From positions 29,760,001 to 29,824,000 of the forward strand of contig OY740807.1 in the NCBI GenBank assembly GCA_963514005.1: a stretch of DNA of 64,000 nt, written 5' to 3'. The DNA is from Raja brachyura (lineage: Eukaryota). Numbering within the stretch: position 1 is the stretch's first letter; each line of letters begins with the position of its first letter. The position numbers were made by a program, and so were the translations under genes. Of this stretch, positions 1-64,000 are shown piece after piece. Under the pieces are notes generated by a model. The model saw nothing but the letters and a program-made list of their open reading frames with translations. It was not told the DNA's origin and searched no databases.

Positions 1-802
1 TCTGGAGTTTAGATGCAATTCATATGCAAAAGGGTAGGGAACCAGCAAGCCTTGTCAATCTGATACCAAAGGCATAGACTGGATTGGGTGGTTGCAAACT
101 AGATATACATTTTGTAAATAAGTTGTATATAATGTTGAAGAATCTGACTCTGCTGGATGTTTATTGGATGGGGTGTTAATCCTTGTCTGAAAGCTCTGTA
201 AATCAGGGTGAATGTTTCAATGGTTGTCTTCATCCTGAAGTCCATTGTGAATACAATGTATTTGGCTGTTGTATTATTGAGTTAGGGAAACGTCTGTTAT
301 GTATGGGGTTAATCAATAACTGTTATTGGGTAATTGTAAGACAACCCCCTGTGTGGTTCGGCCCTCAGGTTCGCGGGGCATATTAAAGGCCGTGATCACG
401 AGGCTCGAGGTCAAACTTCTGGAGTGTCTCTGTCTGCGCGAGGCCTAGAGGGCTGGAACAGACAGAAGCAGGGATCTAACCCGTGTTGGGGATAGGTACA
501 GTGCTTGATCTGTGACGGCCTTTTGGTAAAATAAACTTTAGTCATTTCAAGTGCTTGATAAACTAGACTTGGGGGAAGCTCAGAAACAAGCAATTATCAT
601 AAGTACATTTTGATAAAGCCATTTTGACCAACACTTGTAGCTGTTTTTTTCAGCAGCGTAAGAGATGTTGCATAATGTACTGAACATGCAAACATTGTGA
701 ATTTGTGATATTTATGTACTGGTGTTGAATAGTAAACATACCGGTGCCTCGTTTCATCCTATAAACATAACTTAAGGTTGTTTTTTTTAAAATTTATTCT
801 AG

Positions 803-876
803 CTGGAAGAACGACCACAAATGAGGAGCTGGAAGACATGCTGGAGAGTGGGAATCCTGCTATCTTCACATCAGGG
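803..876 (+). CDS. STX1A: Syntaxin-1A internal coding exon (linker; human exon 7 equivalent)
   Basis: AG at 801-802, GTAAGT at 877; 74 nt; encodes (T)[32 protein letters not shown] matches STX1A rather than STX1B (GKLAIFTDD). Upstream exons lie outside the window. Confidence 0.95.
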
Positions 877-1083
877 GTAAGTACAGTATGTGGTGTGTTT
901 TCTCTGTAACTCTGATACTATTTGTACTGAGCAGGCTGAAATTCATTCAATTTCTTTCCAGCAAAGTCATTGTGTTGTGGAATGATTTGCAGAAAAAAAA
1001 AAGATAATAAGTGATGAACAAAGGGGAGAAAAAGCGGCATGCTGGGCTAAAGCAAGGAATTCTACCATTTAACCATCTCACAA

Positions 1084-1250
1084 GGGCAGCACAGAGGTGC
1101 AGCGGTGAAGTTGCTGCATTACAGCGCCAGAGATCCGGGTTCGGTCCTGACTACGGCTACTGTCTCTAAGGAGTTTGAAAGTTCTCCCTGTGACCTGCGT
1201 GGGTTGTCCCTGGGTGCTCCGTGCTCTGTCTCCAAACTAAACTAAACTAA
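1084..1250 (+). mobile_element. HE1-like tRNA-derived SINE, internally deleted
   Basis: A box ggtgcagcggt, B box ggttcggtcc, conserved gttctccctgtgacctgcgtgggtt core, (aaact)n tail. Confidence 0.8.
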
Positions 1251-1339
1251 GTGGAAGGCCATTTAATGAGTCGTTCCTTGGTTCCTTGAATGATTAGTTC
1301 CTTGGTTTTGTTGGTGTTGAGCAAGGGGTTGTTGTTCAA

Positions 1340-1980
1340 TCAGGTGTTTTGTCTTTCTCCTTTATGTTGACTTATCTCCACCTGTGATACGGCCAGCAAC
1401 AGTGGTGTCATCAGTGAATTTATAGTTGGCTTTGGCTGCAGTTCTTAGCCAAGAAAGAGGGTGGAGCAGGGGACTAAGCAAGCAGCCTTGAGGAGCATCT
1501 GTATTGATGGTCAGTGAGTAGAAGGTGTTGTTGATCTGCACTGATTGAGGTTTGCCAATGAGGAAGTCACAGATCCAGTTGCAAAGGAGGTACAGAAGCT
1601 TAGGTCTTGGAGTTTAATGATGAATTTGGAGGGAGTGATGTTGATGTTGAACTCCAAACTGGTCACTGAACAGCAACCCAACAGTTGTGTTTCAGTTTTC
1701 CAGATGGTCCAGAGCATCGTAGAGAGACAGTGAGATAGCATCTGCTGTTGACTTGTGGTGTCTTAGGCAGGAGTTAATTTGCGCTGTAACCAACCTCTTC
1801 ATTATGGTGGGTGTAATTCCTACCGGACAGCAGTCAACGAGGCAGGGCACCATGCTCTTGTTCGGCAACGATTTGATAGACGCCCTTTTGAAGCAGGTGG
1901 GAACCTCAGACGGCAGAGGCAATAGGCTGAGTAAGACCTTGAATTCTCCAGCCAATTTGCCCGTACAGGTGTTTAGCGCT
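1340..1980 (-). mobile_element. Rex1/Babar LINE reverse-transcriptase fragment, degenerate
   Basis: SEVPTCFKRASI...RLVTAQINSCL..KSTADAISLSLYDALDHLEN and a GAPQGC-like motif, frameshifted. Confidence 0.8.
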
Positions 1981-2709
1981 CAGTAAAAATCATTACTGTA
2001 AATAATCCATACTTTCTCCCACTCGGCTTTGAAAGCAAGCATCATTTTTTTGTGTGAGAAGTTTTCAAAGCCGCGTTCAATCATTTGAGTCTATTTCCAG
2101 ACTCAGTAATGAATCTGATATTCTCCAGCCACAAGGTTGCTTCAAAGTTAAATCAGCAAAAACCACTCAAGTCCAACAGGCCAGTAATAAACAGTGGATA
2201 GCCTCAATGCGAGTTAGTGTTTAGGGCTGATGGGACTGAAACATTTTTTAAACATTTTGGCTTTAATTTGATTCATTTTATTTATTATTTTACTTGTCCC
2301 ATGCGAGTAAATTGAGCAAGTATTAGCTTCATTCATTTTTCTACATATAATATTATACCTCTGGTAAATTCACTCCATGGACATTGGACTATTGTAAATT
2401 AAACACATGCATATTTGACCTTGTCAGTCTGGAGAAGTAAGAGATGTCGGGAGTGCATAAAGATAAATGTAGGCATGGGGATTATGTTAATAGTCCAGTA
2501 ATCCAGAACCCAAATATGTAATTGAAATATGACTGCCCTGTTGTTGTCCGGTTTTCTGTTCAAACTCCATATCCTCTTGATCCCTTGGTGTGGGCAAATC
2601 TTTTGACCTCAAAGAGCAATTACAGTCCTCTGAAGGCAAGAATCTCAAAGCCACTGCTTATCAACACCGATTGCCAATCCCTTCTCATGTGTCAACACTG
2701 AAATCTCCA

Positions 2710-3168
2710 AGCGTCAAGAGAATTTATTGTCATGTGTCCCAGATAGGACAATGAAATTCTTGCTTTGCATCAGCACAACGGAATATAGTAGCCACGAATA
2801 CAGAACTTATCATATCAGTGTGTCCATACACCATTATATAAATATATACACACATCAATAAATAAGCAGTTAAAGTGCAAATAAACAGATAATGGTCTAT
2901 TAATGTTCAGAGTTTGTTTCAGCCTGGTGTCTGTGGGGAAGTGGCTATTTCTGAACCTGGACGTTGCAGTCTTCGGGCTCCTGTACCTTCTACCTGAAGG
3001 TAGCGGGGAGATGAGTGTGTGGCCAGGATGGTGTGTGTCCTTCATGATGCTGCCAGCCTTTTTGAGGTAGCGACTGCGATAGATCCCCTCGATGGTAGGC
3101 AGGTCAGAGCTGATGATAGACTGGGCAGTGTTTACTACTTTTTGTAGTCTTTTCCGCTCCTGGGAGCC
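2710..3168 (-). mobile_element. Rex1/Babar LINE 3' end
   Basis: QERKRLQKVVNTAQSII...HHPGHTLISPLPSGRRYRS...RFRNSHFP plus 3' UTR. Confidence 0.8.
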
Positions 3169-4189
3169 TCTCAACATTCATCCTAACAGAATCCTGCATC
3201 AATCCCGATTCCATGACATACCTCTTATTCTTCTAAACTCCAATTAGTACAGGCTAATTTTAATCTCTTGTAGGATAATCAAGTCACCCCAGGAATGAAT
3301 CTAAGCTGCATTTCAGGTATCTAAATTGCCCACACTGCTCCAAGCCTGGATGAAATCTTGAAAGGTACAATCCTGTATCCTAGATTTTAAAGGTTTATAT
3401 CATTAATAGTGTCAGGGCAGCTATTGGTTTGTTATTTTATTTAAAACTTATGATTCACTAACGTATTTGTAGGAAAATATATCTCTCCGCAGCTGCTATG
3501 ACCTAAATGTGACTCCAGTAATGTGACATCCCTCTGAAAATGGGCCAGCAAACTACTCAGCTGTTTAAATCTCATGGTCACAAATATCAAGGGGAAAAAA
3601 ACAGATTATACCACTTGCCATCAGCCTAGACACTGATTTTGGGCACAAAAGTATACTCAACCCATGCAAACTCCAAGAAACATTTGGGCATCTTATCTAA
3701 ATCAAAAAAGCTATCCTACAAACTGGTAAAACAATAGCCTGTCATGGTCGGATGTGCAGAATCATTCCATTCAGCCAAAGTTTCAGGTTCCTGCATTTGG
3801 TCCATGGGTAACTCCAGCCCAGCTACGAGGCAGAGTCACCTTTGTGAGGACACAGTTGAGGCCGGATCCAGGAGCCCACAAAGTTGAACCTAGCCTCCAC
3901 CAAGTCTCACAAGCATGTTGTCACTGATATATCAGCCGCAGATACACTGGCCTGTGAGCTTTGGTAGGATTGACCACACAGTTCTTTTTAAGTCTGTCTT
4001 CACATAGCCTTTTTCTATGGGAAGGAGTCTTCAGCACCTAGTAAAGACCCATTTCTCCCGTCTCCACCAGTCCCCCTCCTCTTGGACTCCCCAGAATAGC
4101 CTTCTACCCTCTTTATTTCTAATTGCCACCGTTACGTCAAACATCTCAACTTCTCAACTCCTGTTACCTACTCTAACCTCACCCCTCTG

Positions 4190-4610
4190 AACGTACAGCC
4201 AACGCAAATTGGAGGAACAGCATCTCATATTTTGCTTGGGCAGCTTACAGCCCAATGGTATGAATATTGATTTCTCTCACTTCAGGTAGCCCCAGCATTC
4301 CCTCTCCCTCTATCCCTCCCCCACCCAAGTCGCACTAGCTTCTCGTTTTCACCCAACAAACAGCTAACAGTGGCCAGTTTCCTTTATCATTGTTTGTTTT
4401 TTGCATATCTTTTATTCATTGTTCTTTATCTCTCCACATCATCATCTATATCCCTCGTTTCCCTTATCCCTAACCAGTCTGAAGAAGGGTCTCGACCCGA
4501 AACATCACCCATTCCTTCTCAACAGAGATGCAAACTATCCCGCTGAGTTGCTCCAGCTTTTTGTGTCTATCTTTGGTTTAAACCAGCATCTGCAGTTCCT
4601 TTCTACACAC
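4190..4610 (+). mobile_element. Penelope-like element 3' end (GIY-YIG C-terminus and terminal repeat)
   Basis: RKLEEQHLIFCLGSLQPNGMNIDFSHFR* followed by the ctgaagaagggtctcgacccgaaac terminus. Confidence 0.75.
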
Positions 4611-4619
4611 TTCACATTG

Positions 4620-5640
4620 AAGGCAGTCTCCACCTTGCCTAACATGCTTAATAGTCTGGCCTTAGATGGCCCCCCAATTATCAGTTGGGTGGATGAGGCA
4701 CTAGTAGCCATCTGCAACAGGACTAAATGTCTCCTCCAATTTCCATCTCATCCCGCCATTACAATTTAGACAGGGGACTAATCTCTAGTTCAAATAGAAA
4801 TGTAGGAGAGCACGCTGAGGGAGTATCAAGCAGACAAGATGTCAACATGTTGAAGCTGCATTTTGCAGACAGAGCTAAGTGATCCCATGACCAGCATATT
4901 AAGTCAAAATGGTCCATCCACTGTCATGTGGAGAGTAGTGGAAAATTAAACAACTAAAAGTCTGCAAAACATCCCTGTCCTCCCTGACATTGACGTCCAG
5001 TTGTTATTGAAAAAGATCAGACTAAAGCATTTGAAACCAGGCCAATGTGCCAAGTAAATGATCCTTCTTAAACCTACACTACAGTGTGAATCCATATCGT
5101 TCACCTCACATGACATTAATATAATGCTGCGTGCTCTCTACTTGGCAAAAGCCATAGGACCTACATCATCTTGGTGGTAGTGCTGAAGGCTTGTGACTTT
5201 GAACCAGGTACAAATCAAACTGGAACACTCACATTTACTTGATAAAATTAAAAAAATTGCCCAGAACGTCTTGTCCATCAAACCAGGATGAATCCAATGA
5301 TGGCAATTATCATCCTGTCAAACTGAACATCGTGCTGAAATTAGTCATCATAGGTGCCTTCACATGACATTTGTCACCATTCATCGGGTTTTATCTCATT
5401 ACAGCCTTTTTCCAAGCAGTCAAAAAATATGACTTCTAGAAACTGGGTGAGAGTGACTGTCCTTGATATGAATGTGACTTGGGAAAAATTAAATCAGTAG
5501 GAACCGAGATGAAAATCTTCACCAATTGGAATCATTATTAGTGTAGAGAAATACAGTTGTAATTACTGGAGGTCAAACAAGAGATCAATGATCCACCAGG
5601 TGATCAGTGCAACAGGTCCCGAAGGAAGTGAGCTGCACCC
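4620..5640 (+). mobile_element. Old, highly degenerate CR1-group LINE fragment
   Basis: Remnant KIAQ..VH..QDESN..NYHPV motif near 5255-5320; similar decayed sequence at 44200-45080. Confidence 0.4.
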
Positions 5641-5645
5641 AAACG

Positions 5646-5932
5646 TTTAGTTTGGTTTAGAGATACAGCTTGGCAACAGGCCCTTCAGCCCACTCAGTGC
5701 ACGGCAACCGACGGTCACCTGTACACCAGCTCTATCCTACACACTGGGGACAATTTACAGAAGCCAATTAACCTGCCAACTTGCATGTATTTGAAGTGTG
5801 GGAGGAAACCGGAGCACCTCGAAAAAGCACACACATTCACAGGCCAAACTCCACACAGACAGCACCCGTAGTCAGATATAAAACCCAGGCCTGTGGAGCC
5901 GATCGGCAACAACTCGTCTGCTGCGCCACTGT
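5646..5932 (-). mobile_element. HE1-like tRNA SINE
   Basis: Reverse complement of the same head, core and tail as 1084-1250. Confidence 0.8.
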
Positions 5933-6010
5933 ACGGATGCTTCATCAGCAATGGACATGTTGACTGTTGCTTTCTCAGCTTCATAGATAATGGATAACTC
6001 AATAGCCACA

Positions 6011-6114
6011 AGGGCCTGTCCCACTTAGGCGATTTTTCAGCGGACTGCCGGCGACTGTCAAGTTCGCGGCACTCGCCTGAAAAACCGGGAACTGGAAAGG
6101 CAACTGTCAGAGTG

Positions 6115-6192
<78 letters not shown>

Positions 6193-6817
6193 CAAAGCCG
6201 GGGGCCAGGGAAAGCGGGGGAGCGCTGTCTGAAATTCACACGGTGCAAAGCCAAGGTGACACAGACACACACCGCGATGAACAGGAAGGTTACGACGGTT
6301 AGCACAGTGTACGGTAAGTCCTTTAAAAGAGGGGGCAGGGGAGAAGGAGTGGAGACACTTTTAAGAAGCCAGACAACTTTTAATAAGCCAGAGATTCACA
6401 GCTGTGACGTTTGGCGGGCATTTAACATTACCGGTCGGTTTTCCTTGGTTCTGAAAACTCGTGCTTACGTTTTTTCCCCCCGATGAGCCAATGAAAATGC
6501 CCGGTCAGCAAAGGCGATTAACTAAAACTACCTACGACTTCCTCGACTACGTATAACTACATGGCGACCCCACTACAACTGCACCTACGTTAACAGGATT
6601 ATCCATTTTCTCCACGGCGACCAATTTTTGGTAGCAGAAAATTTTTCAACATGTTGAAAAATTTGCGCCGGCCATACTGAGGCCGCAACTAGTTGCCAGA
6701 ATGCGGGAACTCCTCGCGACCATGAAGGAGAGACCACCAGGGAACATGTGGCAATCATGAGGCGAGCACAGAGTCTCCTGCACTCGCCTAAAAAGTCGCC
6801 TAAGTGGGACAGACCCC
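6011..6817. mobile_element. PIF/Harbinger-type MITE
   Basis: TIRs agggcctgtcccacttaggcgattttt / aaaaagtcgcctaagtgggacagacccc; 3-bp TSD aca. Confidence 0.8.
6116..6191. repeat. (CA)n microsatellite inside the MITE
   Basis: Uninterrupted CA run of about 38 units. Confidence 0.98.
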
Positions 6818-6892
6818 ACATGTAACTAGAGCGTAACAATATTCAGAGTTGGGCTGTTCGGTGGCAAATAATATTCATATCACACAGGTGTT

Positions 6893-7840
6893 GAGTAAGT
6901 AAGTAAGTTTATTGGCCAAGTATTCACATACAAGGAATTTGCCTTGGTGCTCCGCCCACAAGTAACAACATGGCATACAGTGACAGTTACGAATGACTCA
7001 GAAAACACTAAACATTAATAATGATAAAACATTAATGATAAAACACCATTGATCAAGCATGTGAACCAACAAAATACCAGATCAAAGGGAGGCTACAGAT
7101 TTTTGGATGTTTAGTAGAGCAACTACTCGTGGATAAAAACAGTTTTTATGTCTGGCTGTGGCAGCTTTGACAGTCCGGAGTCGCCTTCCAGAGGGAAGTG
7201 ATTCAAAGGGTTTGTGGCCAGGGTGAGAGGGGTCAGAGATGATCTTGCCTGCTTGCTTCCTGGCCCTTGCAGTGTACAGTTCATCAATGGAGGGAAGGTT
7301 GCAGCCAATAACCTTCTCTGCTGATCGGACGATTCGCTGCAGCCTCCAGGTGTCGTGCTTGGTGGCTGAACCAAACCAGACCATGATGGAGAAGGTGAGA
7401 ACAGACTCTACGATGGCCGTGTGGAATTGGACCATCATTGCCTGTGGCAGATTGTGCTTCCTCAACTGCCGTAGGAAGTACATCCTCGGTTAGGCCTTTT
7501 TGACTGTGGAGTCGATGGTAGCCCCCCAGTTAAGGTCCTTGGAGATGATGGTTCCCAGGAACTTAAAAGACTCCACAGATGTGACTGTGGTGTTGTTGAT
7601 GGTGAGGGGAGGGGGAGCTTTCCTAAAGTCTACAATCAATTCCACTGTCTTAAGAGCATTGAGCTCTAGGTTGTTGCTACGGCACCAGGATGCCAGCTGT
7701 GACACTTCCTGTCTGTAGGCAGATTCCTCCCCATCCTGGACCGGTCCAATCAGGGTTGTGACGTCCGTAAACATGAGAAGCTTGACAGAGGTGTCTGTGG
7801 TGGTGCAGTCGTTGGTGTAGAGAGAGGAGAGGAGAGAGTA
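6893..7840 (-). mobile_element. Rex1/Babar LINE, 5'-truncated, relatively young
   Basis: LYTNDCT..SVKLLMFTDVTTLIG...LELNALKTVELIVDFRK...FKFLG and MYFLRQLRK...HPGHKPFESLPSGRRLR; (ctta)n tail. Confidence 0.9.
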
Positions 7841-8819
7841 CGTAGCCTTGCAGTTGCCGTTTCCAATAAAGCCCGACTCCTTGATATTCAAGTGCTTTAT
7901 TATTGCCGAATCTCTCAGCTTCAACATCCTTGGGGGCACCATTATCTGAACCAGACACAAATTATTGCAATAACAGTTTTGGCTGCTCAAGGGTGTGAGT
8001 AAATGTCTGGTGGGCTGTGGAACAAGGAGCTACAGGTTGGCCAGTGAAATGTTAATGCCTATCCTTCCACAATGTTGCTAAGCCAACCAGACTGTCTGTA
8101 ATGAGTGGATTTGACAGGATTCACCTTTTGCCTTGTCGTTTGATGGAATGTGTTGCAGGGTATTTCTGGCAGAATCAGAAAACCTAGCAGTATAGATAAT
8201 GAGAATGGAGATTTCTCCAGCATTTCTGTCTACCTTCGATTTTTCCAGCATCTGCAGTTCTTTCTTAAACATGTGAATGGAGATGCAGTCTTTGTAAGGA
8301 TAAAAGATGTACAGTCCTAAAGATAAAGCAAGAGATAAACACATCATCAGAAGGGTCCCGGACCCACATGTCATCTGTCCATTCCCTCCATAGGTGCTGT
8401 CTGACTTGTCGAGTGCTTCCAGCACTTTGGTTTGTTTTTTTACCCCATCAAGACTGCTAGTTTATGGAGAATTTTCAGTCCTTTAACCCTATGAATGAAG
8501 ATACAAGGAACTGCAGAGCAAAATATAAAGTGTCTAACCCTGGAATGTAGACGTAGCTAAAACAATATAAAATGAAACTGATGCCAAATGATTTAAAAAA
8601 TACCATGCCCTGTACCTGGGTGATGCCACATGTGGAAGTCCTGATTGAATGGCAAAAATCTGTTTATGAGTTGCCCTGATTTTGTCACAGTCTTCTTCTA
8701 AACCGTTCAGACTCCAGATTGAAAGTAACTTCGAGGATTTGTAGTATTTGGTCACACCCACATATGCTCTGTGATGCCCGGCTGGTCAGCTGATTCTGGA
8801 TGGTTCTCTCTTCTCTTAG

Positions 8820-8957
8820 ATCATAATGGATTCCAACATCACGAAGCAGGCTCTAAATGAGATTGAAACGCGACATCATGAGATCATCAAACTGGAGAAC
8901 TGTATTCGCGAGCTGCACGATATGTTCATGGACATGGCAATGCTGGTGGAAAGCCAG
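8820..8957 (+). CDS. STX1A: Syntaxin-1A exon, N-terminal half of the Qa-SNARE (H3) helix up to the 0-layer Q
   Basis: ttctcttAG / GTAAGA; 138 nt; [46 protein letters not shown]. Confidence 0.97.
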
Positions 8958-10446
8958 GTAAGATGGCGATCAAACAGAGAAAGATCTCATTTTGAATCTG
9001 TGTGACGGGAACTACCAGTTATCTAAACAGAGAAAAGGTCCATCTTACTCTGTCATCGTGGATTGAGCGTGAAACAAAACTTTATGATTCCATGTTATTG
9101 CTGATTTTAACTGCCTTAACAACTTTGATTCACCAAGAATCGTGTGTTGAAGAATTAGCACTTCAGTTTTTGAAGTCTCTGCTCAGTGACCAGTGTTCAA
9201 GCATTCTGCGTGCTGCACGGAAAAAATAATCTCAGTTTAAGAGCATAGCCTATAAAGCAAGAGCATAAGACCAAGAGCAACACCTTAAAGCAAGAGTAGG
9301 CCATAGAGTACTGTGAGTCTGTGCCAATTGTCAATAGGATATGAATTCCACTCACTATCCAAGACTGTTCACTCTCCTATCCAAGCCTATATTCTTTGAT
9401 GCACTTAACATTCAAAAATACACGGAGAGACACCCTTAAATGTAATTTACTGATGTGGAACCCATTGACCATATGTTTAGATTTTAGACTATGCTATAGC
9501 TTCCTTCTGGGTTTCTCTGATAACAACTAATGCCCTCCTAAGTTGCCAATGGCAAGTCTAAGTAGTCTCCTTTTACCAGTACCCCAAGATGACAAGGCTT
9601 AAGGGAACCTGGACTGCATGACTTTATATGCACTGGAAAGGGAGTTTGCCTCGTTGGTCTTGTGAAGCATTGTACACTTGATTTTCAGTGATCAAACCCA
9701 ACTAACCACAGATCCACCACACTAGACTGGGAATTGATTTAGTTCTTCCATCATGGTCTCACCATCAATCCTGCAAACAAGAGATATCACCTGCTTCTCA
9801 AAGCGGTGCAGTAATCTCCCTGTCTCCTAAAATAAGGACAATGGAAGGAATGTGCTATTTAAAATGAGCAGTACCATGTATCTATGCTTCTTCCCATTCG
9901 CAGCCCGCCTCTTCTTCACACCCCTCGTCTCTGATTTGAGGCGCTGTCTTCTTTGTGAAAGTTGCCAATCAACTTCCTGTTTATTGTTTGAGAGGGTCCT
10001 TGGCGGAGGATAGGTGAAGCTCTATAATGCTTCACTCAGAACCAAACGTGCTACCACAAAGCCAAGGGCAGGTCAGCTGATTCCCAGGCAGAATCTTTGC
10101 TTCTGAAAGTGCCCCCAAGACATTCCTGGAGCTGCCTCTGTCCTTGCACTGCCAGACCCTACCATCCCACTTATTTTAGTTGATCACACCATCTAACCAC
10201 TTGCAAAGACTTCTCACTCCAAGTGTCTGCCCCCTTCCTTCCCTTCCCTCGCTTTCTGCCCCCATCTCTGCAACCATTTGTCCAAAGGTTAGAAACAAGG
10301 TATCTGATGTGTGGATCGAAGGGACTGTGACGTATGGAAAATGATATCAAAGCCAAGAAGAGCAAAGATCTAATAAGAGTTGCATTAATTCATAATTCAC
10401 CGTGAGGCTCTGACTGCGAGTCTATTCTTCCTATTGCTGGTAACAG

Positions 10447-10499
10447 CCTCTGTTTTCTCCTGCTGCTAATACCCTGGACTGGACGGTGGAGTCCTGCAG
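10447..10499 (+). other. Candidate 53-nt frameshifting cassette exon in STX1A intron
   Basis: CTCTGAC branch-like motif (10408-10414), pyrimidine tract and taacAG (10446), donor CAG|GTAACA (10500), four GCATG motifs within 70 nt downstream. No transcript evidence. Confidence 0.35.
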
Positions 10500-11034
10500 G
10501 TAACACATTCTGTAGCATGCAGTAACGGTGCAGCTTTGCATGATTGCATGTACTTCCAACCACACGCATGATATTGGACTCTTGAAACGTGGTAAAGCGC
10601 CTAAAGAAAGTCAAAGGTGCAGCAATGTAAGATGTGCTTGGCTTCTCGGCCTATCTTAACACGAACCCCCCCCCCCCGCCCTCTCATCTGTTGGACTGAC
10701 AACTGGGTAAAGATAATCACTCACTGTGGAATATGATGAGTCCAGGGACAAGGTTGAGGAAGCAATCTCACTGCTGCGCTCATTCTCAAGCTACCAGTAG
10801 TCAGAATCTTAGTTGGTGCATGAATAAGAAATAGCCAACATCAGCAAGGGTAATTTAGCCTGCCATTCCACCCTGTCCTCAGTTCACATCAACCCACCAT
10901 GATCTCCAATGCTAAACATTGGACAGGAACCACGCACACAGCGTGCTGAGATCTTATGGAAGCCCGGTGCCGGCTAAAGGGGTAGATTATTCAAGCAGAT
11001 AGCCTCATGTTAGGAACCTTTATCTGCAGGAGAT

Positions 11035-11170
11035 CATAAGATCCTATGTGATAGGAGCAGAATTAGGCCATTTGGCCCATCAAGTCTACTCTGCCATTCG
11101 ATCTTGACTGATCTATCTCTCTCCCATGACCTCATTCTACTGCCTTCACCCCATAACCTCTGACACCCAT
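11035..11170 (-). mobile_element. CR1 LINE 3'-tail fragment
   Basis: ataggagcagaattaggccatttggcccatcaagtctactc...; sister copies at 13740-13875 and 47305-47428. Confidence 0.65.
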
Positions 11171-11922
11171 AGTAACAGATAACAGCAGCATAAAGCTTCA
11201 TTGGTGTTGGTGGTCAGGGCAAAATTGGTATTTTAAATATGTCGGCTGCATTCTAGAAAGGTTTTGGGACACTGGGAGACCGATGGAAAGGTGGAATGTC
11301 AGGAATCAATTCTATTATTCCCAAAGTATTCAGGATGGCACCTCATGGAGGCTGAACAAAACAGCTCTTTGCTCCCTATCCATGAACTTAGCACCTGAGG
11401 AAATTAGGGGGGGTTGGGGGGGGGGAAGAGAGACAAGAAATATTAACAGAGACCTCCGCTTCTCCAGTGAAATTCCCAGAGGAAATTCATTCCAGTTTAA
11501 AATCCCTGAACAGCAAAGATGACAATCTGAAAATGCTCCATTTGGTAAACAAAAAGATTATCTGGAGAATCAATACCAACCCATACCTTGGTTGATTTCA
11601 TCTGGTTTCTATGTGGGAGTTATTGGATGTTCTGATGAGTAAGTCCTTGGGAGAATAGGTGCCTCATTATGTTATAGTGGGATAAGGCTTTAATGCAGTG
11701 TTGGTATTCAAATAAACCATTAGTGGTGCCCACTTCAATAGAGGAATGGCTCTTTGCACCAGAAAAGCATGCAGGGTGGTAGTGTGGGGCCTCTTTGAGG
11801 CTTCGCTTCACTTTGCCCCCCACCCGTCAAGGACAATGCTGCCAGATATAATGCTTGTGATATAATTCCTTGGGATACCAGGGGCTTTTCGGGAAGAGTG
11901 AATCGTTCTCCTTCTGTTTCAG

Positions 11923-12033
11923 GGTGATGTGGTCAACAGCATTGAGAGGAACGTTGTTAATGCAACGGATTACATAGGCGACGCAAAGGACAACACAAAA
12001 AAAGCTGTTAATTTTAAGAGTACAAGCCGGCGG
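11923..12033 (+). CDS. STX1A: Alternative (putatively mutually exclusive) STX1A exon A: second copy of the C-terminal SNARE half, syntaxin-2-like
   Basis: ttctccttctgtttcAG / GTAAGT; 111 nt, phase 0-0, open: GDVVNSIERNVVNATDYIGDAKDNTKKAVNFKSTSRR; 16/37 identical to the canonical exon with all heptad-layer positions kept. Confidence 0.85.
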
Positions 12034-12109
12034 GTAAGTGACTGGTGAGAATGGCTGCTGAAGCACCTCTGTTACTTTCATGCGTCTCTGCTCTTTCCTC
12101 GATGCCCAG

Positions 12110-12220
12110 GGGGAGATGATAGACAGGATCGAATACAACGTCGAGCACTCAGTTGACTACGTAGAGAGGGCAGTGTCTGACACAAAAAAGGCGGTTAAGT
12201 ACCAGAGTAAAGCGCGACGG
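12110..12220 (+). CDS. STX1A: Canonical STX1A exon B, C-terminal half of SNARE helix
   Basis: cccAG / GTGAGT; 111 nt; [37 protein letters not shown]. Confidence 0.98.
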
Positions 12221-12244
12221 GTGAGTAGTGCACGTCGACAAGCC

Positions 12245-12250
12245 TGCATG
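12245..12250 (+). promoter_or_regulatory. RBFOX-type UGCAUG element just downstream of exon B
   Basis: TGCATG 25 nt after the exon B donor; a downstream position is the enhancing one in the RBFOX RNA map. Confidence 0.5.
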
Positions 12251-13173
12251 CGGTGTGGATGATCTCACTGTACGTCCCCAATTCCATCACAAGAGAATGT
12301 ACAAAAAAAATGTTAAGCAACCCTGAATTCATCTCATTGTGCACGTGTGTGTCTACAATTGTCACTCCATCAGTTGGTCGACTTCCCTCCCATCGAGGGG
12401 GCCCCATGCTGTAATAAAATTTATGAGGGTTATATATTCTGCGCACACGACTGGCTTTATGAGTGTCAGTGATAACAATTATAAGGGCCGTACTCTTCAC
12501 ATATTATAATTGGCTCTGGGACTGTGAGTCTTTCACAGAAATGTAACTGCTATCTTCACCTCAGGAAATTTCGACAGTTCAGAAGTGCACACATTGCATT
12601 ATGTTGCTGCACAGTTTTTCACGTATTTAAAAGGTGTAACTCAAACATTTATAAATCAGAAACAAGATATTCTAGAGGCACGTTAAAAATAACGTCCAGG
12701 AGCATGCGATCCCGTGCTGCATATACCTCTCTATAACCTAGGTGTAAACTTAGACCATAATGTACACTATAAATCTTGCAATCACTTTCCCCATCTCATT
12801 GCTGTTGTCTGCCAGGGTGAAACTATGGTTCAGCAATGATTATTTGCCCCACATTGTAAAAAGCAGAATGTCTTTTTGATGAAAGTAGAAGTAAGTGAAT
12901 AAAGTGATCTGACATCTCAAATAGATACATGAAAATTGGGCGATGATGTAAGCTTACCTTTTGTGAATATGTTCATCTATTCACAACATTGCACAGTAAC
13001 ACACTCCGAGGCATAGTTCGTGATGAGTGGTGTGTGATGCAGAGAACACAGGAATTAGCCGATTCTGTGATGTATGTTAAAGAGTCAGGCAACATTTTTG
13101 GTGTGGGACCCTGGGGGAGATGCGTGCACCTCTTAGTATTGACATTTACTACATTCAGTAGGTCTTTCATGCC

Positions 13174-13388
13174 TAGACACAAAATGCTGGAGTTGCTCAG
13201 CAGGACAGGGAACGTCTCTGGAGAGAAGGAATGGGTGACGTTTCGGGTCGAGACCCTTCTTCAGACTGATCTCGACCCGAAACGTCACCCATTCCTTCTC
13301 TCCAGAGATGCTGCCTGTCCCGCTGAGGTACTCCAGCATTTTGTGTCTACCTTCGATTTAAACTAACATCCGCAGTTCTTTCCTACAC
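13174..13388. mobile_element. Penelope terminal-repeat inverted (hairpin) insertion with hammerhead core
   Basis: About 80-bp inverted arms; intact CUGAAGA-A-GGGUCUCGACCC-GAAAC-GUC on the - strand; flanking gtctttcatg duplication. Confidence 0.75.
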
Positions 13389-15949
13389 AGTCTTTCATGT
13401 CCATTGCCTGGCGAGGCCATTTTCATTCATACCTGTGATCACAAAAGCAGCCAATACACCATCTGTCACTTATACAAGCTAATGTAATGTGACATTTTGC
13501 CAGCTCCATGTACAGAGGGATTGGAAGAATTTTGAGGCAGGACTTGCTTACAGTGACTTAACAATCATTCAATGACATGGTGGAGAACAGAGGAGAAACA
13601 AATCAACCATTATTTTCCCCTTGTCATCTATCTTGAGACCTTGCTAATATTAACAGCATCTAATTAAGTGCAATTTATTCCCTGTACATATTCCATAATT
13701 CAACTTATTCTGCTGCAATATGTTTAATATTCAAATAAATCATAAGGTCACTAGTGATAGGAGAAGAATTAGGCCATTCGGCCCATCAAGTCTACTCCGC
13801 CATTCAATCATGACTGATCTATCTCTCCCTCCTAACCCCATTCTCCTGCCTTTTCCCCATAACCCCTGACACCCATCATGCATAAATGATGCATTGCCTG
13901 TTTAAATCTATCTCCAATATAAATCAATGAGTAGGATCTAATCTCAGATGGTGCAATTTGTCCAGGAGTATTTATTTATTTATTGTATCCCTCCCATCGG
14001 GGAATTCAATATGTCCTTGTCAAATCAATACCACTGCAGTGTCTTATAAATAAACCTATCCTGATATAATTCACTCTGTTATAATCTATCTAAATTTAAT
14101 CATTTTGAATAAAATCAATCGAATGTTATTTGCCCAACCGTATATAACAGGTCAGCACAACACAGCTGTCAGCTTCTGTTTTATGTATCACCCATTTTGA
14201 CCAGTTGTCAAGGCCTCATGAAAGGCAAGGTCTCCATCCAACACCAAAAAACCCACATATCTCACTTGTGCCTCGATTAATCTTCCTCTTTGTACCAGAA
14301 TTATTATTTTTTTACTTCCTGCATTATCCCTGCGCAAGAGCTGACTGGTTTATTTTAAAATCTGCTCAATTATGATTGGTTTTGGACTAGGTCACTTAGT
14401 CTGGGCCATTTTTGAAGTTTTACAATCAACAGATAAGAAATATTCATTATGCAGTTGTGGGCAGAAGCAGTCAGTATAATTGAATCATTTTTATTAAAAT
14501 CTGTCCACTATAATCTACCTCAAATCAATCTCAACTCATTTATTCTGCTACTTGATATTAATTCCAGCCCAGCCAATCAAGCTAAAGATTACACTTAGCA
14601 AAATCTACCTCAGTTTTGTCCTCACTTAATTGGCTTTCATACAATCCAATTTATGCCACTAATTTATCATATTTTCATCTATTCCAACGCAATCCGCATA
14701 TCCATAGAGTGTATTTATTATAATTTAATCATTCTGATTCACATACGTCTGTTACAGTAGCATTATTGCCATTTATTCTAATGCAAGCAACCAGGGATAC
14801 ATGTACTTCAAATCGAAATAAGCTATGTTGATAGGTGTGAGTACACCAAATGTCACTGAATGGTAAGAATGCTGTTGAGTCTGATCATTAATTAATCAAT
14901 TGATTCATTAATTAATTAATTGATTCATTAATTGTCGTATGGGGAATGGGTTTGAAACATAAAGAAATGTTAGAAGAGGACAAAGTAGATGGCAGATGCT
15001 GGAATCTGGATTGATAAACGGGACACAAAGAGCCCGGCAGGTCTGGATTTGATGTAGAATCCCAACCCGAGATATTTACTTACCCTCTTGCATCCACGGA
15101 CGTTGCTTGACCCACTGAGTTCTTCCAGTGTTCTGCCTTCTGTTACTAAAAACATGCTAGCTTGTTAATTAACAATTTAAAATAAGCAAATACAATTCAT
15201 AAGCTGTGAGCCTGTTTTAGATTAAAAAACAAATTCTATTGTTTGTTACATATGTTAGAACATAAATTGCTGATCAGTTTGGGTTAGGCAATCAGGCAAC
15301 CATGCCCAAAGTTTAATTTTGGTGGTTCATTGTGCAAACCTGTTTAAATTAAAATCTTCAATGAAGGTCAGTTGGGCAGTAGAACAGGACTTTTATCTCT
15401 TTTTCATCAACTACACCAAGAAATAACTTTAGGGCATTTTTATTAATACAATTTAAAATGGATTTATCATCAGAATAGAGATTTTTAATGTGGGTCCACT
15501 CTGATACAGTCAATAAACATATCTTTTATAACCTTGACTGAATCATTTCATCAGTGTGCGGCCGATAGCTTTGTAGTTAGTTTAATTAAAAATTTGATCT
15601 ATTAAAAATGTAAAAAAATTAGGTTTCTATGAGCATAAATTGAAGTGCCATTCTTAACTAACATAATCTCTGCACTCCTGCTAATCAGCTCTGCTTGCAT
15701 GTATGTGTGTAGGGGTAAGGTGTGATTTTGTGGGTGAATATTGGTGATGGGTGTTCTCTCAAATTAAATCTACTATTTTTAAGTTGGTTTGGAGAAATTC
15801 ACCCAGTTGGGCTGATGAAAATAAGCAGAGAAACTTCTGGTTAATTTTTACAACTATGTCAGGATTAGTCTCTAGGATACAGTAGGTCACAGTGAGAAAT
15901 TATTATTTCCCATAATTGCAGCCTTGATGGAATAGGGTGTCAATATAAA

Positions 15950-17050
15950 GACTCTTAGAGTTGCACAGCATAAAAGTAGGCCCTTCTGCCAAAACATCCA
16001 TGCCAACCATTTAGCGATTTACACTAATCTGACTTTAGGACTGTATCACTCTGTGCTTGCTTATTTAAATTATGTCTAAATGCCTCTTAAATGTATTCAT
16101 TTAATCTGATCCTACCACCTCCTATGGAACATGTTTGAGATATCAATCTCAAAGCTCCATCTTCTCGCCTTAAAATTCATGCTCTACTACGAGAAAAGAT
16201 TGTCCCTCATAATCTCTCTGTGCCTCTGTATCTCTCAGAATCTTATATACTTCTATCAGGTCACCTTTTGGTCTCCTCTGCTCAGGGAAAACAAGCCTGG
16301 TCTATTCACTCTCTCCCCATAACTAATGTCCTCCAATCCTGATGAATCTCCTCTGCACTCTCCAGTGCAATCACATGCTTCCTCAAGTGTGGCAATCTGA
16401 ACTGCTCAAAAATGCTGTCCTTCACGCAGCTTAATCAGTGTTTTGTAAAATTCCCACAAAACACCCAGACTTTTACATTCTATGCCCTGCCACTGAAGCC
16501 TCATGTTCTACACATTATTCACGACCCTACTGATCTGCGTGCCATTTTTGGGGAACTAGGGACTTGGACCCCTAGACCTCTGTTCATCAGTATTTCTTAA
16601 GTCTCCAAACATTTAACCTGCCCCTGCTTGACTTCCCAAAAGTCATTACCTCAAACTTGCTGGGGTTAAATTCCATATGTTAATCCTCTTCCCAACTTTT
16701 CATCTGATTGAAATCATGTTGTAGCCTTAGACTTAGACCACCAATTTTTGTGTCTCCGTAATCCTACTAGTCATCCCTCCAACACAAACACACGCCATTA
16801 ATATATATCACAAACAGCAAAGGTCCCAGCATCGATCCATGCGGTACACCACTGGTCACTGAGTTCCAATCAGAAAAACATCTTTCCACCACCCCCAATT
16901 TGGGATCCAATTAGCCAGCTCACCGTGGATCCCATGTGCATTAACCTTCTGGATTAGCCTACCACATGGGACCTTATCAAATGCCTTACAAAAGTCAATT
17001 TAAACGGCATGTAAAATCCCTGCCTTCATCAATCTCCTTTGTTACCGGCT
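15950..17050 (-). mobile_element. Old CR1 LINE RT and 3' fragment
   Basis: Degenerate AFDKVPCGRL, GVPHGSMLGPLLFVIYIN and KIGG motifs on the - strand, plus tail. Confidence 0.7.
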
Positions 17051-18249
17051 CTGGAAACTCAGAAAACTCTTATGAAATTCTTAAAGATGATTAATTAAAT
17101 GTTTTACCATAATTGGATTTATTAGAATTATTAGAACGACAAACAGTGAATTTTCCTAATTATGCGGTAATACTACGCAGGTCAGAAAGGCATGTTTAAC
17201 ATGACTTGCAATTATTTTAATTATATAAAGGGGATAGTGATGATGGAAAAATAGTCCAGGAGATGTTTGAGCATCTTTAATTCCTATTTATTCCGGGAAA
17301 CGTAAGGGTAATTATAAAGCTTTCTAAAAACATTTAGGGAGAAGTATTACTGGGTAATTTGTGATTAAAACATAATTCCAAGCGAAACCAGGTAAAAATA
17401 GTTGCTGAAAAGAAATGCACAAAAATTTTGAAAAAGGAGAAATACATGCTTATTAAAACAGAAAAATATTAGTGCATCTAAAATGATGGTTGAAACCTGG
17501 ATTTGGCAGTTATGTAATCAATACAAGTCCTTTTACCCTCTGGGAGAGAATAGCTGCAGGCATATAGCACCAGTTGCCAATATTATCACACCACATAACG
17601 TAAACAGAAGCAACTGACTGATAGATCATGTCTGAGGAATTAGACTACCTAGATGGTGCCATAGTGTTAGCAAGTCAACAGCCCACTTCCTCCAAATCCT
17701 ACATCCTATCAGTGACTTCTGCACTGACTGCCAGCATTGGACTTGTATGCTGGCAACATTTCAACCTGACAATCTAACAGCTAAGCAGTTCTGCACAGAT
17801 ACACAAAGCAAGTTACAGGTGCATTGTCCTCTACTACTGGGTTATTTTTGTCCATTTTGACACAATCTCCGTACTATTGTTGAATTGCAGATATTCTAAG
17901 GCTTGATGATTGCTGCTTGAATTCCATGCTTCTTCCAAATGCTGTCTCGAAAGTTTGGCTGCTGTGTGTTAAGACATGTTTTTGATTTGATGCTGTGCCT
18001 ATTTATGACAAACCGAGCCTTAAGATGGACCATGTGCGGAATGAATGGAAAAACTGATTGTCACCGCAATGCCCTGGCAGATATTAGCATGGGGGCAACA
18101 TGCATGTTCTGCTGTGTTGGCTCTGCCACCCACTTGTATAGTCTGGGCAAACCATTAATGCTGGGTGTTGATCTGTGAGAAGCAGATCTCGTGCTTGTAA
18201 TGAAAGCCCTGAAGTCTTGTGTGATGCCTGGCTGCAACTGGTCACTGTG

Positions 18250-18618
18250 TCATAGAGTGATACAGTGTGGAAACAGGCTCTTCGTCTCAACCTGCCCACA
18301 CTGGCCAACATGTCCCAGCTACACTAGTCACGCCTGCCAGCATTTGGTCCATATCCATCCAAACCTGTCATATCCATGTCCATGTCTAACTGTTTCTTAA
18401 ATGTTGGGATAGTCCCTGCCTCAATGCCCTCCTCTGTCAGCTTGTTCCATACTTTCACCACCCTTTGTGTGAAAAAGTTACCCCTCAGATTCCTATTAAA
18501 TATTTTCCCCTTCACCTTAAACCTATGTCCCCTGGTCCTCAATTCACCTTCTCCGGGCATGAGACTCTGTGCATCTACCCGATCTATTCCTCTCATGATC
18601 TTACACATCTTTATAAAG
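18250..18618 (-). mobile_element. CR1 LINE 3' end
   Basis: KIMRGIDRVD...RTRGHRFKVKG..FNRNLRGNFFTQRVVKVWNKL. Confidence 0.85.
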
Positions 18619-19019
18619 TAGCAAGATGGGACTCCCTCCTAACTAAAAGCTACTTTCCCTAACTTGACACCCAAGCGCTCTAGTAGCAGTCTGAATCTTC
18701 ATGCTGAAAGTAAACATCGTAAGACCTCATTCTGGAGGATCTTTATTGGATACATTTCTGAGGTGCTCTGTGGGGATTACAGTGCCCTGAACACACTGCC
18801 ACAGTTCCATCACAGGTACTGCCATGGTTTATCTCATTATTCAATTGGCCATCCAACATTATCCAACCTTGAGCCAAAGATATGTGGGGACATGTTTGGT
18901 GTCCTGTCAAAGGTATGTATTATTCCAGTGTGTAACATATGCCCAGTTGTCAGCCAGAGATATGCATCACAATTTGAATGTTTTATTTGCTACTGCGGTT
19001 TCTTTGTGATGTGCGTATT

Positions 19020-19025
19020 TGCATG
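19020..19025 (+). promoter_or_regulatory. RBFOX-type UGCAUG element upstream of alternative TM exon A
   Basis: TGCATG about 40 nt before the 19063 acceptor and beside the CCTCAC branch candidate (19031-19036); an upstream position is the silencing one. Confidence 0.5.
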
Positions 19026-19062
19026 CCGAGCCTCACCAAATTGTTTTCTTCCCTTCCCACAG

Positions 19063-19140
19063 AAAATGATCTGTATAGGAATATGCATTGCAGTAGTACT
19101 GTTGATTATCATCATTGCTTTGGCTGTGTCCCTCAGTTAA
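19063..19140 (+). CDS. STX1A: Alternative terminal transmembrane exon A of STX1A
   Basis: ttgttttcttcccttcccacAG acceptor, phase 0; KMICIGICIAVVLLIIIIALAVSLS* is a tail-anchor like the syntaxin-2/3/4 C-termini. Confidence 0.85.
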   Translation, partial: KMICIGICIAVVLLIIIIALAVSLS

Positions 19141-19933
19141 TGCTCGAAAGCGCATGACCCACCGAATCATCCTGACTGAGACTAAAGCTGGGCTGTTGTT
19201 CCATGTATGTTTGTGTGAAAAGGAAAGACGACAACTCATCATTCCTGGACACCTCCATTTCATTTTGCCAACACCTAGGATTTTCCTGGAGGGGCTACTT
19301 ACAGGCACCAAGAGCATGATTCAGGTCTGACTTCTCCTCTTCAGTGCGGACCTTGCTTGCTTTGGCATCTCCATAAGCTGAAGAGCAACATCAGGATTCA
19401 AGCTACACTCTTTTATTTATCATTTTGGTTTAACTTAAATGTTTATAATCTTAAAAAGCATTATTGGTTTGCATCTTGCCTTAACAGAGTATGATCCATG
19501 ATTTTACAAACTTATTAGTTCACGATGAATTCAGGTGATGTTCTGCAGCGATTTTTCTATTTTTATAAATAATTTTAAAAGCAATTACTCTCCATTCCGT
19601 TCCTCTCTCTTTCCCATCTTGCTACTTTACCTTTTTTCTATCCAGTCTTTCAGTCTTTCTTTCCACTCTTCTCCCTCTCAACTCCCTCTTTTCTCTTTGT
19701 CAATGTCTCTCTCAAACTAGTCGTCATTCTCTCTGCAAATGGCCAAGCAAATTTTACTAAATGAATGTTGGAATAGAACTCGCCTATTTAGTTCCCAGAG
19801 CTTGTTGTGCCCATTCAGTGACTTAATATATCCACCTCCTGTAACGTAAAATGTAAATGTAACGTAAGATTTCTCAGCCCATCCCGGCTGCTCAAAGTAG
19901 ATAACGAGCATTCGGACGGACGCTGAGAATTTT

Positions 19934-20163
19934 GGCGGCACAGTGGTGCACCTGGTAGACCTGCTGCCTCACAGCGCCAGAGACTTGGGTTCAATCCCAT
20001 CCTTGGGTTCTGTCAGTGTGGAGTTTACACGTTCTCCCTATAACCGTATGGGCTTGGATGAGAAAGAAGGATAACACAAAACTAGTGTGAATGGGTGATC
20101 AATGGTCAGCATGGACTCAGCATGCCAAAGGGCCTGTTTCCATCCTGTGTCCCTAAACTAAAC
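19934..20163 (+). mobile_element. HE1-like tRNA SINE
   Basis: ggcggcacagtggtgca...ggttcaatcc head; gggcctgtttcc...taaactaaac tail. Confidence 0.75.
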
Positions 20164-20366
20164 AAATCACGCAGAAGGTTAACGTAATGAGCAGAAGGAG
20201 CTCATTGCTTCACACCCCACATACCTGACCACCCCACTAGCCACACTTGCCCAATGTAGGTCTTACATTGGCCTTATCAGCCACCTCAGAACCAGAAAGA
20301 AAACAACTCATCCGAAATCCTGTCTAAAACAAAGTTCCCTTATTCCCATTGTTATTCCCATTGTTA

Positions 20367-20734
20367 TCTCTATATAACTAAAAGTCTTTGTCTTGTTTGT
20401 GCCCACGATGTGTCTCTGTATGTGTCAATCTGGTTAATTCCTATCATCTTCTAAACGCTAGGCCACAGCCTTCCCATTTTTACAAATCCTACTCATATTT
20501 TTCCCATGGTGGCGATAAATATCTTCCCGTCGCATTTCCATTTATATTTCTGGTTATCAATCGTTTAAATTTTAAAAACAGCCCGATTTCTTCAACTCAC
20601 CCATTTTGGGAAAAAAAATCCGAGTGGCGTCACAATGCACTCTCAAGGCAGGTCGGGCCACTCTGGGAGGGAGGGACACTCCCGCGCTCCAAACCCCCCC
20701 ACTCCCCCTCCCAACGGTTCTGCAATTGGTCTAG
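20367..20734 (+). mobile_element. Non-autonomous Helitron
   Basis: 5' TCTCTATATAACTAAAA, 3' ccaa...ttgg hairpin then CTAG; inserted at A|T with no TSD. Confidence 0.7.
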
Positions 20735-22529
20735 TTCCCAATAAAAATCTATCAACCTCATAATCTGAATTTAACAGTTCCAGACTGACTAATTTATGAG
20801 TACAAGTGTTCATTCCTCACTTCAATGTTTAGACTGCCATTTCATCTTAAACTCTTAAATCAGTGAAAATAGTTTATCTTTATCTGGTTTATGTTCCCTT
20901 TATTATCTTGAAATCTTGTCAGATAACCCGTTAACCTTGTAAATTGCATGAAATCCGGCCTTCGCATAATTTTTCTTTGTTATGTAATCCTTAAGATTCA
21001 GTTGAATTTCAGAATTAAGATATTATTGCGATAAATCTGCTTTACCCTGTCTAAGGCCAAAATATCCATCCCAACTTGTAGCACACAGACTGCACCCAGT
21101 GCTCCAGTCATGCTCCAATCACGACTTGTAGCAGAATTTCTCAATTTCTTTTAATTTTATTTCTCAATATAAAATCCAGTATTTTATATAAAATCTCAGT
21201 ATAAAATCAAGTATTATATTTGCCCTATTATTTCCAGTATCTGTCTCTGATACTTTATCCAGCCCTCTTTGGATCTCCATTGTTTCTGGTTTAACACCAT
21301 TTGGAAGGTATTCTTTCACATCAGTCCTGTTTTGTGCATTTACCTAATCCATTAGCTCCTTATAAATTAATGCTCTTGTCTATAATGCTTTCGGTTTTGC
21401 CATGTCAGGCAAATTAAATATGTGTTTTCTATCGTGTCATCCAAGTACAACTGATCTTTGCAACCCCAACGCTAATCTTAGTTTTGCTGCCAATTTGAAC
21501 ACCCACCCTTAACTCTATTGCCCGTTTGCTGCCACAGTCAAATCTTAAATCGCTAATTCTTCTTCTATTCCACGAGCTGCCAATTTAGCTAATGGTCCCT
21601 CTGTAAAATACCTCTGGATGTCCATAGAAATAAAGGTTTTGGGCATTCCCTGTTGGCCATTTTAGGTATCTCTTCAGAATATAACTTGACCTCAGGTCTG
21701 TTGCAAACACTATGCTTAGGCCCGAACTGCTGACTTTTACTCCTAAGTTTTGGAGGTTGTAAGATTCCCGGGCAATTGTGAAGGTCTCCAACTTGCTCAG
21801 CGAGCTCTGCCAGCAGTTTCCCAACTGTTCCTTATGGAATCTGGTGGTGATCCATGAACTTGCAGAAGTCCCCAGTAGTTGTGTTGGGAAACCTCTTCAC
21901 TGAACCTGCACCAGGCCCCTTTCACCTGAGTAGAGAGGAACGACCATGAGAGAGAGAAGAGCAAGGTAATTCATATTCGATTGGATAAATAAGTTTGCTC
22001 TAATATTTTTAAATTATTTTAAATAGGTTTTTAATTCTTTATTATTAATTTATTTTTACGATATGTTGTTTTATTCATTTTTAATTGTTTTTGGATGTTC
22101 CTATAATGCCAGTGATATTCAGAATTCTTGACAGCTGGTAAAGCTTGAGATGTAGCTTTACTGTTTGTCAGATTTTTCTTTCAGTTGTTTTGTGTATTGG
22201 GCTTGTTCTAGTCCACCAGATGCCACCATTGCATAACACGACCATGTCACCGTGTAGCATCTCTCCCTTTTAGAATAGGATGGGACTGTACAAAATATTG
22301 ACACTGGAGGATCAGCAAAAGATAAATGAATGGTTAGCACATATGTTATTGCTGAAGAAGGGCAGCCTTCCACTACCAGGAAGTTACAGCCTTCTGTTGC
22401 CAAACATGATCCATTGCAAATATCTACAGAACGGAGGTATACACCAATCCATGGGTCCTCATTTAAAAAAATGCTTTTATTAGATGCAAATTATCTGACG
22501 CACATATCAAAGCAAATTGGCCCTAAAAA

Positions 22530-22860
22530 ATAGAACATAGAACAGTACAGCACTGGAACAGCCCCTTCGGACCACAATGTATATACTGAAGATGATGCCA
22601 AGGCCAACTCTTATCTCCCTGCATATCCATGTGCCTTGTCAAAAGCCTCTTAAATGCCACTATGCGGCTTCTGACACCACCACGACCATCAGCAGAGGTT
22701 TCAGGCACTCACCACCCTCTGTGTAAAAGCTTGCCCCACACATCTTTAAATTTTGCCCCTCTCACCTTAAAGCTATGCCCTCTAGCACTTGATATTTCCC
22801 TTGTGGGAAAAAAAGCTCTGACTGTCTGACCCATCTATGCCTTTCATAATTTAATATGCT
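22530..22860 (-). mobile_element. CR1 LINE 3' fragment
   Basis: ctctcaccttaaagctatgccctct and agaacatagaacagtacagcac tail motifs. Confidence 0.7.
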
Positions 22861-25282
22861 TTGTCAGGTACTAACCTCCCAACTTGATCAACTCCCCAGG
22901 AAACTGTACAAACATCACAGTGAATGAATCCACAGGCATTCCTTTTCAAAGTTTCATGTAGCATGAGTATCATAAGTTACAATGGGAAATTCTTGCCAAA
23001 TTCCTGTGAAAATCCCATTAAACCCATAAAAAATAAAAAATAAATTAAAGAGCAGGAAAATAAATCACAAATCCATGTGAATTTTGGAAATAATCAAACA
23101 TGCAGATACATGTAAAGAAACACATATAAAAACATTTTCATGTACAGATGCGGGAACGAGTGTGGATATTGCCATATATGAATTTGCAGTCATGAACAGT
23201 TCTATAGGAAAAAATATAGATCTAATTTTATGACACTGACAAATGTCAACACAATAGGCCCTGCATAAAAAGAAAACATTCTAACTTTTCCTTAATTTTG
23301 GTAGTAATCTTACATTTGTATTTTCTGGACAGATAATAAAGAAAGATACCTCCTTGGATCAAAAAAATGCCTATCAGACTTCCTAGAATCTTATAAAGTA
23401 GCAAAAGTATTACTTTTTCTCTAGTCTCACCATCACTAAAGCCTCGTACTCCACCAGAAATCCACTGAAATGTTATGCACTATGTATTAAGTTCTTACCA
23501 AAATTGTACTGACCAAATTTGGGATCATATTCTAAATGCAGTTTAACCAATGGCTTGAACAGATGTAGTAATATCTGGTTGTTGAACATGTTTTGTTCCA
23601 CACTTTTTTTAACTTGGCCCTTCCAGTTTAAAAAAAATCATTAATTGCAGTTTATTGTTCCATTCTATCAGCTTGTTTCTCACCATACTAAAGGAAAATG
23701 ATAAATTGTCAACATTTCTTTTATCACATATTATATATGGGCATATGTAACACTGACAACAATTCTCGTAAATGAAATAATGACAAAAGCAAAATAATAA
23801 AAATACAAATAATTCGTTGATCTCAAAGAAATTATCAACTGTGATACAAACTACTGAAGTGCTGTTATTTAACCCCCAAAAAAAGTGAAGCTGCCTAAAT
23901 AATAATAGACTCCACGGAAAAACATAAATACACTATGCAATAAAAGTAACACGATTTCTCCCCAAAAGCAAAGGAGCCTTATTGCCGTGGGAGAAATGTA
24001 TTGTGTTACAGCATGGGCCCTCTCCCGTGTCCCCACTACTCCTAATGAATGTGTGACTGGAACAGTATTATCCAGCTGTAAAACGACAGCACTATGTAAT
24101 ACATGTGGATAGTGCCATCGTTTTACAGGTGTTTTGTACCTTCCTAGATTTTACTCAGTTCTTCTTGTATCAGCATTACATTCCTCACTTTCTCTTCGTC
24201 CATTTCTGAAGATGTGGCTTGCTGTTTTGCATGATTGTAGATTTTAATGGCTGCTCTGCTGTTAAAACTTTTACAACCCTTTCACAAGGTGTGTGTAAGG
24301 TGAAGAGTGAGAGACTGTAAGGGAAGCAGTTGAGCTGCTATAACAAACTGACAGAAGTTGGAGAAGCTGATGATTCCATTGGCCACAAGGAATAGAAGAT
24401 AGTTTAGGTCTATATTATAGTCTAGATCTTAACAGACATCTCAACAGGGAATCTAAAATGTGTCCCTATGCAGTTCAATGCCTGATGATGGTAAGTGAAT
24501 TGACAATAAATAACATTCTTACATGCGGACATGCACTTTACACCTCTTTGTGCACACACTTGCAATCACACCCCTCTCTTAAAATTGTATTATCAACTCA
24601 GAATTGAACCAAATTAGATTTTGAATACTCGTCTTTCTCCCAAAATCTGCTCCTTTTGCAAAGCTTTTCAATTACTGTAAATACAAATTTGACAGCAAAA
24701 AGTAGATTAGGGTAAGATGCCAGTCAGAAACTTATTAACTCAATTCAATAATGTGTAAACATTTTACATTGGGATTAAAGGTCAAAAGAAGACATCATAC
24801 TTTCTACCTCCCCAGCTGTTTCCAGCTACAAAAAATGTCATGAGCGAGTGTTTATTGTCACCAAATTGTTAAGAAGAGAGATTTAAAATATGAAGTGGGA
24901 GCATTGTTGTTGTATGGTTGCATCTAATGTGAGCAGTTGTCTAATGTGAGGATGGCTTCTTAATATGATGGAGTGTGGTGATGGAATATGTGGTGTCCTA
25001 TTTATACCAAGAGATGTGTGGTGTGCGAGAGGTTTGAAATGTGAGGGACTTATGTTTCAAGGTAGGTTCTGAAATGTTAATGGTTTGTTAAAATGAAGAG
25101 CCTGCAACAAGAAGATATCAATAAGAACATTTACTGATGTAAAGGGAAGGTTATAATCTGTTTTGGAATTGCTTCATCTTCCATTCTGTAAAGACTCTGA
25201 ATCATTTAAATGTAAATAAAGTTACAGAACTAACACTTTCTCCTCTTCTTCCTGTCATGCTGCTTGGATTTGGGGGCTACAG

Positions 25283-25363
25283 AAGAAGATAATGATTATT
25301 ATATGCTGTGTGGTGCTGGGGGTCGTCATTGCCTCCACAGTTGGGGGAGTGTTTGGATTTTGA
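25283..25363 (+). CDS. STX1A: Canonical terminal transmembrane exon B of STX1A
   Basis: ctacAG acceptor; KKIMIIICCVVLGVVIASTVGGVFGF*, matching the syntaxin-1 TM with its CC doublet. Confidence 0.97.
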   Translation, partial: KKIMIIICCVVLGVVIASTVGGVFGF

Positions 25364-26273
25364 GAAACACAAAATAGGAAAGAATCTACCAATGTGATGT
25401 GGGCTTTTCAGCCACTTTGTGGGATGAAGTGACTTTCACTCGGTATCACTGAGAAAAGTTCCTCTGCATGACTATCTAGCATTAATTCCTTTACTGGTCC
25501 TGCTCTTTCTGGCTGTTAAGGTATGGTAACATTTTTTTTCCTCTTTTTTCTTTTTCAATGATGCTCTGTTTGCCATAAACACAAGAAAATTTGGCCCTGG
25601 GAAAAACAAAACTCTTCACATTTAAAGGGATTGATCTTAACCCATTTGATTGCCAAAGCCAAAGAAAGCCCAGTAAACACCAACAGACACAACGGCTGGA
25701 GTCGACATTTTGTAAGATACTGATCACAAAATGGCAATATCTTTTTTTAAAAAACTCAATTAGTCCCTAAGAGCTTTCAAATCTTGTCAAGGTTGGAAGA
25801 ATGCAGTGATCGACATCTCATCAGCACAATGGTATCCACTGGACTAGGCGGCCGGTCATTATCCCAACTGCAAGTGTTCTGTGGAAATTCTATTTCTTCA
25901 CAATAACACTACCATTGATGGCGAAATGATATGGTCCAAGAATGTTCTGCTCTAAATATAAGACTCCGTGTTTGCTACTGTGGGTGAGGAGCTGCCAGGC
26001 AGTCTTTGAAGTTTCTCTTTTGATCTCAGCCTTACTCCTTTGCTAATAACAGTTTTTTATTCGCTGTCATTTCTTCATGTGAAGAAGACTTGCTGATGAA
26101 GATTCTCAAGTGGTGCTATCGCTCCCCGCAATGTTAGAGAAAAGGCTGACAAGATCTGAAGAGTACCTTTAAAGGATTCAGCTTTTTTTTTCTTTTTTCT
26201 TTAAAGTGAAATGAGGTTGGAACTTTTCAAAATGTTATCATTTTTTAAATTTTATTTTGGATTACTAAAACAA

Positions 26274-26331
26274 AATAAAAATCAGGAACTAGGCAGGTGA
26301 ACCATCAACTGTTCTACCAATCAAAAATAAA
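26274..26331 (+). terminator. Candidate proximal STX1A polyadenylation signals
   Basis: AATAAA at 26274-26279 and 26326-26331, about 0.9 kb after the stop. Confidence 0.3.
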
Positions 26332-27133
26332 TTCTTCCAGCCTTTGAATTGAACCAGAAACCTTGAGAGACTGTGGATTTCACACCAGTCTCCTATATTG
26401 TGAAAGGTATTTCAGTGAGGAACAGTTTTCTTCTCCTTTATATCATCCGTCCTAAACAGATGTAGCTCTTGTGTTAACATCTATAAAGGGCTTGTGTTTG
26501 GAGATTTTGTACCTCGGCTAGAATGAGTTTTCTTGCTTTTGAATTCTAATTTCGTTTAATGACCTACGACATTAAGTCATTTTTTCTGGCTGTTTTTTTC
26601 ACTCGAGCTGTTTTGCCAGGAATACTTGCAAGTCCTCGCCAGCACAGCTGACATGTAACCCTGTCTAACTAGGTATCAAAGGGCTTTAAAGAGCAGTTGG
26701 TCAAGACTTGCTAGTTTTCATCAAGCTGCACTCTGGTTTGGCAGCTCCTTGGGTTGTTGAGGTGATGTCAGTCTGCAAATGGTGCAGAAAGTTCTGTTGC
26801 CAAGTTTCTTCCAGTCTTAGTAAGAAATACATTTTATTTATGCAATTTATGTATTAACAAAAATGTAACTGGATTTTTAAAATTCCAGCTTTTCGTCTAT
26901 TCCAGCAGTGGTGATGCAAAAAGGCTTCCTACGCAGGGCACTGTCATAATACCACTAATCAAATCGCCACATCGCTCACATGTGCTTTCCAAATTTTGTC
27001 ATTTTCCATTTTAGATGAGTAGTTCAAATGTTATAATTTTCCAATTTAGGTTAGCAGTTCTACCAGTTTCTGTTGCCTTCATGTTATACTCACTCACCTG
27101 TTTCCCATGTGCTCACCATTACTATGGAAATTA

Positions 27134-27210
27134 CTCAACCCAAAACGTCACCCATTCCTTCTCTCCAGAGATGCTGCCTGTCCCACTAAGTTACTCCAGC
27201 ATTTTGTGTC
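27134..27210 (+). mobile_element. Penelope terminal-repeat fragment
   Basis: Flanked by the duplication tactatggaaatta. Confidence 0.7.
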
Positions 27211-27503
27211 TACTATGGAAATTAAGTTCCCCCCTTTCTTTTAGTATCACATTGACCTATTTTAGCTCTTCTCCATAATATTTACTTGCAAATACTTTAC
27301 CTTAAAATTCAGTTGTCACTGCAGTATGTTGAGATAGATCTGCTGTTTTCACTGTGACTATGACAATTGACACATACTTAGTCCAGTGACACACTGAGCA
27401 GCAATGAGCTTCAGGAAACCAGTTGATTTACCCTGTAGTCTAAAACGTCTTCAACAGTTTAATCTGCCAACTCAGCTTCGACCAATATTTGTAACTTCAG
27501 TGT

Positions 27504-27728
27504 GGAAAGGAACTGCAGATGCTGGTTTAACCGAAGATAGACACAAAACCTGAAGTAACTCAGCGGGAAAGGCAGCATCTCTGGAGAGAAGGAATGGGTG
27601 ACGTTTTGGGTCGAGACCCTTCTTCAGACCCGAGCTGAAGAAGGGTCTCGACCCGAAACGTCGCCCACTTCTCCTCTCCAGAGATGCTGCCTGCCCCGTT
27701 GAGTTACTCCAGCTTTTTGTGTCTATCT
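27504..27728. mobile_element. Penelope terminal-repeat hairpin insertion
   Basis: Inverted arms; exact 16-bp TSD tttgtaacttcagtgt (27488-27503 and 27729-27744). Confidence 0.85.
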
Positions 27729-27949
27729 TTTGTAACTTCAGTGTTTTCTTTGCCTTTATGACTTGGATATTCAGTCTTAATTATCTGATTGACTGGGAAA
27801 CATCCCGTCAGTAATTGTAATGAGAACAAAGTCAATAGATGTCTCAACACCATCTGAAATTGAAGCAGATTAAGCACAGGAGAGACCTCAAATATAATCC
27901 CCTGCTCTTCATGGTAGATAAATTGACAGGCCATGCTTTAACCATCCAA

Positions 27950-28043
27950 GGTTACACAAAAAGCTGGAGAAACTCAGCGGGTGCAGCAGCATCTAAGGAG
28001 CGAAGGAGATAGGCGACGTTTCGGGTCGAGACCCTTCTTCAGA
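27950..28043 (-). mobile_element. Penelope terminal-repeat insertion with intact hammerhead core
   Basis: TSD tttaaccatccaa. Confidence 0.8.
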
Positions 28044-28688
28044 TTTAACCATCCAACTTGAGTTGCCTTCTGAAGCTAGAAATATCACAAATAACAAATT
28101 CAATGTACACCCCTTCAAACAAAAGCAGCGTTAACTACATAGTTTATATTATTCACAGAGACTAAATTCATGCCATTGCACTGTCACGACAGGGATTCCT
28201 CATCTGCACAACTATTATTGAAACTGCTCTTGTTCCCTTCAGATATGTAAACATCGCTAACCCGGTGACAGTTGGCTGTTGATATGCAGGTTTTGCTGAA
28301 AGTAACTGCTCACTTAAGCTCACCATTGTGAGTAGCCTTGGCAGCAACGGAGACTTCTGTTTTTTTTTGTCAGTTCTGATGTTTCAGAATTTTTTCCTGT
28401 CTTTTGCACATTGATTCGACCTTTCACCGATGTGAAACTGTGAGTGAGTGAGGCATGGCTGAGATCAGCAGGGAAAAACTATTCTCACTTAGGTTAAGCC
28501 ACAAAATAGAATGAGCAAGGTCATATCAGGACAGTAAATCTGAAAAGGAAATCAAAACCTGGCAGGCCTATTAACATCTTTCATGACTATGACTTAGCAA
28601 GTGACGTCAAAGTCTGTGGGATTGAGAGTGAGTGAATAAAAGAAAATGGAAAATTGCAGTTCACTTGTAAGGACAGTGCATAATAGGA

Positions 28689-28778
28689 GGGTACACAAAA
28701 GGCTGGAGAAACTCAGCGGGTGCAGCAGCATCTAAGGAGCGAAGGAGATGGGCGACGTTTCGGGTCGAGACCCTTCTT
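28689..28778 (-). mobile_element. Penelope terminal-repeat insertion
   Basis: TSD cagtgcataatagga; near-identical to 27950-28043. Confidence 0.8.
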
Positions 28779-28992
28779 CAGTGCATAATAGGATATGTGT
28801 CTGCTGACTGGACATCACCAGTATGGAAAGATCTGGTTAAACAATGACACTGACCACCACCCACCATTACAGACTAATTGCAAGCTACCTCTGTCGCTCA
28901 ATATGTACAGATACTTTGAATGGATTCTTCAGGATAGTGTACACAGGCCAGGAGTATAGGCACATTCCAGAGCGGCACGTAATAAATATAGG

Positions 28993-29181
28993 TGTTTAAG
29001 AAAGAACTGCAGATGCTGGATAAATCGAAGGTAGACAAAAATGCTGGAGAAACTCAGCGGGTGAGGCAGCAACTATGGAGCGAAGGAATAGGTGACGTTT
29101 CGGATTGAGACCCTTCCTCGGACTCCTTCGCTCTATAAATGCTGCCTCACCCACTGAGTTTCTCCAGCATTTTTGTTTACC
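28993..29181. mobile_element. Penelope terminal-repeat hairpin insertion
   Basis: Inverted arms; flanking aataaatatagg duplication. Confidence 0.75.
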
Positions 29182-32100
29182 TGTAATAAATATAGGAATC
29201 AGTAAATAACATGTTCCAGAGCAACTATATATTTCCAAATTTTCTGGACAGATGATAATGTATTTGAGAAATTGAAGGAGATATTCCCTGTTTTTTTTTA
29301 AAGTTCCTTTACAAACAGAATGTGGCAAGCTCCCCAGTTCAGCAAATGTGGTTCCAATAAACAGAAAAAGGAGTGAGTTGCAACAATGATAATTCAGATT
29401 AATTCCTAAATATCACAAAAAAATGATTTAAGGGCATTCAGCATGATGCAATCAATAAACATTTGGAGAACAGAAGCATAAAAAAATTAATATAATCTGC
29501 CATAACCTGCAATCGCTCAGATCATGCAAATTGATCCAGATGCAAGTCTGAAGCATTCCAGATTCCAGCAATGAGATTTAGGGAAAGGTATATCCTTCAA
29601 TGTACATAGAAAGCCCCCCAGAGACCTTGACAGCTGGCAAAGCCTTGTTCCCAGCTATGTCAGCTGTCAAAGCTATGTAAATATTTCTGAATGCCTCTGA
29701 TATCCAGAAACATTTATTTAATTTTAATTAGTTAAAAAATAAAATTACTAAAAATCAGCTGAAAGTAAATTGTTAATATCATTGCACAAAACAAATTATT
29801 TTAAAAAAGACACGAGCCTTCCCCTTTTCATCTATCTATGAGACCATTTAAATGGATCAATACTGCCAATTCTGTATGTTTATCAGCAGATTTCAGGTCT
29901 ATAGTTGCAGAAATGCTACCAGTTGTGACATTGCTTGGAGGTAATAGTGGAGTCAAAAAAATGTTTTTAAAATAAAATGAAAAATCAGTGTAGAAAGGAA
30001 GCTGCAGATTCATAAAAGAGGCTGTCTAAGTGGATTGAGAATTGATTTTGCACTGGATGGTCGATCGATAAATGACAAAGTATTGCTGGAGAACAAATAG
30101 CAAGTGAACTGCCATAAATATCTGATGTGTTTAACAATATTTGTAAGTGATGCAAGGCACTAGAGTCATGGCAGACAATAGATTATCTCCAATAGATTCA
30201 GATCAATTACATAGGCTGTTTATTGAAATAGAAAGCAGACTTTCTCCAGAATAAATTTAGAGTCACCATCTAGTATGAGGTGATTTTGCAATATTTATTA
30301 CTAGACCAACTCCCTGAGGTGACATATAAAGCTCCACATTTTTGGAAGGTTTTAGTACATGGCAGGAATATTCAGGAAAGTTTGACGTGAACAGGGGTTA
30401 AATGGGTAGAGACTGCTAAATACTGTCCTTGCCAGGTATAATGGTCTCTAAAACAAAGGTTTCCTCTGTTTGTCTCCATGACTGCATCTTTAAATAAATA
30501 TTTATAATTTTAATCCAGATACTCAACAGAAATCTTCCGTTGTTGAAAAGGAATCAGGCCAGATCTGTCAACTCTGTTCAATGTAGAATTAAATAGAAAT
30601 ATATTGGGTGGGGCAGCATAAAGTGAATGAGATACCAGGGAAGAATTGAGAAATCTGAGATATTCTTGGAAGAAGGTGATTTTTTTGCAGCCAGGAAAGC
30701 TGATCATTCAGAGATTATAAAAGTATGAAAACTACAAACAGAAAAATCGATACTCACAATATACTTTGGGAATTACTTTGCAAGGGAGATGGACATAGAC
30801 GTTGGTGTAATCAAGAAATCTTTTAGATGGGAGTGCAATGTATAAAATAGTGGATTCAGTTTACACAATGAATATCTGGCCTTTGTAAGATTTATCATGC
30901 AGGAGCAATGGGCTACATTGGAGGAGTTCATGCAAATGATAGTTCAAATGCCCCGAAGTTCTTCTGAAACACAATCTTAAATTTATATTCTTAATGTTAG
31001 TCAACATTATGGGCGGCATCTTCTGCTCCTTCCCCTGACGAGTAGGATGAAGAAGATTTGATATAACCTCTCCCATGTTCTGCCTTTATTCAACTATATT
31101 TTATACTCATAGTTGTCATCAGAGGATTTGATTTCAAAGAGATCTAAATTATTTAAATCATCTTTGAGCTTCATTATTATTTATTCTATATTGCCTTTTT
31201 GTGTTGGCTATAAGTGTGAAGATATTTCTGATTATAAAGTTATTCAAGATCATTCTTATTGCTAATAGAAAATGTCACAGTACGACTCAGATTCTAGTTT
31301 TCACCATTACTTTGAACTTGGCCATTATATTTTCACCCACTGTTTTCACATATAAATAATGACAGAAAATGAGATCATCTCAGAAAATTAGCATTGAGCA
31401 TTCCATTTGCTATACTAACTGAAGCCATCTACTTATCCCTTTACTCGTATTTTCAACTATTCTCATGATATTATGCTCCTTTAATATATTCTGATATTGA
31501 CTGTAGGTTTAATCTTTTCTTGCGGCTGTAGTCATAAATCATACATTGCAGATACAGGTCTTTCAGCCCACCTACTTTATTTTCACTATAAAGCATCCAT
31601 TTGCACTAATCCTACTATAGACTCATTTTATTCTCCTCACATTCACATCAACTACCCCAGATTCTACCATTCATCGATTCAATATACAGTGGCTTATTAA
31701 CAGTTGGAATATGGGAGGGAATCTGAGCATTCAGGAGAAACCCACATGGTCAGAGGGAGAACATGCACACTCCACACAGACATCAGCAGAGGTTGGGACT
31801 GAGCCCAGGTCATTGGAGCAGTGAGACAGCGGATCTACTACATTGTTGTCCTGTCCAATATGCAATTCCTTAAATACTTCGCTATTTCTAGGCTGAGCTC
31901 TAAATCTTCATTATTAATGACACACCTCAGTATATTCCCTCAATCATTGAGTACTAACATATTTTCCCTTTAGCCTCTTCTCCATAATATGCAAGATGTT
32001 GCGATACAAGTTTAGCTGAAAACAAGGCATGTTTTTGATGAGGTCATTCCCAGTTACAAGGTGTAAATTACGAGTTGGTTGTGATGTATGATGAACCTGG

Positions 32101-33169
32101 TCCAACCCCATTTTCTCAGTTAGTTAAAAAAATTAACAAGAAGTCTGCAAGATTCTCTTAAATTGAGGTTTAGCTGTCCCAGGAAATAGCTTAATGCTGC
32201 TTGGAGGTGTATGATGAGACTGATGGAGAATTGGGAGGGAAATTTAAGTTGTTACGAGGTGAACAGGGTACAAAAACATGTCATTGTTGGAATGGGCTGG
32301 ACTTAATACATTTGAATCTTTTCATCGCTTTCCATGCATTATTATCTTCATAAATATTTCAATCCTGATGCTTCCCTATACATGATTAATGTAGGTAACT
32401 TATCATTGTTAAAGAACAGGCCCAGAATAACCATCATTGATGTTAGCACCACAACAGACTAGGAGACAATCCTTCACCATTTTAGAGGCATATTTTGGAG
32501 TTATTTTTATCCCAAGTCAAGTGTTATTCGTCACTTGCACATAAAGTGCAGTGAAATGAATTTGCCAGCAGCGGTACAATTTAAAAAAAACACACAGTAC
32601 ACAATAACATTTTAACACAAACATCCACCACAGCATTCATCACTGTGGTGGAAGGCACAAAATTTGGTCAGTCCTTCTCCATTTTCCCCCGTGGTCGGGA
32701 CCACAACTCTCCGCAGTCGCCTCTGCGGGCGTCCAGATGTACATACAATATCCAGAAAGTAAATGCCAATTAATGCTCTAACCTCCTTACACGTCTCGTT
32801 TATCCATCTTGTCATTGGACTACCTTCCTTATTGCAGTATCTCTCCTTCCCGCCCTGACATTTTACACTCCCAAGGCAACAAAAACCAAGTATTTGCTCT
32901 TATTCCGGTCTTGTTTAACTTCAAAACGTGTATCCGTTGTCAGTTTAAACACATTTTTGCAATCTCATTTGTTCTGGTTTTTTAAAAAATATTTTGTCCA
33001 TTCTCCTCACATTTCACCCTAACTCTACAGATATAAACACTTTAACATCATCATACACTCCCCTCTTGGAATCACCCCAATCAATTCACAAGAGTTAAAG
33101 CTAGTTGTAATTATCCAGATCAGTTGTCATTCAAAAATCATTGACAGAAGGGGATGATACAGAAGCAAA

Positions 33170-34095
33170 TTTGACTGATGGAATTGATGGTTTGCGGATG
33201 AAGTTTGCAGATGATTTGAATATGGGTAGAGGGGCAGGTGGTGACGAGGAAGCCGGTTGGCTTCAGAAGGACTCTGACAAGTTGGGAGAGTGGGCAAAGA
33301 AGTGGCAGATGGAATGCAGTGTGCAGTCAGGCACTTTAGTTGTAGGAATACAAATCCCTTTATACAAATAAACTATTTTCTAAATGGGGAGAGGATTCAG
33401 AAATTGGAGGTGTAAAGGGACGTGGGAGTGCTGGTGCAGAATTCCCAAAAGTGTAATTTGCTGGTTGAATCGATGCTGCTGGTAGCATGCATTTCGAAAG
33501 GGCTCGAATATAAAAGCATGGATGGTCCTTTATAAGCCACTGGTCAGACCGTATATGGAGCATTGTGAGCAGTTTTAGGCCCCATATCTGAGGAAGGATG
33601 TGCTGGCTTTGGAGAAGGTTCAGAGGACGCTTATGATAATGATCCCAGGAATGAGTGGGTTGACATATGATGTGTTTGACAGCTCTCTGGACATGTCCTT
33701 GTTGGAGTTTAGAAGGATGAGAGGGGATCTCATTGAAACTTGCCGAATAGTGAAAGTCCTGGATGTGGAGACGATGTTTTCACTAGTAGGAGCATCTAGA
33801 ACCACAGGACACTGCCTCAGAATAATAGGACGTACCTTTACAAAGGAGAGGATTAAGAATTTCTTTAGTCAGAGGGTGATGAATCTGTGGAATTCATTGC
33901 CACAGACATCTGTGGAGGCCACGTCCTTGGGTACATTTAAAGCAGAGATTAACAGGTTCTTGATCAGTAACGGTGTCCAAGGTTATGGGGAGAAGGAAGG
34001 AGAATGGGGTCGAGAAGGAAAGATAGATCAGCCATGATTGAATGTCGGAGTAGACTCGGGCTAATATGGCTAAATCTGATCCTATGACTTCTGAA
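33170..34095 (+). mobile_element. CR1 LINE RT C-terminal fragment
   Basis: KFADDLNMG...LQKDSDKLGEWAKKWQME; LEKVQR...LEFRRMRGDLIETCRI...NFFSQRVMNLWNSLP. Confidence 0.88.
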
Positions 34096-34792
34096 CATGA
34101 ATTTGAAGTACGCATATTTGTCTTGATCACTGGGATGAAGTAGGTGCTACTACCCTTCGTTCCACATACTTTGGGCAGGACGTCTAAAATTACAAGCTGT
34201 GAACTAACAATTTATCATGTCAATTTCTCTTCCGAATCACACCTCATTTATTTCATTTATTCACTTTTTTTTTCCAACTCTCAACTTAAACTCAGCAGTA
34301 AAAGTAAACTTCACAGCTTTATTAAGTGAAATGTGAGGGTGAAAGAGAAGACTGTGCACATCACATAAGGGCCTTGTCATTCAAAGGAGACGTATCCTGC
34401 CAGCAGAATTGGTGGGTGTCCAGAGGAAGAGCCGAGGCAACCTGCAGCTAAAATAAAATCTGGCTTTCAATAAGCAGAGTTTATTCATAAAAACCCAAGC
34501 ACAGACAAATCGATCAGAGTCCTGCACTAAGCCATCACACATGTAGATAACGTCATCTAAACACTTGCTAAAATAATCCAGGGAGGGTATAAGTGAATTA
34601 GCTTTCAATGTGGGAAATCAAGTCAAATAGATTATAGATATTCATGGGGTTGGTCTATATTTTAAAGAAACGTAGGTTAGTGATTTAGTCATGAATGCTT
34701 AAGAAACAAATACGTTCAGCAAGCGCTTTAACATAGCTGGACACAGATAAAATACATTAAAGCTGGGGATAATCATCTGGAATAGGTTTTTT

Positions 34793-35002
34793 GTAAGAAA
34801 GAACTGCAGATGCTGGTTTACATTGAAGGTGGACACAAAATGCTGGAATAACTCAGCTGGACAGGCAGCATCTCTGAAGAGAAGGAATGGAGAGAGACTT
34901 CTTCAGTCTGAAGTAGGGTCTCGACCCGAAACATCGCCCATTTCTTCTCCCCAGAGATGCTGCCTGTCCCGCTGAGTTACTCCAGCATTTTGTGTCTACC
35001 TT
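34793..35002. mobile_element. Penelope terminal-repeat hairpin insertion
   Basis: Inverted gacacaaaatgctgg / ccagcattttgtgtc arms. Confidence 0.75.
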
Positions 35003-36109
35003 GGAGTAGATCTTCATGGGCAGTGGTGTGCGTTAACAATAGAAGGTGAGGTTTAAACTCTGCATTGACCATATAATGTTTCTAATTGTTTTGACTTTGA
35101 CTATTTTATACGGTGCCTTTATTGATATTGATGGAAAGGATCCCACAACAAACTTGCTATATATTTTTGCAAATCAGTGCTGTTTAAGTAATGATGCTTC
35201 ATTTAAAAAATTTTAAATGTCCATTTTTGAAATTAATAGGCCTTCACTTCTGAATGCTTTTCTAAGTCTATACAACAGTGCGGTGTTAGAGAAGAAAGTA
35301 TTTTCAATTTGAGGGATTATTTTTGTTTTACAAAGTTTTTACTGACTAACTAGTTACTAAATTACTAGTTTTTAACTTTACTAAATCACTGGATTAAATG
35401 TGCTTAATTACACAGATCTCTCTCCATTCCTGTATATCACCGAACTTTTGTATAATTTTATGGGATCCTCTTGAAAAGAAGGGAATGTCATAAGTGGGGA
35501 AAGGAGATGGCATGCTTTCATGAAGTGCAGGATCACGTTTTATCCCAGACTTTCAGTAATAAATGTATATGTAACAACAGTCTTACAGTTTCATCCAGTT
35601 AACTGTGTGATACTTAGTAACAGTTAGTGCGCTGTAGTCTATTTTGTCCATACTATTAAAATTAAGAGATGGACTGCAAACATTTTTGCAAAGGGCTTGT
35701 ATGTCAGAGTAAGATTCATCTACATCACTACGGCCATTGACAAGTACAGTAATATCATCCGAATAGCAATGAAATATGAAGTGAGTGCGTTGAAATGCAT
35801 TGGGAAGCTTTTTATGCCTAAGCAAGACATAAATCAGATGGGTTTCAGCAATGAAGTTCAGAGTTCCTGAAAATTATCTGTGAGTGCTGTGCCCTGTATA
35901 ATTTAGCAATTCATTTATTAGTGGAGAGGTCTGGACTCTTGCCAGGGAGAAGGTGTTGCAGCCTATGTGCAGTGTGGAATGCTGCCATATCAAGCAATGA
36001 CTGACAGATCATTAAAGTAAATGGTATAACTATGGCTCGGTACTGACAGCCCACGTACTACAGATGTCCTTTTAACAACATAGTAGACCAACTCAATTTT
36101 ACCACCACC

Positions 36110-36620
36110 CTGGGATGTCATTGTACAGCTTTACAAGACATTTGGAGCACTGTGTACAGTTCAGGTCACCCTGCGATAGGAAGGATGTCATTAAACTGGA
36201 AAGGGTGAAGATTTATGAAGACGTCACCAGTTCTGGAAGGTTTGAGTTCTATGGAGAGGCTGAATGGGTCAGGACTTTTTTCCTTTGAGCAGAGAAGGCG
36301 GAGGGATGATTTTATACCCTAAGCAAAATAAGGCACAGAGCCATAATTTTTACCCTGAGTAGGGGAGTTCAAAGCTAGAGGGCATAGGTTTAAGGTGAGA
36401 GGGGAGAGCTTTAAAAGGGATGTATGGGGCAATTTGTACAGAGGGTAGTGCGTATATGGAACGAGCTGCCAGGGAAAGTAGTAGAGGCTGATACAATTAC
36501 AACGTTTAAAAGACAGGTACATGGATAGGAAAGATCAGGACTAGACAAGTGGGACTAACTCGGTTCGGCAACTTGGTCAGCATGGAAGAGTTGGGCAGAA
36601 GTCCTGTATAGCTTTATGAT
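36110..36620 (+). mobile_element. CR1 LINE 3' fragment
   Basis: ttggagcactgtgtacagttc...agagggcataggtttaaggtgagagggg. Confidence 0.75.
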
Positions 36621-37104
36621 CCCAACCTTCAGGCATTTCTACTCCGCATTAGAAAGAGAGTGAAAATAATACTTCCCTACTCAAATTTACTTTAATTGTT
36701 ATTTCTTTGGTCCTTGGCTTTGGGGTGAATATAGCATAGACTTTCTATTCAGTCTTGTGCTCGAACGCCACATTTTTCAGGCAAAGTGCATGGAGTGGCA
36801 AACTGCTGCCAAAGACAGCTTCATAACATGGTAATAGCATTGTTACTTTCTGTAGGACGATAAACAACCTGCAGATTCTATCAGTAATTCTATGTTTGTG
36901 CTACCTACAGACTTCAGCTATGATCCGTGTCTTCGAGACGTACAAGTATTACTATTTTTTTTAAAGTAAATGGACTAGGCAATGGTTGCAAAGGAACCAG
37001 ACGTGCATTTTAGAGTCATGGCCATTTACATCAGTGAGCCCAATCATCATAATTAAAATTGTTTAGGCATCTAACGTTGTTCACTGGGCACTTGTAATAC
37101 AGGA

Positions 37105-37254
37105 AGGAACTGCAGATGTTGGTTTACACCAAAGATTGACACAAAATGCTGGAGTAACTCAGCGGGTCAGGCAGCATCTCAAAATGTTAACTCTCCACAA
37201 TCTCCAGCGATGCTGCCTGATGCACTGAGTTACTCCAGCATTTTGTGTCTATCT
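37105..37254. mobile_element. Penelope terminal-repeat hairpin insertion
   Basis: Flanks acttgtaatacagga / acttgtagtacagga (15-bp TSD, one mismatch). Confidence 0.75.
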
Positions 37255-39549
37255 ACTTGTAGTACAGGATTGAGGTATGAATCTCCACTGTGGCTTTCAG
37301 TGGAATGTTCTGTCAGTCATCAGCATTCCAGGCTCCAGGTGCATTAGATAGTTGGAGCATCAGTCAGAGAAGTGAATGGTTTGAGTTTTTATTATTGTAA
37401 AGGGTTGGATGCGATTGCCCCTTGTAAATGATCAAGGATTAATGTGGTGACAACTAAGCCAAGGTCAACCCAGCCTTCATCCTTATTTTTTCCACAATAG
37501 TTTGTGAGCTGCGAGGAAGATCAGATACCCTTTCAACTCCACAATTTGAGATTGTAATGCCTACCTATCTCCGCCATCTCCTCACCAATAACGTACACCT
37601 CATTCTTTTGTGAACTTAACTCTCCTTTGCTGACGACCTGCCAGCAGCCCAGTTAAATACCACAGTCAAGTTACGAGACTATTTCCATTGTTTCAACATT
37701 GAATGGCATGAATCACATAAAACCACCCGATATAAAGTAAAAGAAAATTCATTGGAATTTCAGACCAGATCACATGTTCAGTTAAAAATTAATGAAGTCT
37801 CCAGTCTGGTCCACATGGGATCTAACAACCTGCTTCACAGCTCATTAAGATTCAATCTTACTGAGTTCTGAAATAAAGGATGATTGAATATCAGGTTGGC
37901 TCTTGGAGGAATCTACAGGGTAGCAGCTGATGAAGACTGCAGGGCAATAACACACTAAGAAAACCACAGAGAGAAAGTGAATCCACGATGACTGACTAAG
38001 GCCTTATTGCTGGATTCTTTCATTTCACCACATCTTCCATGGCATTGCACTCCAAGCAGATCTGGTACATTCTTTCATTAATGTTATGATTTAAAAAAAA
38101 CAACAAAATTGCCTTTTGTATGGCCTAGATCCCTGCGTTGCTTGAAGACTTTATTGTTCATCTAAAGCCAATGTTCTGTGCCAATTATCTGGTGTTTGGT
38201 ATTTTAGCTGCTTTCGAATGTACACAAACAAGTCACCAGCCTGTGACTGAGCAGACCGGAAGCCTGGCTAAGCTCAGCTAAAGTTTGCACCCCTTCCCTA
38301 CATGTACAGCACAAACTGCAGCCAGGCTTGGCTCAGCTCCAGTCTGCCCATCACTATCCCCACCCACCCCACCAATGTGTAGCACAAACCGAAACCTGGA
38401 CTTGTGAACCTGCTGCATCCGCTGATTAACAAATTGTTTGCACGTTAGCCTATGAAAAGCAGTGTTTCGTCTCGTGTCTGTGATTAGTTTGGTTTTGGCT
38501 TATCTGTCTCAAAATAAATGTGGTGTCCAAACTCTGTATTTTGAAAAGTAAAAGCCTGGATGAGGATGTTTTGTAGAAATTGGGAGTTTCAATCTGCACC
38601 CCATTGCGATTTCTAAATACGTCACTGATTCTGATATTTGGTACAAAAAAAAAACCTTCCCTGGAGAAACCCTTATGCATTCTTTCATTAGCACCTGTGT
38701 CAGATCTGAAGATTAAAAAAACTCAGTGTTTTCTACATTTGCAGCTTACACGCTTTAGTTTAAATCAAAGTTACCATAAGCACTGTATGGGCTGGCATGG
38801 GACCTGCCCAAATTCCTCACTTCCCATGAAAAGCACAAGGATGGAAAATGTCACAGGACAGGGCGTGGAAGCAAAATGTTTACGCTTTGTGTCTGAAATA
38901 AAAATCAGTTAGTAGGAGAGGCAGCCTCAGTGGTTGCTGCTTGCACCATCCCTTCCACTCTCCTCCTTTGCCTTCCCTTATTACTCCTTTTGGTTACTGA
39001 ATTGCAATTTTGTTCTCTGACCCCCTCTGCAACTTTTCATAGTTTGCCCGTCACAATACCTGATGTTATTTTCAAACTCACAAACATAAATGTGCAACAG
39101 GTAAATCACAATTCGTCACCTACTATACCCCAGTGAAACACCCAGCTTGCAAAGGTGTGACAAACAGTACATTCTTTACTAGCCAACAATTGAAAGCACT
39201 ACATGTCTGGTGAATAAATAAAAGCAAAGCATCATGCTCCAATTCACTCTCTGATCTGGATGGGCTTAGACAAGAACAGCTGTAGTATCATCCCATCCCC
39301 TGCTGCTGCTGCCGCTGCCATGGGCTGTACAGTGTACTAATTGGGGGGGAACAACCGAGAGGCCAGTGTAGGTGTTATCGAAGCAAAGAGCAGAAGCAGC
39401 TGCATTAGAACCCTGCTGGGTAGTAGTAACAATAGGATTAGGAGCCCAATGCTGGAGGGTTTAAAGTCATTCTGCGAGGGTTCTGCAATGTTCTTGAGAT
39501 AGAGAGGTGAAAGAATGGAGGAAGAAGGGTGACTAAAGTGAAAGGTGAA

Positions 39550-40185
39550 TTTCAGATCCTACTGTCAGAGGGCGAGGCAAGGTTCAGAACCGTCCTTGAG
39601 AGCGCACAGTAGGATTCAGCTCTCACTGATGGAGGGAGAGACAGGTTTAGGATCTGACTGTGGGTGGGAGTGGTACGGTTAGGACCTCACTGTTGGTGGG
39701 AGAGATAAGATTAGGAACCGACTGTGGCTAGGAGCGGGTGGAACTAGATCCCACTGTGGAACCGAGTGATGGAGATAGATCAGATTGTAGCAGGGAGCGG
39801 TGGGGTTACATCCCATTGTGTGGGGGGGGGGGGGGGTGAGGGGCACGGCTGGGATTAGATCCCATTGTGGAAGGGGCGGAGCGGTGGGGGCAGGATCTCA
39901 CTGTGTGAAGGTGAGATAAGATTAAGATCCCACTGTGGGAGGGAGAGGCGGGATTAGGATCACACTATGGAAGGCAAAGAAAGGGCTAGGATCCCAGTAA
40001 GATTCTGGTGCGATGAGATCCTACAGAGATCATTGTGGGAGCACATGTTAGGATTGCATAGGTTCGGCTACAGCTCCATCCCTGGCTGATGAAAGTATGG
40101 TTAGGATGCCATTGCTGAAGGAAGAGGTGGGTTTAGGAGCTGAAAGTAGGGGGAGGATTAGGATGCAATTATGGGAGGGCGAATA
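39550..40185. repeat. Degenerate G-rich minisatellite, unit about 31-32 bp
   Basis: Recurring ggatcccactgtgggagggagaggcgggatta-like units. Confidence 0.75.
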
Positions 40186-41349
40186 ATGGTTTGGGAGTAA
40201 GCAGTTACGGTATTTTTTTTTTAAATTGTTATTTATTTTTCACCAACTGAAACAATAAGCTTTACAGGTTTCTGGAGTCTGGAGGTGAGTGTTACAAAAG
40301 GCAAGTTGTATTTCACCACCTAAGATCTTATTCACCTGCAGACATCAAGTCACCAGTTATGAATGCGATCCCAGAATAGTACACATAGATTACATTAAAT
40401 GTACAGCACAGAAGCTGCCGCTCAGCCTGACTGGTCCACCTTGGTGATTATGCTGAACACGGCCTCCTTCCCTGGCAGCTGATCCAGTACTAGCAACACA
40501 TCAGTATCAGAGGCGAAGCCCATTCCTCACTGCAGCAATTCTTCAGAGAGAACTAACTTAGCACAGATCATGGACAAAGTGTAAGATTTTCCTGGTCTAA
40601 TTATTTCAGTGCCATTTACCCCACTGGTCTGAGATGGGAGCTTTAGATCATCTTTCAATGAGGGTTACCCGGAGCTAATATTCCAAGTGTTCAATATCAG
40701 TAGTATTATGATGAAATTAATGACTGGTTTCCACCAGTTTCCATTCAGTTTTAGTGTTCTCCAAGTTGCACAGCTTGAGTCATTTAAATGTGAAAGTCAA
40801 TTGAAGACAATTACCATTCCTTGAGGTGTCTCAGTTAGTCACCTTGTATAATAGAGAAGCCTGCATGCGATTTAAACATGTCCCTGATCAGGAGTGCAAA
40901 TTTCAAAACTCTTATCGACTAAAAAAAAAAATGTCTTCCTTCTCATTTTAAAATAAATGCTAAATCTTTTGGTGCAAAAGTAGAGTCCCCTTTGTCTGAC
41001 TACAAGGGCAGAACCAGGGTATTCCACACAGTGGAAATATGTGGGCATGATCCCAATGGTGAGTGGGGCACATCCCTAGACTGATGGATGGAAGGAAGGA
41101 CAGTGCTGCTGGATTAAACATACGCTTCGGATTTAAGACATATTTTACATCAAGGATTTGGAACTGTGCTCAGCTCATTAGTAATAGAACTCCAAGAATC
41201 AGGAAAGCCTTCTGAATATTACGGCCATCATTGGGACTTTTCCATTTGTCACGTACGCACACTGCAGAGCTTCAGCAACTAATCCAAGGCTCAACTAAAA
41301 CTGACAACGCTGTCCTCTTGCAGCACAAAACCCAGCCAGCTAGAGATGT

Positions 41350-41527
41350 AATCGGAAGGGACTGCAGATGCTGGTTTACACCAAAGGTAGACACTAAATG
41401 CTGGAGTAACTTGGTGGGTAAGGCAGCATCTATGGGAAAAAGAACAGGTGAGTTTTGTGTCCCTATCCTCTTTTCTTCAGAGATGCTGCCTGATCCGCTG
41501 GGTTACTCCAGCACTTTGTGTCTATCT
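41350..41527. mobile_element. Penelope terminal-repeat hairpin insertion
   Basis: 13-bp TSD cagctagagatgt. Confidence 0.75.
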
Positions 41528-43281
41528 CAGCTAGAGATGTGTTTTTGTAGGGAATGACCATTTAGTAACACATTGATAGATATCTCCAATGGGTGGGTAC
41601 AGGGAACAGATTCCAAGCTGTTGGTTACCAAGAAGGGTTGCCAGTTTGGATTATTTGACTGTGGAAGTTATGACGCAGGATGGAGGCAGTACATCATTGT
41701 CACTCATCTTTGCACTCGCCAACAGTGGGAATATGTTTGGTTTTATTAAAAGACGATAAAGAATTCCGTCTAAACCCCACAGGGTGCAGCAAGGAAGGCT
41801 TATTTAGCTGAACAGTTTAGAGACTTTATTGAGTTTTCACTTCCACGAAAGAAAGGATTATTCACAAATAATTCGGTAATGAACCAGGAATAGAATTTGC
41901 CTCTAGAAAGAAATGAGATCTTTCCTGCAGAGTTTCCTTTCAGAGTTTTGTGAAGCTCTGGCACTATAATAACTGAGGGGAGTATCACCGGACTTCCCTG
42001 CCACTATTTATTTGTAACTCCTCTTGTTTCACGTTTAAAGCACGCCCTGTCCTAGAATTCAGTTTGCAACATCTCAAATGAGCGAAGAAATGAAATAAAA
42101 CAGCCCGCAAAGACTGGGATCACCAACATGATGTGAATATTTATTCAGACCATGCTTGAAACTACTATTCCTCTGATATAAACCGATGGCTCAACTATAT
42201 ACAGCTCTCAGGGAAATCTTCGGATTTACAACCTACTCCGGTAATTCAAACTTTATTCCACCAGGAAAATTTGAATTATCCAGTCCTTCAAATGACATTG
42301 TGCACATTAATGGTAGTTTAGCACTTCAATGGTTGAAAGGTCAGATAATTAAAATTGAGCGATTAGTGTCAATGAATTGATCATAAAAAGTGAGAGTTTC
42401 AAATTGATTTTGGTACAGACACTTATTTATTTTTTTGCTGAAGTATAGCAAGCTAATGCCAAAGTAGTAGGAATCGCCAGTCTACTGTGATGGATATCAC
42501 TCATTGGTACGTCCTATTCCTTATTGCACATTTTTGAGCTGGTAGCATCAACCTCTCATAACGGGATTTGTAACTTTTCAATCAAGGCATTGAGAGTGTT
42601 ACATCCTCAGGTAGAAACCAGGATCCAGCAGCACTGTCCTTCTATTTAAAGCTCTCCAAGTTTTGTGACTGCACCAGATAGGGAAAGGTCATCGGGTGGG
42701 TGGGGGTGGGTGGAGGGGGGGGGGGGGGGGGGGGGAGGAATTACCAGCTCTAGTATTAAGCACGACTCATGTAAGTCAGACAAAGGGGGAACTTCAGCAA
42801 GGGCAAACAGAAAGGAGATCGGAGGTTGCATCCGAGATCATTGTGGCCTCGTTTAAATAAATCTCTGGGGATAAGCATTTCTAATACTGTGCAATAAAGT
42901 GGACAAAATACCCCAGGTCCTTCTTGTTCATTGAATTTATGCTGCATGTTACAGGATTTTTTAAGGATGTGAAAATGTTTCCTTTCTGTATCTGAAACTC
43001 TCATTGAACTTGTCGTTTAATCCACTGCTCCTCACCAGCAGTGCTTGATATTGTAAAGATGTGGATGGCTGTCATTGTTGTCAGTTCTGCCCTCTCTGCG
43101 AGGATTGCCCTGATTTGTAACTGTGCTGTAGAGCTGATTGTGCTGGTTTATGTGTTGCAGTTTGTTGCAGAAATGAGGGACGGTGCTGTCTCCCGTCTGC
43201 TCCCCCAGCCATTGCCTTCTTGTAAAGTATGTTCATGCTTTGGTTGCAAATGGCTTCCTGCGTTGTGAATTCTTACACAAA

Positions 43282-43287
43282 AATAAA
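43282..43287 (+). terminator. Candidate distal polyadenylation signal (+ strand)
   Basis: AATAAA preceded by TGTA motifs and followed by a GT/T-rich element (attgtgtggtctg...ttgttcgtctttt). Confidence 0.35.
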
Positions 43288-45093
43288 CAATTCTGATCAA
43301 TGATATTGTGTGGTCTGCTGCAATTGTTCGTCTTTTAGATGGATCTTTATACAGTAATTACAACATCTCTCTGAAGGAACAGAAAAGACAAATTGAAAGA
43401 TAAGTTATTCCCCACCTTATATTCCTGGAATGTTTCACAGAAGAACTTTACAGAATATACTTGTCAAATATGGGAGCAGGATTAGGACAAGAAAAATGAG
43501 AAAGGATTTAATTGAAACATACAAAGTTTGACAGGGAGGATTGTGCCTGCAAATGGATTGCAGGCAAGTCAATCTAGAACAAGTTATAAAACATTTAGGA
43601 CCAAAATATGGGGAGATTACTTCACTCATCAGGTGATAAACCTTTGTAATTCTCTGCAGCAAACGTGCTGTGGAGGCCAAGTACCTGAATCTGTTCGCCC
43701 TGAATATATTATTAAGAAGATTGCATGGAGGCAGAACTGGCTCACAGGACTCAATGGCCTACTCCTGTCCTATGTTTTCAAGTTTCCACATAATACAAAT
43801 CCTGGTGTATAAAGTTCAGCCAAGAGAGTTTCATTGTCACATGTACTGAAACACAACAATGGAATTTTTAATTTGAAGCTAATATAAAGAATTAAGTTAA
43901 TAAGCAATGGCAGTATTGCTTATTGTCAGCAAGTGACTCTGTTGCCCTTTGATGATGGTGACGATGCTCTATTGTCCCTTGAACCTGGCAAAAGTGAATT
44001 TATTTGTTTTTGCATACAAATTACACAAAAGAGTCGCAGTCTCTCGGTGCTTCAGGAACAAAAACTGTGGCATCAGAAAGCAATCCAATACCAGTCGTGA
44101 GCAGCACTAGACGTACTCAACAATGACACCAGCATCGGTGACCACAGGTGATCAATTTGGCAGAGTTCTGTAGGACATGACTCCAGCAGGTAATTAGTGA
44201 ACCAACACAAGAGAAACGTTTAATTGACTTCATCATTACTAATCTACTGATTGTTGGTCCACAACAACATGGGTAAAAATACCGTCACATGGTTAATGGA
44301 AGCAAAGTTCTGTTTCCACACTTTGTGGCACTACAACTGTCTGCTAAATGAGATGGACTCAGAACAAATTTGACACCTCAATATGGGAATCCATGAAGCA
44401 CCTTGGACTATTAGCAGCAGCAATGTACATTGCCACACTCTGTAACCTTTTGGCCCAGTTTATGCATTATTCTACCATTGTAATCAAACTATGGGGCCAA
44501 CCCTAGTTCAACAGCAAGCAGCACCAGGTATATCCAACAATGTGAAGCTGCACATAGGACTATATAAGTGCTTATAATCCAAAAGGTGTTAATAGACAGA
44601 GTGAAAAGAAACTACTGGGAAACTCAGCTGATCAAGCAGCATCTGTGGAGGTAAATGGGCAGATGACGTTTTGGGTTGGGACCCTTCTTCAGAATTCAAC
44701 ACCACAGCCCAGCCACATCTAAACTTGGATAGTGATGGACAATAAAATGTCTAAATGGAGCAGGCAGCTGCAACAACCTCCCCACACTCAGTCATAGTAG
44801 GGCCCAGTATGCTATTTCTAATGTTCAGTAAGAAGTGTCAAGTGGGTGATCCATCCTGGCTTCTTACTGCGATCACAGGACCTAGTCTTCGGCTAAAACA
44901 ATACATTCCACAATTCCATTCCAATTCCAACAAATGGCCGAAAGCACTAGATTCAACAAATGCTATGGGACCAGACAATATCCCAGCTGTAGAACTGAGG
45001 ACTTGCATGCTAGAATTACCCATGCCTTAGCCACAGTGTTCCACAACAACAATACTGGCATATGCTTAACAACGTTGAACATCATCAAACATA

Positions 45094-45285
45094 GGGTGGC
45101 ACAGTGGTGCAGCGGTAGAGTTGTTGCCTTACAGCACCAGAGACCCTGGTTTGATCCTGATTATGGGTGCTGTGTGTATGGAGTTTGCACATTCTCCCTG
45201 TGACCGCGTGGGTTTTCTCCGGGTGCTCTCGTTTCCCCCCACACTCCAAAGACGTGCAGGTTTCTATGCTAATTGGCTTTCTATG
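45094..45285 (+). mobile_element. HE1-like tRNA SINE, 5' part
   Basis: gggtggcacagtggtgcagcggtagagttgttgccttacagc head and core. Confidence 0.8.
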
Positions 45286-45469
45286 CTAATTGTTATGGAA
45301 AAGGAAGAAGTTTGGGAAAGTGGACTGAATACTACGACTGCAAAGACAAAAACTTCAAAAAGTATATTCATGCACAGTATCAGGGTGACCCAAGTTGGTT
45401 AATGAAGTAATTTAATGACAGGCAATGCGTCCAAACCATGGCTCTATAATGAAAATTAAAATAAATTAC

Positions 45470-45700
45470 CAAATCAATCAAATAATATGCTTTGGTGATG
45501 TTGGTGAGAATAAACATTGTCCAGGCCAACAGAAACTCGCTGCATTTCCAACAATGGGAGGGAGGATACATAACCAGTGAGTTTAAAATCTCATCCAAAA
45601 CATGACACCTCCACTATTCAGCACTACTGCACTGAACTGGCAGCTTAGTCTAAGTGCTTCAAGCCTCTGGAATTTGAATCATCAACCTTGCAACTCAGCT
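45470..45700 (-). mobile_element. Ancient Deu-domain SINE (SacSINE1/AmnSINE-like) remnant
   Basis: Reverse complement of the cagtgcagtagtgctg...ggaggtgtc..ttttggatgaga...accaacatcaccaaagca motifs; sister copy at 59350-59670. Confidence 0.55.
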
Positions 45701-46614
45701 ACATGAACAAGGCAAACAACTTCTCATCTCCCATCCCACAACCCACCCACGCCAACAGATATTCAGTTATTTCTACCATATCTGTCATCATCTCATGAAC
45801 ATCCACCCATCTCTTGCCATCTTTGCAATTTCCAGTAACAGAAGTGGTTATTTAACACTTTAGCACATTCTCCCATTCATTGAGATCAAAGCTAATCCGT
45901 GATATTAATCTACATCCCTCAATGTATTTGGTTATCAAATATCAGAGATAAATTTACGTGATCTAATATCAATTGTTGGCTGCAAACAAAAGTTTTGAAT
46001 ATCTACCACCCCTTTCAATGTTAAGTAAAATAGCTCTAAATTATAAATTATTCCTTTTAGTACTCGGCTAGCAAACCAGCAGAAATAACACCTATCCCAA
46101 TTGCCTTTAATGTCTGAAAAATATTGATCAAATGATCCCTACCCTAAATTGCTGGAATCCAGCTTCATCCTCTGTGACCTCGAATCGCAAATGAACCATG
46201 GGAGCCCAATTATCCGGGAAAATGCAGCAATATTCCTTGTACATGTCCTGCGGCACACACAACCGCTCACAATATTTCACGTGTGATCCAACTGGGTTTG
46301 CACTGCTTTACTATAACTTCTTTTCTCTGGTGTTCCAATCACCCAGATCAAAAACCCTTTTCTGCAGCTGACCACGACATGTTAATCATTCATTTTGTAT
46401 ATGTGATATATCGAACATGTAAAACAAAATAAGTTAAAAACAAAGCAAAATAATAATAAAATGCGCTAATTTGCATGAGCTTCCTAGGTACTTTGGACAT
46501 ATCGCTTCCAGCTTTTCACCATTTACAACTCTTTTTTTGGCTTAAAGCAGAAATTTATTTACCACACTTTGTCATTCAGTTAGTTTTTGCAACGAAGGGC
46601 GTTGCAATACGGAA

Positions 46615-47050
46615 ACATAGTGCCATCCAGTGCATAAACAACCCCTTCAGCCCATCTAATCAATTCCAACCAAGATGCCCATCTAGCACTAGTCCCATTT
46701 GTCCATATTTGATCCCTAGACCTCCAATCCTTTCATATCTATGTTCGTTTCCAAATGTCTTTTAAATAGTATTGTACCTGCCTCAGCCACTTCCTCTGGC
46801 AGCTTGTTCCACCTGCATCGCACACTGTGAAATATTTGCCTTTCTGGTTTCTATTAGATCTTTCCATTCTCACCTGAAACCTGTGCCCTCTGATCCTTGA
46901 TTTCCCCACCAGGGGAGAGAAAAACTTAACATTTACCCTAACTATGCCCCCCATAATTTTATACACCTCTATAAGATCACCCTTCAGTCTATGCTCCAAT
47001 GAATAAAGCCCTACCCGCCCCAACCTCTCCCTCTAACTCAGTCCCTCGTC
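46615..47050 (-). mobile_element. CR1 LINE 3' fragment
   Basis: GLYSLEHRLKGDLIEVYKIMGGI...RIRGHRFQVR; further CR1 pieces at about 47790-48170. Confidence 0.8.
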
Positions 47051-49714
47051 CTGACAAAAAGCCATATTTTTTGTTGTACACCCGATGGTTCAATGGTGTC
47101 TCCTTGCCGCACGTACCTAGATGCAGTGAAATTCTTTGTTTTGCATACATTTCAGTAAAATCATATTGTACATAGGCATCATCATAAATATGTACAAAAG
47201 TGCAAAAATGTCCTCTACATTTGTGTGCAAGAGTAGTAGAGTACACCAAGGCCGGACACTAAGAGTCACCACATTTTTGGCACTATCTTGTCTCCTTCAA
47301 GTTTCATAAGTTCATACTTTATAGGAGCAGAATTATGCCATTTGACACATCAAGTCTACTCTGCAATACAATCATAGCTGATTTACCTTTCCCTCTCAAC
47401 CCCATTCTCCTGCCTTCTCCCCATAAGTTCTTAAAAGTATAGCTTCTTACCTTGGCCTTAAAGGTCTGTTGTCTAGGTCGGTGTTGTATGAGTGGGCCTG
47501 GCGATGCTGCCATTGTCTTCAATTGCTACTCTGCCACTTTGTGCAGCTGTGGGATGTGTCTGACCCGCACACAACCTCTATATGGCTTCCAAAGGACCCT
47601 TTGGCTGCTGCAGGGCTTCCAGCATCCCACTCTACCGACAACTCAAACCGTGAACCCCCGGTCCCCTTGCCTCCTGCAGCCACTGCTCAGTCCCTATGCA
47701 CTGGAAGTGCCTCTGAGAGCAGTAGGCAACACCACAGCCTGCTCACTGGCACCAATCCTCCGTCTTTCCAACTTAACAGCATCTTTCCTACATCAGGCTG
47801 ACCAAAATTGAAAATAATGCTCGAAGTGTAGCCTACGTAATACCTCAACTTCTATACTCAAAAGCCCTTACTAATGAAGGCCAACATGCTTAAAGGCCTA
47901 CCCTTGACTACCTCTGACACCTCAATCAGGAAATTATGTACCTAGGTACCTTTGCTCTATAATATTCCCCACACCCCTACCATTCAGTATGAAAGTCCTA
48001 CCCTGGTTTGAATTCCCAAGATGAGACACCTCATACTTTCCTGAATTAAAATTGTTTTGCCATTCCTTGGCCACCTTTCCAGCTGATCAAGATCCCACTG
48101 TAATCCTTGATGGTCTTCTTCATGTGTACAGCAACACCACCTATCTTTTAGTGTCATCTGCAAAATGAAAGGATGAATGGTGCCAGTGGGAAATGTGGAC
48201 ACATGAATTTCTATTTCTCCAACTAAATAACTATATATGTTATAGCCTTAACAGTTAGTACCCACCCCTTACCCCTAACTTTGTCACATGCTTCTCATAC
48301 GATTCTATCCAGACTAGTATGCATATAATCCCATTAATTTAAATTCAGCAAACAAACATTTACCAGGCACGTCACTATTTCTTTCTCAATAAACTTTAAT
48401 AAGTAACCAAAGGCATATCTGTGCTCATTATTTTATATCAAAATGTTTGCCGGCATGTCGTAACCCCATCTCTCCATGGTGGGTCTACCCAGACAACCAA
48501 CATATTTTCAATCACAATCCATAATGTTTTGATCATAGTTAAATGGTTTAGAATACCCGTTTCACTTTCCCCACCTTCCTAAAGTAACGTGTGAACTGGA
48601 AGAATTTTCCAATGGTTTCCAAATAGTAAGATTTTTGGAAAATTATTACAGTTCTGACAGCTATAATGTCAACTTATTTCTTTGAATACCCAAAATTGAA
48701 ATCTATCTGCTCCCAGACATTTTGCACTCTTTAATGCTTTTATTTCATGCTTCCAATGAGATACAAGGAAATGTAAATGCTGGAATCCTGAGCAAAAAAT
48801 CAAAGTGCTGGAGTAACGCAACAGGTCAGGCAGCATCCGTGGAGGAAACGGTTCGGCGACGTTACAGATCAGGATCCTTCTTCAGAGCCGGATAAAGGGT
48901 CCCCACAGTAACTCCAGCACTTTGTGTTCTTTTCATTCTTCCATGTTAATTTACTCATGCCAGTTCTATTAGCGCCATGCCGGATTTAATATTTGTCTTC
49001 TATGACGTGCCAGGTTTCGTCCTCTTTTCTGTAAATACTGATGCAAGGTAACTATTCAACCTGCCCACTAATTCAGTTTCATTCACCATTATCTCTTTTT
49101 TTAAGGGGTTCCCATTGCATCTCTTTCTCACAATTATAGATGTCTGTGTGTTAATTTAATGTTCTTTACAAGTTTCTTTTCACATACCCTTTTTGCAGAT
49201 TTCACCATCCACTTTGTCCCGATGTGTTATTTTTTACATTTAACTCAGTCTCCAGGATCTGTGCTAGTGTTTGTCTTTTACACCTGTTTGGCATTAGTTT
49301 ACACTTTTCTTCAATTAGAACTCTTGACATTGAGAGATATGTCATTAGAGATTATTAGAAAGCCAACAATCCCATGCCATATCTTCAATGACCCTTCCCA
49401 CATCATGTTCTCTAATCTCTTTCCTCAAAATGCAAAATTTAGCTATTCACCTACTCTGATTCACCAACCCCATTCCAGGTAAGTAAAATGATTACAAACA
49501 TCTCCTCATACAGTTTTTGTTGGTGGATTTGTCTTGCCTCACTGGTGAAAACAAACAGAAGAAATTGTTCTACCAAATATCTCAATTATGCCTGAATATA
49601 TGAGCGCATGTTTTCCCAATCACTTGCCTCTTAGTAATCTAATCTATTAGTCTATGGTGGTCCCACATATGTTCAGTGGAATCTTTCAGTACAGCACTTC
49701 ATCACCGTCCAACA

Positions 49715-49958
49715 ATCCCCGCACACTAATACGAGCCCACACACACTAGGGACAATTTATATATTTATACCAAGCCAATTAAACTACAAACCTGTACATC
49801 TATGGAGTGTGGGAGGTATCCGAAGATCTCAAAGAAAACCCATGTAGGTAATGGGGAGAATGTACAAACTCCATGCAGACAAGCACCAGTAGTCAGGATC
49901 GAACCCAGGCCTCTGGCTCTGTAAAGCAGTAGCTCTACCGCTATGCCACCGTGCCGTC
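49715..49958 (-). mobile_element. HE1-like tRNA SINE
   Basis: Reverse complement ggcacggtggcatagcggtagagc...gggttcgatcctgactac. Confidence 0.8.
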
Positions 49959-51569
49959 CAGTAACTACTCAAGACTTGCTGCTATGGTTATCAATGTTCT
50001 CTTCCCTTCCTGTCTGGCGCTTTCCCCAATGCAATTCATTATATAAAGCCAAGTTTTAACAGTGGTCCCTAATGATGAAACTTTCAGCTCTTCACTGTAA
50101 AATAGACCACTCAAATCAGTTTTAAGTTAGCCATTTAAGAGTTGGATTTTAAATTCTGACTGTGTCTAAAACAGAATCAATGACCTAGATTTTACAGTCA
50201 ATGTTGTCAACGTTTGTCTTCAACTTCAAAGAAAACTGCTTTAAAGACTTGGTAAATTTTCCAGCTATTTAATCCAGAGTTAGAATGGAAGATTTCTAGC
50301 AACCACAACAGGAATGCCATTAATTTGGCTGAGGAGCCAATGATGATCCACAGAGCAGTAGGTAATAAATACTAAACTTCAAGCTAACATTTTACAGTAA
50401 ACAAAGCAAAGAAAACACACAAGGTTAAAATATTGCCAGAAATGTCATCAACCAAAGATTAAATAATATTAATTATGAATTATTTGTAAATCAATTGCAT
50501 TTTAGAACATTTGTTTTAATGGAAATACAGTATACTTCATAAATTAAATTAATTTATCAGGTTGGCAATGATAATGAAGAATACCATTAAAAGCTCAGGC
50601 ATACCACAGGTACACCTCATTCAACAAACCGTTAAAGGCATGCAGCAATTATCACAATAAATGAATTGATGGAACAAATAGAAATAAATGAACATGATCA
50701 ATAAGTATTAAAGAAACACGGTTGTAAAGACGATTAGGTTATGACCTGAATATTACAGGGTCTTGATAAGCAGTAGAAAAAGAGGTGACACCGAATGTCA
50801 ACGATATAGCTGCCCTGATGATCTCCAGGCCACAGATGTTGCCTGGCCTGTTGGTTTTCTAACAATTTTTGTTAATATTTTAAATCTGATGGAGTGATAC
50901 AGCATGGAAACAGGCCCTTCGGCCCAACTTGCCCACACTGGCCATCATGCCCCGGCTACACTAGTCCTATCAACTCGCATTTGGTCCATATCCCTCCAAA
51001 CCTGTCCTATCAATGTACAGTACGTGTCTAACTGTTTCTTAAACATTGGGATAGTCCAACTTCATGTTTTTCAGTTAACTTACTAACTAAATCTCATCTA
51101 GTCTCCTCCAGGATTGTCATCAAGTCTCCAGGAAATAAGCATTATTCTCATGGATATCATAGCATGCAACCCAACTGAAGGAGCATTCTATATTCCCCAT
51201 TTTATCCTACAAAATTTTTGTTTTTCAGAACTAAAAGTTATGGAGCCGGAGAAAAGACCATGTTTATTCTGGCTGCATGATGACAGGATTACAGACTTTG
51301 TAATTCTATTGTCATAGGTCAGGTCTTCCCCATTGTCCAACTTCATCAGCAGCCCCGGAAACATACCAATGTTGACATGGCACCAACATTTCTAAATTGA
51401 ACTAAAGCAACTCCTGGTCAGAAATAAGCTCAGTCTCAGACATTTAAAAGGACAAAATCTTTGCCTGCATACAAATAAAATTGTTTTAAATAATGCTCCA
51501 GTCTCCTTTCTGAATGTTATTTCTGAGGTTTTAGAATGAATGAGCAGCATGTTCTCAAGTTCAGTCTGA

Positions 51570-52790
51570 TGACGGAATAGATCGGGTAGACGCTGTCTCT
51601 TGCCCAGAGTATGGGAATCGAGATCCAGAGGACATACGTTTAAGGAGGGAGAAAGATTTAATAGGAAGTTGAGGGGTAACTTTATCACACATAAGGGCAG
51701 CACGGAGGCACAGCGGTCGATTTGCTGCCTTAAGGGACTGTACCACTGCGGCGACCTAATTGGCGAGTTTAGAAGAGTTTGCCCTCGGCTCAAACCCGCA
51801 ACATGGTCGACACGAGGTCCTAGGAGGTATTTGTAATTCTCCTTCATGCTCGAGAGTAGTCCCCGCGTACTCGAGGCCTCAGCCAGGTCGTGCCGTATTT
51901 TTCAACATGCTGGAAAATGCCCGCGAGTAAATGCCTGCCATGGAAAAAAATAGATTTTTTTTTTACTCGTAGGTTTAGTCGAAGTAGGTCGTAGTGGGTT
52001 GACATGTTATTCGTAGTTAATCGAGGGTAGTCGAAGGTAATCGAAGGTTGTCGTAGGTAATCTTCATCATAGTCGAACGGAGGTCGAAGGAGGTCATCTT
52101 CACTCTCCACTATTCGGTGTTCAATTTTACCGAAGCTAGTCGGAGCTAGTCTTCAGCATAGTCGAAGGAGGTCGAAGGAGGTCTTGTACATAGTCGAAGG
52201 AGGTCTTCAACATGACACTGTTTCAAACTCTCCTAAACTCTTCTAAACTCGCCAATTGGGTCGCCGCAGTGGGGCAGCCCCTTTACAGTGCTTTCAATGC
52301 CGGAGACCCGGGTTTGATACCGACTACGGGTGCTGTCTGTACGGATTTTGTATGTTCTCGCCATGATCGCGTGTGTTTTCTACGAAATCTTCGGTTTCCT
52401 CCCAAACTCCAAAGATATATAGGTATTTAGGTTAATTGGCTTTCTGTATGTGTAAATTGTCCCTAGTGTATGTAGGATAGTGTTGATGTGCGGGATCGCT
52501 GGTCAGAGCGAGTTGGTGGGCTGAAGGGCCTGTTTCCGCACTGTATCTCTGTACTAAATTAAAGGGTGGTCGGTGTATGGAACGAGATGCCGGAGCAGGT
52601 AGTTGAGGCAGGTACTATCGCAACGTTTAAGAAACAGGGACATGGATAGAACAGGCATATGGATAAGACAGGTTTATAGGGATACAAGCCAAAAGCAGGC
52701 AGCTGGGACCAGTATCGATGGGACATGTTGGTTGATGTGGGCAACTTGGGTTGAAGGGCCCGTTTCCACACTGTATGACTTTGAAAGCAT
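51570..52790 (+). mobile_element. CR1 3' end interrupted by an HE1-like SINE (about 51695-52558)
   Basis: SRGHTFK..ERFNRKLRGNFITH, then the SINE, then agggtggtcggtgtatggaac (RVVGVWN) resumes. Confidence 0.8.
51733..52282. mobile_element. PIF/Harbinger-type MITE nested in the SINE head
   Basis: About 48-bp TIRs (agggactgtaccactgcggcgacctaattggcgagtttagaagagttt), TTA TSD, internal gtcgaaggag repeats. Confidence 0.85.
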
Positions 52791-52898
52791 CGTTAAGACA
52801 TGGAACTCTCAATTATGCATGTGACTCTAGATGATTCAATGTCACCAGAGTCAGTTTGAGAACTGGCAATATGGAATTCAGAGGTTTACCACTGTGCT

Positions 52899-53040
52899 TT
52901 TCTCTCATCTTACGTATGACGTGCACAGCCTAAAGTTGTTGGACAGCTTGTTCTATTTGATCTTATTTGATTGTGCACGCCGGGTTGATTGCATTAGTTG
53001 AAACAGGGCGGACCACGTGAAGGTTGCAATCTTCCACCCC
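52899..53040 (-). mobile_element. 142-bp non-autonomous retroelement headed by the HDV-like ribozyme
   Basis: Exact 11-bp TSD accactgtgct (52888-52898 and 53041-53051); purine-rich 3' tail AAGAUGAGAGAAA; internal 10-bp stem (52918-52927 with 52972-52981). Confidence 0.8.
52987..53040 (-). ncRNA. Minimal HDV-like (CPEB3-type) self-cleaving ribozyme
   Basis: GGGGUGG aa GAUUGCA ACC UUCACGU GGU CCGCCCU GU uucaa C UAA UGCAAUC: P1 (7 bp, G1-U wobble), P2 (7 bp), P3 (3 bp), L3 UUCACGU, catalytic C in CUAA; P4 essentially absent. Confidence 0.85.
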
Positions 53041-53649
53041 ACCACTGTGCTACATTGGTAAAACAGCCATAGAGTCAGAGCTATGTTGAACGGAAAGAAA
53101 AGTTTTGCCCAACTCAGCCATGCCAAACAAATTACCTAACCAAGTTAATCCCACTTTCCTGAGTCCGGTGACTGCTATTTGAAATTCTCTGTATAATTTT
53201 TAATATCACAATTACTTATGGTGATTGTAACACCTACATGTATGATCCATATGATTGCTAAATGCCATCAAAATAAAGTTTAAAAAGTGGACAGCACCAT
53301 ACAGTAAATATAAACAGAGTTTAAAAAAAAACAATTAAAAAAACATACTTCTGTCTGAAGAAGGGTCTTGACCCTAAACGTCACCCAATCCTTTACTCCA
53401 GAGATGCAGCTTTTTGTGTCGTACTTCGGCAGTAGTTGGCCTGATTTCCCTCAGCAAAACCATTTTGCTGTCTTCATCTGACCACTAGAGGGACTTCATA
53501 ACAACAAAATTATCAAAGTTCTCTCTCCCTCCTGGGGAAATGTGGATGAAAATCTTCAAGTTAATCTACTCAAAATAATACATTACAACAAAACAAAGTA
53601 ACATTTCAATATTTTACAAGTTCAATTTGGTGGCTTTCTCATTCACTGA

Positions 53650-55640
53650 TTCATCTTGAATATCACTTTTCAAGACCTTCACTACACCAGGCTCAGTGAC
53701 AAGTGAAGAAACCTCCAGCTCCAGCAAATCCTCATCTTGTTCATTTGATGACAGAGACTGACAATGGTCAATGTAGTCTTGCTGATGCTTCAAAAGGCAG
53801 AGGGCTGCTAACTAGGTTTCTCAATATGTGTGTAACAGATCGTTTATGAAATGACAATCTTAAGTTCTACCTTCCTTGTTGGGAACACACAATATCTGAA
53901 ACCTCGGGTTTCACTGGACCTAAATGCACTTTGATATGTCCATCCATCAGAACTCCACTGGTGTCTGCGCAGTAGTTGGATGTGGAGTACTTGATTGATG
54001 AAATGAGGAATGTGCAACCTTTGTCTCAGTGTCATCTCCTTCTATCTTGCACAGTTCATCTTTCAGTCTGAGCATCCCTTTCTGTCAATCTGAGCCTGGT
54101 CAGTGTGCAGCCCTGCAACATACTTGGTTCCATTGCTTCAGGGTAATTCAGCAAATACAATATCAGTGAAAATTGTCAGTCAAAAAAATCCCTGGAAACC
54201 TTAAAGATCACCTTCGGCTTTGAAATCATTGCTTGAGATGTAGGAGCATCTATCCTACAGGAACAGCTATCCACTTTAAATATTCATTTGCTACATTCAT
54301 CCAGGGTGGTAAGTAAGTCTTTTTAGACTGGGGGCATGTGATCAATGATGTGCTGCTGGAACTGGTGCTGGGTCCTTTGCTGTTTGGGATATCTATTCCT
54401 TAATAATTTGGATGAGTAAGTTTAAAGATGACACCAAAATCGGTGGTGTAGTGAACAGTGAATTAGGTTGTCCGAGGTCACAACATGATATAAGGAATGT
54501 GTGCAAGTTGGAATTGATTTCAGACAGGTGCAAATATAAAGAGAGGCCGCATCTCTGGGTAGAAGGAATGGTTAACGTTTCGGGTCGAGACCCTTCTTCA
54601 GACTGAGAGTCAGGGGAGAGGGAGACACAGAGAAAAGGAAGTGTAAAGTGTGAAAACGAGACATCAAAGGGGATGAAGGTCAAGGATAATGTAAAATAGA
54701 TCATTGTTAGCGAGGAGAAAGTGACAACGAAGCATACAGATAAAATGTAATCAGGGGTCAGACAGACTGGTCGGAGAACTAGGAAGGGGGAGGGATGCAC
54801 AGAGAGAGAAAGCAAAGGTTATTTGAAGTTAGAGGAGTCAATATTCATACCGCTGAGGTGACAGCATTCTCAGTCATAAGATGCTCTTTGATATGCTTTC
54901 CTTCATTGAACACAAAAAAAATCTCCTGTACATTTCCATTTGGCTGTCTATCAATCCAACAGTTGTACTGAATGTTCTTTAACCTAATATTGTGTGTAGA
55001 TCTGAACAGTAAACTATAAGGATGTCATTAACCTTGATAGGGTGTAGAAAAGATTTGCAAGTATGGTACCTGGATTGGAGGGCTCAAGATACAAGTCGGT
55101 CCTGTGTACAATGCTCTTTAATGTTCTTCCCAATAGGTTTCAGCGTGATTATTTGAGTTTGTCTGGGTCTTAATGTACTTTTAAACAAATGTCCCTTCAT
55201 GCCACAATTATTGGAACCAGAACCTTTGTGTGTGCAGTCATCAGCTTGATATAACTTGCCACCACAGTGATGACATCTTCCCCTCGGGTCGTTCTTCCCT
55301 TTTCTCAAGGATGCTGGGGCCAATCGTATTAGCACTCGGGGCCTTTGCATGGTGCTAATGATCCTGTGCTTGCTGGACCGCTGTCTCCGTTACTTGGGCA
55401 ATATCAAATGTCTGCCTGACATCCACATATCAGCCGCTGAGACGGCTATGAAATACACAATCCATAACCTACATCATGAATCATTTAACAATCCATCTCA
55501 AACCTACTACAAATTCTTCAACGATTTCACCTGCATGCTGATTATAGCTATTAAACTGGCATTACTGCATTATTGGACTGATGGCGGTGAGTTGCAAAGT
55601 TCATCGGTATTTCTTGACACCTAGAAGCCAGGGTAAAATG
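53650..55640 (-). mobile_element. Decayed Gypsy LTR-retrotransposon remnants (gag zinc knuckles, integrase end), interrupted by other repeats
   Basis: RCHHCGGKLYQADDCTHKGSGSNNCGMKGHL at about 55190-55280; STPHPTTAQTPV and VKPEVSDIV integrase-like remnant at about 53890-54000. Confidence 0.5.
54545..54860 (-). mobile_element. Penelope-like element 3' end
   Basis: SGMNIDSSNFK* GIY-YIG tail plus terminal repeat with hammerhead core. Confidence 0.75.
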
Positions 55641-55953
55641 TATCTTTTGCATTCTGTAAAGTCATGGGAAATGAAAAGGGATTCTATCCTTTTTGATATT
55701 ATACATGTATCATTCGATTGAACAATGGAAAGAATCTAAAATATCATCTTTGATCATATGAACATACACTGTTACATTGCAATGATGCAAACACAGAAAC
55801 TAATCAGTGAAATCCAATTCAATCTTTGCAACCTTGCTAAAGGGGTCCAGTAAAAAACAAAACTATCTAAACAAAACATGCAAAATTCCTCTTGCAATTA
55901 TGTTGCCAATTATCATGTCAGCACGTAGTACATGTGAACTGAGTGGAAACTTA

Positions 55954-56174
55954 TGCCCCTGTCCCACTTAGGAAACCTGAACGGAAACCTCTGGAGACTT
56001 TGCGCCCCACCCAAGGTTTCCGTGCGGTTCCCGGAGGTTTTCATAGCAGAAGCGGAAACCACTTTCGACCATTAGGGTGACTCACAAAAATCTCCGGGAA
56101 CTGCACCGAAACCTTGGGTGGGGAGCAAAGTCTCCAGAGGTTTCTGTTCAGGTTTCCCAAGTGGAACAGGGGCA
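55954..56174. mobile_element. PIF/Harbinger-type MITE, near-palindromic
   Basis: About 87-bp TIRs starting tgcccctgtcccactt; TTA TSD on both sides. Confidence 0.85.
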
Positions 56175-56714
56175 TTACACTGTTCTGTAACGGTCAAACA
56201 AATATTTTCTCTATGCAAGGCCACCATTGTCTTTGACTCTGAGGCAGTTTCCCTCGAGCAGCATCTGCAGTCTCTTGTAGTGCCACCATTTTCTCATCAT
56301 TCATCCACAAAAGGGACTCACTCCAAATATTTGAAGAGGTCTGGCCTCTCGAAGCATTACCAGATCCATCCAGATCAATTGTTGAGCTTCAAAAGATACA
56401 TCCTCAATGTGCACAGAGCTGGTTAGTAGAGAATTCTCTGTGCTAACAAGCCAAACAGCAACCAAAACAAACCCAAAACCTAGCCACATCTCTCATTGCT
56501 CTCTGTGGAATCCTGTCACTCCCCAATTGTCTCCTGCATTTCTTTACTATACATCATTTTGAAGTTCCAATTAATGGGTGTAGTTTATTTCCCATTTTTA
56601 ACTACAATCTGGGTTATTATTTTATATAATTTCCAATTTTATAAAATTAGATTTCCCATGAATGTATACAATTTCAAATCCTTCACATATAAATATGCCA
56701 AACAATGTTCATCC

Positions 56715-57332
56715 TTCATCCAGGAAGGAGAGAAACGGAGGACGAACCCCTTGCCTCTCAACTCGTGCCCACTGAACGCAGCCAGGGACTGGGAAATGCG
56801 TGTTGACCTAGGCCAGAGGCTTTCGTTCCCAGTTGAAATCGCAGTTACCAACCTGCGACCAGACCTCGTTCTCTGGTCCAACTCCTGTCGCCGTATTTTC
56901 ATCATTGAGCTGACGGTCCCATGGGAGGAGGCTGTGGACAAGGCTTATGAAAGGAAAAAGCTTCGATATTCAAACCTTGCAGCAGAGGCAGAGGAGAGAG
57001 GTTGGAAGGTAAGGGTGTGTCCAGTGGAGGTAGGGTGCAGGGGCCTTGTAGCCAGTTCGACCGCAAGGCTCCTGAGGGAAGTAGGAGTCAAAGGGCAGGC
57101 ACAAATAAGGGCAATAAAATAACTTGCCAATGCCGCCGAATGGAGCAGTCACTTGCTGTGGCTGAAGAGGAAAGATGCTGTCTGGGCTGCCACGTGACCA
57201 TCTAGAGGCTAACAATAAGACACACACCCAGGTCTGATCAACCTGTGGTGGGCCTGCCTCGACTGAGGGTGTCTTGTGATAAAAGGCCAAAACACCCAGT
57301 GACGTTGAGATACACAACTGAAGATGTGTCTG
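56715..57332 (+). mobile_element. HERO-like (R2-group) non-LTR retrotransposon 3' end, REL endonuclease
   Basis: DWEMRVDL...LRPDLVLWS...IIELTVPWEE...YERKKLRY...PVEVGCRG; in-frame stop at 57120-57122. Confidence 0.85.
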
Positions 57333-58348
57333 ATTGTTAGCAAAATTCACCTAGTGGTCATACCCAAGAATGTCAATTGTAGTGAAATCTTTGGGATTGT
57401 AACATCCAGTCCTACTAATCAATTATTATGTGAAATTGCCAAAAAATGTTTTAAAAATCAAAGCTCTATCATGTATTGCAATAAGACGCCACATTCAAGC
57501 TCATCATACAAGCTCCATTGTGGGCAATAGCTCACAATGCTCAGCACTTTTTTAAACTGTGCATTGTGATGAGGAAGTCAGAGACCCACTGAGGGGATGA
57601 TCGTACACCTGACTTCATGCTCCAAACATGGATTCACCATCAAATACCAGATCATTCCAAGCTGAAGTGGTAAATCTGGCTCTTCAGCTTTGACACCAGC
57701 CATGCAGTAAAAGGTTCAGGTTAGTTTGTTCATTTTTCTTTATTTCACATAGATAAAATACATTAAACAGTAAATTAAAACAAAGTTTAATTATTTTAAT
57801 TTTCTTTAAATTATTTAAATCCACTTAAACAGTTCTTAAATTTCTCTGAATATCTGCAACATTTAAAAACTGTGAAAATGCCTGACAGCAGCTTGCTACC
57901 AAAACTCATCAGGACAGTGCTACGTTCTCCTGCCCAAAGCCTGGTCGTGACTTGCAGCCCTGTTTCCCTTCACAGAAAGGCTGCAAAGTGGAGCAGCCCC
58001 AGCTGACCCATCTTCAGGAAGAGCAGGTAGACTAACACATGGGCCACATGTCTGGACAAAGGGTGCGATCAACCCAGTATCTAAGTCAATGGGATCTGTG
58101 CATTGTTGCTGCAGATCTAGTTACAACTGGCTGCAAAGAAAAAATAACAATTCTGTAAACCTGTCTACTGGACAAAATACCTATTTTTGTCCTGACAAAT
58201 CAGGCTGCCACTATGTCTCCTGGCCCGTACTACATATCATGCTGTTCAGTGTCTGGCCGATCAGAAGGCTGAAGATGGAGGCATCATATGCTCATTAACT
58301 AAAACACAGTTGATCACAGCTGTCACTAGGAAATGGCTTTGTTATTTA

Positions 58349-59005
58349 AGGCAGACAAAAATGCTGGAGAAACTCAGCGGGTGAGGCAGCATCTATGGAG
58401 CGAAGGAAATAGGCAACGTTTCGGTTGGAAACCCTTCTTCAAACTGATGTGAGGGTGGGTGGGGGGTGTGGGAAGAAGAAAGGAAGAGGAGGAGCCAGTG
58501 GGCTGAGGGAGAGTAGAGAAGGGTAGGAGTAAGTAGGGACTATCTAAAATTAGAGAAGCCAATGTTCATACCGCTGGGGTGCAAGCTGCCCAAGAAAATA
58601 TGAGATGCTGCTCCTCCAATTTATGGTGGTCCTCACTCTGGCCATGGAGGAGGCCCAGGACAGAAAGGTCGGATTCAGAATGGGAGGGGGGAGTTGAAGT
58701 GCTGAGCCACCGGGAGATCAGGTTGGTTATTGCGGACTGACCGGAGGGTGTTCGGCGGAGCGATCGCCAAGCTTACGCTTGGTCTCAACGATGTAGAGTA
58801 GCTGACATCTAGAGCAGCGAATGCAATAGATAAGGTTGGAGGAGGTGCAGGCGAACCTCTGCCGCACCTGGAAAGACAGCTTGGGTCCTTGAATGGAGTC
58901 ATGGGGGGGGGGGGGGGGGTGGGAGGAGGTAAAGGGACAAGTGTAGCATTTCTTGGGGTTGCAAGGAAAAGTGCCCGGAGAGGGGGTGGGAAGGGACGAA
59001 TTGAG
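58349..59005 (-). mobile_element. Penelope-like element, GIY-YIG domain and terminal repeat
   Basis: FQVRQRFACTSSNLIYCIRCSRCQLLYIVETKRKLGDRSAEH and LPVAQHFNS, frameshifted. Confidence 0.88.
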
Positions 59006-59349
59006 TAAAAGTATTTGCGTTTCCATCTGCTATTATCCCAAATAATAATTAATGCTGTAGGAAGAAACATGACTAGAAACACTGCCTCTGGTATAATAAA
59101 GTCTTATTGAATTACAACTTATCGTACAAGAGCATCATAATTATAAAGGAAGCTATCCATAGTTCCAAATATAACGCAATTTGAGCACCAATTCTGGTCA
59201 GCAAAAGGACTAAACAAAAAGAGGCAACGGACAGCTATAAAACCGATCACAGATGTACACGGTTAAACTATTTAGAAAAGCGATACCCACGTACAAATTC
59301 TTAAATTGTACATGCATGTCAACTGTGACTTAATCGGCGTCATATCTTT

Positions 59350-59670
59350 GAGGAAGAAGGTTGTGCATTCAAGACCCACTCCACAGACCTGGACACAAAA
59401 ACACAATGCAGAAGCAAGGATGTGCTGTATTATTGGAATTGTTATCGTTCATTTGAATGGTTAACCCAAGACTCGGTTCAACTCCTTCTGTGAGAGTGTT
59501 AGAGTCCATGGCATTCTCTGAAGACCTATTGTCATTCTTGGTACCAAGCCATTTTTTATCCTACAATTAACATCACCAAAGCAGATAATCTTGAAACTAT
59601 CACATTACTGTTTCCAGGATCTTTCTGTGTACAAATTGGTTGTTAATGATTACACTTCAAAATATTGTAG
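59350..59670 (+). mobile_element. Ancient Deu-domain SINE remnant
   Basis: agaaggttgtgcattcaagacccactcca...ccatggca...aacatcaccaaagcagat...tgtgtacaaattgg. Confidence 0.6.
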
Positions 59671-59748
59671 TGAATATAAACAGGGCTTAATTTATTTGTT
59701 TTAACCAAGCTAAAATAAAAAATAAAAAAATCACAATCCTACTTAGAA

Positions 59749-59754
59749 TTTATT
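59749..59754 (-). terminator. Probable TBL2 polyadenylation signal
   Basis: AATAAA on the - strand about 1.3 kb after the stop, followed by ttgtgattttttattttt (GU/U-rich downstream element). Confidence 0.55.
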
Positions 59755-61086
59755 ACTGTTTCATTGTTGATACTTCAAATGTTGCATATAGCTTACAAGA
59801 CATGTATGCTGACTGCAGACCAATTCCACTTGCTTGTAGAGGTTATTGTAGGAGGTGCTGGTCAGTGGAATGTGAAAAGGGGGGGGGGGGGGGGAGAGGA
59901 GTAGAAACATGGATAAAAATACAGCAAATGGTTGACCTAGCCAAAGGTATGTGTGATCACATGAAAGAAGGGGAGATTCTTATGAAATGTATTCACTTTC
60001 TGAATTTACAATCGCAATCATGTTCCTGGCAAAAAAACTAACAGGGGATTGAGTCTAAAGGATCACATTTGGTGCGAAATCCACCCCTGGCATGTTTCAA
60101 AGGGAGCTTGCTGTAACTGCTGTGCAAGTTTAAACAAAGCGCCAGCGTAGAGTTAAGATTGTCCTTTTATCACTATGTCCAAATAGCAGGGACCTTCTTA
60201 AAATCAAAGTAAATAACCGAAAAGCTGTACCTTATTACCAACATCGGAAAATTCTGTGTCTTTGCTTTTTTGATTTAGTTACATTCACCAAACATTGCTG
60301 CTTCTTTGATGACTGATCCTTCTAATAACCAAAATGAATTGTTTCATGGAACATAAATATAAACTTAAGTGCTGGACCGAAAACAAAGTTTTAAATTGTT
60401 GAGCCACAAACAGGAGGAATCAAGAGGTATCATAAACCCAAATAAATGGAACAACATTTTAGGAGGAGAGTGAAATATCTTGATTGCCACTATATAAAAA
60501 GGTGCTATATGGCACCTTTATCAATATAAACCATAGATATATATCCAGGCAATAAGGTCCCAAACTTAAATGCTCAACTAATCGGGCTTGTTAAATTTCA
60601 GCCTGACCAGCTGAGTATTTGATCATTTTATTTTATGCACATCTGTGCCATTTTGCTTTTGGATTTATACAAAAATTGTTGATGGTTTCTACATGGTTCT
60701 ACATTTTGAATATTCATCACTTCAATACAAAATTAAACTCTGTAAACAATTGTTCAAAATTCCTCAAAACATTGCCAGTTGCTATACTCAACACATTAGT
60801 AATACGCAGTGTTGCAGTGGAACAAAACAATAAAAGACCAAGTACAAAGTTTGAAAATGTATATATTCTCATTTATAGACATTCCGCTCCAGCCAAAACA
60901 GATTTAAATTCAGTGCTGGGCATCAATTCCAGTGGTCCTTGAGGTTCTCTTACAGACAGCTGGAATCTAATGGCATGGGCTACTGTACCCACATGGTACA
61001 AGACATCATAAAGTGAAGTCATAGACATTCATCAGTCGAGAGACCCCAAAATCACAGGAAATGGAAGGCAACCTAGTTTGTCGCAG

Positions 61087-61543
61087 TTATGGATTTTTTA
61101 TACAAATTGCATCTAATGCATTCTTCGCATCATCGATCTGCTGCTGCAACCTCTCGCGCATTGCATCTGTTGTTGCTTTCCTTAATCTGCCTTCCATTTC
61201 TTCAATTACTGCACGGTAACCCACCACATTGTGGAATACCCGAACAGCACGATCGCCACTGGAAACTAAGAACCTACTGTTGATGTCAAAAGCCAAGCCA
61301 GCAATGTCCTCACCGTGCACATTTAGAAATTCTTCCTCCTGCCTGCCTGTCTTGGTGTTGTGCATCGTGATGTTGAAGCCATTGGAAATAGCTACCACCC
61401 TGGCATCAGGAGAAAGAGCGATTCGGCAAGAATCAGAAACATCGCACTTCATAGTTAACAACAAGTATGGATCTTGCTGCTGTTTGTACTGAACATCGGT
61501 GTCCCACAGCTTCCAGGTGCCATCTTTTGAAATTGTTGCCATT
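61087..61543 (-). CDS. TBL2: Transducin beta-like 2 (WD40 protein), last coding exon
   Basis: Acceptor tttcctggatAG|A ATG; (R)MATISKDGTWKLWDTDVQYKQQQDPYLL...CRIALSPDARVVA...VHGEDIAGLAFDINSRFLVSSGDRAVRVFHN...RERLQQQ* matches the TBL2 C-terminus. The previous exon is not seen in the window. Confidence 0.95.
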
Positions 61544-62388
61544 CTATCCAGGAAACAAATAATGATATATTTTTGAAATGACCATCGTCTGTATTTTTGT
61601 TAAAACAATATTTTAGACCAGAATCCATAACATTAGCATAACATTCAGACCAATCACTAATTTCTTTTTTTAATCATTCTTGCCCATAAATTAATAATTT
61701 ACTCAATTAATCCAAATTACCAGCTAAAATTGTGACATTTTTTGCTCTTGGCACTGTAATAATCTTGCTCGAAAAACCAAATGCAATCAACAAGTGGAAG
61801 CAGCCAAATGAAATGACACACTTAATAGTCACACCTAATATTAGTTCACATTTATCTTTTGAAACCATATGACATTTTTGTATGCTAGGCGAATTCTCTT
61901 GTCTAAAGCACGATAAAACATATTTAAGAGTCGTTTCTCCTTTGGATTTTTCGTCAGACATCTTAATGTATGCCCTCTGGTTTTCAAATCTACTACCGAT
62001 GAGAACAGTTGCCTTTTGTTTACTCCAATGGATCCTTGAAGAATGTGAATGCTCTACGAAATTTTCTCTCAACCCATTCTTTTCCAAAGTGAACACCACC
62101 AGCTTCTCCAGATTACCCATTAAATAAAGCCCCTCTTCTCTGGAACCACTCGTGAATTGCTTCTGCACCCCAAAACCTTCACACTCGCTCCAAAGAGAAG
62201 TATTGAGAAATGGAAACAAAATTCTAGCTGTGGATTGCACGTTTTACAAAAATTCAATACAACGTCACTGCATATAGTGCCCTCCATAATGTCTGGGACA
62301 AAGACCCATCATTTATTTATTTGCATCTGTACTCCACAATTTGAGATTTGTAATATAAATAATTACATGTGGTTAAAGAGCACATTGT

Positions 62389-63191
62389 TCTCCTCTATTT
62401 GTGATAAATGTAAGAATCTTGAAGCAAATTTAATACATAGTTTGGTAACGTGTCCACGGTTGAATTATTATTGGATTGAAATTTTTAAAGTTATTTCGGA
62501 AGTTCTTAAGGTTGAACTCGACCCAGACCCAAAATTAATAATATTCGGAATCCCGGAGCCAAATTTGGTACTCACAGTTAATCAAAGAAATTTTTTTGAT
62601 TACTGTTTAATAATAGGGAAAAAAATGATACTTAAATTTTGGAAGGGAACATTATCCCCAACAATTAAAATGTGGAAAGCAGAGATGTTGGAGACGTTGA
62701 ATTTGGAAAGAATTAGATTTGTCCTTTTGGACAGGTATAATTCTTTTGAATCGATATGGTCTCCATATATACAGTATTTAGAGAAGTAGCTATTCTTGGA
62801 ATCACGGCTCGACGGACACCCTACGGATCCGATGCGAATAACTTACTTATATTTGATATTATTGTGCATTTATTAGAGATATTTCTGAATGAAATAGTAT
62901 TTCGTATAATGACTTTAGTTTTTGTTTATATATATGTAATATTTTTGTTTTTCAAATTTTCCCTTTTTTTTTCTTTTTCTTTACGGTTGAAGTATGTGGG
63001 AAGAATTTTTTATTCCTTTTTATTTACTCTTTTTTCTTTTCTCTTTTATATATCCTTTTCTTTATTTCCAAAAAATAGAAGATATTAAGTATTGATATGT
63101 TATTTGTAGTAATATTGAATTAAGGTGTTAGTTTATAAAGTAAGCTTTACATTGTAAACGGTTTACTTCAAATAAAAAAATATTACACAAA
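62389..63191 (+). mobile_element. 5'-truncated L1-clade LINE inserted in the Tc1 left end
   Basis: CDKCKNLEANLIHSLVTCP (CCHC)...KFWK..PTIKMW..LERI...IWSPY*; aataaa and A tail; 15-bp TSD taaagagcacattgt (62374-62388 and 63192-63206). Confidence 0.9.
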
Positions 63192-63458
63192 TAAAGAGCA
63201 CATTGTCAGATTTTTGAAAGGCCATTTTAATTTCACCATGTAGAAATTACAGCAGTGTTGATACATAGTTCCCCCCCCCCCCCCCCCCCCTCCATTTCAG
63301 GGCACCATAATGTTTGAGACACATGTCTTCACGAGTGTTTGTAATTGCTCTGGTGTTTATAATTGCCTCCTTAATGCAGGTACAAGAGAGCTCTCAGCAC
63401 CTAATCATTCCTCCAGTCTTTCCATCACCTCTTGAAACTTTTATTGCTGTTTATCAAC

Positions 63459-64000
63459 ATGAGGACCAAAGTTGTGCCAATGAAAGTCAAAGAAGCCATT
63501 ATGAGGCTGAGAAACAAGAATAAAGCTGTTAGAGACATCAGCCAAACCTTAGGCATATCAAAATCAACTGTTTGGAACATCATAAAGAAGAAAGAGCACT
63601 GGTAAGCTTACTAATCGCAAAGGGACTGCAGGCCAAGGAAGACCTCCACAGCTGATGACAGAAGAATTCCCTCTATATTAAAGAAAAATCCCCAAACACC
63701 TGTCCGACAGATCAGAAACACTCTTCAGGAGTCAGGTGTGGATTTGTCAATGACCACCGTCCACAGAAGAATTAATGAACAGAAATACAGAGGCTTCACT
63801 GCAAGATGCAAACCACTGATTAGCTGCAAAAATAGGATGGCCGGGTTATAGTTTGCCAAGAAGTATTTAAAAGAGCAACTACAGTTCTAAAACAAAAAAG
63901 GTCTCGTGGACAGATGAGATGAAGATTAACATATCAGAGTGATGGCAAAAGAAAAATATGGAGGAGAGAAGGAACTGCCCAAGATCCAAAGCATACCACC
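63459..64000 (+). pseudogene. Tc1 transposase pseudogene (paired-like DNA-binding domain to first catalytic D)
   Basis: MRTKVVPMKVKEAIMRL...ISQTLGISKSTVWNIIKK, RPRKTSTADDRRI...ARCKPLIS, WTDEMKI; frameshifts and stops. Confidence 0.88.

Follow-up and report, generated by a model that had tools for sequence, protein, structure and literature searches.

A tandem exon pair in a skate STX1A gene suggests a probable second form of the protein in fishes, similar to syntaxin-2

Among the described syntaxin genes, the one closest to the locus presented here is human STX3, in which, according to the accessible part of the source, a 111-nt exon A, a short intron, a 111-nt exon B and two terminal transmembrane exons, TM-A and TM-B, follow one another in the same order as in our sequence (PMC8373072). 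The B form of mammalian STX3 is STX1-like, as is exon B here, and STX3A is described as widespread and STX3B as retinal (PMC11476516). The transmembrane exons of human STX2 are also swapped (PMC8373072, accessible part), and at the position of the A/B pair STX2 has a single exon, which is of the A type. Other genes, namely those of SNAP-25a/b and OGDH 4a/4b, likewise contain exons that were duplicated in tandem long ago and are used in a mutually exclusive way (PMC2581893, PMC7969005). A further point of reference is artificial: the STX1A-2(Cter) chimera, in which Q226-255 of STX1A is replaced by the STX2 counterpart, a stretch that approximates the extent of exon A; four point changes tested in that work, D231N, Y235R, E238V and V248K, correspond to exon A residues (PMC10957171).

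The locus lies in a stretch of 64,000 nt of the skate Raja brachyura (assembly GCA_963514005.1, contig OY740807.1, positions 29,760,001 to 29,824,000, forward strand), the whole of which is called the window. The gene is STX1A, given that the matching Narcine STX1A-like protein falls among STX1A rows and outside the STX1B clade in a tree of the shared part. The features discussed below are the following:

8820..8957, plus strand: upstream exon with AG/GT ends, 46/46 identity with the Narcine STX1A-like protein P0003
11923..12033, plus strand: exon A, 32/37 identity with Narcine RefSeq isoforms X1 and X4, clustering with STX2 and STX3A exons
12034..12109, plus strand: the 76-nt intron between A and B, a candidate too-short spacer for splicing of A to B
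12110..12220, plus strand: exon B, the canonical neuronal exon of the STX1A/1B/3B type, 37/37 identity with most vertebrate STX1A rows
19063..19140, plus strand: TM-A, the alternative terminal transmembrane exon (coding part and stop), 81% identity in a tblastn match with the C-terminus of Narcine X4
25283..25363, plus strand: TM-B, the canonical terminal transmembrane exon (coding part and stop), scoring 107 with STX1B and 85 with STX3B

Exons A and B are both 111 nt long, in phase 0, free of stops, flanked by AG and GT and spaced by 76 nt, and they share 16 of 37 residues and 66 of 111 nucleotides. The sequence confirms what the original prediction had claimed about the length, phase and identity of the two tandem exons; the residues that it assigned to layers +1 to +8 in each exon are as listed, and the replacement of D231 by N and of E238 by V in exon A is found in the translation. 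Chance similarity between the exons is ruled out by the scores of 127,774 six-frame windows, among which A against B reaches 85 (BLOSUM62) and the runner-up, excluding B, 23. The SNARE exon is not repeated a third time between 8957 and 26000, where the next best score is 26. A rough weight matrix gives donor scores of 10.5 for A and 9.7 for B, and the PDB matches of exon A are mostly syntaxin-1A chains. As for the terminal exons, a scan for hydrophobic candidates yielded 19063 as the sole addition to the canonical one, TM-B itself being missed by the scan.

That this is the cassette of STX3A/3B, as had been proposed, is upheld by the exon order, which matches the human STX3 coordinates in the accessible part of the source, although the intron measures 76 nt here and 119 nt in human STX3 (PMC8373072). 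The host also differs, being STX1A with B as its canonical exon, and TM-A is nearer to the transmembrane exon of STX2 (score 57) than to that of STX3A (38) or to TM-B (23). The affinities of the terminal exons thus agree in part with the grouping of the SNARE exons, TM-B going with STX1B and STX3B and TM-A with STX2. The STX2-like gene of the same genome (G000:C212) has a single exon at this position, A-type and 62% identical to exon A, and lacks a B exon, whereas in the window exon A is attached to the N-terminal part of STX1A.

Exon A is by no means confined to this animal. It is joined to TM-A in Narcine RefSeq isoforms X1 and X4, it occurs in RefSeq models of Carcharodon, two Chiloscyllium, Stegostoma and Cetorhinus and in a GenBank model of Scyliorhinus, and database models also place it in coelacanth, sturgeons, eels, tarpon and arowana, as well as in carps, catfishes, pike, salmonids and percomorphs. 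A wider count was made on 212 STX1A rows, obtained from a full-length search (best 120 of 3874 matches) and from cluster look-ups, after exclusion of two window peptides, two STX1B rows, one mite row and one unnamed row; the rows are isoforms and not species, and they include no lamprey, hagfish, chimaera, gar, lungfish or zebrafish. In a pattern-based count among the matches listed, exon A is present in 72 of 142 fish rows; neither exon A nor TM-A appears in any of the 70 tetrapod rows among those matches. A short exon-A query gave 1 protein among 9 candidates, and a second search 3 among 24.

This spread rules out a skate-specific duplication or a dead pseudo-exon. The check for exon A in relatives, suggested beforehand, is answered by the shark, coelacanth and other fish models, and the idea that a two-module gene had been kept by this particular lineage proves too narrow, since the exon is annotated in sharks, rays, coelacanth, sturgeon and teleosts. 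Exon A appears to have been lost in land vertebrates, a direction that follows from its presence in cartilaginous fishes, ray-finned fishes and coelacanth. The tetrapod absence rests on 70 rows, given that the best 120 of 3874 matches were listed, and since A and B isoforms can fall in one 90% cluster, a tetrapod A isoform hidden inside such a cluster is possible. Some rows are peculiar in other ways. Three eel and mormyrid models (P0022, P0061, P0094) fuse the start of exon A to the end of exon B, which may reflect either faulty annotation or a genuine switch within the exon, and in some carps (P0114, P0115, P0122, P0164, P0168) exon B, near-invariant elsewhere, has diverged at about 10 residues.

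The constraint on exon A is specific to the part of the helix that faces inwards. Over 48 distinct exon-A peptides, which are not phylogenetically independent, the mean entropy is 0.55 at the layers and 1.44 at the other positions (p=0.0014), and length and frame are preserved in all of them; the view that exon A is real and conserved is supported by these values. Among the differences listed between the window and organism A, in exon A and the coding part of TM-A, 3 of 3 are synonymous. Exon A nevertheless evolves far faster than B (48 vs 10 distinct peptides). Its residues in the window are N231, S232, R235, V238, K248, D249 and T260, and the changes of the outer face across exon A are D231N, R232S/N, Y235R, E238V, V248K and K260T.

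How the two exons are used can be approached through gene models and, to a lesser degree, contigs. RefSeq isoforms of relatives carry A or B. Among the matches listed for the 142 fish rows, where pairings come mostly from predicted gene models, A alone is followed by TM-A in 42 and B alone by TM-B in 40; A and B stand in tandem in 13, and crossed pairings amount to 14 for B with TM-A and 4 for A with TM-B. The tandem and crossed rows imply that both the exclusion between A and B and the coupling to the terminal exons may be loose. Both exons preserve the frame, so that decay would be unable to police double inclusion. A steric basis for exclusion is suggested by the intron between them, in which the branch-point-like adenines all lie at or before +47 from the donor of A. 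In OGDH the mutually exclusive exons 4a and 4b have branch points less than ~50 nt from the donor, which is the steric threshold according to the accessible part of the source (PMC7969005); a branch point within that distance of A's donor in the 76-nt intron would exclude A and B from one another in the same manner, the branch point of the skate gene being predicted from the positions of adenines.

The contigs come from organism A, from one study with three samples whose status as RNA is a guess, and they represent 4 of 12 runs over the repeat-rich region 8700-25700. Counted inclusively, and among the joints listed, contig ends fall at 11920 and 19062 (starts) and at 12135 (end), and two runs each include a contig with 114 extra letters before 25282. 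These positions match the 3, 4, 1 and 1 nt that the upstream exon or exon B shares at its end with the introns. These ends offer a weak hint, fitting splicing of the upstream exon into A and into B, use of the TM-A acceptor and splicing of B to TM-B. No direct junction of A to TM-A was seen among the joints listed in the 4 of 12 runs.

Such observations also bear on the proposal that exon A is real and yet largely unproductive or regulatory, giving a truncated soluble product or lowering STX1A output under relaxed selection. Read-through past the donor of A meets a stop after 4 codons; no shark row with exon A alone is joined to a transmembrane exon, and most stop a few residues later; exon A is followed by the unspliced 76-nt intron in one contig of organism A; and layers +7/+8 are altered in some teleost exon A peptides. 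We regard this proposal as improbable, considering the layer-specific constraint and the preserved length and frame in the 48 peptides, together with the 42 rows, among the matches listed, that link A to a conserved TM-A.

The origin of the pair was addressed with two kinds of trees. The shared part (39 rows, 197 N-terminal columns) gives ((STX1A,STX1B),(STX2,STX3)) with starred branches. The exon-only tree groups STX1A-A with STX2, STX3A and row P0319, against all B exons and the invertebrates; the A module receives 91/95 (37 columns, 53 rows) and, under a mixture model after removal of 14 long or divergent rows, 94/92 (37 columns), neither being starred. The labels of the paralogues in rows P0219-P0365 derive from the shared-part tree or from matches to human STX2 and STX3 exons and are otherwise provisional. 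Residue 232 is N or S in 14/14 STX1A-A, 8/8 STX2 and 7/7 STX3A rows and R or K in 12/12 vertebrate B rows; among invertebrate rows it is R in 7/9 and S in 2/9.

The kinship of exon A with STX2 that had been read from the peptide is recovered in both exon trees with these unstarred supports, and an STX1-only clade is rejected by the AU test with the full set (p=4.9e-5) and without the 14 rows (p=2.6e-4). From the module grouping and this rejection it is likely, as far as the sequences tell, that the pair arose before the split between STX1 and STX2/3 and that differential loss followed, which lends support to the differential exon loss originally envisaged among syntaxins 1, 2 and 3. A single duplication would have preceded the split of STX1A/1B from STX2/3; afterwards STX3 and fish STX1A would have retained both exons, STX2 exon A, and STX1B and tetrapod STX1A exon B.

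It could instead be argued that exon A is an independent duplication within STX1A that came to resemble STX2 by drift, convergence or gene conversion, the cassette of STX3 having a separate origin. The alignment is short, the A exons are fast and long-branched, and on average exon A matches STX3A at 15.2/37 residues, which does not exceed its match with STX1A-B (16.2/37). The AU test leaves an STX3-only clade unrejected (p=0.109 with the full set, 0.083 without the 14 rows), and duplication can recur, as indicated by the second exon at the same site in arthropod-like Syx1, which groups elsewhere. This scenario is nonetheless hard to reconcile with the rejection of the STX1-only clade in both sets, with the exon order and short intron shared with STX3 and with the N/S232 common to both, and we judge it quite unlikely.

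An older date must also be weighed, in which the pair of SNARE exons is pre-vertebrate (bilaterian) and homologous to the alternative exon of arthropods. The accessible part of one study dates the STX2 and STX3 exon events to Bilateria, citing Daphnia, but that date may derive from the transmembrane exons (PMC8373072). The invertebrate-like row P0273 has a TM-A-like tail, and P0319, a syntaxin outside vertebrate STX1/2/3 whose nearest Atlas cluster is mostly Chordata, has an A-type exon and likewise a TM-A-like tail. The arthropod-like syntaxin-1 rows P0301 and P0259 do possess a second exon at the same site, apparently unrelated to vertebrate exon A: both alternative exons retain R232 and fall outside the vertebrate A clade, and that of P0301 comes after the canonical exon, not before it. 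A bilaterian pair seems to us unlikely.

Whole-genome searches of the assembly found no intact STX1B or STX3, which could reflect real loss or absent sequence. A lone STX3-like exon lies at C2:39217480-39217605, and the 60 kb around it contain no further syntaxin exon. Two syntaxin exon-like pieces at C1439:10881-21286, one with an in-frame stop, are presumably STX4-like and possibly a pseudogene. Intronless syntaxin genes (L003; L015 on C13; L018 on C8; L019 on C12) are present as well, all of them, we assume, STX11/STX19-like, and the alignment of the second C13 copy shows a stop and gaps. Within the window, a WD40-like coding stretch on the minus strand at ~61500-61650 is probably TBL2, a gene that in humans lies near STX1A, in the Williams-Beuren region.

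What the A form might do can be predicted from mouse neurons, as reported in the available portions of the papers. STX1A carrying Q226-255 of STX2 retains evoked release, with smaller EPSCs, 0.2 vs 0.5 nC in the primed pool, a release probability raised by 42% and an 8-fold spontaneous rate, priming stability and clamping being lost (PMC10957171). Introduced singly, D231N, Y235R, E238V and V248K leave EPSC amplitude unaltered, and the rise in spontaneous frequency is not significant for E238V and V248K (PMC10957171). In the triple mutant D231N/E234Q/E238Q evoked release is normal, and priming and clamping are impaired (PMC11213007). The natural isoform differs from the chimera in having S232 and D249 instead of N and E, in a changed linker and likely in its transmembrane exon.

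As the inward layers are kept, zippering with SNAP-25/23 and VAMP would still be expected, and the altered outer face would weaken priming and clamping by synaptotagmin-1 and Munc18, and would suit a readier secretion of the STX2 kind, most likely away from fast synapses. By analogy with the chimera and the triple mutant, we predict a leaky or loosely clamped isoform rather than one blind to Ca2+; the idea that exon A renders the protein Ca2+-insensitive is rejected on the mouse data (PMC10957171, PMC11213007). The original contrast between a Ca2+-triggered and a constitutive isoform is too simple, given that the chimera and the triple mutant retain evoked release. By analogy with STX3A/3B, exon A would be expected to be used mainly outside fast synapses. 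Loss of palmitoylation reduces spontaneous fusion, according to the part of the source available (PMC9183232), and K260T together with shifted cysteines in the transmembrane exon may alter palmitoylation, possibly offsetting the unclamping.

This type of cassette is already known from STX3, and the exon A isoform is already present in automated annotation (RefSeq). The earlier proviso that the isoform might have been described holds in so far as it is annotated as RefSeq isoforms; searches of the open literature found no account of such a second SNARE exon for the STX1A of fishes. The gene is mentioned 0 times in the text and supplement of PMC8373072, in the text and one supplement of PMC9741552 and in two supplements of PMC4494069, as far as the accessible part of the last goes. 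As regards the proposed origin of the paralogues, the great age of the STX2 and STX3 exon swaps is in print (PMC8373072), and no exon-loss account of STX1/STX2 was found in the open literature.

Taken jointly, the reading that fish STX1A contains mutually exclusive ancient exons A and B, and that its A form is STX2-like with weaker priming and clamping, appears to us probable, and on these models the STX1A of fishes likely exists in a second form that resembles syntaxin-2. A broader proposal, which we put forward tentatively and with more doubt than belief, is that a single ancestral gene for the plasma-membrane syntaxin of vertebrates could switch by splicing between a clamped neuronal helix and an STX2-type helix that fuses easily, that genome duplications followed by exon loss divided the isoforms among paralogues, and that fish STX1A retains the switch, possibly in neurons as a natural dial of spontaneous release and release probability. 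On the same proposal, exon A of STX1A may also replace a lost paralogue in this species, in whose assembly intact STX3 and STX1B were not found.

If the reading is correct, it would bear on a known imbalance between paralogues, since between STX1A and STX2 the likeness of the SNARE helix falls from 81% in its first half to 60% in its second (PMC10957171): the difference would be explained if an exon duplicated earlier had left one copy in STX1A and the other in STX2, as is likely. The likeness of STX3B to STX1 would then be a matter of shared descent, and the loss of exon A would be dated to the line leading to tetrapods. Fishes would appear to produce naturally the chimera that synaptic physiologists have engineered, and the role of splicing in clamping and priming would be testable directly in carp-family or other laboratory fish.

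What the first reader, a model, noticed from the sequence alone, without database searches (positions are those of the whole stretch)
19063..25363. Two alternative terminal transmembrane exons, probably coupled to the SNARE-exon choice
Seen: both 19063-19140 (KMICIGICIAVVLLIIIIALAVSLS*) and 25283-25363 (KKIMIIICCVVLGVVIASTVGGVFGF*) are phase-0 tail-anchor exons. An A+A isoform would change the juxtamembrane KARRKK to TSRRKM and lose the CC doublet. Knowledge: those elements mediate PIP2 clustering and palmitoylation in syntaxin-1A. Inference: up to four isoforms with different 3' UTRs, with A-A and B-B likely paired as in STX3A/3B.
Basis: partly seen in the sequence, partly recalled or inferred. 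Interest (0 to 1): 0.8.

Follow-up and report, generated by a model that had tools for sequence, protein, structure and literature searches.

The report
Fish syntaxin-1A with two membrane tails
This cartilaginous fish's gene for the nerve fusion protein syntaxin-1A has two alternative membrane-anchor ends and two alternative fusion-helix ends, spliced in a related fish as matched pairs and likely one mixed form, an old arrangement already known from syntaxin-3.

Summary
Both exons are real. The gene is syntaxin-1A, with two 111-nt SNARE exons (A 11923-12033, B 12110-12220) and two last exons (TM-A 19063-19140, TM-B 25283-25363). Transcript contigs of a close relative (four runs, three samples, one study) show A to TM-A and B to TM-B directly. 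Contig break points in one run fit an extra B to TM-A form; A to TM-B was not seen. Coupling is thus real but lopsided: likely three isoforms, not four. TM-A is conserved in sharks, rays, coelacanth and ray-finned fishes, and automatic RefSeq models already hold it. Exon order equals human STX3. The A module looks like STX2, including residues shown to alter release when put into STX1A. TM-A loses the CC pair but keeps one conserved cysteine. Likely mechanism (inferred): a 76-nt intron enforces exclusion, and RBFOX-type motifs after B and before TM-A couple the choices. Tissue use is untested. The scan found this system before in other cartilaginous fishes. Verdict: real, old, known in kind; modest interest.

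The parts
803..876 (+). Constitutive syntaxin-1A exon (linker, ...[18 protein letters not shown])
   Evidence: Translation and splice sites
8820..8957 (+). Constitutive exon: N-terminal half of the SNARE motif, ends at the zero-layer Gln; donor joins either SNARE exon
   Evidence: its 3' end appears as loose ends before 11920 and 12106 in all 4 runs
11923..12033 (+). SNARE exon A (111 nt, STX2-like C-terminal half of SNARE motif, ends TSRR)
   Evidence: three differences in organism A are two silent and one D to E
12034..12109 (+). 76-nt intron between the SNARE exons; every usable branch adenine lies at most 47 nt from the A donor (likely steric exclusion); retained in some contigs
   Evidence: no joint that skips it, retained in X1, X2, X3
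12110..12220 (+). SNARE exon B (111 nt, neuronal type, ends KARR)
12229..12250 (+). GCACG (+10) and TGCATG (+25) downstream of exon B: candidate RBFOX enhancer
   Evidence: function inferred, conservation untested
19020..19025 (+). TGCATG 43 nt upstream of TM-A: candidate RBFOX silencer
   Evidence: function inferred, conservation untested
19063..19140 (+). TM-A: proximal last exon, 25-residue tail anchor of STX2-like type
19141..23960 (+). Likely 3' UTR of TM-A (about 4.8 kb), AATAAA at 23939
   Evidence: Contigs cover 19062 to 23949 in pieces and none covers 24198-24771 in X1, X2, X4; signal; end inferred
25283..25363 (+). TM-B: distal last exon, canonical syntaxin-1 tail with CC pair
25364..25826 (+). 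Start of the TM-B 3' UTR (end not determined; contigs run on)
   Evidence: table 8

Best explanation
The syntaxin-1A gene keeps two mutually exclusive SNARE exons and two alternative last exons, spliced in a close relative as A with TM-A and B with TM-B, likely also B with TM-A, so that one gene makes a nerve-type protein and a likely general-purpose, STX2-like protein. Shown: exon anatomy, use of both acceptors, the two matched junction paths, conservation. Inferred steps: (1) A and B exclude each other because all branch adenines of the 76-nt intron lie within 47 nt of the A donor (about 70%); (2) A and the proximal TM-A with its poly(A) site are the default, and a neuronal factor, most likely RBFOX, both promotes B (motif downstream) and blocks TM-A (motif upstream), which would give B-TM-B in neurons, A-TM-A elsewhere and B-TM-A as the intermediate (about 45%); (3) A-TM-A would be a less clamped, less palmitoylated plasma-membrane SNARE for non-synaptic exocytosis (about 55%); (4) the duplication is older than the split of STX1 from STX2/STX3, and tetrapod STX1A likely lost the A module (about 75%).
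For: Junctions: upstream exon to A and to B in 4 of 4 runs; A to TM-A in X1 and X4; B to TM-B in X2, X3, X4; X4 holds each path as one unbroken contig (386 and 1266 letters). Simulation of contig breaks: of 4 transcript sets tried for run X1 only the one with B to TM-A gives all five observed lengths (139, 132, 57, 117, 54) and the 3-letter exon start of the TM-A contig. Database models: among 56 vertebrate STX1-type records of 145 fetched, 32 A+TM-A, 9 B+TM-A (one hybrid exon in each count), 1 A+TM-B, 14 double or read-through. Human STX3 has the same order, 9A, 9B (119-nt intron), 10A, 10B (PMC8373072 supplement); 9A/10A and 9B/10B are paired and tissue-specific (PMC8263458). Exon A keeps all 8 core layers hydrophobic or small (layer positions recalled) and carries 4 of the 6 STX2 substitutions tested in PMC10957171 (D231N, Y235R, E238V, V248K), plus N at K256 and T at K260, positions that matter for priming and palmitoylation (PMC9183232). 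Trees: B-type SNARE exons of STX1, STX3B and invertebrates group at 97/92 and B-type tails at 96/92, while the shared backbone joins STX2 with STX3 at 98/98. Steric limit near 50 nt: PMC7969005. RBFOX downstream of an included exon: PMC10676425.
Against: All junctions come from one study of a related species, from contigs, in runs whose RNA nature the tool only guesses (X4 flagged 'probably DNA'; spliced joints and empty introns argue for RNA). B to TM-A is inferred, not read. X2's TM-A contig has only 18 upstream letters, so its partner is unknown. Absence of A to TM-B in contigs is not proof, and one UniRef model has it (P0064). Tissues are unknown. The RBFOX motifs were noticed after the fact: 2 of 12 exon flanks hold TGCATG against about 0.4 expected, with no conservation test; the repressor rule for upstream sites is recalled. 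Branch points are not mapped. The AU test does not reject a duplication inside the STX1 line (p = 0.056); in that smaller tree the A/B split has 88/92, not starred; A exons evolve fast. Exon A is not closer to STX2 than exon B is by raw identity (21 vs 25 of 37).
Confidence: 0.75

Rival explanations
1. Strictly two isoforms (A-TM-A and B-TM-B) as in STX3A/3B; the B-TM-A trace is splicing noise without a role.
For: X4 shows only the two matched paths. Human STX3 junctions reported are 9A/10A and 9B/10B.
Against: X1 contig geometry needs B to TM-A; 8 non-hybrid database models from eel, bony-tongues and carps have it, though these are automatic.
Confidence: 0.25
2. The two choices are independent and all four isoforms are made; matched pairs dominate only because of the tissues sampled.
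For: Phases allow all four; one model has A with TM-B (P0064); contigs drop rare forms.
Against: A to TM-B in 0 of 4 runs; the X1 contig from A runs unbroken through the first 27 letters of TM-A, which the A to TM-B set does not predict.
Confidence: 0.1
3. The A exons arose by a separate duplication inside the jawed-vertebrate STX1A gene and only converge on STX2.
For: AU test p = 0.056 does not reject one clade of STX1 A and B exons; short, hydrophobic or fast-evolving sequences mislead trees.
Against: Same exon order and sizes as human STX3; shared STX2-type residues at surface positions; STX2 and STX3 events are dated to Bilateria in PMC8373072.
Confidence: 0.13
4. TM-A is a chance hydrophobic frame or a dead relic in this species.
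For: No RNA of the window's own species was listed, so its own acceptor use is unseen.
Against: Rank 1 of 684 candidates, intact acceptor, spliced in a relative about 95% identical, conserved to coelacanth and teleosts.
Confidence: 0.02

Closest known systems
Mammalian and fish STX3A / STX3B (exons 9A/9B, 10A/10B; PMC8263458, PMC11476516, PMC8373072)
   Same: Two 37-codon SNARE C-half exons in tandem with a short intron, then two last tail exons, order A, B, TM-A, TM-B; matched pairing; B module neuronal in type with CC pair.
   Different: Here it is the STX1A paralogue; a mixed B-TM-A form is likely; TM-A is not of the STX3 10A type (scores 32-44 against such tails, 59-71 against frog STX2 tails); tissue split untested here.
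STX2 (epimorphin) alternative tails
   Same: Exon A shares STX2 surface residues; TM-A resembles the STX2 tail ending in LATTL(S/T) with one cysteine.
   Different: STX2 has one SNARE exon and no B module (own-genome STX2 on contig C212 shows one SNARE exon and one tail in the 8.6 kb held).
C. elegans unc-64 A/B (PMC4946901)
   Same: Syntaxin-1 with alternative tail anchors, one neuronal and one non-neuronal, set by a neuronal RNA-binding protein.
   Different: Regulator there is UNC-75/CELF, only the last 14 residues differ, no SNARE exon switch described in the passages seen; homology of the exons not tested.
RefSeq models of fish syntaxin-1A isoforms (e.g. Narcine bancroftii XP_069766522.1, Latimeria isoform X1)
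   Same: The same A-TM-A protein, already predicted automatically.
   Different: Models only; no paper on them was found in the searches made.

Membership tests
Syntaxin-1A orthologue | Syntaxin (Habc) plus Qa-SNARE domain and tail anchor | tested here: met
   PF00804 and PF05739 on the Narcine orthologue P0001, PF05739 on both SNARE exons (A 25.2 bits, just under the 26.8 cut-off for this 37-aa piece)
Syntaxin-1A orthologue | Backbone groups with STX1, not STX2/STX3 | tested here: met
   tree on the Narcine orthologue: STX1 side 91/92, STX2+STX3 98/98, STX1B 100/100 apart; labels of unnamed rows assigned by motif, checked against human STX2/STX3, STX1B recalled
Syntaxin-1A orthologue | 1A rather than 1B | tested here: inconclusive
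   Nearest rows are named STX1A (96% to Latimeria) but the 1A rows form no supported branch; neighbouring WD40 gene looks like TBL2 by recall only; no STX1B exon found in G000
STX3A/3B-type double switch | Tandem homologous SNARE C-half exons of equal length and phase | tested here: met
   111 + 111 nt, phase 0, 16/37 residues and 66/111 nt identical
STX3A/3B-type double switch | Mutually exclusive use | tested here: met
   Upstream exon joins each; no A-B joint in 4 runs, only intron retention; contigs only
STX3A/3B-type double switch | Two alternative last exons in the order A then B, each used | tested here: met
STX3A/3B-type double switch | Strict pairing A-A and B-B | tested here: inconclusive
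   Matched paths read directly; B to TM-A inferred in 1 of 4 runs
STX3A/3B-type double switch | B form neuronal, A form in non-neural tissue | not testable with these tools
   Run tissues are not given and contigs give no levels
STX3A/3B-type double switch | TM-A descends from the same exon as STX3 10A | tested here: inconclusive
   Scores and a 26-column tree place it nearer frog STX2 tails; groups were picked by eye, support weak
Sterically enforced mutually exclusive exons | Branch point under about 50 nt from the upstream donor | tested here: inconclusive
   All intron adenines other than those at -8 and -2 lie at most 47 nt from the donor; branch point not mapped
RBFOX-regulated exons | Conserved (U)GCAUG in position, binding and splicing response | not testable with these tools
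   Motifs present; no related genomes held, no binding data

The most novel reading that the evidence does not exclude
The single syntaxin ancestral to STX1, STX2 and STX3 had two SNARE exons and three tail exons, and each duplicate kept a subset: STX2 exon A with tails alpha and beta, STX3 A and B with alpha and gamma, fish STX1A A and B with beta and gamma, STX1B and tetrapod STX1A only B with gamma. Fish STX1A would then be a natural, RBFOX-switched version of the engineered STX1A/STX2 chimeras, and land-vertebrate syntaxin-1A became nerve-only by losing exons.
Probability: 0.3. Interest if true: 0.6.

Novelty: new member of a known kind. Interest (0 to 1): 0.36.

Why it matters
It shows that the main synaptic SNARE of mammals is, in fishes, a two-purpose gene, and gives a case where jobs of splice forms were likely divided among duplicated genes. 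The A form is a natural counterpart of the STX1A/STX2 chimeras that lose release clamping in mouse neurons (PMC10957171), and B-TM-A would separate the SNARE effect from the tail effect, so the roles of both can be tested with natural proteins. Practically, zebrafish and other fish stx1a tools may hit several different proteins. The arrangement itself is known from STX3 and is in automatic annotation, which limits surprise.

Tried and rejected
No RNA holder on record was listed for 19040-19640; four guessed-RNA runs of organism A and one of organism B were laid instead. The 17-kb lay was swamped by repeats, so its joint table gave nothing on exons; only its contig table was used. X5 (organism B) covers pieces at 19207-19418, 22532-22942, 23146-23268 but gave no junction. 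Searches of G000 with three exon peptides found STX2, a divergent syntaxin on C1439 and intronless syntaxins, but no STX1B or STX3 exon; this may be assembly gaps or the limited first look. No intact third tail exon between 12221 and 25282 ranks in the top ten of the scan. Competing RNA hairpins as the exclusion mechanism: four short inverted repeats of 12-16 nt at chance level, not pursued. An alternative AAG acceptor at TM-B, unspliced TM-A with read-through of B, or A to TM-B do not explain the X1 break points (the AAG case by reasoning). No tetrapod STX1A with an A-type exon among named hits (120 listed of 1356; 28 of 38 candidates); 90% clusters could hide B-TM-A forms. Ten paper searches (listings only) showed no paper on alternative SNARE or tail exons of fish STX1A; subscription journals and bioRxiv supplements are not covered.
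Full report
Observation. Of 684 candidate acceptor-to-stop frames on both strands of the window they rank first and second in hydrophobicity. [quoted passage not shown] B is nearly the rat syntaxin-1A sequence; A shares 16 of 37 residues with it. The window is G000:C29:29760001-29824000. The closest named relative is the ray Narcine bancroftii, so the animal is a cartilaginous fish (inferred).

Are the exons used? No run on record as RNA holds the stretch, but four guessed-RNA contig sets of a relative (organism A, three samples, one study) do. On 11650-12650 their loose ends show the upstream exon joined to A and to B in 4 of 4 runs, A joined to TM-A in X1 and X4, and B joined to TM-B in X2, X3 and X4. 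In X4 each path is one unbroken contig from the shared exon into the 3' UTR (386 and 1266 letters). No contig joins A to TM-B or skips the 76-nt intron; X1, X2 and X3 hold contigs that retain it. In X1 the B contig stops 2 letters into the next exon and the TM-A contig starts with 3 exon letters. A simulation with 31-letter words reproduces all five X1 contigs only if B is also joined to TM-A; three other transcript sets fail, and the simple sets reproduce X2/X3 and X4. This third isoform is inferred, not read. Contigs cover 19062 to 23949 in pieces and stop beside an AATAAA at 23939, which suggests a 4.8-kb TM-A UTR. Limits: another species, one study, contigs, unknown tissues, RNA status guessed by the tool (X4 marked 'probably DNA', yet spliced and empty in introns). 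The three differences read in exon A are two silent and one D to E; the one listed in TM-A is silent, with 548 differences not shown.

Conservation. RefSeq already models the A plus TM-A protein in Narcine (XP_069766522.1, XP_069766519.1). A-type SNARE and tail exons occur in stx1a models of catshark, white shark (SNARE exon only), coelacanth, sturgeons and many teleosts. Of 145 fetched proteins, 56 passed a vertebrate STX1 backbone filter: 32 A+TM-A, 9 B+TM-A (one hybrid-exon model in each), 1 A+TM-B, 11 with both SNARE exons, 3 read-through. The queries were A-type, so B+TM-B is not counted, and these are automatic models. No named tetrapod STX1A with an A exon was among the 120 listed of 1356 hits or the 28, and the human catalogue of tandem exon duplications has no STX1A or STX1B row. 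Several arthropod and mollusc models also show tandem SNARE exons and two tail types.

What the A form would be. Numbered as rat STX1A, exon A keeps the eight core layers hydrophobic or small (layer positions recalled) and changes the surface: N231, R235, V238 and K248 are four of the six STX2 substitutions tested by Salazar Lazaro et al.; the C-terminal half of STX2 placed in STX1A shrank the primed pool and raised spontaneous release (PMC10957171, abstract and section 10). K256 and K260 become N and T; K260 controls palmitoylation of C271/C272, and this segment drives PIP2-linked clustering (PMC9183232, passages). TM-A lacks the CC pair but keeps a cysteine at 271 in 8 of 8 fish tails compared. 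So A-TM-A is likely an STX2-like protein for non-synaptic exocytosis; this is inference.

How the splicing likely works. Double inclusion would be in frame, so decay cannot remove it. All adenines of the 76-nt intron, bar those at -8 and -2, lie within 47 nt of the A donor, under the proposed steric limit of about 50 nt (PMC7969005, passages). TM-A has the better pyrimidine tract (17 of 22 against 11 of 22) and comes first, so it is the likely default. TGCATG stands 25 nt after B and 43 nt before TM-A; RBFOX binding downstream favours inclusion (PMC10676425, passages) and upstream favours skipping (recalled). One neuronal factor would thus couple both choices and, at middle levels, give B-TM-A but not A-TM-B. 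The motif appears 23 times in 64 kb; 2 of 12 exon flanks hold it against 0.4 expected, noticed after the fact and not tested for conservation. In C. elegans a CELF protein sets the tail choice of unc-64 (PMC4946901, passages), so another factor is possible.

Comparison with what is known. Human STX3 has exons 9A, 9B (119-nt intron), 10A, 10B in the same order and sizes (PMC8373072, supplement rows), paired and tissue-specific (PMC8263458 and PMC11476516, passages); the STX2 and STX3 events are dated to Bilateria. In my trees the backbone joins STX2 with STX3 (98/98) whereas B-type SNARE exons (97/92; 57 rows, 37 columns; three invertebrate second exons fall inside) and B-type tails (96/92) join across paralogues, which fits a duplication before the genes split. 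The AU test does not reject the alternative (p = 0.056; 25 of the 57 rows). TM-A scores 59-71 against six frog STX2 tails and 32-44 against eight STX3A-type tails, and human STX2 has both kinds; hence the idea of three ancestral tails, which rests on short hydrophobic sequences grouped by eye. Paralogue labels of unnamed rows come from motifs. PMC9741552 has no mention of syntaxin in its main text; bioRxiv 10.1101/162958 (passages) lists soluble syntaxin forms, to which the intron-retaining form may be akin. Ten searches (listed under Tried and rejected) showed no paper on the fish STX1A isoforms. Two earlier notes of this scan report the same system in other cartilaginous fishes; they were read after my own tests and are not independent support.

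Verdict. Real and conserved; works like STX3A/3B; a new member of that kind on the STX1A paralogue, already in automatic annotation. Added here: junction evidence for lopsided coupling, a testable splicing mechanism and the three-tail idea. Interest 0.36.

Noticed in passing
window 11923-12135: Contigs in 3 of 4 runs splice the upstream exon to A and then retain the 76-nt intron into B. In the window this stops 4 codons after exon A (soluble, tail-less form or decay target); organism A differs at 12046 and lacks that stop.
   Followed up: partly
window 61090-61599, minus strand: Last exon of a WD40-repeat gene facing syntaxin-1A tail to tail (Pfam WD40); looks like TBL2, a neighbour of human STX1A (recalled, not tested).
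   Followed up: partly
G000:C13:31017120 and 31023327 (L004, L003): Two tandem intronless syntaxin-like genes ending in a cysteine-rich tail without a membrane anchor (syntaxin-11/19-like by recall); the L004 copy has small deletions relative to L003.
   Followed up: no
G000:C1439:21149-21740 (L014): A divergent intron-containing syntaxin, possibly STX4 (recalled); no tail exon found in the 9.9 kb held downstream.
   Followed up: partly
P0009 (Anguilla) and P0123 (Paramormyrops): Database models whose SNARE exon begins as A and ends as B, suggesting an internal A-to-B splice or an annotation artefact in bony fishes.
   Followed up: no
P0040, P0041, P0043, P0050, P0057 (carps): In these cyprinid stx1a models the otherwise nearly invariant exon B is unusually diverged.
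   Followed up: no
   Followed up: partly
window 7085-8029 (minus), 33111-34034, 56484-57119, 62124-62786: Frames that look like decayed LINE reverse-transcriptase fragments (by eye).
   Followed up: no

Follow-up and report, generated by a model that had tools for sequence, protein, structure and literature searches.

A 142-nt minus-strand insert in Raja brachyura is probably an internally deleted Vingi-type LINE copy headed by a predicted HDV-like ribozyme

The window analysed here is a 64-kb stretch of DNA, and it carries on its minus strand, at 53040-52899, a 142-nt insert that is probably a Vingi-type LINE copy reduced by internal deletion and no longer autonomous: about the first 77 and the last 41 bases of its parent, likely freed by its own 5' HDV-like ribozyme and likely copied by a parent protein that would recognise the stem pairing the two ends. 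The sequence matches its description in the first-pass annotation, which had read the insert as a promoterless SINE cutting itself out of host transcripts. Its parts are as follows.

53041-53051, minus strand: upstream copy of the 11-bp TSD, adjoining G1
52987-53040, minus strand: predicted P4-less fold of the HDV-like ribozyme type, 54 nt long (element nt 1-54), with predicted cleavage 5' of G1 at 53040
53034-53040, minus strand: 5' strand of P1, partner 53011-53005, with the G1.U36 wobble
53025-53031, minus strand: 5' strand of P2, partner 52993-52987
53012-53024, minus strand: P3 (3 bp) and the 7-nt L3, which is identical to L3 of the Rfam CPEB3 consensus
52998-53004, minus strand: G37-U38 (P1.1 side) and the 5-nt linker replacing P4, from the descriptor parse and the family alignment
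52994-52997, minus strand: J4/2, with the predicted catalytic C44 (52997), the variable N45, A46 and A47, from 70 copies compared
52964-53040, minus strand: segment (nt 1-77) inherited from the 5' terminus of parent LINE family P, 87-93% identical to the heads of P copies L331, L379-L383 and L388
52972-52981, minus strand: 5' arm of the end-joining stem, from the parent 5' UTR, by folding and parent comparison
52946-52963, minus strand: junction (nt 78-95), absent from the parent ends and resembling a short local duplication
52905-52945, minus strand: segment (nt 96-136) inherited from the 3' terminus of parent P, containing the parent's likely stop codon at 52932-52930
52918-52927, minus strand: 3' arm of the end-joining stem, from the parent 3' UTR, by folding and parent comparison
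52899-52911, minus strand: decayed (AAG)n tail, by sequence inspection
52888-52898, minus strand: downstream copy of the 11-bp TSD, by sequence inspection

The ribozyme layout that had been claimed from the letters (P1, P2, P3, the G1.U wobble, L3 and the GU after P1) parses on the minus strand, and G1 directly abuts the 11-bp TSD (53041-53051 and 52888-52898), as had been stated. P1 has 7 bp, including the G1.U36 and U5.G32 wobbles, P2 has 7 bp and P3 has 3 bp; all 17 of these 17 pairs are formed in the insert, together with the three J4/2 bases. The insert thus reads as a nested double pseudoknot of P1, P2, P3 and P1.1 with the G1 wobble, in which P1.1 would, on a reading of the sequence only, be of the one-pair CPEB3 type. 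The C in J4/2 is followed by N-A-A, a motif also present in the heads of sister families. There is no P4 domain, the 5-nt linker bringing the total to 54 nt, as in the minimal HDV-like ribozymes described in the available part of PMC10879173, and no tRNA gene of the kind adjoining theta ribozymes was found by ARAGORN between 52000 and 54000. The earlier proposal that P4 has shrunk to about 5 nt holds, and derivation of the linker UUCA from UUCG is plausible, with G at nt 42 in 57/70 copies. The purine tail noted at the same time is a decayed (AAG)n, and the second stem-closed domain is also borne out: when the 3' domain is folded, nt 60-69 pair with nt 114-123 (z -2.0; 6/200 shuffles did as well).

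A structure descriptor of the HDV fold found one match in the 64-kb window, the insert itself, and none in 60 dinucleotide shuffles, both strands being searched; since the descriptor takes part of L3 from this insert, the figure gauges rarity and not discovery. The window holds a single occurrence of an 18-nt core, where 0.02 were expected. The only Rfam match of the insert is a weak one (HDV-F-prausnitzii, 16 bits against a cut-off of 44), and no tRNA or other Pol III-type family (7SL, 5S) was found by Rfam in its head. The folding energy of the whole element is ordinary (z -0.28), as expected, because the pseudoknot is beyond the reach of the folding program.

The insert belongs to a large, dispersed family. 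Exact matches in the 2.7-Gb genome number 9,386 for a 3' pattern and 7,462 for a ribozyme-core pattern, and 0 for the reversed controls, confirming the high copy number that had been anticipated. The overlap of the two pattern listings, counted by eye over the first 26.9 Mb of contig 1 (49/86, or 37/74 minus a tandem block), gives an estimate of ~16,000-19,000 copies. Ninety loci were picked by middle or 3' patterns, the latter giving a 3'-anchored sample, and one duplicate was removed. Of the remaining copies, 70/89 begin at nt 1-4, so that the 5' ends pile up at G1 as predicted. TSDs of 9-14 bp flank the family; among those 70 copies the TSD ends at G1 in 31 and within 1 nt of it in 46, and none was found in 17. 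The 142-nt element, with its many dispersed copies and TSDs, has no coding capacity. The first base of the TSD is a purine in 50/53 of those found and the base preceding G1 is a pyrimidine in 51/70, reflecting a target or priming preference.

Within the ribozyme, the common variants among the copies lie at nt 8 (J1/2), N45, linker nt 42 and nt 32, all tolerant positions, and at CpG sites. C44 is retained in 66/70 copies, and C44T appears in 4 of the first 100 ribozyme-core matches listed; N45 is T in 37, G in 18 and A in 12 of the 70. At nt 32 the parent has a U5-A pair and the mini-element U5.G. Subfamilies differ in the middle and the tail. In samples that favour well-preserved copies, A has diverged from its own majority by 3.2-3.8%, B by 3.5% and D (4 copies) by 5.4%; subfamily D carries the parent's letters.

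Three further observations concern mini-elements. The stretch between the P2 arms is apparently inverted in L129, L131 and L192, an arrangement that template switching at the inverted repeat of P2 could produce. Twelve near-identical copies lie 7-27 kb apart in G000:C1:14796000-14952000 and probably ride on a tandem segmental duplication. A second mini-element family (L214 and L216-L222; for example G000:C40:20942155, minus strand) is ~165-180 nt long with an (AAG)n tail, a P4-less head nearer to CPEB3 (35-37 bits) and a 5'-3' stem of its own. Loss of P4 seems to have happened more than once.

The parent, family P, is a ~3.1-kb LINE with a single ORF encoding APE and RT, and it has nt 1-77 and nt 96-136 in common with the mini-element. 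It follows that the insert is an internally deleted non-autonomous LINE and not a Pol III SINE. In L331 the first 77 nt match the mini-element and then run into the endonuclease ORF, and in four P copies (L380, L383, L386 and L395) the head (nt 1-77, 87-93%) occurs together with the tail (nt 96-136). The expected partner LINE sharing the 3' tail therefore exists, whereas the idea of an independent SINE that borrowed a LINE tail gives way to one LINE whose 5' and 3' ends were fused by internal deletion. To judge by its letters, the junction at nt 78-95 probably arose as a short local duplication. In L380 a 12-bp TSD abuts G1. Candidates for P number 63 for the 5' kilobase and 736 for the 3' part; the best 30 of the 736 all run into the element tail sequence, as read from the printout, and 22/30 hold the exact 8-nt core. 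The P ORF starts ~110 nt downstream of G1, and the TAG at element nt 109-111 is likely its stop codon. No intact copy was seen among the P copies read, all of which are broken.

P and a 939-aa APE+RT protein of Anolis carolinensis are colinear, with 40-45% identity in RT and no RNase H match in the Anolis protein; the APE match of P itself falls below the Pfam cut-off. Pfam gave no RNase H match in P0019, P0001 or the C-terminal parts of V3 and V4, and P can be aligned to residue 906 of P0019, <100 nt from the P tail. Single-ORF APE elements without RNase H are what the available text of PMC13708176 calls Vingi, and the Vingi label of the parent rests on this architecture and on sister heads matching named Vingi 5' ends. 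An RT tree of 29 rows groups P with V6-V8 (94/89), three families of the same genome; most of its deep forks are open and it contains no named Vingi or Ingi protein. The route to P ran from RF00622 matches to the full-length LINE L223, a 2.9-kb V1 copy with a TSD, then through a protein search for further families to L331. Three negative-letter patterns designed to catch the parent yielded, among the matches listed (100/337, 100/287 and 57/57), mutated mini-element copies and nothing else; they missed P because it shares more or differs at positions fixed in the pattern. The tail of the mini-element is not shared by 20 Vingi-type copies of V2-V5 or by the V1 copy L223. RTE, guessed as partner from the tail, was dropped after P was found. 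Searching metagenomes with the Anolis protein turned up a single distant locus. The V4 protein at L276:883-2616 (minus strand) is 86-89% identical to eel and cyprinid proteins (P0001 and P0002), which suggests that it passed horizontally between bony and cartilaginous fish. A parent-family LINE is interrupted at L379:2370-3043 by a processed ferritin copy (Pfam 1e-35) that carries poly(A).

The fold of the head extends to the sister families. The same descriptor parses the heads of P, V1, V3, V9, V11 and the second mini-element, with linkers of 5 to 46 nt, and by eye the heads of V2, V4, V6, V7 and V8 are laid out in the same way. When 8 family heads were aligned, 91.9% of cells were paired and 11/17 pairs showed compensatory change; 0/500 shuffles equalled this and slid controls reached 36-49%, in a shuffle test that ignores kinship and with V3 out of register in P1. 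The covariation predicted for P1-P3 is thus present across families, whereas within the family helix changes are one-sided only (70 copies). The occurrence of this fold at the exact 5' terminus of families with unlike sequence is the best evidence for G1 as a processing site.

One arm of the stem at nt 60-69/114-123 comes from the parent 5' UTR and the other from the parent 3' UTR, and the second stem is therefore predicted to represent long-range pairing of the parent's two UTRs. We compared, in 11 families with a head-tail link at at least 1 locus each (some represented by 1-3 copies), the duplex between the 30 nt after P2 and the 36 nt before the tail. Pairing within the own family averages -16.7 kcal/mol against -9.7 kcal/mol across families (sd 3.3), and 0/200,000 label permutations were as good, at two window sizes. 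The own 3' end is the top partner in 8/11 rows, V3, V4 and V6 having an equally good cross-family partner. When full-length elements were scanned along their length, the own 3' window was best in 2/11 copies and within the top 3% in 7/11, with up to 78/730 windows better in the worst case. The pairing is thus family-specific but not uniquely strong. A literature search, judged from titles, found no report on long-range pairing in non-LTR or Ingi-type elements, nor on Vingi UTR pairing.

In many Vingi-type LINE copies the head lies in inverted orientation next to a 3' piece (L199/L257, L205/L240, L213/L262, L200-L202, L355 and L362). The inverted V1 heads end at 81-92, within 12 nt of the arm end at 80 (6/6), those of V11 at 106-131, within 36 nt of the arm end at 95 (4/4), and the single V5 head at 91 (arm end 84; 1/1); two of three P heads end at 72 and 76 (arm end 72). 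Seven others end away from the arm (V4 at 338 and 504; V9 at 389 and 2025; V6 at 69, 184 and 500), inverted heads of these three families coming mostly from the endonuclease search, which is biased to long pieces. It is possible that the breakpoints behind the 5' arm are an in vivo footprint of the stem, from which we infer that a paired 5' end would be held near the target during priming.

Transcription of the family was followed in one stranded polyA run from a related organism, 6% of which was read, giving 810 family reads; the exon of a minus-strand WD40 gene set the strand call, with the first mate opposite to the RNA (4.25 vs 0.1). A search for RNAs holding the 142 nt listed none; words of it occur in 23 contig runs, 3 of which were used beside the raw run. 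Reads of both orientations occur, and 309 reads pass G1 into other flanks. No molecule ends piled up at G1 in that portion of the run. C44T was found in 6/202 sense reads versus 38/310 antisense reads; the sense reads mostly keep C44, the opposite of what would be expected if dead ribozymes survived. Sense depth is 0.45-0.67 of antisense, but this ratio varies just as much among other repeat-rich bins of the window. These data show that family copies are co-transcribed and that many are uncut, and they give cleavage no support. The insert lies ~6 kb downstream of the WD40 gene transcript on the same strand (transcript contig to 58984), and its own flanks had no reads in that portion of the run. 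The last coding exon of the WD40 gene, which we take to be TBL2-like, flanks the element at 61087-61599 (minus strand), and on the other flank an expressed exon-like stretch at ~46140-46310 (minus strand) belongs to a further minus-strand transcript. An open frame at 56484-57122 (plus strand) had no Pfam match; judging by a motif, it presumably resembles the restriction-like endonuclease end of an RLE retrotransposon.

On the favoured reading, a host read-through transcript would supply the RNA, ribozyme cleavage 5' of G1 would create a defined 5' end, and the 5'-3' stem would then form in the RNA and act with the tail as a cis-signal for target-primed reverse transcription by a protein that family P would have supplied. 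Such a signal would explain why the deletion retained both ends. The pile-up at G1 is by itself no proof of cleavage, since a 140-nt RNA would be copied full length whatever made its 5' end. The same element could also owe its 5' end to an internal Pol II promoter at G1, the fold serving mainly as a protective cap or a protein-binding or translation module and cleaving slowly or incidentally. The head of L1Tc and NARTc combines an internal promoter with a ribozyme (PMC3383444, partial text), in R2 the ribozyme fold shields the 5' end (PMC13708176, partial text), and the uncut read-through with no RNA ends at G1 fits as well. We nevertheless regard this as quite unlikely, because the catalytic C, the G1 wobble and the P1.1 bases are constant while the helix letters vary across families, and because the heads share no primary-sequence promoter motif beyond the fold.

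A different question is which protein copied the young subfamilies, which might have outlasted P and been served by a sister Vingi family (V2, V3 or V4). Subfamilies A and B (3.2-3.8%) look slightly younger than the P copies, whose divergence averages 4.4% in the best 30 and ~6.5% in copies found by the 5' part, and the tail of B has 13 nt in common with that of V2. Set against this, the samples are biased to well-kept copies and the ranges overlap (3.2-5.4% for the subfamilies; lowest P copy 2.7%), there are 736 candidate P 3' ends, and the tail of subfamily A is the P tail unchanged. Copying by a sister family is thus an unlikely account, and we retain P as the probable source of the protein. 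Almost no weight can be given to an ordinary Pol III SINE with a head that is ribozyme-like by chance. The weak Rfam match and the unremarkable folding energy would suit it, but the head is not derived from tRNA, 7SL or 5S RNA: it is the 5' end of an APE+RT LINE sharing nt 1-77, which already refutes this origin, and 5' and 3' termini come from the same LINE. Added to this are the lack of a tRNA gene, the covariation of the fold across families and the 0 descriptor matches in shuffles.

The earlier comparison with the CPEB3 ribozyme (RF00622) is right for L3 and the GU after P1, which are identical; overall the likeness of the insert is loose and below the Rfam cut-off, and it is the sister LINE heads that come close. 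Insert and CPEB3 ribozyme are alike in the fold, L3, the G-U after P1 and the G1.U wobble, whereas the letters of P1, P2 and P3 differ and P4 is absent from the insert. A search of the genome with RF00622 gave 41 matches, 32 of them above the cut-off. Neither the window copy nor copies L004 and L045 have a match, whereas 7 sister Vingi heads pass the gathering cut-off of 35 bits, with scores of up to 65.8 and 60.0 bits. The head group closest to CPEB3 comprises 8 loci and is linked to V5 by one internally deleted copy, L403.

The supplement of PMC5786205, in the part available, prints the 5' ends of Repbase Vingi-2_Gav, Vingi-4_Crp, Vingi-2_SPur and Vingi-1_BF. The sister heads match these named Vingi 5' ends, and by our own count Vingi-2_Gav is identical to the Rfam CPEB3 consensus at 52/54 positions outside inner P4. 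In the alligator SINE2-1_AMi, from the same partial source, the P4 stem is the same as in the CPEB3 consensus. The 3' part of that element, given as unknown there, consists of a short hairpin and then a tail like those of V2 and V11; SINE2-1_AMi may therefore consist of a tRNA head joined to a collapsed Vingi 5'-3' module. A Vingi fossil, X12_LINE, survives in the human genome (PMC5753468, partial text), and domestication of such ribozymes from mobile elements has been proposed in general (PMC7761336, partial text). From these sequence comparisons, the mammalian CPEB3 ribozyme likely came from a Vingi-type element. CPEB3 is nowhere mentioned in the available text of PMC5786205, whose section 23 names six ribozyme-bearing LINE clades without Vingi. 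Our literature search did not find a Vingi source of the CPEB3 ribozyme, Repbase, Dfam and patents lying outside the search and perhaps holding part of it; judged from titles, it found nothing on Vingi together with ribozymes, and Bendixsen 2021 has no mention of origin or of the retrotransposon terms searched.

Taking these strands together, we lean towards a broader reading, in which Vingi LINE RNAs would be organised around a single cis-module: a 5' HDV-like ribozyme and, directly behind it, an arm pairing with the RNA's own 3' end across 3 kb. The 140-nt element would be this module laid bare, its P4-less ribozyme being of a type described so far almost exclusively in phages, and the CPEB3 ribozyme of mammals would descend by domestication from the 5' end of an ancient Vingi insertion. 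If true, the element offers a natural minimal template of ~140 nt for the LINE clade used in RNA-only gene insertion (the Vingi-1 platforms of PMC13708176, partial text), and the rule for such a template would be to retain ribozyme, 5'-3' stem and tail. It would also give a structural reason why bipartite derivatives arise only in some LINE clades, a point left open in section 23 of PMC5786205 as far as available, a place and a role in eukaryotes for the P4-less HDV ribozymes, for which the available part of PMC10879173 calls both origin and function undetermined, and a named source for the CPEB3 ribozyme.

Ribozyme-headed bipartite elements are known from other hosts (NARTc, RIME and SIDERs, PMC4035085 and PMC3383444; R2 SIDEs, PMC3414825; review PMC6765202; all consulted as partial texts), and by analogy the present element, with its predicted ribozyme, would work like NARTc or an R2 SIDE. 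The trypanosomatid NARTc (from L1Tc), RIME (from ingi) and SIDERs are likewise short and non-coding, and combine the 5' and 3' ends of a LINE, in their case and probably here one of the Ingi group (PMC4035085 and PMC3383444, as available). Their 5' end is an HDV-like ribozyme cutting at +1, whereas that of the insert is a predicted fold; the insert further differs in its vertebrate host, its predicted 54-nt P4-less ribozyme and its length of ~140 nt. The R2 SIDEs of Drosophila also join a 5' ribozyme to the parent 3' end by internal deletion and depend on the parent protein, but they are rDNA site-specific and rare and have an RLE parent, whereas the present family is dispersed in thousands of copies with 9-14 bp TSDs and has an APE parent (PMC3414825, as available). 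Non-autonomous derivatives of Vingi-1_EE (Kojima et al. 2011, via the available part of PMC5786205) are bipartite and ORF-less, as is the insert, and descended from an RNase H-less Ingi-group parent, as the insert probably is; section 23 of that text mentions neither a 5'-3' stem nor a Vingi ribozyme, both of which are predicted here. Minimal HDV-like and theta ribozymes are alike in lacking P4 and in being very small, yet nearly 99% of the minimal ones come from Caudoviricetes phages and theta ribozymes flank tRNAs (PMC10879173, as available), while the insert heads a vertebrate retroelement with no adjacent tRNA. Relative to the known bipartite LINEs, what appears novel from sequence comparison is the absence of P4 from the head, the stem that joins the two ends and the connection with CPEB3.
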